DNA of 63,944 bases, filler included, from Octopus bimaculoides (Eukaryota): NCBI RefSeq assembly GCF_001194135.2. It is 10 parts of 10 records of this genome, joined end to end, with 100 filler letters (N's around TTAATTAATTAA, not from the genome) between each part and the next. Parts side by side here need not be neighbours in the genome. Positions count along the whole stretch, not along the records: positions 1 to 9,635 come from NC_068983.1; 9 more parts are not named here. The stretch is one strand, 5' to 3'. The notes beneath the pieces were generated by a model. That model had not been told where the DNA came from and made no database searches. It saw nothing but the letters and a program-made list of their open reading frames with translations. Shown piece by piece: positions 1-63,944 of this stretch; position 1 is the stretch's first letter; each line of letters starts with the position of its first letter. Position numbers and translations under genes: made by a program.

Positions 1-49
1 TATTAATGTAGAAATATGGTATCGTAGCTACTAACAGTTGAGGGTTGCA

Positions 50-118
50 TAGTCTAGACGGCGTTTTTAGATTTCATTATTCTCTTTAACCCGGGCAACG
101 CCGGGTGTTTCTGCTAGT
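50..118 (+). mobile_element. Helitron-type 3' terminus (GC hairpin + CTAG-T)
   Basis: CCCGGGCAACGCCGGG hairpin at 90-105, then CTAG at 114-117 and T. Near-identical to 18176-18243, which lies just downstream of a Helitron helicase C-terminus. Confidence 0.75.
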
Positions 119-345
119 TTAAATATATATGAGCATGTCTAGATATGTAACTATATGCATGAGAATACATACATAGAAATATACAAATCTGCACATACAT
201 ACATACATACATACATACATACATACATACATACATGCATACCTTGTTGTTGATGTTGAAATTCCAATGAAGGAGCCTTGGATCTAGGTTAGAAACCGGT
301 TCTTTCTCTATTGGCAAGAAATCTCGAAATAACTGAATAATGACA
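119..345 (+). repeat. Interspersed repeat module with internal (ATAC)n; second copy at 63784-63944
   Basis: AAATATATATGAGCATGTCTAGATATG...(ATAC)n...GTTGAAATTCCAATGAAGGAGCCTTGGATCTAGGTTAGAAACCGGTTCTT recurs with few changes at the far end of the window. Confidence 0.8.
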
Positions 346-443
346 TACATACATACATAAAATACATACATACATACATAAAATACATACATACGTACAT
401 ACATACATACATGCATGCATGCATGCATGCATGCATACATACA

Positions 444-476
<33 letters not shown>

Positions 477-496
477 GCATGCATATATGCATGCAT

Positions 497-1179
497 AAAA
501 ATACATCGACAGATGACAAATGTAAGTTGTGCAACACTAAAACTGAAGGCATCAACTACGTTGTGGCCAACTGCGAGAAAATGTCTTCTACAATAGATAT
601 TTATCTTCTTATGAGGCATGATGCAGTGGTCCGAACAATCTGAAAGAGAAGTAGAAAAAAAAGAAATTACCGTCTGACAAAGTTGACTGTATTATGACCG
701 ATAGGACCAATGGGTGGAATTTAAAAATGAAAACAGCCTCCAACTCAAAACACAACCAGCCAAATATTGTGTGGGGCCACAAGAAAAAAATATGCTTTAT
801 TATGGAAATCGGCTGCTTTCTGGACACTAATGTGGTTAGGAAAATACAAAGGAAAGAAAAAATCTATGGGCTCTTGATAAGGAGGTTGCAAATCTGCTAC
901 CCAAAGTAGTTTTTTTTTATGTCTATTGTTATTTGAGCAGCATGAGACGTACCAACCGACCTGGAGCAAATTATGGCTAATCTTGAATTCTTGGGGAGAG
1001 AATGCAACTCATTAATTTATACGCGACAAATGATCCCGATATCTGGGACAATAAAAAAATCTGCAAAACTTTCTAAAGATTTAAAGGATTATTAACAAGG
1101 CCAGATGCTTTCCTTCAGATATTTGCTACCAAGCAGGTAGCCAGTTAAAATTTACTCTAAATTAAAAAGAGGAAAAGAA
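497..1179 (+). mobile_element. RLE-type non-LTR retrotransposon (R4/Dong-like) 3' fragment, copy A, decayed
   Basis: Translates across frameshifts to a CCHC knuckle (DDKCKLCNTKTEGINYVVANC...RHDAVVRTI) and an RLE region (NIVWGHKKKICFIMEIGC, KEKIYGLLIRRLQICYP, ISGTIKK). Confidence 0.75.
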
Positions 1180-1199
1180 CACACACACACGCACGCACG

Positions 1200-1251
<52 letters not shown>

Positions 1252-1293
1252 TACATACATACATACGTACATACGTACATACATACATACATA

Positions 1294-1750
1294 GCTAAAG
1301 TATTATATAATGAGATCTGTAGACAGGATAATCCTATGGAAAGAAGTATAAGAAGTTATAATGATGTGTAGGGCATAAGCACACATAATAGGAAAGAATC
1401 TTGATGGAATGTCCTTGTCAGATCATGACTTCAATAAAATACAAGCAAAATAGCCGATACGTAACGATCTAAGCAGAAGAAAAACACTATGTACAATAGT
1501 TAAATCAGTTACCCTGCAGTTTTCAGCATAACGTCATAGATTAGTGGAAAAGATAACATTATAGCGAATTAATAAGAATATGCAGTTACCCAGTCTAGAC
1601 TGTAGATTGAGATTTTTACCAATAATTATTAATACACTTGGTTACGTGAGTAGCTACGTCAGAACCAATCTTGAGAAGCCGGGATTCACAAAACTGGAAA
1701 AAACACGTCAATGCGAAAGATTATAGCTGCAAGCTATCAAAGGTACCATC
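1294..1750 (+). mobile_element. RLE-type LINE fragment, copy B, flanked on both sides by (ATAC)n
   Basis: Frameshifted AKVLYNEICRQDNP...THNRKES*WNVLVRS...EKDNI...LQLQAIKGT, collinear with copy C and with the 43574 copy (THNNNEYRWNVLVR). Confidence 0.65.
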
Positions 1751-1811
1751 ATACATACATACATACATACATACATACATACATACATACATACATACAT
1801 ACGTACTTACA

Positions 1812-2259
1812 TACTGGTGGAATATTCAGGCTGGATATTGTTGTTTGGGACAGAGGGGCGATGGTATGCACCATCATAGAAGTCAGCTGCCCTGCAGATA
1901 TAAATAACTCTTTGAAAATCGAAGAAAAAGAGGATATCTGTGGACAATTGCTTCGAAACCTCCAGCTTCTATATCCAGACTATGAATTCATATTCATACG
2001 AATAATGATTGGAGCACTAGGTTTTGTTAGTAAATGCTTAAAGGAGAATCTGGATAAACTGGGATTTTCAGAAAGAGAAATCGATCGGCCAATTCGTACA
2101 TTACAAGTGCAATCTGTGAGTGGAACAGTAAAAATATGCAAGACTTTTCTCAAGTTCCAAATGTGAATTTGTCTGTGAGCCTTGTATCTTTGTTGGAAGC
2201 CATCTCCCCCTTCAGTGGAAGATTTATAATAATTAAAATATAGAAGAGACGTACATACA
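1812..2259 (+). mobile_element. RLE-type LINE 5'-truncated 3' end, copy C (endonuclease domain + 3' UTR)
   Basis: YWWNI, then RLDIVVWDRGAMVCTIIEVSCPADIN...KIEEKEDICGQLLRNLQ...IGALG...GTVKICKTFLKFQM* (PD..D/E..K-type RLE core). Stop at 2164-2166; 3' UTR ends in GTACATACAA. Confidence 0.85.
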
Positions 2260-2875
2260 AGACAGTCGATGTTAGCTGCTGCATACTTAGTGTAAGAGAC
2301 TATTTATCGAATAGTCTCCCAAGTGAAATATGCGACTGCTCCCGCCTTAATATCACAATTACCCGCCTTGTTAAATAATTGGTTATTCTTTTAATTGCAT
2401 TCATTGAGGAAACTATTATCTCAAGAATGTGGTGGTGTTTGTCAAGATCTGGGATTCACCTTGCGTTGAGCTGCTGCAGACGGCGTGGCTGTACACAGCA
2501 GCATCAACCGAACCGGACTTCCAGAAGTTTAACATCTGATAAATGCATAAACATTCGTGTCGATATGAAAACTTGTATGTGTTCTTATTAAACTCTACGC
2601 AAGCAATAACACTCACACTTGCATGCATGTGCACATACATGCGTACAAACATAAATGCTTATGTGCCTACATATGTACATGCATACATACATACACGCAT
2701 GCATACATCTGTGTATACCTACTTACATTCGTGCATATATGCAAAACAAAACAAAAAACCCCGTTGATGTTGTCTAAATTTTAATGAAAGTGCCTAGTTT
2801 CTGGGTTAGACATCGGCTTTTCCTACATTGGTGAGAAATTCGAAAAATAAAACAAGAAGAAAATATATATATATG

Positions 2876-3031
2876 TTTGTGTTTATGTCCCCGTAACTTA
2901 GCGGTTCGGCAAAAGAGACCGATAGAATAAGTACTAGGCTTCTAAAGAATAAGTCCTGGTGTCGATTTGCTCGACTAAAGGCCGTGCTCCAGCATGGCCA
3001 CAGTCAAAAGACTGAAACAAGTAAAAGAGTA
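2876..3031 (+). mobile_element. SINE family B (3' part)
   Basis: GTAACTTAGCGGTTCGGCAAAAGAGACCGATAGAATAAGTACTAGG...GCTCCAGCATGGCC.CAGTCAA..GACTGAAACAAGTAAAAGAG. Reverse-complement copies at 16963, 35585, 43065 and 44608. Confidence 0.75.
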
Positions 3032-3039
3032 CATCCACA

Positions 3040-4270
3040 GATCTTGTCAGTGTCAACGGTGACGCTGGTATAATCTGTTACGGGAAGAGATTGAGAAAGA
3101 AGCATAAAGCCTGTCCAGACGGCTTTTGTGTGCTATACCATGACATTCAAACAAGACTTAATGAATCTATTGGAAATATTAACATATCACGTCTATGCTC
3201 ATCAACAATAATAATGATTTCAAATTTTGGCACAAGGTCAGCAATTTCTGGGATGGGACAAGTCGATTACATCGACCCCAGTGCTCAACTAGTACTTATT
3301 TTATCGATTCTAAAGGGATAAAAGGCAAAGTCAACCTCGGCGGAATTTGAACTCAGAACATAAAAGACAGGCGAAATACCGCTAAGAATTTTGCCCGCGT
3401 GCTAACGATTCTGCCAACTCGTCGCCTCGTCAACAGTGATAATAATGCCATCACGGAATTATAGGAAGAACTCTTGAATAGGTCCTCTGAGTGTTACAAC
3501 TATTACACACAAACCAAGGAAAGCTGAAATAGTCTACTTGATAGAAATTTTGAGGAGAATGTGTCTGCAGAAAGTTATGCATGGGTATACATCCCACAAC
3601 CTAGAGAATGATAAAAGAAAACATTGACAGGAGTGGGGTAGCCTCTCCTGATCGTGTGATAGACACATCCCGTCTCACTGAGAAGAACACGCTTTCGATA
3701 CCCAAGAGCATCAAATAGCTACTAAATTTCTGACCAACAAGGGAGATAAGGAACTCCTCTAAACTTTCACGTTGTGATAGAACATGTCGACTGTACCATA
3801 CTGGGGTGGGAAATATCCCCACATCATCAGCAGTTGTCCAAAAAATATCCGTAAGCTACTACTTACACATAAGATATGACATTGTTGCTAAAACCATTTA
3901 GAATACTATTTGCAAAAAGGATTTTTTCTGACGGAAAAACAAAAGCATACCAGACCCAGAATATATTCACGTCTTTAAAAATAAGGATTACTGGTAGAAT
4001 ATTCCAATAAAGATAGGTTGCAAAAATTGCTGATTGTTATAGAGGCTGGCTACCCGGCAGATGTAAAACTGATGGAAAAGAGAACTTTAATGAGAAAATG
4101 TTAATCTTATAGCCAAGCTGTATACCAGTGGTGCATATAGCTGTATAATAAGAGATTCGCATAAAAACTTAGAAAACATGCTCAAAGAAAGAATAAAGCT
4201 TGCTAATTCGCCTCCTCCTAATAAAATTGATTAGTGGTACAGTGAAGACTTATAAAACATTCCAAGAATT
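3040..4270 (+). mobile_element. RLE-type LINE fragment, copy D (post-RT region to RLE), interrupted by a SINE
   Basis: Frameshifted RSIKPVQTAF, DTQEHQIATKFLTNK, SYYLHIRYDIVAKTI, IEAGYPADV, LISGTVKTYKTF, in the same order as copies A, C and E. Confidence 0.65.
3221..3427 (-). mobile_element. tRNA-derived SINE family A
   Basis: Reverse complement gives an A-box-like TTGGCAGAATCG, B box GAGTTCAAATTCC and core GACTTTGCCTTTTATCCC...ATCGATAAAATAAGTACTAG, matching 56314-56547. Confidence 0.85.
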
Positions 4271-4627
4271 CTTCGTTTTGTTCACTGGAATGAATATATG
4301 CACACAACCGTATGTGCATATGTTCATTCCATATGCACGTTTATAAAATGTAGATTCGCATACATTTATGTACATGTACATCCACTGCAAGAATGTAAGT
4401 TTATCCCCATCCCATGCACCTACATGAATGCACACATTAACTTGTTGACATATTTTCTCATATTTTCAAATCCCACGAACTGTTTCGACTCAAACAAAAG
4501 AGCCTGGTCACGTTGTTAGTCATTAACTTGAATTACACAGAGGGGGGGGGGAAAGCACAAAAACACGCATGCATGCATACATACATACATACATACATAC
4601 ACACACACACAGAGGATATTATATATA

Positions 4628-4675
<48 letters not shown>

Positions 4676-4873
4676 GTATGTATGTATGCATGTACCTATG
4701 TATGTAAATTAGCCAGCTCGCCTGTCCAGCGGGGTGGCGACATTAGAAAGCTAAAACAATGCTAAGCGCATTGTGATCAGCAATGTATAACATCCGATAG
4801 CCTGGTCGATACTGTGATACATACGTAAGTACATGTATATACGTACGTATGTATGTATGTATGTATGTATGTA

Positions 4874-4919
<46 letters not shown>

Positions 4920-7584
4920 TGTATGTATGTATGTATGTATGCATGCATGCATGCATGCATGCATGCATGTATGTATGAGTGAATAAAGGACTCGAGTATC
5001 TGTAGTGCACAGGCATACATGTTCCACGAATCGAATTTCGAATGTAAAAACTGTCTTCTACACACGCACACACACACGCACACACACACACACACATACA
5101 TACTTTCTCTCTCTCTTTCTAAAATTCTCTCGCTGACTTTCTCTTTTTATCCCGCGTCTATGTACGTGTTCGTTTGTGTATGCGTGTGTGTGTGCGTGCA
5201 TGTGCGTGCGTAAATATATATTCACATAAATACACTTACACATATATGTGTTTTGAAACAGTTTTATTGTGTCTGTGACGAGAAACTCAGCCACAGGTGG
5301 GATGCGTAATTTGTAAATTCTGTTCCTTAGAGGTTTCCATAGCTGTAATGAAGCCCAAACACTTGCTCTCTCAGACATTCACATAGAGAAAGAAGGAAAA
5401 GAAGAAAAAAACAGAGAGAGAAGGGGAGGATCCGTTATCGCTCCCCTGTCACAACAGCCAGCACTCTCGGCAATATCTTATCTGGGATTCCGTTCTCTGG
5501 TTTACTGCTGAATACCAATTTAGCGAACGGAAACTGTTTGACCAATTGGCAGAATATTTGGGTGAGTAGAGTAATATTTTTTGGTGTTTCAATAAACAAC
5601 TGTCTTGTTTCTTTTTTCACTTATGTTACCCTGGTTAGTAACTATATGCTTCACTAGTAGCATTATCATTATATCCCTTCGTCCAGCACGACATTAGACC
5701 GTATCGCACACCATCACAAAAATTCCATTACATTACTGTCACACCACACACGAGCCACAGTAATACACTTCTTCATATTGTTATTACTATTAACACATCC
5801 ACCAGCACACTTTACCCACCACAACACTCCACGCTACGCCTCATTTCAATTACCACAATCACCACAAACACAAACACAACATCATTCCGTTTCGTCGTTA
5901 CATCACACTTCACTATATCAGATCGCTCCGTTTCGCTGCATAACTACACCGCATCACATGCATATATACCATTCTACTTATCCAGAAATCCAGGTGAAAA
6001 AAAAAAGAGAAGAAAAAAAAAAACACTGGAAAAAAAAAAGTCATACAGATAAAACATAAGAGTATCAGAAAAATAAAGGAGTCGCAGGGAAATTTCAAGA
6101 TATAATTGATTTAATGCTGTTTTTTGTTGCTGGTTTATTGTTCTATTTAAAATATTGTATGAATCGTATTTTTTTTCACATACGTGTAATACAATTATGT
6201 TGTCATTGCGTATAAGTCATGTAGTGTCAGTTTATTAACTCAAAATATTATTTGTTTAATTACATCAACTATTATTTTTTGCTACGCTAATACGAAAAAT
6301 TTAACATTTATCAGGTGACTTTTTTCCTACCCAAAAGTGTGACATTTTTTTTTTCTATGACTTTATTTCCGTTCACCTTATGCGGCACACACTACATGAT
6401 GTCTCTATTAAACTGCACCGCATTCAAAGGAGACTACATCGACCTGCCTTATTGGTCGGGACGTCTCGACAGAATTACATTGAAGGGAGACAACGGCGTA
6501 CTTTGTCAATTAGTTTTTGCAATTAAGCAAATAGCGTTTTCTTTTTCTTTTCTTTTTTGTTTGCATCTGTAAAAGACTAGTAACCTTAGTATCTCAGTTC
6601 TAATGTGTATGATAATGTTGATGGCAAGGAAGGGAATAAGAAAATTTTCAAAATTGATCTAAAGGCCACAGTTTTTTAGGGGGTGTGATGTAGACTCCAG
6701 TATAACGACTCCAGTAATGAGTATTTTATTTTATTGATTTTGATGATTTCTATATAGGCATAAAGCTATACATTTAAGGAGCAAATTACAATTGATTCAG
6801 TTTAAACCAAAACCTGACTAAGGGGTTTTTTCCTGTATTTTTTTATCGATCCCAAAAGGGAGAAGAACGAAGTTGACCCCATTGTAAAGGGACGTAATTA
6901 AATCAATTCTGCCAAAATAATTTTATCATGTCTGCCTCAAAGGTCCGAATTTATAATAGAGCGATATATTCAGTAGATTGCTTATATTTATTTTATCACC
7001 TTTAAAAAGGGCGATAGATTAGGAGCATGAAATAGATTTTCTCTTTGTCCATTGAATGTATATAACTGTTGTGAAATTATGGGGGTTGCATTATAAAACA
7101 CATGGTCGAATGTTCAAATCTTATTACAGGTTGTGCCTGGGAGCAAGGTATATAACTCTACTTGATAAATTAATGAAATTAAAAATTGTCGCTCTCCCTC
7201 TCCTCCCCTTTCTTTGCCTTTCTCCCTCCCTCCGTCCTATTCTGTTTCTTTCTATCCTCCCTTTGTCACTCTCCCTCCTTCCTTTGTCACTCTTCCTCCT
7301 CCCTTTGTCTCTCTCCCTCCTCCTTTCCCTCCTTTTCCCTCTCTAAATTCCACGATGCTAATCCGTAGAGTTGACTGCAAAAGTAAAAAGGAAAAGAAAA
7401 ATTCAATTTCATTTGTATTTGTTGAATGAAACTCAAATTAAACATGGATAAAATAAATCTCGTTTTTAATATTTTCCATTTCAGAAATTCTCCTTCTGGT
7501 GTTGTGACCAAATTAATTATTGTGTGTGAAAGCCAAATCTTCAAGTGAAAGGACAATTGATTGAAGAAGTTTCTTAAAGAAATC

Positions 7585-8862
7585 ATGAAGACGAATATCA
7601 ACATTGATGTTTTCCAGTGTGGAATATGCCAAAAATACTTTTCCGACAGCAATAGTTTAAAGGTTCACATGGAAGTGCACCCGGTCAAGAAACTGTACTT
7701 TTGTGATGTATGTGGCATATCCTGTGTTGAAGAATATCTCTTGAATAATCACATGAAAATTCACACAGGAGAAAGACCGTATATTTGTGATATATGTGGT
7801 AAAGATTTTGTGAAAAAATCTCAATTGAAGAAACATTCAGAAATACACAGCAGTGACAGCCTCTTTCACTGTGATATTTGTGGCAAGAATTTTGTCCATG
7901 CATCTTCTTTAAAGAAGCACATACGAGTGCACACTGGAGAGAAACCGTTCCAGTGTAATGAGTGTGGGAAAGAATTTGTGCAGAATTGTCATTTGAAACA
8001 GCACCAGAGACTGCATACTGGTGAGAAACCATTTCATTGTGAATTTTGTGGCAAAGACTTTGTACGAGGTTCTGATTTTAAGATCCATACTCGAAGACAC
8101 ACTGGAGAAAAACCATTCATTTGTAATATATGTGGGAAAGATTTTGTTGATGGATCTTCATTGAGAAGTCACATACGAATACACACCGGGGAGAGACCAT
8201 ATCATTGTGAGATATGTGGTAAGGATTTTGTAATTTCCTCTTCATTAAAGAAACATATAAAAACTCATACTGGAGAGAAATTTCACTATTGTAAAATATG
8301 CAGAAAGAAATTCGTTCAAGCATATTCTTTGAAAATCCACATGAAAATCCACACTGGAGAAAGTGCATTTAAATGTGAAGTGTGTGGGAATGATTTTCAG
8401 GAAAGTTATGATTTGAAAATGCATATGAAAATTCACACTGGTGAGAAAACTTTCCACTGCGATACTTGTGGTAAGGACTTCTTGCACGAGTTCTCATATA
8501 AGAGCCACATGAAAAAACACGAAGGAGAAAAACCAGTTGAATGTGAGATGCGTGAAAGTGATTTTTACCAAATGTCCAGCTTAGGGAATCATATGAGTAA
8601 ATATACGAAGACTAAGATTTTCCATTGTGAAATATGTAGGGACGATTTTATGGAAGAATCTAGCTTGGCAAAGCACATAAAGATCCATACAGATGAAAAG
8701 CCATTTCAATGTAATTTATGTGGAAATGACTGTGTTGAAGCATCTATTTTGAAAATTCATATCCAAGGCCACTTGGAAGATAAACCTCTAATTTGTAAAA
8801 CATGTGGAGATGAGTTCCTCTTTGAATGTGACTTAGAAAAACATGTTGAAATGCATGTATGA
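7585..8862 (+). CDS. Multi-C2H2 zinc finger protein, 15 fingers (14 intact) in a single coding exon
   Basis: Open frame with repeated C-x2-C-x12-H-x3-H and TGEKP-type linkers. First in-frame ATG at 7585 (the track's TTG at 7561 is not a normal eukaryotic start). Pyrimidine-rich acceptor TTTTCCATTTCAG ends at 7484. Confidence 0.93.
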   Translation: MKTNINIDVFQCGICQKYFSDSNSLKVHMEVHPVKKLYFCDVCGISCVEEYLLNNHMKIHTGERPYICDICGKDFVKKSQLKKHSEIHSSDSLFHCDICGKNFVHASSLKKHIRVHTGEKPFQCNECGKEFVQNCHLKQHQRLHTGEKPFHCEFCGKDFVRGSDFKIHTRRHTGEKPFICNICGKDFVDGSSLRSHIRIHTGERPYHCEICGKDFVISSSLKKHIKTHTGEKFHYCKICRKKFVQAYSLKIHMKIHTGESAFKCEVCGNDFQESYDLKMHMKIHTGEKTFHCDTCGKDFLHEFSYKSHMKKHEGEKPVECEMRESDFYQMSSLGNHMSKYTKTKIFHCEICRDDFMEESSLAKHIKIHTDEKPFQCNLCGNDCVEASILKIHIQGHLEDKPLICKTCGDEFLFECDLEKHVEMHV

Positions 8863-9582
8863 GCCTCAAAAGTTTCATTCTGGAGTGTTATGTAAAGTTA
8901 TCTTTCAGAACCAGTCTTTCTTTATGTTAAAATCTTTGGAACCTTTGGAGACTCAACACCACCAGACACTGGACCAGCAAGAAACACTTTCAGTGCACTT
9001 AACCAACATAACTAAGTGATGTTGGTTTCGGAGATGACAAAAAGCAAAATGTTGAGAGATATTTATTGTTGGTATCGAGAACATGTTGGGGATCAAATTC
9101 CCTCTTTTATTAATTTCATATAGCATGTCACTTTATCAGAGTTGCTTCATTCTGGGCATTATTGTCATGGGAAAATTAAACAGAAATGTAGGTTGTGATG
9201 ATGATCATGATGATAAATAGGAAGGTGTTAAAGGGTTGATAATTGTCATTATTCGGTCCCAGGATGAACCTGATTAAGCAGATTTATGAGACATTCAAGT
9301 TGTTACCTTCCTGTCTTTTTTTCTAGGCACAGTACACTTAGTCACACATTATCTAATGTGCCCTTCTATTTTAAGATTGTAAGGCATGATTTAAGAAAGA
9401 TATGGTTGCTAATGTTGGCAAGTCAAATTACTGCATAGATTTTCCCTTGTTTTTAGAAAACATATATCTCAATGTGCGCACACACACAAACATCATCAGC
9501 ATCATCATGATGTTAGTGTGTGTGTATATTTTTATATATACATATATACATAAATATATACACACACACACATGCAGACACG

Positions 9583-9635
<53 letters not shown>

Positions 9636-9679
9636 NNNNNNNNNNNNNNNNNNNNNNNNNNNNNNNNNNNNNNNNNNNN

Positions 9680-9691
9680 TTAATTAATTAA
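9680..9691. other. Artificial scaffold-joining linker
   Basis: TTAATTAATTAA (stops in all six frames) with exactly 44 N on each side. Confidence 0.95.
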
Positions 9692-9736
9692 NNNNNNNNN
9701 NNNNNNNNNNNNNNNNNNNNNNNNNNNNNNNNNNNT

Positions 9737-10222
9737 GATGTTTATAAAGTAGAAACTATCAGTGACTCATACATGGTGGTGAGTGGTCTCCCAGAGAAGA
9801 ATGAGAATCGTCATGCGGGAGAGATTGCAACAATGGCTTTAGATCTGATGTCAATGGTGACCGTGTTTGAAATACCACATATGCCAAAATCTACTTTACA
9901 ATTACGAATTGGAATACATTCAGGACCAGTGGTAAGCGGTGTGGTTGGTAAACTTATGCCTCGGTATTGTTTGTTCGGAGACACTGTGAACACAGCTTCG
10001 AGGATGGAGTCTAGTTGTTACGCTCTGCGAATTCAAGTGAGTGAGGCTACAGCTGGCATTCTTGAAGAATTAGGGGGATATACTTTGGAATCAAGAGGCG
10101 AGATAAATGTGAAAGGGCGAGGGATGATGACAACCTTCTGGCTTTGGGGTAAAGACACCTTCAACAAAATGCTGCCAGACCAATCTCTAGCTTTGAGAAT
10201 TTCTAAACACAAATTTAAGTGA
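9737..10222 (+). CDS. Receptor-type guanylyl cyclase, C-terminal catalytic domain (5'-partial at scaffold edge)
   Basis: The frame is open from the gap edge: [19 protein letters not shown]...[37 protein letters not shown]...[12 protein letters not shown]. The guanine-specifying Glu (VET) and Cys (RYC) and the catalytic Asn/Arg (NTASR) are present. Confidence 0.93.
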
Positions 10223-10237
10223 GAAACTTTTTTTACT

Positions 10238-10272
10238 GATGACGGTGATATGAACTTTGATGATGATGATGG

Positions 10273-10324
<52 letters not shown>

Positions 10325-10450
10325 ACCGATGATGATGAAGATGCTGATGATAAAGATGTTGATGATGAAGATCATGATGAAGATGATGACGATAATAATG
10401 AGGAGGAGGAGGAGGAGGAGGAGGAGGAAGCGGAGGAAGAAGAGATGGAT
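10238..10450. repeat. (GAT)n / (GAG)n trinucleotide microsatellite block
   Basis: Pure and degenerate GAT and GAG runs immediately after the cyclase stop codon. Confidence 0.95.
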
Positions 10451-10609
10451 GAGGATGGTAAAACGATGACGGCGTTGGTGATGATCATAATGAAGATATG
10501 GATGGTGGAAACGATCATGTAATATTTAATGATGATAACAATGATGTGTATGTAACAGAAGACTTCACATTTACTAGGGAGTACGGATGTACTACGGTCG
10601 ATCTGAATA

Positions 10610-10675
<66 letters not shown>

Positions 10676-10685
10676 NNNNNNNNNN

Positions 10686-10763
<78 letters not shown>

Positions 10764-10972
10764 ATATATATATATTACAGTTCTATATTTGATAGATGAG
10801 GAATTATTTATATTATTTACATTATTTACATTTGACGGATACTTGTCCTCATCTTGTTTGATGTTAACACGACATTTTCGACTGATATACCCTCCAGCCT
10901 TCATTAGATGTCTTGGAGAAATTTCGAACCTGGGTTCTCAGTCCTAAGGTATTTTTCGATCTTGTTGTTGTT

Positions 10973-10977
<5 letters not shown>

Positions 10978-11047
<70 letters not shown>
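10978..11047. repeat. (ATT)n microsatellite at gap edge
   Basis: Direct observation. Confidence 0.95.
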
Positions 11048-11889
11048 NNNNNNNNNNNNNNNNNNNNNNNNNNNNNNNNNNNNNNNNNNNNNNNNNNNNN
11101 NNNNNNNNNNNNNNNNNNNNNNNNNNNNNNNNNNNNNNNNNNNNNNNNNNNNNNNNNNNNNNNNNNNNNNNNNNNNNNNNNNNNNNNNNNNNNNNNNNNN
11201 NNNNNNNNNNNNNNNNNNNNNNNNNNNNNNNNNNNNNNNNNNNNNNNNNNNNNNNNNNNNNNNNNNNNNNNNNNNNNNNNNNNNNNNNNNNNNNNNNNNN
11301 NNNNNNNNNNNNNNNNNNNNNNNNNNNNNNNNNNNNNNNNNNNNNNNNNNNNNNNNNNNNNNNNNNNNNNNNNNNNNNNNNNNNNNNNNNNNNNNNNNNN
11401 NNNNNNNNNNNNNNNNNNNNNNNNNNNNNNNNNNNNNNNNNNNNNNNNNNNNNNNNNNNNNNNNNNNNNNNNNNNNNNNNNNNNNNNNNNNNNNNNNNNN
11501 NNNNNNNNNNNNNNNNNNNNNNNNNNNNNNNNNNNNNNNNNNNNNNNNNNNNNNNNNNNNNNNNNNNNNNNNNNNNNNNNNNNNNNNNNNNNNNNNNNNN
11601 NNNNNNNNNNNNNNNNNNNNNNNNNNNNNNNNNNNNNNNNNNNNNNNNNNNNNNNNNNNNNNNNNNNNNNNNNNNNNATATATGTATATACACATACATA
11701 TATATATATACATATATATATACATGATATATATATATATATATGTGCTAGTAGCATTCTTAGGATCACTTGAACTCAAGATGAAATAAAGGCCATGTTG
11801 AACATATATAATATTTAAATGATGTGCGCGCTTGCGCGTGCGCTTGTGTCTGTGTATATGTGCGCGCACACATTTGTATATATATGCGC

Positions 11890-12010
11890 GGGAGTGACTG
11901 TGTGTTTTTTTCGCTTCCCAACTAAATGGTCCTAGTTTCAGCTTCCGTGCATCTCACCATAGCCCTGCAAGCGGATTAGGTAGACGGAAACTGAAAAAAG
12001 GCATGTCATA
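11890..12010 (+). mobile_element. SINE family C, degenerate
   Basis: GGGAGTGACTGTGTG head and GGATTAGGTAGACGGAAACTGAAA body running into (GT)n/(GTAT)n. Confidence 0.6.
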
Positions 12011-12671
12011 TATGTGGGTGTTTGTGTGTATGTATGTGTGTGTGCGTGAGTGCGTGCGTGCGTGCATGTGTGTATGCGTGCGTGCATGTATGTGTGTATG
12101 TATGTATGTATGTATGTATGTATGTGTGTGTGTGTATGTATGTATGTATGTATGTATGCATGTATGTATGTATGTATGTATGTATGTTTGTATTACGTTG
12201 TCCATGTTGCAGAACAGACAGTCTTTTAGTGTCAGATAGTTGGCGTCCTGTTCTGTATCTTAAGACAGAGATATAAACGTTGTAATTTTAAAAGACTGGG
12301 AGAAAAAAAACATAAGATTACCTCATGCACCTGTCAGGTTTTCTCTTCATAAATCGCTATAATTTATGCATGATTCTTGCAAGCCAAATGGATCTTGAGC
12401 AGAATGGAAACATTTTCAATACTTATGACCATGTACCTTTGTCCCAAGCAAATATGTAAGAAACAACTATAAGTTCTTTTTCCTTGGACAGGAAGGTCTT
12501 AATTTCAGAGGTATATGAAGAGAGTGTCTCTTTCCCCAAAATAATCGGTTAGATATATATCCAGTTGATGCATACTGCCGGCTTTTGCACTTTGTCTCGG
12601 CGGTAGTTTGCATTCGTGTGAGAAATGAGAGAATTAATACTTAAAATTAATATAGAAGCACACGTATATAT

Positions 12672-14390
12672 TTGTATGTATGTTATTTTTTTAATCTTAA
12701 ATTATTTGAATTCTCCAGTAAGGGAGGAGCTGGTTTTTAACAAACATAACAAAGCTTCATCCGTAGAATGTAGATAAAAACAAATTCACATTTGAACTTG
12801 AAAAATGTTTTGTATATATTTACTGTTCCTCTTAGAAATTGTAGTTGTAATATGCAAGTTACCTGGTTGATTTTTTTCCTGCAAACCCCGGCTAATTTAG
12901 ATTTTTCCTATAACATTTACTTACACAACCATGTGTACTAATTATTTGTATAAATATGAATTAAGAATCTAGGTGTAAAGGTAGATGTTTCGAAGCAGTT
13001 GTCCGTAATTAACCTATTTTTCTTTGATTTTCGATGAGATATTTCCATCAGCAGCCCTCTTGGCCTCATTGACGGTACGTAATTTTACTTGTCTATCCCA
13101 AACATCAATATCCGCCTCCTTGTGTTTGCACTTGGTAACAGTTTTGATGGGAATGTTCTACCCATATTTTTTCATGTTTATGTATGTATGAAATAATAGT
13201 GGGGTTCTCTACATTTATTCCAGTACATTTATTCGAATGGCATAGTAAATTCTTATAGTGAAAACGTTGTGTCTCACTGAGACGTAATACCTTGATGGCA
13301 TTTTGGACCACATCTGTGATGCCTTCCATAGAAATGTGATATAATGTACCATTCCGGTTGATTGCTGGCTCTCCAGGGGTTTCACTGATTTTTTTTTTTT
13401 AGAAACTTTATAACAATCACCTGCTATTGGACTACAAATGCATAGTCTTCGCAGTCAGATGTGATGAAGCACTCACGAGCCTAAGAGAGGCTGCGATTTA
13501 TATATATATATATATATATACTACTGTCGTTTTCAAGACATCGGGCAAGATACTCTTACATGGTTTATTTATTTATTTCTTTATTTATTTATTTATTTAT
13601 TTTGGAATGGGCATTTCACATCCAGATCTTCATTCTGTAGAAGTTTCCAGTTGATGTCAGGGTCTCACAGGTTTTATAGACTATGAAGTGGTTTTCCTCT
13701 ACAGACCAGTCAAGTATCTCAAATGGGATTAGCATTGGTACTCAAACGCATTGTAGACTACTGTCTTCTAAATGGAAAGTTGCGACTGCCAAATTTTTTT
13801 GAGTCTGGTGTAATATTTTCGGATCAGCTTATCGTTATTTACAGCACCTTCGTATGATTTATTTTACCAATGCATAGGATATATGCAGCATTCATTGTGC
13901 AGAACAGGAGAGATAAAGAGACTGTTGATGTACAGTTTCTGGAGTTAGGGCTGATTTTTCATTTTTCACAAACACATTCGAACAATTTTCTTGAAATTCC
14001 ATTTCTGTCTTAGCTAAAAATGTTGTAAATAACTCCAGCCATCTCTTGGCATTGTTAACATTTTAGCAGAGAAATTCAGGTGGTCCGCAAAGAAATTATG
14101 AGTTACACTAGAATCTTCCGAGTTGCGGACCTCAAAATTTAGCCACCGGTTTTTTGTAGTAGAAATAATAATGGTTTTAATATCAAATAGAATTATAGAA
14201 AGACTATCTCCTTGGAATATTCAAATTGAATTATTTGGAAAATCGGAGACGATTGTCCAACTCCCAGTTATAAGTGCGAGGATTGTTGGCGAGATATTTG
14301 TGAGCCTCCCAGTGGCTGCAACTATGGAAACAAGAGTTTTGCTAAATGTAGAGACTTCAGCAGCCATGAGTAAGGAACAGAACCAATTGC
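12672..14390 (-). mobile_element. RLE-type LINE copy E: RT fragment plus knuckle/RLE C-terminus and 3' UTR, internally deleted
   Basis: Minus strand gives IFQGDSLSIILF (~14185-14220), THNFFADH (YADD-equivalent, ~14080-14100), TLTSTGNFY, DIDVWDRQVKL, YGQLLRN, and KTFFKFKM* with 3' DNA matching copy C. The 3' UTR ends in ACATACATACAA. Confidence 0.75.
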
Positions 14391-14419
14391 TGTCTTTCTT
14401 TCTCTCTCCCTATGTCACC

Positions 14420-15220
14420 TTATCTCAATCTTTCTTTAACAATATACGGGAGGAAACCAAGGAAGAAGACACCAGCACTGATGATCCTATCACCACCAAT
14501 ATCAACATCCAAAAAGGACGAAACAGCTTATAAACGGCTAAAATATAAAGATAACAGAAAAGAACATGTTGATAGAAGTAACACTGAAGGAAAAGCAAAC
14601 GAGAGCCAGCAAATAAAACGAAAACGTTAGACAGTCAATACGGAAGGACTCAAGCAGTTAGGAAGCGTGATAACTGCTGGCATGTACATGATGGTGTAAA
14701 CTGCCGCTTCCTGCATCCAAAGTCATACGACAGGCATAACGAACGCAAAGACCTTCCCTCCAAAAGTCAAAGAAAGCCTCCAAAAGAGGAAAATGTCATG
14801 CATCACCTTGTATGCAGTTTAATGTTGGAAAAATCCAAGCCCTGAAAAGAATATAGGATAGACTGGGCCAGGAGGAATTACAATCCTTGAATCAAAATCA
14901 GTGCGTGACCTGGACTTCGACATAATTAATGATGCATCTTTCTAGGAGCATATTACCAAGTTGCCAGTGAAATGCAGATGCTTGACGACTAGATCCTTCG
15001 AACTAATAAAACGATGGTCTCGGAAACCGTGATGGTACTCTGGAGCAATTTCGTCCTCAGCCGTCTGGTTTACTGTTCGCAACTGTGATCACCGAACAAT
15101 GTAGAAGTAACGACGGAATTCGAGGCGATCTAACGAAGCTGACACACAAAAAGAAAAAATAAATCGGCAAAATGCGACATAGCTATTGGGCGAGGCTGAA
15201 AGAGTTAAGACTCTACTCAT
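14420..15220 (+). mobile_element. CR1/L2-like LINE, internally deleted (ORF1 remnant + RT C-terminus)
   Basis: NCWHVHDGVNCRFLHPK (14672-14722) resembles the ORF1 finger at 33008. Downstream: KSVRDL..., FVLSRLVYCSQL, SYWARLKELRLYS. Confidence 0.6.
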
Positions 15221-16007
15221 CCTCCTACTTTCCACCACAATTGTCACGACGACCACCACCATCACCGCCGCCACCACCACCACCACCACCNNNNNNNNNN
15301 NNNNNNNNNNNNNNNNNNNNNNNNNNNNNNNNNNNNNNNNNNNNNNNNNNNNNNNNNNNNNNNNNNNNNNNNNNNNNNNNNNNNNNNNNNNNNNNNNNNN
15401 NNNNNNNNNNNNNNNNNNNNNNNNNNNNNNNNNNNNNNNNNNNNNNNNNNNNNNNNNNNNNNNNNNNNNNNNNNNNNNNNNNNNNNNNNNNNNNNNNNNN
15501 NNNNNNCCTTAATACACTTACCTCTCAGCATTCAGTCATTCTGTCTTTGAACTTAGATTTCTTCCCTCAAGTCAGAATCTCGTTTCATCCTATGAAAGAA
15601 TCAATTTATTGACATTATTATGGACAATCGGGCCCCCAGAAACAACTGCCGGATTTGTAATATTTTTCCTCCACCATCTTATTTATCTATATCATCTGTA
15701 ATCTGTCTAAGTTGAAACTTCTTATATGTATACATACATATATTTTTGTGGATTTTAAGTATTTAATAAACCTTATATATTAATCTGTCTAACTTGATTA
15801 TTCCTTCATTTACTTCTACCTGTGCTCACGTTTCAATATCTTGAGCACTTCTGTTTTCTATACAGAGAATATCTGGATGTCATCTATTGACCACACACCA
15901 ACACATACACACATACACACACACATATATATATAAATATATATATTTCGTTTTTGGATTTGGTTTGCAAGATTTTTGATGTGATTTTGTGTGTTGAAGC
16001 ATATTCT

Positions 16008-16223
16008 GTTGTGTCTGGGGAAAGTCATTTTCTTATCGTGCCTTAAAATTTAACACACTCACCGTTAAAATATCCACTTATTATTTTTATTTTCCTAAAA
16101 TTTTCGTTGCATCTTGCAACCTTTTCAATAGTCTTAACTCTTGAAAGTAATAAGTGGAAATTTTAACGGTGAATGTGTTAAATTTTAAGGCACGATAAGA
16201 AAATGACTCTCCCCAGACACAAC
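16008..16223. repeat. Long inverted repeat: 76-bp arms, 64-bp spacer
   Basis: 16008-16083 is the reverse complement of 16148-16223, with 3 mismatches. Confidence 0.95.
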
Positions 16224-16962
16224 TAAATATATATAGTTTTAGAGAAAAGAACCAAGGTTCATGAACTCATCGATGAAAATCCACTGTCACATATAAAAAG
16301 TTAATAAGTAAAATCACAATAAATAAGTATAATATAATACAAAGTAAATATCATACGATAAATGNNNNNNNNNNNNNNNNNNNNNNNNNNNNNNNNNNNN
16401 NNNNNNNNNNNNNNNNNNNNNNNNNNNNNNNNNNNNNNNNNNNNNNNNNNNNNNNNNNNNNNNNNNNNNNNNNNNNNNNNNNNNNNNNNNNNNNNNNNNN
16501 NNNNNNNNNNNNNNNNNNNNNNNNNNNNNNNNNNNNNNNNNNNNNNNNNNNNNNNNNNNNNNNNNNNNNNNNNNNNNNNNNNNNNNNNNNNNNNNNNNNN
16601 NNNNNNNNNNNNNNNNNNNNNNNNNNNNNNNNNNNNNNNNNNNNNNNNNNNNNNNNNNNNNNNNNNNNNNNNNNNNNNNNNNNNNNNNNNNNNNNTAGGG
16701 AAGAGGATTTGAACAGAGGTCTTTTAATGATGTTTATTTCACTTTTCGAAAAACGATTTTCAAAAGTAAAATGCATGTCTTTGTGGTGCCATTGTGGTGT
16801 AAAAAATGGTTAACATAGATGTACTAAAATACAGTGATAGAGTCTTTGACAATGATAAGAAATAGAATCTTTGACAATGTTAAGAAAATGTTAAGAGGGG
16901 CTTTGTGTTTAAATAGTTTACATAGAGGTGTTCAAAATAGATAGTAAAATATATTCATAATT

Positions 16963-17040
16963 CTTTTACTATTTTACTCTTTTATTTGTTCCAGTCATTT
17001 GACTGCGGCCATGCTGGAGCACCGCCTTTAGTCGAGAAAA
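16963..17040 (-). mobile_element. SINE family B fragment
   Basis: CAGTCATTTGACTGCGGCCATGCTGGAGCACCGCCTTTAGTCGAG matches the reverse complement of 2876-3031. Confidence 0.75.
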
Positions 17041-17449
17041 TTATTTATAAATTCATTAGAAAACATGATTGTATATAAGAATAAATACAGAAAGAATTTG
17101 TAGACAGTATTTAATAGGAGAAAGCTTGTATTGTTTAGTCAAATCTTCATCGGAAATATTCCAAAATTTATACAGAATTTTAGGGGAATAACCAAACTCT
17201 TATATTCATCTCCAGTTTTGTGGCAAGGATGGTTGCTATTTTTAGAAAGAGTATTGGAGGTTGGTTGCTGGGCGAAAGCATTCACATGATCTGATTTCGA
17301 ATAGTGTGTGGAATTAAAAGGATTCTCTTTTGTTTCTGGGCTAGTTTGTCATGGTTCAGAGATTTTTGGACTGGTTTTAGAGTTCAAGATGGTGTGAGTG
17401 TGTGTGTGTGTGTGTGTGTTTGTGTGTCTGTGCACGGTTCTATGTGTGG

Positions 17450-17480
<31 letters not shown>

Positions 17481-17831
17481 ATAATATTCAAGAGGATGTA
17501 GCAACCGTTACCAATATAGCATAAGAACTTACCTTAGGGGAGCATTAACTAGATTCCTTAAGGGTCGTTCTCACAGTTTATATTTATATTATAAGGTTTT
17601 TAACTTTTAAATTTTCATATTCAAAAGAGACAGAGATTTCAAACTCGATATATCGATTTATTCACCACTCTATGTTAACATTTCTCTGCCAAACTTATCC
17701 AGTGACTGGTCCATTGGATTTAGACATTTGGCACTTCTTCAGGAGTACAGACCAAGTAATTAATTGGTTTAGATCAATTGAACATAANNNNNNNNNNNNN
17801 NNNNNNNNNNNNNNNNNNNNNNNNNNNNNNN

Positions 17832-17843
17832 TTAATTAATTAA
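17832..17843. other. Artificial scaffold-joining linker
   Basis: TTAATTAATTAA flanked by N runs. Confidence 0.95.
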
Positions 17844-17887
17844 NNNNNNNNNNNNNNNNNNNNNNNNNNNNNNNNNNNNNNNNNNNN

Positions 17888-18242
17888 GTAGCTGGTCTTC
17901 TCTTGGAAGAGCCCTGCTTCTCACATGGACAACTGTATGTTGGATGCTCAAGAGTGGGCAGCAACAAAAAACCTATTTGTATATGCTCCACAAGGGAAAA
18001 CAAGGAACATAGTTTACAATGAGGTGTTATAATCACAACAGCAAGAAAGTATGTACATGATCACCTTCTTTTACGAAACTTCATTGACTTTCATATATTT
18101 ATATTGATATACATATATATACGTGTGTTTGGGTGCGTGTGTGTATATACATCTCTATATAAAAAGATGATGCGTAGTCTAGACGGCGTTTTTAGATTTC
18201 ATTATTCTCTTTAACCCGGGCAACGCCGGGTATTTCTGCTAG

Positions 18243-18243
<1 letters not shown>
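17888..18243 (+). mobile_element. Helitron 3' end: PIF1-like helicase C-terminus (17888-18032) + hairpin/CTAG terminus
   Basis: VAGLLLEEPCFSHGQLYVGCSRVGSNK(+1 frameshift)NLFVYAPQGKTRNIVYNEVL*, collinear with 38817-38960. Hairpin at 18215-18230, CTAG at 18239-18242. Confidence 0.88.
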
Positions 18244-18274
<31 letters not shown>

Positions 18275-18818
18275 ATTTGTTGTACTGATTCGATTCTATT
18301 ATTTTTGCTTTCATGTGTGTAGTGGTGCTATATTGCCTCGAGTTCCGTTAGTTTGACGCTCTGTGATAACCACAGTATTTTGCCAATGTTGCGGTTTCTC
18401 ACTGCTGTTACATACTCGTCATTTCCAAAACGAAAACGAAACAGTTAATCTGAAATATATAGGGATAAGCTATAAACTATACACTGGTTTGCAAAGGCGC
18501 TGCACAAGCAGAATAAAATTCGAATTATGGAATAGAAGCATCGGGTAAAATAACAGGCGATATTTGTAGCAATCATCTGCTTTCTTAGTTTAAATCCTAC
18601 GGAAGTTGATAATCAGCTTTCATTCTTTCATGGGCGATGAAAATATAGCAATCCGGGACAATAGATTGACAGAACTGTTAGTGTGTTGAACGGTATGATT
18701 TGCTGTATCCGTTCTGGTCTTGTACACTCTGATGGCAACACATGCGATGACATTGATCCAACCCTCTATCGGCTCAAACATTTCCCTTGAATCATCAAAC
18801 CATATCCACCGACGTCAA

Positions 18819-18890
<72 letters not shown>

Positions 18891-19111
18891 CGTGTGTGTG
18901 TATTTAAGTATTTATCTATCAGTCTATCNNNNNNNNNNNNNNNNNNNNNNNNNNNNNNNNNNNNNNNNNNNNNNNNNNNNNNNNNNNNNNNNNNNNNNNN
19001 NNNNNNNNNNNNNNNNNNNNNNNNNNNNNNNNNNNNNNNNNNNNNNNNNNNNNNNNNNNNNNNNNNNNNNNNNNNNNNNNNNNNNNNNNNNNNNNNNNNN
19101 NNNNNNNNNNN

Positions 19112-19163
<52 letters not shown>

Positions 19164-19664
19164 GTTCAAATGTACAGAAAACAAAAGACAAAGACAGATG
19201 GGGGAACAAGCAGATGTATTAGTTTGACTCTCAGGAGCTGTATGTATGTATGCATTCTTCGGATCTTGTTCTTCCATACCCATTTATAAGAACAAGATAT
19301 AAAAAAAAAAACTAGATCAAAAAGTCAGTGTCGAAACATCTTACTTAATCAATAGATCTACTCAATGTCAGTTGGCCTGGGGTTAAATAACAAAGAACCA
19401 TAGCTAAAATAACTGTCATCATAACTGAAATGAGGAAATTGATTCATATTTAATAAATTCACCCAAAGGTCGCATTTCCGCTGGAAGTGGCTCTCATGGC
19501 CAATAGGGACATTCTTTCTATGTTACAGTCAGCTTTCTTTTTCCGGATCTCCAGAAAAACCAGTGTATGTGCTTTGTGTATTTCTCTGTGTGAATGGTGT
19601 GCTGAATGTACTCGTACGCGCGCGAATGTGCGTGCTTGTGTTTGAAGTGTGAGTGTTTGGCTTC

Positions 19665-19721
19665 TATAAATATTGTCTTCAAACATAGACTGAAGTCGGA
19701 ATCGACACAAGCATTGTAAGT
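19665..19721 (+). promoter_or_regulatory. Possible TATA box and short first exon ending at a GTAAGT donor
   Basis: TATAAATA at 19665-19672, CCAAT at ~19500, ATT|GTAAGT at 19716. Motif-only evidence, upstream of the putative MCT exon on the same scaffold. Confidence 0.2.
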
Positions 19722-20040
19722 GAAATTAGCTGTTCATGAAATACAGGGTACCAGGGTGACAGGTAAAATGTACACGTATCTGCACGATACTCAGCCACTT
19801 CATTCAGTTACTTGGAATTGTTCAAAGAAATGGAATATTCATCACCGAAATTTAGGGACGATTACTTTGGTTGTTGTTGTTATATTTATTTATTTAATTA
19901 ATTAATGTTAACAATCACTGTGAAAATTCACTTGTGATAAAACATGTTTGTAACGCCACCCACAGTCTCGAGTACTATAGATCGAACATATATTGTACAT
20001 ATATCGTGATTAATTGCACAATAATATTCTTTTCTTCTCT

Positions 20041-20240
20041 AGGCACAAGGCCCGAAATTTTGAGGGAGGGGGCCACTCGATTAGATCGACCCCAGTACGA
20101 AACTGGTACTTGATTTATCGACTTCGAAAGGATGAAAGGCAAAGTTGACCTCGGCAGAATTTGAACTCAGAACATAAAGACAGATGAAATACTGCTAAGC
20201 ATTTCTCCCGGCGTGCTAACGTTTCTGCCAGCTCGCCGCC
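20041..20240 (-). mobile_element. SINE family A
   Basis: Near full-length match to the reverse complement of 56314-56480, with the CTTGTGCC-type tail. Confidence 0.9.
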
Positions 20241-20275
20241 CTCAAAATTACACAATATATTGAAATGTGGGTTAA

Positions 20276-20400
20276 AGCGACAAGCTGGCTGAATCGTTGC
20301 TGCGCCGGGCTAAATACTTAGCGATATTCCGTCCGACTTTAGTTCTGAGTTCAAATTTCGGGGTCGATAAAATAGATACTAGTTGAGCACTGGGGCCGAA
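20276..20400 (+). mobile_element. SINE family A, internally deleted
   Basis: GCTGGCTGAATCGTTG head, TTCTGAGTTCAAAT B box, CGGGGTCGATAAAAT core. Confidence 0.7.
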
Positions 20401-20429
20401 ATTTCTACTCAAATGAAGCTATGAATAAT

Positions 20430-20757
20430 GGTTTCTGATTTGGATACAATGCCATGAATCTTTAGGGAAGGGGAAAGCCGAAACCATCAACCCTAGTACT
20501 TGATTGGTACCTTATTTTATCGACTTCCTGAAGGACGAAAGGCAAAGTTAAACTCAGCGGATTTTGAGGCCAGAACGTAAAAAAATTTGAAATGAATCTA
20601 TAATTCTTTCTAATATATAAGAACAAGGATTGAAAGCGTTAAGTTAAATACAACGACCCCCGAAAGGATAAAAGGGTGAGTCGACAGCATTTGAAATTAG
20701 TATGTAGAGCTAAGCATTTTGTCCGGTGTGGTGACGATTCTACCAGGTCGCCGGCGT
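20430..20757 (-). mobile_element. Two degenerate SINE A fragments
   Basis: TTTATCGAC...GAAAGGCAAAG and GACCCCGAAAGGATAAAAG...CTAAGCATTTTGTCCGG remnants. Confidence 0.55.
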
Positions 20758-21055
20758 GATTGGCTAATAAATAATGACTCGTAATATTTCAGTTAAAAAA
20801 AAAAGCGCTTTAAATGTAGGGGTGGGGGAGAAGATGGTCAGAATCACTTAAGAGAATCGAACCATGTTTCTGTCGACAGACATGCGGTTCAGCATTCCTT
20901 TCTTCTTCGGAATGTGTGTTTTTACTCGATATATACTATAAGCTATTAATGATAACTCCATTTGCATTGATTACCTTCTCTGTATCTATCTATCTATCTG
21001 TCTGTCTGTCTGTCTCTGTATGTCTGTCTCTTTCTCTCTCTCTCTCTCTCTCTCC

Positions 21056-21087
<32 letters not shown>

Positions 21088-21683
21088 CTTCCTGCTTAAC
21101 ACAAACTTTTAGCCCCTTTTCTCTTTTTTTTAAACCTAACACAACTCTCAATTTTCATGCATCCTTATTTTTGCAACCATTATCTACATGAATTACCATT
21201 GAACTTTAAAAGCTCAGAGACAATATAATGTATTGGTATATTTATTTTTTCATATATTATTTTTTTTATATATTATTTTTTTTATATATTATTTTTTTCA
21301 TTTTTTACTTTTTTGTAAAAAACATTTTCATTCTCCGTCTTNNNNNNNNNNNNNNNNNNNNNNNNNNNNNNNNNNNNNNNNNNNNNNNNNNNNNNNNNNN
21401 NNNNNNNNNNNNNNNNNNNNNNNNNNNNNNNNNNNNNNNNNNNNNNNNNNNNNNNNNNNNNNNNNNNNNNNNNNNNNNNNNNNNNNNNNNNNNNNNNNNN
21501 NNNNNNNNNNNNNNNNNNNNNNNNNNNNNNNNNNNNNNNNNNNNNNNNNNNNNNNNATATAGGTTGCGGTGAATATATTGTCGTCTAAGTTACGCAAAAA
21601 ATGAAAATAACACTGACATCTCATTTTAATAGATATCTTTACCAAAATTGTATGAAAATATCTTGAAATACTAAAGAGTAAAT

Positions 21684-22678
21684 TCATTCAATAAAATCAA
21701 CATTGTATTCAGCCACAGCCTCCAGACGACTTCAGAATCTCCTGCTAGTCTTTTGGACGATTTCCTTGCTTGAGTTGGTGAATGCTGCCATAATCCTTAC
21801 CTTCAGTTCTTCTTTGGTGTTACAAGGAGTTTTGTTGGTCTCTCACTCAACTGCGTCCCACACATAATAACCAAGGGGATTGCAGTCTGGAGAGTTAGGT
21901 TGCCAGATGTTAGCAGTGATGTGATCGCAGAAATTGTCTGACACTCATGACTGGGTTCTCCTGTTTGTGTGGCATGGTGCAGAGTCTTGTTGCCAGATAT
22001 AGTCTTCCAGGAGCCACCTGCTTGACCCAGGGCAGCACTACCTCCTCCAGGCACTTGATGTAGGCCTCCCTGTTGAGCCTGAGGTCGTGTGGGAAGATGA
22101 ATGAAGGCATGACATCGCCATCACTAGTGATCACTCCAAACACTATGATGTTGATTGGATGTTTGATTTTTATCACTCTCAGTACATGTTTTGGAGACAC
22201 AGCAAGCAAACAGTTGTTCTGTGTGTTCACCATCTGATCCTGGCAGAAATTTTTCTCATTTGAGAAAAACCAAAGCATATTCAGTTGGAGGGGATACTTA
22301 AGTTTGTTCAAAAGCTTTGTAGTGCGGTCTTTCCTCTTGTCCTTGATGACTTGGGGTAAAAATTGGCCCTTTCTCATCTTGTATGAGGAATATTGAATGT
22401 CTTCATGCACTACCTGCTTGATGAGAAACTTAGATACTCCCATGTCATTGGCGATGGACCTGATTGGCTTCGAGGTTTCGTTATCAATCTTGGCCTGGAT
22501 CTCACCAACAAATTCAGGAGTTCTTTTCTTACCAGAACGATCAGAGTAAGTTTTCCAAGCTGCCGTACCTTCGTAATCACCAACTCTTTCCGAATCCTCT
22601 GCACTGTCCTCAAATTGACAACCAAACACTTTGAAATGTTCGTATTGGAGCTTCCGGCGCGAATGCTAAACAGCACAG
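21684..22678 (-). mobile_element. Tc1/mariner-superfamily transposase, DD37D (maT-like), inactivated
   Basis: HTH-like region IRSIANDMGVSKFLIKQVV, WFFSNEKNF (D>N), QQDSAPCH, NSPDCNPLGY (third D>G), with 37 residues between the second and third catalytic positions. Stops and a frameshift are present. Confidence 0.85.
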
Positions 22679-23576
22679 NNNNNNNNNNNNNNNNNNNNNN
22701 NNNNNNNNNNNNNNNNNNNNNNNNNNNNNNNNNNNNNNNNNNNNNNNNNNNNNNNNNNNNNNNNNNNNNNNNNNNNNNNNNNNNNNNNNNNNNNNNNNNN
22801 NNNNNNNNNNNNNNNNNNNNNNNNNNNNNNNNNNNNNNNNNNNNNNNNNNNNNNNNNNNNNNNNNNNNNNNNNNNNNNNNNNNNNNNNNNNNNNNNNNNN
22901 NNNNNNNNNNNNNNNNNNNNNNNNNNNNNNNNNNNNNNNNNNNNNNNNNNNNNNNNNNNNNNNNNNNNNNNNNNNNNNNNNNNNNNNNNNNNNNNNNNNN
23001 NNNNNNNNNNNNNNNNNNNNNNNNNNNNNNNNNNNNNNNNNNNNNNNNNNNNNNNNNNNNNNNNNNNNNNNNNNNNNNNNNNNNNNNNNNNNNNNNNNNN
23101 NNNNNNNNNNNNNNNNNNNNNNNNNNNNNNNNNNNNNNNNNNNNNNNNNNNNNNNNNNNNNNNNNNNNNNNNNNNNNNNNNNNNNNNNNNNNNNNNNNNN
23201 NNNNNNNNNNNNNNNNNNNNNNNNNNNNNNNNNNNNNNNNNNNNNNNNNNNNNNNNNNNNNNNNNNNNNNNNNNNNNNNNNNNNNNNNNNNNNNNNNNNN
23301 NNNNNNNNNNNNNNNNNNNNNNNNNNNNNNNNNNNNNNNNNNNNNNNNNNNNNNNNNNNNNNNNNNNNNNNNNNNNNNNNNNNNNNNNNNNNNNNNNNNN
23401 TATATATATATACATATGATATTATGCAACTGCAACTAGCACGCACGATATCACGTGTCGTGCCGTACCTATTCAGCTAATTGCATAAGAGACTATAGAA
23501 AGAAAGCAAGAATATTAAACGCATTCAGAATTCCTCCCTTCACTTATTCTTTCATTGCTTTCTTTTCTAATTACAG

Positions 23577-23720
23577 GCGTTGTAGCATTAATGATAACTT
23601 TAAACGGAACAGTTCGGTGCTATGGACTATTCTTTGTGGAGATTATGAGTTTTTTTCGTGCTTCTTCATCGATTGGATCAATGGTTCTAAGTCTACCATC
23701 CGCTACTTATACCGTATCAA
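23577..23720 (+). CDS. Probable internal coding exon of an SLC16/monocarboxylate-transporter-like MFS protein (TM1-TM2)
   Basis: Acceptor TTTCTTTTCTAATTACAG and donor GTAAGT bound a 144-nt phase 1-1 exon encoding (G)VVALMITLNGTVRCYGLFFVEIMSFFRASSSIGSMVLSLPSATYTVS. This resembles the G..x.FG.FF.E....F.AS......S motif of MCT N-termini (family call from memory). Confidence 0.6.
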
Positions 23721-24234
23721 GTAAGTTTACAATGTTTATTGCCCCCCACCTCTCTCTCTTACTCTTCAGTTCTAAAACTATTGGTTCATTCGGGGTTTGG
23801 TTGACATCTCTCGCTCGCATTGATACATAAATTATTTTTTTATGTATTTATGTTTTTTTCTATTTTAACCTAACCACTAACAAGTCTTATTGTCTTATTT
23901 TCCTGTATGCATTCATTGTGCAACCGAGAGCAGCTTTGCTTTGCGTAAGTGCAGTGTTTCGTTCTTGGTTTTGCATTTATAGCTTGTACTGAAAGTATTT
24001 ATATAATGTATTTGTAGTGTGTAGCAGTACTATTTTCCTCTACGTCAGCATAGCATACGACTTGATGTGTATTAATTAAAATTAATTAAATATAGGATTA
24101 ATATTGGGAGTGAATCTAATCGTTACCAAGACAGACAATTCTGTTCACTTTCCATCATTATGAAAATTCATTAGCATATTTTCCACCTCTTTCCCTCAAA
24201 TCATGCCTTCTTTTCATATTCCATAAGGGAACTC

Positions 24235-24620
24235 TGGCCTTGGTGACCTTCTAGTCTGAAGCACTTTAACCCCCTTCCTTTCCAATACTCAACCTGGATC
24301 CTTCCCCTGCCCGCGAAACCGTTGCAATAGATGTCCGTACATCCATATCATTAATGTCTTTCTTGGACCCTACTAAAGTTTCTTCCTTTTCAGAGAGCGT
24401 TTCACCATAACTCCTTGGAATGTCTTTTACAGTCATATATACCAGTTATGTGGTCTCTTATACTTTGGAGAGAGACAGACCGCAGACTGGGATGTTATTT
24501 CATACCATGGCTCCTCCGCTTTTTGTTATCACAACACTCCATCTTCCACCTCTGATTCTACGCTCCCGCGGGCATCAAAATTGCGCTCATGTTCATTTTT
24601 ATACTCTACCACACCACAAT
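24235..24620 (+). mobile_element. Penelope-like element, linker/GIY-YIG fragment, decayed
   Basis: LGDLLV*S...PGSFPCPRNRCNRCPYI...GP..SF...RFT...NVFY..Y..CGLLYFGE, the Cys-rich linker leading into GIY-YIG. Confidence 0.6.
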
Positions 24621-26104
24621 ACATCCTTTTAAAATGCACCCCACCATAACTACACACACACATACACACACATATACTCATACGCACATACACACACACC
24701 ACCACCATGATACCATCATCATCGTCGTCGTCATACCCACATATACTAATCTTATCTATATCTGAAGATACCACACACTGAATATATCATACACACATAC
24801 TGACACACGAAGATGATTACAAACTTCACACAAGTACACACGTTCAATTCTACTTGCACAGTTACAAACACACTGATGTACACAGCAACAGTCTTTATAC
24901 CTGCATACACTTTAGTCATAACTCTACATAGTCTTATCACATCACATACACACAATCATAAACAACTTGCTTAACACACGCACACACACACACGCGCAGA
25001 ACATACATGCCACACACATAGTGTGTTACTCTAATTGATAGATAATTATTTGGTTGGTTGCAAAGACAATAGGATGTATGGATAGTCTGAAGTACTTATC
25101 GATTCCTTATTGAATATATTGATTAATTAATTGATTGATACATTGGCAGGGTGATAAATAAACAATTAGACTGTTATGCACATAGATGGACTTTTAGATG
25201 AGTATTGTGATATATAAACTAACCAAAAGATATATACGCACATTGGTTCATACTTCAAGAGAAGGCTGAGAGATACATGGAAGGTTATGTATATTTGTGT
25301 CACCGTATGCATAGTTATATATCCTTCCATATATATATATATATATATATATATTAGCGACAGATGCAGTATTAATACCGGGAGGTAATATTAGTCCCCA
25401 CTTAAAAGTGGAAGTTCTATTTGGACCAAATTTACTGCGGTAGTTGCCATAAGAGAAACTCTCGCAGTAGCTTTTTGGTGCAGAAAGTACTCTTGTTCAT
25501 ATCGCTAGCGGAAGATAAATCCCCGCTACCTCCAATTCCAGAACCACCACATCGCGTGATTTCGACTTCTTTGGACTTGTCAATGATAGACACTCGACCG
25601 CTAGAAANNNNNNNNNNNNNNNNNNNNNNNNNNNNNNNNNNNNNNNNNNNNNNNNNNNNNNNNNNNNNNNNNNNNNNNNNNNNNNNNNNNNNNNNNNNNN
25701 NNNNNNNNNNNNNNNNNNNNNNNNNNNNNNNNNNNNNNNNNNNNNNNNNNNNNNNNNNNNNNNNNNNNNNNNNNNNNNNNNNNNNNNNNNNNNNNNNNNN
25801 NNNNNNNNNNNNNNNNNNNNNNNNNNNNNNNNNNNNNNNNNNNNNNNNNNNNNNNNNNNNNNNNNNNNNNNNNNNNNNNNNNNNNNNNNNNNNNNNNNNN
25901 NNNNNNNNNNNNNNNNNNNNNNNNNNNNNNNNNNNNNNNNNNNNNNNNNNNNNNNNNNNNNNNNNNNNNNNNNNNNNNNNNNNNNNNNNNNNNNNNNNNN
26001 NNNNNNNNNNNNNNNNNNNNNNNNNNNNNNNNNNNNNNNNNNNNNGTAATTCAGTCTGTGGGTGTGTTTGTGGAGTTGTTAGCTAACTTCTCCTACATCG
26101 TTTT

Positions 26105-26165
26105 ATTGATTCTGATGAAACTTGACATGTGAGTAGAACTCATGTCTGGAAACGTCATGTCATAC
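26105..26165 (+). ncRNA. Degenerate type I hammerhead ribozyme-like motif
   Basis: CTGATGA (26112-26118), hairpin GACAT..GAGT-AGA-ACTC-ATGTC, GAAA (26149-26152), C, GTC (26154-26156). The stem II closing pair and stem I are imperfect. Confidence 0.4.
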
Positions 26166-27652
26166 TCAGATTGTTGAAAAAAAAATCGATATTAGGGCCC
26201 CTGGAGGTGTTCCTTATATATATATCTAATATATTTTATTTTAGAAACCAAGGGAAATAATCCATTCGCCCCTGGAAGAGATCTTTATATATAGCCAAGA
26301 GAAATAGCCCATTCATTTTCCTAAATTATTTGGTAAAAATGAAATTGAGTATGCTTATTTCTTAGTATTTCAATTGTTAGAGTTATTTTCGCAATTTATC
26401 CAGTACAACATTTAAACAAGTATATAGTTTTTTTCCTAAACAATAGATCCACTTATTTCGGTTAGTAACTTATTCATGAATAAACCAACACTAGCACCGC
26501 TGAGGGTAATATTCTCTGGGAACGCACAAAAGCCTTTGTCAGAGTTATTTACTTTGAATTGTTATCTCATATCTGATTAACCTGTTATTACGTAACATGC
26601 TTCACGATTTTAGTATACATACCTTTTTAGTATTTCCTCCTAAGTTCTATATACTCTGGGAACTCATTAAAGCCCTTTTCAGGGCTACTTTATTTGAATT
26701 CTTACAGTTGGGTAACTAATTTCATGTTATTACATAACTGACTACACAGTTTGGGTATTCATAATTTATTGGGAATTTCTAAAAACAAGATCCTGTGTAA
26801 GACAATTTGGTATTCTCCGTAAATGCACAAAAACATACTTTGTATTGTTGTTACTGGATTAGCGAAACAATTATGAGAACGGAACCAAGAGATAAGCCCC
26901 GCTTTCCGGGGAATTACCGGGTACGTCAGNNNNNNNNNNNNNNNNNNNNNNNNNNNNNNNNNNNNNNNNNNNNNNNNNNNNNNNNNNNNNNNNNNNNNNN
27001 NNNNNNNNNNNNNNNNNNNNNNNNNNNNNNNNNNNNNNNNNNNNNNNNNNNNNNNNNNNNNNNNNNNNNNNNNNNNNNNNNNNNNNNNNNNNNNNNNNNN
27101 NNNNNNNNNNNNNNNNNNNNNNNNNNNNNNNNNNNNNNNNNNNNNNNNNNNNNNNNNNNNNNNNNNNNNNNNNNNNNNNNNNNNNNNNNNNNNNNNNNNN
27201 NNNNNNNNNNNNNNNNNNNNNNNNNNNNNNNNNNNNNNNNNNNNNNNNNNNNNNNNNNNNNNNNNNNNNNNNNNNNNNNNNNNNNNNNNNNNNNNNNNNN
27301 NNNNNNNNNNNNNNNNNNNNNNNNNNNNNNNNNNNNNNNNNNNNNNNNNNNNNNNNNNNNNNNNNNNNNNNNNNNNNNNNNNNNNNNNNNNNNNNNNNNN
27401 NNNNNNNNNNNNNNNNNNNNNNNNNNNNNNNNNNNNNNNNNNNNNNNNNNNNNNNNNNNNNNNNNNNNNNNNNNNNNNNNNNNNNNNNNNNNNNNNNNNN
27501 NNNNNNNNNNNNNNNNNNNNNNNNNNNNNNNNNNNNNNNNNNNNNNNNNNNNNNNNNNNNNNNNNNNNNNNNNNNNNNNNNNNNNNNNNNNNNNNNNNNN
27601 NNNNNNNNNNNNNNNNNNNNNNNNNNNNNNNNNNNNNNNNNNNNNNNNNNNN

Positions 27653-27945
27653 NCAAAATACCGCTAAGCATTTCGTCCAACGCGTTAATGATTCTGCCAA
27701 CTCGCCATCTTAAGGTAAAAGAAAATAATCCTTTCTACTATTGGCACAAGGCCTGAAATTTTGTGGTGATGGGGACAATCGATTACATCGACCCCAATAT
27801 TTGACTGGTACTTAATTTATTGACCCCGAAAGGATGAAAGGCAAAGTCGACCTTGGCGGAATCTGAACTCAGAACGTAGCAGCAGACGAAATACCGCTAA
27901 GCATTTCGCCTGGCGTGCTAACGATATTGCCAGCTTGCCATCTTA
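27653..27945 (-). mobile_element. SINE family A tandem pair (partial head + full copy)
   Basis: Head remnant at 27653-27708 and full copy at ~27730-27941. Confidence 0.88.
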
Positions 27946-28439
27946 AGGTAATAGAAAATAATGACAAACGTATGTACCTTCTTGTGATTTAATGGCTAAC
28001 GATCTTTATATTTGTTCGTTTTGTTTGTTTGTTTGTTTGTTTGTTTGCTTTTACATTGTCCTTTTCTAAGACAAGCTGGTGGCGATGGTAGTGGTGGTGG
28101 TTCACGTGAGTATTACAGAACATCTATTTGAAGCAACTGAAAATGAATGGCGAAGCATTTGTAGAGCAGGTTTGGTGCTCTACAAAGACCAAGACGTATG
28201 TTGGATGGTGGATTCGCAGAATACAGAGCATTGCAAAAAGTGCCCCACGTTGTTTATTTCGGAATTGTTTATTCTGAAACTTTACTTTCTGAGATCAAAT
28301 CTCACTTGCTTTTCATACTTCAGGAATTGATAAAATAAATACCTTGGGGATAATATAATTGCCTGTAATCCTTCGCTCTACAAACTAACAGGACATGTCC
28401 CATGTTACAGGGTCGGAAAAAAGTACTTTGTTGTTCTTG

Positions 28440-29060
28440 CTCTATACATTCTGTGTTCAAATCACGCCGAGGTATATTTGTTTTTCATCCTTTCGGGGTT
28501 GGTAAAATAAATACCAGTGAAGTATTGGGATCGATGAAATCGTGTAACTCCCTCTCATAACATTATCAAGCGTTGAGTCGATAGAAAGGATTATTAGGAA
28601 GGCGACGAGCTGGCAGAATCGTTAGCACGCCAGGCAAACTGTTTAGCTGCATTTTGTCCTTGTTGACGTTATGAGTTCAAATTCCGACGAGGTCAACCTT
28701 ACCTTTTTTTCCTTTCGGGGTCGATAAAATAAGTAGCAGGTGGGTACTGAGGTCGATGTAATCAACTACCTCCTTCTCCCGAAATTGCTGGCCTAGAGTC
28801 AAAATTTGAAATTATTATTATGATTTTTATCATCATCATTATGGAAGGCGGCGAGCTAGAAGAATCATTAGCGTCAACCAAAATGCTTAGCGGCATTACT
28901 TGTGGAATTACGTTCTGAATTCAAATGCCGCTTAAGGCCAACTTTGCCTTTCATCTTTTCAAGGTCGACAAAATAAGAACCAGTTGACCACTGGGGACTA
29001 TGTAATTGACTTCCTCTCCCCACCTACCCACCAAATCGCTAACCTTGTGCCAAAATCAGA
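28440..29060 (+). mobile_element. Three consecutive SINE family A copies
   Basis: Degenerate 28440-28545; 28600-28810 (GGCGACGAGCTGGCAGAATCG...GAGTTCAAATTCC); 28844-29060. Confidence 0.8.
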
Positions 29061-29320
29061 AAGAATTGTTATAATTATTTTGTTGTTATTGTCGTCGTCG
29101 TCATTGTTGATATTATTGATATTGTTGTTGTTGTTGTTGTTGCTGTTGTTCATGTGGCAACACTGATCACGTGAATATTGTTCTTATAGCTATATTGAAA
29201 AGATTAAGTGACTCCGTAAAGGCTTTGTCCTGTTACTCCAATGTCTCTCTCCTTCTCTCTCTGTGATCTAAAAATAAATCATTAGTATAAAATAAAATGT
29301 ATGTGTGTGTGTGTGTGTGT

Positions 29321-29370
<50 letters not shown>

Positions 29371-29414
29371 NNNNNNNNNNNNNNNNNNNNNNNNNNNNNN
29401 NNNNNNNNNNNNNN

Positions 29415-29426
29415 TTAATTAATTAA
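29415..29426. other. Artificial scaffold-joining linker
   Basis: TTAATTAATTAA flanked by N runs. Confidence 0.95.
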
Positions 29427-29470
29427 NNNNNNNNNNNNNNNNNNNNNNNNNNNNNNNNNNNNNNNNNNNN

Positions 29471-29502
<32 letters not shown>

Positions 29503-29559
29503 TATATATATGCATACTTACACACACACGCACATATATACATACATATATATATATAT

Positions 29560-29603
<44 letters not shown>

Positions 29604-30027
29604 TCATACGTGCAAAACAATGAACGTAAAGTCTGGGAAACATATATATCTACGCAGAAGAAACCATGGTTGAGTAGAAGAAAAATAAGGTGAAGTGCTT
29701 TTGAAAGAGTTATTTCTTGAATTTGAATTAAAAATTATATTTTCACAGCTTTATTTTATGCAAGAAATATAATTATGATTTTATATATAAATACACATGC
29801 ATACGTATGAGCAACCGTTAATCCAGACATTTTTTCTCTTGTTTTTTTTTCTCTTTTTCTTTCTCCATCTGTTTTCTCTTCTCATTCCATTCTGTGAAAG
29901 AACATAGGCTCAAAACGTCAAAGAATTTTCCATTCTTTCCGACCAGCGGACTATACACTTTGTTGTCTCCTCACTTGTCTCTGTCCTTTGGTTTTTGTTT
30001 TGTACAATTTTGAACTACACACACACG

Positions 30028-30087
<60 letters not shown>

Positions 30088-30104
30088 TACAGATACACAC
30101 ACAT

Positions 30105-30256
30105 GACGGGCTTCTTTCCGTTTCCGTCTATCAAACCTGTTCACAAAGCTTTGATCAGCCAGGGGCTAAAGTAGAAGACACTTGCCCAAGGTATCAGACA
30201 GTGGGACTGAAACCAGAACCATATGATTGGCAAGTAGACTTCTTATCCCACAGCCA
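30105..30256 (-). mobile_element. tRNA-derived SINE family C
   Basis: Reverse complement gives GGCTGTGG head, GGTTTCAGTCCC B-box-like segment, CCTTGGGCAAGTGTCTT and GACGGAAACGGAAAGAAGCCCGTC into (GT)n. Confidence 0.8.
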
Positions 30257-31060
30257 TGCTTGTGCTCTGTGTATGTATAGGGATTCAAAGAATCGAACAG
30301 AATTCACATCAAGCTCCCTTGCTAGTCCGTGGCTGTCGAGAAAGACAGTTAAGACTGGAATGTAACTTCACCACCTTTCTGAAGACTCAGGAATCGTAAT
30401 GGTTGATAGTGTATATAAAGATTGTCCAGGAAAGTGAAGTCAGAGAATAGATGTTTAATCTGTTAGTTGACAGCTGTTTCGTAATCTGTGTTAGTTACAT
30501 AAGCGCTACATCATCCGTCGCACATATTTAAATAATTATAGATAAGAATACATATATCTATACCCATAAATACGGAGTCCGCCAAAAAATTGTATACACA
30601 CTTCCAGAAAGAAAAAAATGTATATAAATATCTAATTTGTATAAACACAATGAAATCAGAGAATAAATGATAGAATTAGGAAGAATAAATTTATCGTAAA
30701 GATTTGCTTTCTAAAGATTGAGCTGACCATCTGGTAGTATTTACATGAATTACTAATACAATACAAAAATTGCGAATAAGATAAATAAATGATTAAACAA
30801 ACAAACAGATAAATAAAATGAAAAGTATGGAGAAAATGAAGAAAAATAAATGGTGGGTATAATTATCGAGATAGGAGGCCAGGTTTAGTACCTCTACTAA
30901 AACAAATAGATTGTTTTAACAATGAATTTGTTTTGATATATATATTTATGTGAGATTTCACTTAAGTAAATGTATATTGAAAAAAGAGGAAATAAGAAAT
31001 TGCTCTTAGAAGTTTATCATGGGTAAAACTAAGAAAGTATTTATATTTTTATCAACATAT

Positions 31061-31132
31061 AGGCGTAGGAGTGGCTGTGTGGTAAGTAGCTTGCTTCCTA
31101 ACCACAGAGTTCCAGTTTCAGTCACACTGTGT
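31061..31132 (+). mobile_element. SINE family C head fragment
   Basis: AGGCGTAGGAGTGGCTGTGTGGTAAGTAGCTTGCTTCCTAACCAC...TTCAGTCACACTG. Confidence 0.7.
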
Positions 31133-31527
31133 AATTTTATTCAGCTGAATACACGACATTGATTGGTTGAAATTATCGAAATACAACTTTAACACGAAAT
31201 AACTTCGAAAATAGAAACTTTTCTCAACAACGCTAAGAGTAAAAGATGTTCTATATGACACATTCTACCAGTATACGAAGTTTTAAAGTGTCTAGTTAAA
31301 GAAAATTAAATTAATCGAGCTGCCTATGAAAAGGAAAAGATCCCCTTGCTAGTAATTTCCTATCTAACCGCGGCCAGTTTAACTTTGCTTTTGTTTATTG
31401 TTTTCAGTACTGATGTATTCGCCATCAGGCGTAGATATATTCTTGGCTTTCCAACTCTTATCTCGACAGGACGACAGGATATCCAAGATGTGACAACTGG
31501 TGGGGGAGAGAAAGCACCAACGCTCCC

Positions 31528-31587
31528 TTTGTCTGTCCTTGTTTGTCCCCTCTGTGTGTAGCCCCTTGTGGGCAGTAAAGAAATAAG
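31528..31587 (+). repeat. 60-bp 3' tail shared with the SINE at 56489-56547, here attached to unrelated upstream DNA
   Basis: TTTGTCTGTCCTTGTTTGTCCCCTCTGTG.GTAG.CCCTTGTGGGCAGTAAAGAAATA occurs in both places. Confidence 0.85.
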
Positions 31588-32492
31588 AATTTGCACTTAG
31601 AATGCAAAGATAAATGAAATGCCGCTAAACGTATTGCCAATTCCAGTAACAATTCTGCTAGCTTGCCGTCACTAATAGCCGAGATTTGCAAAAGGATTAT
31701 TAGAAATAAATATCAGCTTTGGAAATAACAAAATAGCATCTCCCAAGATTCACTTATCTTTTTCACTTGCTTTTTTTAAGATTAATAATTCCGACAAGTA
31801 ATTTAATACTCTGCAAAGTGCGGAGTTAAGAAAAAGACAATCTCTTTGAGCTGGTGCCATGATGAAAATGTATTCGGTACACTCTGTAAAGTGACTGGTG
31901 TTAAGAAGGGCCTCAAGAGATAGAAAGTGAGCTAAACAAAATGTACAAGTGAGGTGCAGTCATGCAACCTGTCCAAGAGAGCAACTGATTCTGACCATTA
32001 CGATTTGTCCAACACCATTGCTAGCAAAGGAAAGCAGATGTAAAACAATAATGATGATGATTAACAATAAACAACATATAATAATCCCTTCTGTTCTGTG
32101 TTATTTCCCTTTAAAAGGCTTTGATTTTAGTGAGTGTATTTCCGAGTGAGTGAATATAAGTGTGTACAGATAGGTAATATTGAGGTGACAATAGCATTTA
32201 CATCAATATTATCTATTTTTAAGGTGGCACTCATTCTAACTGTGTGGAAAGTTTTGAAACGGATTGCTTTGATAAAAGAAACAGCGCATTACACCGATCA
32301 AGAACCGAACCTACGATTTACTGGTTGGGTGTCCTATACTTTAAACACTAGACACAAAATGAAGTTGAGAGGAAGGGATTTCACGTTCGTAAAATACCCC
32401 ATGAGATAGAGTGACAGATGCAGCGAATAATTGGTGGCAGTTTTTCGCAGCAGCGTTTCTCCTCCGCTGGGAGTAGATAACATAGATCGTTG

Positions 32493-32531
<39 letters not shown>

Positions 32532-32580
32532 ATATANNNNNNNNNNNNNNNNNNNNNNNNNNNNNNNNNNNNNNNNNNNN

Positions 32581-32592
32581 TTAATTAATTAA
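32581..32592. other. Artificial scaffold-joining linker
   Basis: TTAATTAATTAA flanked by N runs. Confidence 0.95.
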
Positions 32593-32659
32593 NNNNNNNN
32601 NNNNNNNNNNNNNNNNNNNNNNNNNNNNNNNNNNNNTATATATATATACACATGTATAT

Positions 32660-35350
32660 ATGGCAATGAGGAAAAGGAAAGCGAAAGTGAGTAAGAGGAA
32701 AACAAAATCAAGGACAACATGGACCCAGAGAAGGACCAAAACAAAGTAGAGAAGAGACAAGTCAAAGGGGCAACTGTGAGTCCAAGGAAAGTGTCGAAGC
32801 CGGACAAGAGAGGCCAAAGCCGAAGATGAGGACATATGAAGAGGAAAGGGACAACAACAGTAAATTGAAACAAAAGTAACACAAGACAGAACAAAGAATG
32901 TAGAGAGACCGCAAAGTGAGAAAGCATGTAGCCTACAAATGGACACACATGGACAACAACATAGAACCTGCAGAGGCAAATTCTCTGAAAAGAAAAACAA
33001 ACCATACTGCAAGTTCCACAAAACAAGTACTTGCTGGTATGGAGATACGGGGATGGGCTGCAAATTTGTTCATCCAAGCCCCAGGCATGCAGCCCTCACC
33101 CTAATCACACAAAGGGCAGGCAGAACAGATCACCCCAAGACAAAAAACACAATAGCAAGACTTGCAAAATGATACTACCACCATGGAAGTATGCTGAAGA
33201 TAAGCGCAAAACTCCTAGAGGGAAACAGACAACTGATGCAGTGCATTTGGCAGCCGCTCAACAGCGGGCTGTTTTGGAAGTTATGCAGAAAATTGTGGAA
33301 CAGCTGACCTGGCTTCGCCAGACACCCAACATGCAAGGTACATACCAATACCCGTGTCCACCTCAAACAACAAAGGAATCGGGGTGGCCACCCCTGACAC
33401 CTCCACGCACAACGGACCCATGGACACCACAGACACCCTACTACTCACGCCAATACTCTCTCTGAACATCAGGGGCCTTATAACACTCCACCAACATAAA
33501 ACGCAATACCTAAGAGACCTTGTGACATGTAATCAATCAATATGTGTGTCACTAACAGAAACACACCTAAATGTGGATGTATCAGACGCTGAGGTACACA
33601 TACCAGGGTATGTCGTGCTACAAATCAACAGACGAGAAAGGTCTCATGGAGGGGGGGGGGCAATGTACATCCGAGATGATGTCACACTCATGGTATTCTT
33701 GTCACACTCCAACATTGTATGTGATACTCTGGTAGTACACATTAAACAGATGAGGTTGGTAATATGTACCACATATTGCCCACCAGATGTGCCAGATCAT
33801 GAGAACTCATCTGAAGAGTGCCTCCACAAAATGAGAAATGTTTTGACAAATCTCGACAATGATCTGCACATACTTCTCTTAGGGGATTTCTATCTCCCTT
33901 ATGTAAAATGTCACTTCAAAATCAGAAGCATGCAGAGTCTTTGCTTGACTTCACTGACACACTCTTTATGGAGCAGATGGTGCATCACCCCAACAAGAGA
34001 AAAGAATATCCTGGACCTATGTTTCACAAATAGCTCAGCACTCATACTTGATGTTAAAGTGACACTGACGCCTCTTTCAGAGCATAATTTAACATAGCTA
34101 GTGATGTATGGACCACAAAAGACCACGGACATACGAAATACTAGAAATGCTCATCTCATCTCTAGCCTGAATTTCCACAAAGCTGACTGGAAGGGCATTG
34201 AGAAAGAAGTCCTGAAATGTAACTGGTCCACCATCCTCTGAGGGGAAAACATCAACAAGAAACTACAGAACTTCATGGCAACCATATATAATATCTGCAG
34301 TAAGTTTACCCCAAAGAGAACACCAAATCAATGGGCAAAGAAAAATATAATACCCAGGGATAGGAGAGTACTAATGAGACTTAGAGCAAAAATCTCAAAC
34401 CGTCTAAATGGACATCTAAAAAATTTCAAACGAATCCACCTCAAATGCACCTTGCTTGACATTGAAAACGCACTCAAACATTCCCATGAAAAGGAAAGGG
34501 CAGAAAAGGAAGCCAGGGCTATCAAAAACATTAAAGCGGACCCTAAGGCCTTCTATAGATATGCGAAAGAATCTGCTTCAGTGGTTTATAAAATAGGATC
34601 GCTACTAGATGAAACAATTCACCAAAACAGCTCCCAGAGGATCAGTGAATTACTGAATGCACAATACAAGAGTGCTTTCAGCATACCACTGGGGAAGCTA
34701 CGATTGAATGTGCCAGATAGGTTCTTTGACCCAGAAGACACACATTGTGAAATGGCAACTATTGATAACATCAACATATAGGAAACTGATGTGATATCAG
34801 CCATTGAAGAGCTGAGCTCGAACTCAGCAATGGGCCCTGATGGATTCCCAACAATCTTCCTAAAGAAATGTAAAAGAGCTCTAGCTAGACTGCTTCAAAT
34901 TCTTTTCCAGGAGTCCCTCGGGATGGGGAAACTCTAAAAAAAAACTAAAAGCGGGAATAATATGCCCTGTCCATAAAAGAGGAAGCAGGGCAGAGGCTAG
35001 CAATTATAGACCAGTTTCCCTGACCTCCCACGTCTGTAAAGTCATAGAGCTCATTGTCAGGAATAGACTGATTGAGTTCCTTGAGGACAATGACCTGCTC
35101 TCTGATACACAACATGGCGATTTTCCCGTGAAGTAGCTATCTTACACAGCTTCTGCGACACTATGTCTGGGTACTGAAGCAATTAATGAACTGCTCAAAG
35201 GTGGGTGTGGTATACCTCAACTTTGCGAAGGCATTTGACAAGGTCAACCATGGAATATGACACAAAATACGGGGACTCGGCATCACCAGTAACGTCGCAG
35301 AGTGGCTGCATTATTTCCTAAAGGACAGAAGCCAAACTGTAGCAGTCAAC
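32660..35350 (+). mobile_element. CR1/L2/Jockey-group LINE: ORF1 remnant, APE endonuclease and RT N-half, inactivated
   Basis: APE motifs SLNIRG, LTETHL, GGGGAMYIR, LLGDF, PTREKNILDLCFT, SEH. RT motifs GPDG, NYRPVSLTS, QHG, YLNFAKAFDKVNH, WLHYFLKDRSQTV. Several stops and frameshifts. Confidence 0.9.
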
Positions 35351-35487
35351 ATACATGTAGATATATATACGTTTGTAAATATATATATTTATATACTTGT
35401 GGCCTTGTAGCGCAGTACTTGAAATTTTTCCGCATTGAACTGCNNNNNNNNNNNNNNNNNNNNNNNNNNNNNNNNNNNNNNNNNNNN

Positions 35488-35499
35488 TTAATTAATTAA
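35488..35499. other. Artificial scaffold-joining linker
   Basis: TTAATTAATTAA flanked by N runs. Confidence 0.95.
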
Positions 35500-35543
35500 N
35501 NNNNNNNNNNNNNNNNNNNNNNNNNNNNNNNNNNNNNNNNNNN

Positions 35544-35584
<41 letters not shown>

Positions 35585-35639
35585 TTTTATATATTTCAGC
35601 CTTGAAGCTGTGGTTATGCTGGGGCACCGCCAGTGTAAT

Positions 35640-35990
35640 TACCTTTTAATTGGCCAATTCTGTAGGATTGGCTTTTTGTGAAGGAGGGAGTTCGGTACCA
35701 CTGCCCTAGTTTAAGTTTCCTGCCTTGATATTGGTACATCTGGGATCTTGGATAGCAAGAGCTTAAGTTGTGTCTTGAAAACATCTACCCCCACTCCATG
35801 GGGACCCCTCAAATGTTTTAGCGAAGTGTTGAATAGCTGTGGGCATTTGAATCCCAAGCTATTACAGTACATGGTCCTTACCTTAGATGAGACAGCTGGG
35901 ACTTTTACAACAGTGCAGTGACGTCCAACTTGTGGCCTGATACGACTCTCAATCAGCTTTTATGGCACCTGACCATATCTTGGTCTGCTG
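35640..35990 (-). mobile_element. CR1-like LINE 3' end fragment
   Basis: GRHCTVVKVPAVSSKVRTMYCNSLGFKCPQLFN, matching 43786-43980 (YCLGFKGPQLFNALP). Confidence 0.7.
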
Positions 35991-36019
35991 TTTCTACACT
36001 TACCTTCCTTTTACATTTC

Positions 36020-36620
36020 CTTGCACTTCTTTACCTGTTTCTTATAATCCATATGCATTAAATTCCAGTTGCATGTTATAAATATGTTTTCCTTTATACC
36101 CAGTCTTTCTTTCAGTTCATCTGTATTCCATCATTCAGCCTCGTAACATTACGCTAACAATATTTCTTTCTAATTTCACACTTCTATGTTCAGCATCCTA
36201 TCATACAACATCCTCTATCATCATGCAGTTCCTCTATCATACAACATCAGACTCCCACACATTCAAGAGATAATCTACTCTTCACTAGAATAGAGAATTC
36301 CTTTGAGGCTAGCAAAGATAATAGCTCCTTCAACCTCTGTTCTTATTCTCACAGTTATGCTTTCTGAGGACACCACTTCATAGCTGTTTAGATTATCTTG
36401 ATAAGAGAAGTTAACGATCTTTATGGAGCCTTCCAAGCTTTAAAACAAATCTTTATTACTTCTGTTCTAACAACTAACTACTTCTGTATATCTACTTCGT
36501 ACAAAGTCTTTATTCATTGTCAGCTTGCATGGAATCCCAGTACACCTTTTGTGCATGTACTGTACTTCTATCTACTTCTTTTCTTCCTATCAAAAATAGC
36601 TATTTACTTAATAAAAACAG
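36020..36620 (-). mobile_element. Old RTE-like RT C-terminal fragment
   Basis: Weak frameshifted similarity: VRIRTEV...FASLKGIL, KLERNIVSVMLR, GIKENI. Confidence 0.4.
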
Positions 36621-37317
36621 AATCATGTTTTTGTTTCAACTTACTAATATTTTAGTCTTCACTTCGAAGCATTAAGAAGACCTATTTAAGAAAAAAAGGA
36701 TGGTTTGAATGTTTATAGCATTTATATTTCAGCTTTCTTTAAATACTCTTGACTCATTTTCTCGTGTCTCTGTCGGTGTTGTTTTTCCATCTTTTTTATT
36801 ATATTTTCTTGCTGTTCCTCTTTGATTCGTGCTCTGATCTGCGCATCCTTTCTCTTGCTGCTGGTAGCCATGCTTCTTGTGAATACCTACAAAGTTTAGG
36901 TTAAATTAACCCTTGTACACAAATATTAGTTTTTTGAGTGAGCAGACAGTAATTAATTGCACTTATGTGCATGATTTAAGTGATGGTCACTATGAAAAAA
37001 AAATTAGTTCAATAAAAAAGTACTTTCCACTGTCAACAAACCACCACCACCACCACCACTACCTGCCACTCTCGCACTCTCAATATAACTGCCTCTCCTA
37101 TCCATCTCTTTCCATATTTCCCTACACCTTACTTTTTAACCACATAAATAGGCATTCCTTCCTCACCCGACCACATGTTGTTAACACTTCTCTTTCCATC
37201 TTTTTCTCACGTTCTTTGCCTCTACCTTCAGTTTGACCACATGACCATTTGGCCTAAGTGTATTAATATTTATCACCTTTCTCTACTTCTTCCTATTTTT
37301 TTTTCACTCCTCCTTCG

Positions 37318-37348
<31 letters not shown>

Positions 37349-37355
<7 letters not shown>

Positions 37356-37490
37356 TACTTCACCTCTCACTCTTACTTCACCTCTCACTCTTACTTCACC
37401 TCTTACTCTTACTTCATCTCTCACTCTTACTTCACCTCTCATTCTTACTTCACCTCTCACTCTTACTTCACCTCTCACTCACTCCACCTT
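37349..37490. repeat. 18-bp minisatellite (CTCTCACTCTTACTTCAC)n, about 8 units
   Basis: Direct periodicity; it produces the LSLLLH and RGEVRV pseudo-ORFs. Confidence 0.92.
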
Positions 37491-37537
37491 TCTAACTAAC
37501 TAATGTATAACAGATAAACGAACAGATTATAGATATG

Positions 37538-40052
37538 CTAGCAGTATAGCCCGGCATTGCCTGGGATTAAGTTAGGATTATTAAGCTAATCAAGCGCTTT
37601 GTTTCAAACCAAACTAAATAACACCGATGCCATATCTGAGCGAAATCCACTGAAATTGGTAAACGTTTGGCTGAAAATGGGTTGCAGACAATTTGATTGG
37701 GAAATCCCATAAGGAATCGGTTTATCGATTTTTCCACTCATCGATTTTTTTTTGGGGGGTGGGGGGAGAACTTAAAGCATTCAAAGATCCCATGAGTCTT
37801 GCCGGCATCAAGTTTGAACAAAATACGTCAAAATTGGTAAAAGTTATGGTTGAAAATGGGGTGTAGCCAATTTTAGTGGTAAATCCTATAAGGAATCGGT
37901 TTATCGATTTTTCATTCTGATTGAATGGAAAATCCCACAAGGAATCAGTTTATTGATTTTTCACCCCAAACAGGGCTTAACCAAACACAACATTGCTGAT
38001 TCAAAAAATCTATATTTATACTTTAAAGTTGGTTTTCTGCAGAATCAGTGTCATGACGGGAACGCATGGGTTGGGAGTTTGACTGGCAGAGGTGATCAGG
38101 CTGCACATGCCGGCCCTTTCGAAACCCCTCCCCATCATCTTGGCCCATGGGTTGAAAGCCCTTCCAGCAAGGAAAATAAAACATCCAAAAGGGCTCCTAA
38201 TCCTCTGTGTCAGAAGAGGTTATATTCAGATCACAACTAAGCCTTAACCTAAGCCTAAGCTAATCTAGTGAAAGGAGGCTCAGGAGCCTCTAAAAGGCAG
38301 TGACTAATCCCGATCTAGACCTAACCCCTCCTACGGGTACAAACGGTCAAGGCTGCATTGAAGATATGCATTACAGAAGGTTGCCTCGGCGATCTGCATC
38401 ATAGATCTGCATTGGAGAAGGTTGCATCGAAGGTTTGCATTGGAGATCTGCAGTGAAGAAAGTTGACTCAAAGATCTGGATTGAATAAGGTTGCGTCAGA
38501 GATCTGCCTTGGAGAAGGTTGATTTGAAGGTTTGCATTGGGGATCCGGATTGGAGTAATTTAGGAAAACTTACCAACAGCCTTAACAAAACAATAAGGGA
38601 CCTGGCCCTTCTAGCCTAACTCTATGAGCAACTTGACCAAGCACTGATATCGGCCAAGTGAGCATTGTTGTCAGAGAAGTCAGCATTGTCTAATAAAGAA
38701 GAGGAAGAGTCCATGAGTCATGTTGCCATGGTTTGAGAATATGTCCGGCCAATGCTTCTGGATCACCTGTTTATAACCATATCGGCTGCAATGATGACTT
38801 GTTCTTCTTTTTACGTCTATAAAACTTCACTATAAACAACATTGCATGTGCTGCCTTGAGAAGTATACACAAAAAGAGCGTTTTTACTCCCTACATGGGA
38901 GCAAGCCACATAAAGTTGCCCATGTGAAAAGCATGGCTCCCCTAAATGGATGCATGTCACCGATAGTGTTTGGCCTTGGGATTTGTTGATGGTCATGGCA
39001 AAGCATGGTCTCATTGAAAACTGCAATCTGCAGAAGTTAAACGGCATGTTTGACCCCAAGGGATAAAGGTGCATCCTTGAAATGAAAACATTTTCCAGCC
39101 TCCCACACCCTGTAACAATGGTAGCCTCAATAAAGTGGAGCACCAGGGACTTGACTACCAAGTGGGTCCCGTTGCACAGTTTGGGCGGATAAAGCGTGTA
39201 CTTTTTATCCCATTTGAGTTTTATTGAATAATTCTGTAAAATTTTCTTAACAATAGGATATATTGTAAATCTACACAAACACACACACACAAACACACAC
39301 TTGGTGTTATAGTTGTTGTGATGTGTGTACTCTTTATCCAATTTGAGTTGTTGTTTTGAGTGAAAACATGACGTTTGAGGTGTTCCACTCATTGGATGGT
39401 ATGTTTTTATGAGGTGGAGATTAAATCTGTGATTTATTTCTGGTATCATTTATATCATCGAAGATTTTATGGCAGGAGATAAGTTTCAGCAAACTTGAAG
39501 AGCATGTTTGGAACTCGTTTCTAATGTTGAAGTGCCACATATTAAAAAAATGCTTTAAATCACAAAAGAAGAAAAACAGCTTTGGCACGAAGTCATTGAT
39601 TTGTTACAACCACTGAGAAAACAAAAGGACATACAGAGAATTTCATAAACAGAAATGAATGGAAAGAATGTTGTGACTGAACAAAGTTTGTTGTGAGGTT
39701 TCTAGCGAACAGAAACAAAAAAAAAAAAAAATTAGAATGCAGACACTCTACGTAAGAAACATAGCAGTCAAGTAAAGAATTTAAACATGAAGGCAAACAA
39801 AAACTAAAAAACAAAATGTGCTAATTACATTGTCATTAGGTCATGTTTTCTAATTGAATAAACCAACATTAACTATCTAACATTCAAAATTTCATTTTAA
39901 AATGAAATATATAGAGAAATTAAAACTATATATAGATTTCTTTCAGAGGCGTTCATCTTTGTTTTGCTGTATAATACTTTCCGCCATTGCAAACCAGGGG
40001 ACTTAACTCATGTTAGCAAATGAAAATTGGTAAAAGTTATGGTTGAAAATCG
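37538..40052 (-). mobile_element. Helitron: helicase C-terminus, repeat-rich 3' region and hairpin/CTAG terminus
   Basis: LCNGTHLVV, ATIVTGCG..ENVFISR, FCRLQFSMRPCFAMTINKSQGQTL, PCFSHGQLYVACSHV (38817-~39190). Minus-strand CCCAGGCAATGCCGGG hairpin, then CTAG at 37538-37541. The upstream limit is uncertain. Confidence 0.82.
38345..38545. repeat. Degenerate short-period minisatellite inside the Helitron 3' region
   Basis: Recurring AGATCTGCATTGG / AGAAGGTTGCATCG units. Confidence 0.75.
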
Positions 40053-40226
40053 NNNNNNNNNNNNNNNNNNNNNNNNNNNNNNNNNNNNNNNNNNNNNNNN
40101 NNNNNNNNNNNNNNNNNNNNNNNNNNNNNNNNNNNNNNNNNNNNNNNNNNNNNNNNNNNNNNNNNNNNNNNNNNNNNNNNNNNNNNNNNNNNNNNNNNNN
40201 NNNNNNNNATATATATATATATATAT

Positions 40227-40227
<1 letters not shown>

Positions 40228-40265
<38 letters not shown>

Positions 40266-40465
40266 GTCATTGTTTAACGTTCGCTTTCCATGCTAGCATG
40301 GGTTGGACGATTTGACTGAGGACTGGTGAAACCAGATGCCTACACCAGGCTCCAGTCTGATTTGGCAGAGTTTCTACAGCTGGATGCCCTTCCTAACGCC
40401 AACCACTCCAAGAGTGTAGTGGGTGCTTTTACGTGCCACCGGCACAAAGGCCAGTCAGGCGGTAC
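40228..40465 (-). mobile_element. RTE LINE 3' UTR with (GAT)n tail
   Basis: (CAT)n then GTTTAACGT.CGCTTTCCATGCT.GCATGGGTTGGACG...GGATGCCCTTCCTAACGCCAACC, the same as the 3' UTR of the coding copy at 41235-42605. Confidence 0.85.
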
Positions 40466-40660
40466 ATATAAGATTACATATGCATCCATATATATAATAT
40501 ATATATGTTTTTATATATACACATGCATACTACACACACACACACAGATATATACATATACAAACATATATATACATATTTATACATATATAGATATATA
40601 TAGATATATTTATACTTATATATATACACACACATATGCATACATATTTATACATATGCC

Positions 40661-40693
<33 letters not shown>

Positions 40694-41202
40694 AATACAA
40701 GGGCGTGCTGAAAAGTTCCTGGCTTTAAGGGTGTCGCGAAAGGTCTGGCTGGAGGTTCAACCTTTCGAGTTATTGTACAGAGCTTAGAAAAACTGAAAGA
40801 CCACTGCAATAAGTTTGTGAATCTGAGAGGGGAATATGTTGAATAGAATCATAATTTACGGAGGTGTATGTAAAGCATAAAGACAGGAGGTATCAGAAGT
40901 GAATATAGATTTATTTAACCACATGGCTTCTGCAAAATTACAGCTGTTTTTCAACTTTATTGATTTCATTAAACAAGAAATTATATGCACATATTAACAT
41001 TAATACGTCTATGCTCAGTATTATACAACACAATTATATATTCACAAACTAATGCAAGTAAAGAAAGCTGGCTCATCAGATCACTGGGACATCATGGTTA
41101 CATCAATGGCTCAACTCTAAATATACACACAAAATTTCACTCTTTATATGTATAATGTATGGAAGGCCAGAACTGGACACATTTACATTGATTTGGCTGG
41201 TA

Positions 41203-41234
<32 letters not shown>

Positions 41235-41235
<1 letters not shown>

Positions 41236-42605
41236 CCATTGTTGTTGTCGTTTAACATCTGCTTTCCATGATGGCATGGGTTGGATGGTTTGGCTGAGAA
41301 ATGGCAAGCCAGGAGGCTGCACCAGGCTCCAATCTAATTCAGCAAGGTTTTTACAGCTGGATGCTCTCCTTAATGCCTTCCACTCCAAGAGTGTAGTGGG
41401 TGCTTTTACGTGCCACTGGCACAGGAGCCAGTCAATTGATACTCGCATCGGTCATGCTCGAATGGCGCTTTTTACATGCCAGTCAGGTGGCACTGGCATC
41501 AGCCATGCTCAAATGGTGCATTTTACATGCCACCAGCATGAGTGCCAGTCAGGCGACACTGGTATTGGCTACGCTCGAATGGTGCATTTTATGTGCCAGT
41601 CAGGTGGCACTGGCATCAGCCACAACTACAATTTCACTTGGTCCAACAGGTCTTCTCAAGCACATCATATTACCCAATGATTGAAGGGTGCTTTTAAACG
41701 GGCCAATTATGCAACACTGGCATCAGCTACGACTACGTACTCACTTGGCTTGCCAAGTCTTCTCAAGCACAGCATATCTCCAAAGGTTTCGGTCACTTGT
41801 CATTGCTTCTATGAGGCCCAATGTTTGAAGGCTGTGCTTCACTACTTCATCCCATGTCTTCTCCAGGTTCCCTCCACTGTTTAGGTATTACACTTCCTCA
41901 CACAGCTGTCCTCATCTATATGCAACACATGACCATACCAGTGCAGTCATTTCTCTTTCACACCACATCTGATGCTTCTTATGTCCAACATTTCTCTCAG
42001 GGCGCTTACATTCTGTCGTGTATGCACTCTGACATTACACATCCAGTGGAGCATACTAGCTTCATTTCTTGCAAGCCTAAACATGTCCTTAGCAGTCACA
42101 GCCACGTGTGCAAACGGCCATGCATCATACAGTCTACCTTTTACTCTGAGCGAGAGGTCCTTTGTTATCAGCAGAGGTAGGAGCTCTCTGAAACTTGCCC
42201 AGGTTATTCTTATTGTAGCAGCTTCACTCTCAGAGCATCCCCCACCCCCACTACTGACTTGATCACGTAGGTAATGGAAACTATCAACTACTTCTAGTTT
42301 TTCCCTTTGGCATGTGATGGAATCTGTTTTCTGTACATTTTCAGTGTTTATAGCACCTGTGCATCTGCCACATACAAAACCTACCTTCCCAGTTAACCTT
42401 CCTTTGATATTGCTGCATCTTTTATGTGTCCATAGCTTACACAGGGTACATCTTATAGCATTTCTACCTGCACCTTTTCTACAGATTGAGCAGGGCCATC
42501 TACCCGAAAGGATTTGTGATTTTTCCACCTTCCTACTTACCAAGAATTTAATTTTTGCTAGCTTAACTCTAAGGCCCTTCGATTCTAGACCTTGCTTCCA
42601 CACCT
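41235..42605 (-). mobile_element. RTE-clade LINE 3' end (RT C-half with embedded PHD finger, 3' UTR)
   Basis: WKQGLESKGLRV..AK.K, C4HC3 finger, LEVVDSFHYL, WASFRELLPLL, VKGRLYDA, RNEASMLHWMC, RLRWYGHV, then a repeat-rich UTR. Confidence 0.88.
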
Positions 42606-42608
42606 GAA

Positions 42609-42675
<67 letters not shown>

Positions 42676-43064
42676 GTGTGTGTGTGTATGGTTTTATTGT
42701 GTCAGTACTGCCCTGATACCTATTTTGTAAACTCTGGAAGAATGAATATCAAAGACATCCTCCGTTTGATTTGAGCTCGTTGCAAGTAATTGAGCTTATT
42801 AATAAAAGTACCCGTGATAATTAAATTAGGATACGGTGACCTTTTTTTTTTTTTTTCATCATTATTAATCTTCAAGGCAGGGTAGATAACTTCGTGTCCT
42901 GACCAGCAAATTTAAAATCAGTTACAAGAATCACAAAATTGATGTAACGTTATTACTTATTTCGTAAAAAGTTTTTTTTTAACTAACGCGCACGCGCACA
43001 CATGCACACCCCTCCCTCCTCTCACACACACACACATATACATGCCCACGCGTGTAAATTCTTT

Positions 43065-43262
43065 TATTCTTTTAGTTGTTTCAGTCATTTGACTGTGGCC
43101 ATGCTGGAGCACCGCCTTTAAGGCATTTTAATCAAAGAAATCCACCCCAGGACTTATTCTTTGTAAACTCAGTACTTATTCTATAGGTTCCTTTTGCTGA
43201 ACCGCTAAGTTATGGGGATGTAAACACCCCAACATCAGTTGTCAAGCGATGGTGGTGGACGG
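43065..43262 (-). mobile_element. SINE family B
   Basis: Reverse-complement match to 2876-3031, plus extra 5' sequence. Confidence 0.8.
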
Positions 43263-43344
43263 ACACACACACACACACACTCAAATATATACATATATAT
43301 NNNNNNNNNNNNNNNNNNNNNNNNNNNNNNNNNNNNNNNNNNNN

Positions 43345-43356
43345 TTAATTAATTAA
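43345..43356. other. Artificial scaffold-joining linker
   Basis: TTAATTAATTAA flanked by N runs. Confidence 0.95.
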
Positions 43357-43573
43357 NNNNNNNNNNNNNNNNNNNNNNNNNNNNNNNNNNNNNNNNNNNN
43401 GTATGTATGTATGTATGTATGCATGCATGTATGTATATATTTTATGTGTGTGTATAAATATATATATATTTACACACACAAATATATATATACACACATA
43501 TACATATACATACATACATACATACATACATGCATACATACATACATACATACATACATACATACATACATAC

Positions 43574-43783
43574 ATGGTAGAAGCCATAGCCACTCATAAT
43601 AACAATGAGTACCGGTGGAATGTCCTAGTGAGGATCCCAATAAAATGTAAGCACAACAGACATGATATAATGATTTGGGATAGGAGAGAGAAACTGTGTA
43701 CAGTTGTGGAAATTAGCTGCCCAGCGGATGTTAACATAAAGCTGAAGATCAGTGAAAAAGAGAATATCTACGCTGAACTTTTG
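43574..43783 (+). mobile_element. RLE-type LINE fragment, copy F, starting directly after (ATAC)n
   Basis: EYRWNVLVRIPIKCKHNRHDIMIWDRREKLCTVVEISCPADVNIKLKISEKENIYAELL. Confidence 0.85.
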
Positions 43784-43785
43784 GC

Positions 43786-43980
43786 GAAGGAGGAAGTATG
43801 ACATTGATGCTCCATTTTGAGTCTTCTGTCTTAATATTGGTTCATCTAGGACCTTGGGTAGCTGGAGGTCAATTTGTTTCTTGAAAGCATCTACCTTCAC
43901 TTCATGAAGATCCCTCAGTTGTTTTGGTAAGGCGTTAAACAGCTGCGGACCCTTGAATCCCAAGCAGTACATGAGTCCTA
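43786..43980 (-). mobile_element. CR1-like LINE 3' end, truncating copy F
   Basis: YCLGFKGPQLFNALPKQLRDLHEVKVDAFKKQIDLQLPKVLDEP. Confidence 0.8.
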
Positions 43981-44607
43981 TATACATATATGCACCTTTA
44001 TACATACATATATATGGAGATAAGGTCGGACAATTGTCGTGTTGATAAAGGGTACTAAAACAGAAACACGTATCCGCAATTATCCTTTTATCTCTGTGTC
44101 ACTTTTGGAGATTTAAAAAAAAATTCTGGAGATTATCTTCCCTTCTCAAGTGGAGCTGGTCTTAATTTCCATTTGGTAATTATGATACATACACCCGATC
44201 AGAGTCGGAAATATTTAAAATTATTTATGTTGTATTTTATTTGACATATTTATATTCGTCTGTATATATGTAATTAAGATCTATAAAGTACATTCACAAA
44301 CACGACACGAGACAGAAATAATGTGGAATTGATTGCTTTCGAGAATTAAGCTTTGTATCTGTTAAATACCTTTCGGCTACAATAACTGTTACTCCCATGT
44401 TTCCGTCATCTCCTACAATCGAACTTAGTACAAGAAAACATAACATAACACTGGATCGGTTACCGTTGTTTAACTCCATTTTTATGGCGAACATTTTGTT
44501 GTTGCGTGTCTACATATACACATTTATATATACATCTACATGTACACATCCATATGTCTATAAATACATAAACACGTGCGCGTAAACGTATATAAGGATA
44601 TCTTTCA

Positions 44608-44770
44608 ATTTTTACTTGTTTCAGTCATTAAACTGTGGCCATGCTGGGGCAGAAGAATTTTCAGTGGAACGAAGCGGCCTCGGTAGTTATTTTTTTTTTT
44701 TTTAAAGCCTGGTACTTAACCTATCGGTCCCTTTTGTCGAACCGACGTAAATATACCAACACCAGTGAGG
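44608..44770 (-). mobile_element. SINE family B, degenerate
   Basis: TTACTTGTTTCAGTCATT..ACTGTGGCCATGCTGG...GCCTGGTACTTA..CTATCGGTC..TTTTG.CGAACCG. Confidence 0.7.
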
Positions 44771-44835
44771 GACACGCTCGCACACACACACGCACACACA
44801 CACGCACACACACACGCACACACACGCACACACAA

Positions 44836-44956
44836 TGGGGTTCTTTCAGTTTCCGTCTACCAAATCCACTAACAAGGTTTTGGTCGGCCCGAGTCTGTAG
44901 TAGAAGACACTCGCCTAAAGTGTCACGCAGTGGGACTGAACCCGGAACCATTTGAT
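44836..44956 (-). mobile_element. SINE family C
   Basis: TTCTTTCAGTTTCCGTCTACCAAATCCACT...GTAGAAGACACT.GCCTAA..TG.CACGCAGTGGGACTGAACCCGGAACCAT. Confidence 0.85.
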
Positions 44957-45077
44957 TGTGTGTATATACGTGTGTATATATTTATGTATATACTCATACC
45001 TACATTTGTTTAACTTGTACTTGCATACGTATAAAGCTTAATTCTGTGATACGTATGAACACGTTTGCGTATCTACA

Positions 45078-45118
<41 letters not shown>

Positions 45119-63944: not shown

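What the first reader, a model, noticed from the sequence alone, without database searches (positions are those of the whole stretch)
497..4270. Candidate (ATAC)n-targeting site-specific RLE retrotransposon: four copies stacked in 4 kb
Seen: four diverged fragments of one RLE-endonuclease LINE family (A 497-1179, B 1294-1750, C 1812-2259, D 3040-4270), all on the same strand. A, B and C each start immediately after an (ATAC)n/(ATGC)n tract, at different truncation points. C ends in TACATACAA, and A ends before (AC)n(ATAC)n. Established: RLE elements are often target-specific, and R4-clade Dong elements insert into (TAA)n. Inference: this family cuts (ATAC)n, which would explain head-to-tail stacking and a link to the genome's most abundant microsatellite. 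Sequence flanking a 5'-truncated end is target DNA, not element tail, so those junctions are the informative ones. Caveats: (ATAC)n is very common here, and D's 5' flank is a SINE.
Basis: partly seen in the sequence, partly recalled or inferred. Interest (0 to 1): 0.75.

Follow-up and report, generated by a model that had tools for sequence, protein, structure and literature searches.

The report
Octopus jumping gene targeting (ACAT)n microsatellites
This stretch of Octopus bimaculoides DNA holds at least seven dead, head-to-tail copies of one retrotransposon family that sits between runs of the repeat ACAT here and in relatives elsewhere, so the family almost certainly inserts into that repeat, a new target for a known kind of site-specific element.

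Summary
The window is Octopus bimaculoides chr CM046603.1. Plus-strand fragments A, B, C and D are decayed, 5'-truncated copies of one LINE family with RT, a CCHC knuckle and a C-terminal restriction-like endonuclease (RLE). I found three more pieces (F, G, H), so the stack is larger than reported. Only D's 5' part (3040-3555) could not be confirmed.

A, B, C and F each begin within a few bases of a sense-strand (ACAT)n array. The chance of that per random position is about 0.0013. The copies share only 43-56% nucleotide identity, so they are separate insertions.

Independent loci support targeting:
- A full-length 1133-aa element (L003) has (CATA)n on both sides.
- Another species (L011) carries three stacked copies separated by (TACA)n.
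- O. vulgaris copies also begin at such arrays.
- A sister family sits in (ACTT)n stacks (L004).
- A more distant, end-to-end alignable family sits in (TAA)n, the classical Dong target (L012).

The best reading is an R4/Dong-like RLE LINE that integrates into (ACAT)n by target-primed reverse transcription. Cleavage specificity, genome-wide statistics, empty sites and clade phylogeny were not tested. Verdict: a new target variant of a known kind.

The parts
118..192 (+). H: the last ~75 nt (3'UTR end) of family copy E. The body of E lies upstream of the window (L002 170-383), separated by a ~2.2 kb insertion.
   Evidence: Collinear with the contiguous E-like copy in O. vulgaris (L008 10211-10590 matches L002 167-383 and 2609-2771 at 87-88%). 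Sequences read.
193..242 (+). (ACAT)12 array between H/E and F.
   Evidence: TRF.
243..342 (+). F: an extremely 5'-truncated copy (last codons plus 3'UTR) with (ACAT)n on both sides.
   Evidence: Aligns with the 3'UTR core 'GGAGCYTTGKATCT..GTTAGAAACC..TCTC' of seven other copies. An F-like copy follows an E-like copy in L008.
343..497 (+). Compound (ACAT)n/(GCAT)n array. It is the 3' flank of F and the 5' flank of A.
   Evidence: TRF; sequence.
498..1178 (+). A: a 5'-truncated pseudogene copy carrying the CCHC knuckle, the RLE domain and the 3'UTR. It ends '...GAAAAGAAC'.
   Evidence: HMM hits at 494-1056 (profile 884-1077, E 3e-24); tblastn; translation.
1179..1293 (+). (AC)n/(GCAC)n then (ACAT)n array. 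It is the 3' flank of A and the 5' flank of B.
   Evidence: TRF.
1294..1749 (+). B: a heavily decayed copy, 5'-truncated in 'RHDxVAK' and also lacking its last ~11 codons and its 3'UTR. It runs directly into (CATA)16.
   Evidence: HMM hits at 1219-1536 and 1484-1750 (to profile position 1076); tblastn at 1574-1750; translation.
1750..1814 (+). (CATA)16 array between B and C.
   Evidence: TRF.
1815..2259 (+). C: a 5'-truncated copy (from 'EYWWN') and the best preserved RLE domain in the window. It has a 151-aa ORF, but RPD is mutated to RLD. The 3'UTR ends '...AGAAGAGAC' followed by a short tail, GTACATACAA.
   Evidence: HMM hit at 1822-2160 (E 4e-34). 75% nucleotide identity to an O. vulgaris copy (L007). 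ORF listed.
2634..2756 (+). Degenerate (ACAT)n-like array plus an A-rich run. It is the 5' flank of G.
   Evidence: TRF rows at 2634-2708; sequence.
2757..2855 (+). G: a second 3'UTR-only copy, homologous to F. Its 3' flank is (AT)n rather than (ACAT)n.
   Evidence: Alignments.
3556..4270 (+). D: an older decayed copy reaching further 5' (profile 822-968 detected at 3556-4015; the rest to about 4270 is too decayed to score). A SINE lies at about 3204-3427. No array was recognised at either end.
   Evidence: HMM; tblastn; SINE matches.

Best explanation
The window carries a graveyard stack of an RLE-type non-LTR retrotransposon family. The family is R4/Dong-like. [quoted passage not shown]

Proposed mechanism (inferred by analogy with R2 and Dong, not shown here):
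1. The protein binds the (ACAT)n·(ATGT)n duplex.
2. The RLE nicks the (ATGT)n strand.
3. The freed 3' end pairs with the (AUAC)n run that follows the element's conserved '...GAAC' 3' terminus in the RNA. That end then primes reverse transcription (TPRT).
4. 5' joining is imprecise, so most copies are 5'-truncated.

Consequences that are seen directly:
- Every insertion splits an array and keeps (ACAT)n on both sides.
- All copies lie in one orientation relative to the array strand.
- Each insertion leaves arrays for the next one, so copies pile up head to tail.

Shown here: the architecture, the RLE fold, the array junctions, recurrence in other loci and species, and sister families with other repeat units. 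Inferred: the binding, the nicked strand, tail annealing, and which domain reads the target.
For: Architecture:
- RVT_1, a CCHC knuckle and an (R/K)PD motif are present in 16 of 17 full-length relatives. None has an APE domain or an N-terminal C2H2 finger.
- An AlphaFold model of the C-terminal domain (pLDDT 88.8) best matches the RLE region of R2Tg, R2Pm and R2Bm (E 9e-7, TM 0.71).
- By sequence, the RT-to-CCHC region matches R2 proteins (E 1e-26).

5' junctions at arrays:
- Window copies A, B, C and F.
- Copy E in L002, directly after (ATAC)13.
- O. vulgaris L007, after (CATC)n(CATA)21, and L008, after (CCAT)n(ACAT)3.
- Background probability 0.0013 per position.

Full-length copies with arrays on both sides:
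- L003: 5' (CATA)n and 3' '...ACGAAC|(ATAC)n'.
- L011 copy 2, between (TACA)33 and (TACA)19.

Conserved 3' junction:
- GAAC|ATAC in L003 and L006.
- GAAC|ACAC in A.
- GAGAC|GTACATACAA in C.
- CAGAAG|ATAC in E0.
- GAGAAC|ACACATACATACA in Argonauta.

Stacks recur: L011 has three copies in (TACA)n, and L004 has three copies in (ACTT)n.

Copies in the window stack share only 43-56% nucleotide identity with each other. C is 75% identical, and E 93% identical, to O. vulgaris copies elsewhere. They are therefore separate insertions.

Orientation: every ACAT-family copy lies on the strand that reads (ACAT)n.

Related families:
- P0142/P0325 aligns end to end with P0166 (31% identity over 1117 aa, E 8e-161). 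It has a (TAA)n 5' flank (L012).
- A Dong-like copy in O. vulgaris follows a long (TAA)n run (L007 minus strand).

Literature:
- R4/Dong elements insert into rDNA or microsatellites, and into (TAA)n in most insects, molluscs and cnidarians. [quoted passage not shown]
- Most RLE LINEs are target-specific (PMC4640811).
Against: - No empty (pre-insertion) site was seen, and no genome-wide junction count could be made. Only about 12 octopod copies in 5 loci were examined, several of them in one stack, so they are not independent.
- Almost every array 5' of a copy is also the 3' flank of another element. 'Target' and 'tail' therefore cannot be separated at those junctions.
- Some copies lack a clean array. 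D has none at either end. G and E have (AT)n at the 3' side. L009 sits in compound TA/CA/TG repeats. L001 has no 3' array. The Argonauta main copy has a SINE at its 5' side.
- B's 3' truncation is not what simple TPRT predicts.
- Clade placement is indirect because no R4, Dong, HERO or NeSL reference sequences were available.
- Pfam does not detect the N-terminal Myb-like motif.
- No HDV-like 5' ribozyme was found with Rfam.
Confidence: 0.8

Rival explanations
1. Tail only, no targeting. The (ACAT)n arrays are 3' tails carried or generated by these elements, or by other LINEs and SINEs. Copies lie next to arrays only because each brings its own tail. Adjacency of one copy's 5' end to the previous copy's tail reflects clustering in TE-rich, recombination-prone DNA.
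For: Every family copy with an intact 3' end is followed by the repeat. Nearly all 5'-flanking arrays are also the 3' flank of another element. In L001 the array 5' of the RLE copy directly follows an unrelated APE-type LINE and may be that LINE's tail. Microsatellite tails are well known for RTE elements, including one in octopus (PMC9115989).
Against: Random insertion would put a 5' end within 5 bp of an array with p of about 0.0013, yet 6 of 12 copies do so. Copies of different subfamilies and ages (43-56% identity) lie exactly at array ends. Outermost 5' junctions also abut arrays with no family 3' end upstream: L007, L008 and L011 copy 1. The same pattern holds with a different, family-specific unit in sister families (ACTT, TAA).
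Confidence: 0.09
2. Single-event concatemers. The stacks arise in one integration event, either by end-to-end template jumping of the RT from one RNA to the tail of another, or by reverse transcription of read-through transcripts that span several elements. Stacking then says nothing about repeated targeting.
For: The composite 'E - short array - F' recurs as one unit at a non-orthologous O. vulgaris locus with a different 5' truncation point (L008 10211-10590 against L002, 87-88% identity). So at least one stack member pair was copied together, probably from a read-through RNA. End-to-end template jumping is an established property of the R2 RT (my own knowledge, Bibillo and Eickbush).
Against: A, B and C differ from each other far more than from copies elsewhere, which points to different ages and sources. 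Full-length single copies still have arrays on both sides (L003, L011). Both insertions of the composite themselves start at ACAT-class arrays. The model still needs an array at the outermost 5' junction.
Confidence: 0.07
3. Local rearrangement. Unequal crossing-over, replication slippage or segmental duplication between neighbouring microsatellite arrays produced the tandem arrangement from one or two original insertions.
For: Arrays are good substrates for unequal exchange. B has lost its 3' end at an array boundary, which looks like an array-mediated deletion.
Against: Stack members start at different positions of the element and share only 43-56% identity. That rules out recent duplication of one another. 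The same architecture appears independently in other loci and species (L004, L011).
Confidence: 0.03

Closest known systems
Dong (Bombyx mori) and Dong-like R4-clade LINEs, which are (TAA)n-specific
   Same: Both have a single ORF with RT, a CCHC knuckle and a C-terminal RLE. Neither has N-terminal zinc fingers, and both carry an N-terminal W..EEL...RL..W..HPE Myb/SANT-like motif. Both insert into a microsatellite, with the repeat on both sides and a fixed orientation. P0166 aligns end to end (31% identity, E 8e-161) with a (TAA)n-flanked element (L012). Octopus 'Dong-R4' LINEs are already annotated in the literature (PMC9115989, PMC13282606).
   Different: The repeat is the tetranucleotide (ACAT)n, or (ACTT)n in a nested sister family, rather than (TAA)n. 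In a rough NJ tree the (TAA)n family falls outside the whole ACAT/ACTT group. I found no description of this target in the searched literature. No 5' HDV-like ribozyme was detected, whereas Dong and R4 have one (PMC3774820).
R2 (28S rDNA-specific RLE LINE; solved structures 8GH6, 9DOU, 9NL2)
   Same: RT, CCHC and RLE lie in the same order. The RLE fold matches (TM 0.71) and the RT-to-CCHC sequence matches (E 1e-26). R2 is the mechanistic model for TPRT at a specific target.
   Different: R2 has N-terminal zinc finger(s) plus a Myb domain and targets a unique 28S site. This family has no zinc finger and targets a simple repeat. Similarity to R2 is far weaker than to the (TAA)n Dong-like family.
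Waldo (R1 clade, Drosophila), which inserts into (ACAY)n; also Mino (AC)n, Kibi (TC)n and Koshi (TTC)n
   Same: Waldo uses essentially the same microsatellite, ACAY repeats, as a safe-haven target. This rests on my own knowledge (Busseau 1998; Kojima and Fujiwara 2003, 2004) and was not checked here.
   Different: Those elements are APE-type LINEs of the R1 and Tx1 clades. Their endonuclease and domain order are unrelated, so this would be a convergent choice of target.
Microsatellite-specific HERO families (leech) and Togen ((TG)n, fish; NeSL/HERO-related)
   Same: They are RLE LINEs with microsatellite targets (PMC4640811).
   Different: They belong to different clades and use different repeat units. 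I could not test whether the present family groups with HERO rather than R4.

Membership tests
RLE-encoding non-LTR retrotransposons (R2 group in the broad sense) | Central reverse transcriptase with an F/YxDD motif in a single long ORF | tested here: met
   RVT_1 hits at E 1e-20 to 1e-37 in full-length relatives. F/YxDD is present in all 17. The window copies themselves are 5'-truncated; only D reaches the region just after the RT.
RLE-encoding non-LTR retrotransposons (R2 group in the broad sense) | CCHC knuckle followed by a C-terminal PD-(D/E)XK restriction-like endonuclease, with no APE domain | tested here: met
   CCHC is present in 17 of 17 and (R/K)PD in 16 of 17. There is no Exo_endo_phos hit. 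The model of the domain best matches the R2 RLE region and then PD-(D/E)XK endonucleases. A carries the CCHC and C carries the RLE motifs.
R4/Dong clade | RT phylogeny groups with R4, Dong and Rex6 rather than R2, NeSL, HERO or CRE | not testable with these tools
   No reference sequences were available. Indirect evidence only: an end-to-end alignment with a (TAA)n-flanked element, and published RepeatMasker-type 'Dong-R4' labels for octopus LINEs.
R4/Dong clade | No N-terminal zinc fingers, with a diverged Myb/SANT-like domain near the N-terminus (PMC7998251) | tested here: inconclusive
   There is no C2H2 pattern in the first 350 aa of 17 proteins. A W..EEL...G.M.RL..W..HPE motif is shared with the (TAA)n family. 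Pfam gives no Myb hit, and HHpred was not available.
R4/Dong clade | Site-specific insertion into rDNA or a microsatellite; Dong proper uses (TAA)n | tested here: met
   Microsatellite embedding is met. The unit is (ACAT)n, not (TAA)n, so this is not Dong proper.
R4/Dong clade | HDV-like self-cleaving ribozyme at the 5' end (PMC3774820) | tested here: inconclusive
   Rfam gives no hit at E up to 10 on the 5' ends of L003, L004 and L012. Pseudoknotted HDV-like ribozymes are easily missed by this search.
Dualen/RandI (dual-endonuclease LINEs) | Both an APE and an RLE domain in one element | tested here: not met
   The APE and RT genes upstream of the RLE fragment in L001 belong to a separate LINE. 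That LINE ends before a microsatellite, and the RLE copy starts after it. Full-length family proteins have no APE domain.

The most novel reading that the evidence does not exclude
The family may belong to a widespread animal clade of Dong-like RLE LINEs, sister to the (TAA)n Dong elements, that has retargeted among tetranucleotide microsatellites. (ACAT)n would be ancestral, with (ACTT)n in a nested lineage. The N-terminal Myb-like module would read the repeat, and the RNA's repeat tail would set the register. In octopods these elements would colonise arrays that are partly seeded by the tails of other retroposons. They would build oriented stacks, and read-through of those stacks would spawn composite non-autonomous elements such as E-array-F. 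If so, a good part of the octopus (ACAT)n landscape is structured by this targeting. The clade would also offer natural variants for studying or re-engineering how R2-like machines choose targets.
Probability: 0.45. Interest if true: 0.65.

Novelty: new variant of a known kind. Interest (0 to 1): 0.55.

Why it matters
Site-specific RLE retrotransposons such as R2 are now being developed as gene-insertion tools, and how they choose and change targets is an open question. This lineage offers closely related families that sit in three different simple repeats: (TAA)n, (ACAT)n and (ACTT)n. That is a natural experiment on target switching. It can be tested by swapping the N-terminal Myb-like region or the RNA tail between families.

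For cephalopod genomics, it links an abundant tetranucleotide microsatellite to a specific LINE family. It also explains the oriented array-element-array stacks that break short-read assemblies: contigs L003 and L006 end inside the arrays. Annotated 'Dong-R4' copies in octopus should not be assumed to use the classical (TAA)n target.

Tried and rejected
1. Dual-endonuclease idea. The first related locus (L001) showed Exo_endo_phos and RVT_1 genes upstream of the RLE fragment. I rejected this reading: the APE LINE ends before a microsatellite, the RLE copy starts after it, and full-length family proteins lack APE.
2. Pfam on the window fragments gave nothing useful. There was only a weak zf-RVT hit on A.
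3. Rfam on the 5' ends of full-length relatives found no HDV-like ribozyme. The only hits were microsatellite-driven false miRNA matches.
4. Pfam on the N-terminal 185 aa gave no Myb/SANT hit.
5. The first multiple alignment of 3' ends was too noisy to show that F and G are homologous to the family. A better-chosen set showed it.
6. I tested whether O. vulgaris L008 is the orthologous locus, which would have given empty sites for A-C. It is not. Homology is confined to the E-array-F composite.
7. The 138-bp piece at 4695-4832 between (ATGT)n arrays is not a minus-strand family copy.
9. Supplements of two papers held no usable reference sequences or consensus library, so no RT tree with R4, Dong, HERO or NeSL could be built.
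10. Literature searches for an (ACAT)n-specific non-LTR element found nothing relevant. Repbase Reports are not in the library.


Full report
**Source and layout**

A protein look-up with the intact zinc-finger ORF places the window in Octopus bimaculoides, assembly GCA_001194135.2, chromosome CM046603.1. That look-up returned locus L002, 21 kb; window position x equals L002 position x + 2416.

Tandem Repeats Finder shows a dense series of ACAT-class arrays on the + strand at 193-242, 343-497, 1179-1293 and 1750-1814. A degenerate array lies at 2634-2708. Arrays of the opposite polarity, (ATGT)n, appear only beyond 4676.

**Checking the observation**

- A has a CCHC knuckle (CKLC...H...C) followed by 'RHD' and an 'xPDIVxW...IxE...P.D.N...EK..Y' block.
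- C has the same block.
- B and D have weaker versions.

The ORF of C retrieved short homologues. A profile built from them, searched against 1.8 billion representative proteins, retrieved full-length proteins of about 1,030-1,140 aa. An HMM built from 14 such proteins places the fragments as follows:
- A at 494-1056 (profile 884-1077).
- B at about 1294-1750 (to position 1076).
- C at 1822-2160 (974-1086).
- D at 3556-4015 (822-968).

All are on the + strand, and nothing is on the - strand. A SINE copy occupies about 3204-3427, and another lies at 2873-3034.

The 5' ends of A (about 498), B (1294) and C (1812-1815) follow arrays directly and lie at three different positions of the protein. 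A ends '...GAAAAGAAC' before (AC)n(ACAT)n. C ends '...AGAAGAGAC' before GTACATACAA. B has no natural 3' end; it stops about 11 codons short of the stop codon and runs into (CATA)16.

- F (243-342) and G (2757-2855) consist of the last codons plus the 3'UTR. They align with six other family 3' ends over a conserved core, GGAGCYTTGKATCT..GTTAGAAACC..TCTC.
- H (about 118-192) is the 3' end of a copy E. The body of E lies just upstream of the window (L002 170-383), directly after (ATAC)13. That array in turn follows the 3' end of yet another copy, E0.

The locus therefore reads: E0, array, E/H, array, F, array, A, array, B, array, C, then G, then D. All are in one orientation.

**What the family is**

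- Full-length relatives have a central RVT_1 domain, a CCHC knuckle, an (R/K)PD...E...K C-terminal domain and an F/YxDD motif. They have no Exo_endo_phos domain and no N-terminal C2H2 finger.
- An apparent APE domain upstream of a family fragment in L001 belongs to a separate LINE. That LINE ends before a microsatellite.
- By sequence, the nearest solved structures are R2 proteins, from the RT through the CCHC (E 1e-26).
- An AlphaFold model of the C-terminal 176 aa (pLDDT 88.8) best matches the RLE region of R2Tg, R2Pm and R2Bm (E 9e-7, TM 0.71). The next matches are PD-(D/E)XK cap-snatching endonucleases.

**Is the repeat a target or only a tail?**

The informative data come from other loci.

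1. L003 is a 3,993-bp contig with an intact 1133-aa ORF (P0166).
   - It begins with (CATA)n, then CGCGCAGTCGCACGAG...
   - It ends ...GATTGAGAACGAAC, then (ATAC)n.
   - L006 has the same 3' junction.
   - Both contigs end inside the arrays.
2. L011 comes from another species, in the P0219 family, whose 90% cluster has 71 members. It holds three + strand copies:
   - A truncated copy preceded by (ATAC)4.
   - A full-length copy between (TACA)33 and (TACA)19.
   - Another truncated copy between short arrays.
3. O. vulgaris (GCA_951406725.2):
   - The L007 copy starts after (CATC)n(CATA)21.
   - The L008 copy starts directly after (CCAT)n(ACAT)3. It is followed by a short ACAT array and an F-like copy.
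4. Argonauta hians L010 shows a family 3' end...CAGAGAAC|ACACATACATACA.
5. Sister families:
   - L004 (P0183 cluster, 389 members) has three stacked copies. Each lies between (ACTT)n arrays and each has a conserved 3' hairpin about 60 nt from the end.
   - L001 has a truncated copy directly after (CTTA)n(CTGA)n.
   - L012 (P0325/P0142) has a (TAA)n 5' flank.
   - A Dong-like fragment on the minus strand of L007 follows a long (TAA)n run.

Over 103 kb of octopod loci, a random position lies within 5 bp downstream of a sense-strand ACAT-class array with probability 0.0013. Six of 12 family copies do so strictly, and about nine do so loosely. The copies are not all independent, because several share a stack. 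Even so, four separate loci show the effect.

Within the window stack, A, B and C share only 43-56% nucleotide identity. C is 75% identical, and E 93% identical, to O. vulgaris copies elsewhere. The stack was therefore built by separate insertions from different subfamilies, not by local duplication.

**Mechanism**

What is shown:
- Arrays lie on both sides of full-length copies.
- Arrays lie at 5'-truncation junctions.
- The 3' terminus (...GAAC) is conserved and followed by ATAC units.
- Orientation relative to the array strand is fixed.
- Stacking recurs.

What I infer, from the R2 and Dong paradigm:
- The protein recognises the (ACAT)n·(ATGT)n duplex. The N-terminal Myb-like motif, shared with the (TAA)n family and reported for R4/Dong (PMC7998251), is the likely reader.
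- The RLE nicks the (ATGT)n strand.
- The released 3' end pairs with the (AUAC)n tail of the RNA and primes reverse transcription.
- 5' joining is imprecise.

B's missing 3' end could reflect either of two things. One is priming at an internal AUAUGCA-like site; C and the O. vulgaris copy read ...AAAATATGCAAGAC exactly where B turns into (ATAC)n. The other is an array-mediated deletion. This remains unexplained.

**Rival explanations**

- A pure tail model predicts arrays only at 3' ends. It fails at the 5' junctions, including outermost junctions where no family 3' end lies upstream (L007, L008, L011 copy 1).
- A single-event concatemer or read-through model is real for one pair. The composite E-array-F recurs as a unit at a non-orthologous O. 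vulgaris locus with a different truncation point. It cannot explain the divergence among A, B and C. Both composite insertions also begin at arrays.
- Local duplication is excluded by the divergence values.

**Comparison with known elements**

- The literature establishes that most RLE LINEs are target-specific (PMC4640811).
- R4/Dong elements insert into rDNA or microsatellites. Dong uses (TAA)n in most insects, molluscs and cnidarians (PMC7998251; PMC3774820).
- 'Dong' or 'Dong-R4' LINEs are annotated in O. bimaculoides and O. vulgaris, with no target described (PMC9115989, PMC13282606).
- P0166 aligns with the (TAA)n-flanked P0142 over its whole length (31% identity, E 8e-161). That is far better than its match to R2.
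- A rough midpoint-rooted NJ tree puts the (TAA)n family outside a large group. Within that group, ACAT-associated families lie on both main branches and the ACTT family is nested. The tree has no support values, and flanks are known for only a few tips.
- I could not run an RT phylogeny with reference R4, Dong, HERO or NeSL sequences. R4-clade membership is therefore likely but untested, and HERO is not excluded.
- ACAY repeats are a known target of Waldo, an unrelated APE-type R1-clade element. This rests on my own knowledge, and the match in target would be convergence.
- I found no report of an (ACAT)n- or (ACTT)n-specific RLE LINE in the searched literature. Repbase Reports are not covered by that library.

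**Limits**

- There are no empty sites, no genome-wide statistics and no biochemistry.
- Whether (ACAT)n is the most abundant microsatellite in this genome was not tested.

**Verdict**

The finding is a new target variant of a known kind of element. It is of moderate interest to transposon biologists and to those engineering R2-like insertion systems.

Noticed in passing
window 7561-8862 (+): An intact 433-aa ORF (425 aa from the ATG at 7585) encodes a tandem array of C2H2 zinc fingers with an 84-bp period. It is preceded by a polypyrimidine 21-bp tandem repeat at 7255-7323. It looks like a member of the octopus C2H2 zinc-finger gene expansion.
   Followed up: partly
window 2873-3034 and 3204-3427: Two SINE-like repeats match many places in the O. 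vulgaris loci at 74-92% identity.
   Followed up: partly
L008 10211-10590 vs L002 167-383 + 2609-2771 (window 193-355): The composite 'E copy - short (ACAT)n - F copy' recurs as one unit at a non-orthologous O. vulgaris locus (87-88% identity) with a 60-nt longer 5' end. This suggests a read-through transcript of two stacked copies was itself retrotransposed, giving a route to composite non-autonomous elements.
   Followed up: partly
L002 384-2533 (window 1-117 is its 3' part): A block of about 2.2 kb separates the body of copy E from its 3' end (H). It contains (TGTC)n and a SINE-like end, 'CCGGGCAACGCCGGGTGTTTCTGCTAG'. (TA)n/ATGAGAAT-like sequence lies on both sides. It is probably a later insertion.
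   Followed up: no
L007 3755-4290 (- strand), O. vulgaris: A 5'-truncated classical Dong-like RLE fragment (ILWDF...KPDYVVKDK...IPVIAGALG) lies directly after a ~130-bp (TAA)n/(TGA)n run. So octopus carries both (TAA)n-type and (ACAT)n-type RLE LINEs.
   Followed up: partly
L008 10000-10075; L011 13402-14307 and 14352-14967: tRNA-derived SINE copies lie in the opposite orientation to the RLE LINEs. Their heads abut the same arrays, and in L011 their 3' ends are followed by (TATG)n. In their own sense they are embedded in (ATGT)n. A second retroposon system may therefore use, or create, the same microsatellite from the other strand.
   Followed up: no
window 4695-4832: A 138-bp unique piece is sandwiched between (GTAT)n/(AT)n and (ATGT)n(GT)n(ATGC)n arrays, which have the opposite polarity to the stack. 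It is not recognisably related to the RLE family, and its origin is unknown.
   Followed up: partly
window 1740-1750 (end of copy B): B ends about 11 codons before its stop codon, exactly where intact copies read AAAATATGCAAGAC, and continues as (ATAC)n. This could be internal priming on a repeat-like site or an array-mediated deletion. It is not explained by simple TPRT.
   Followed up: partly
L004 13026-13708 and 8350-8386: In the (ACTT)n species, another short element ending '...GTACGGCGAATAAAA' directly precedes (ACTT)n arrays twice. It is a candidate non-autonomous partner or another family using the same target.
   Followed up: no
L004 12830-12860, 14750-14780, 19190-19215; octopod 3'UTR core (alignment A4): There are conserved hairpin-like sequences 50-70 nt from the 3' end: GGTCTTGATC...GATCCGACC in the ACTT family, and GGAGC..GTTAGAAACC..CTCC in octopods. 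RNAalifold gives only a weak consensus hairpin (-5.5 kcal/mol; 7 of 12 pairs with compensatory changes). This may be the RT recognition element.
   Followed up: partly
PMC9115989 text: The published octopus 'RTE-2_OV' LINE is described as having a C-terminal endonuclease, an N-terminal zinc finger and a microsatellite starting right after the ORF. That domain order is unusual for RTE and is probably a wording slip. Its microsatellite unit is not stated, and it would be worth comparing with (ACAT)n.
   Followed up: no
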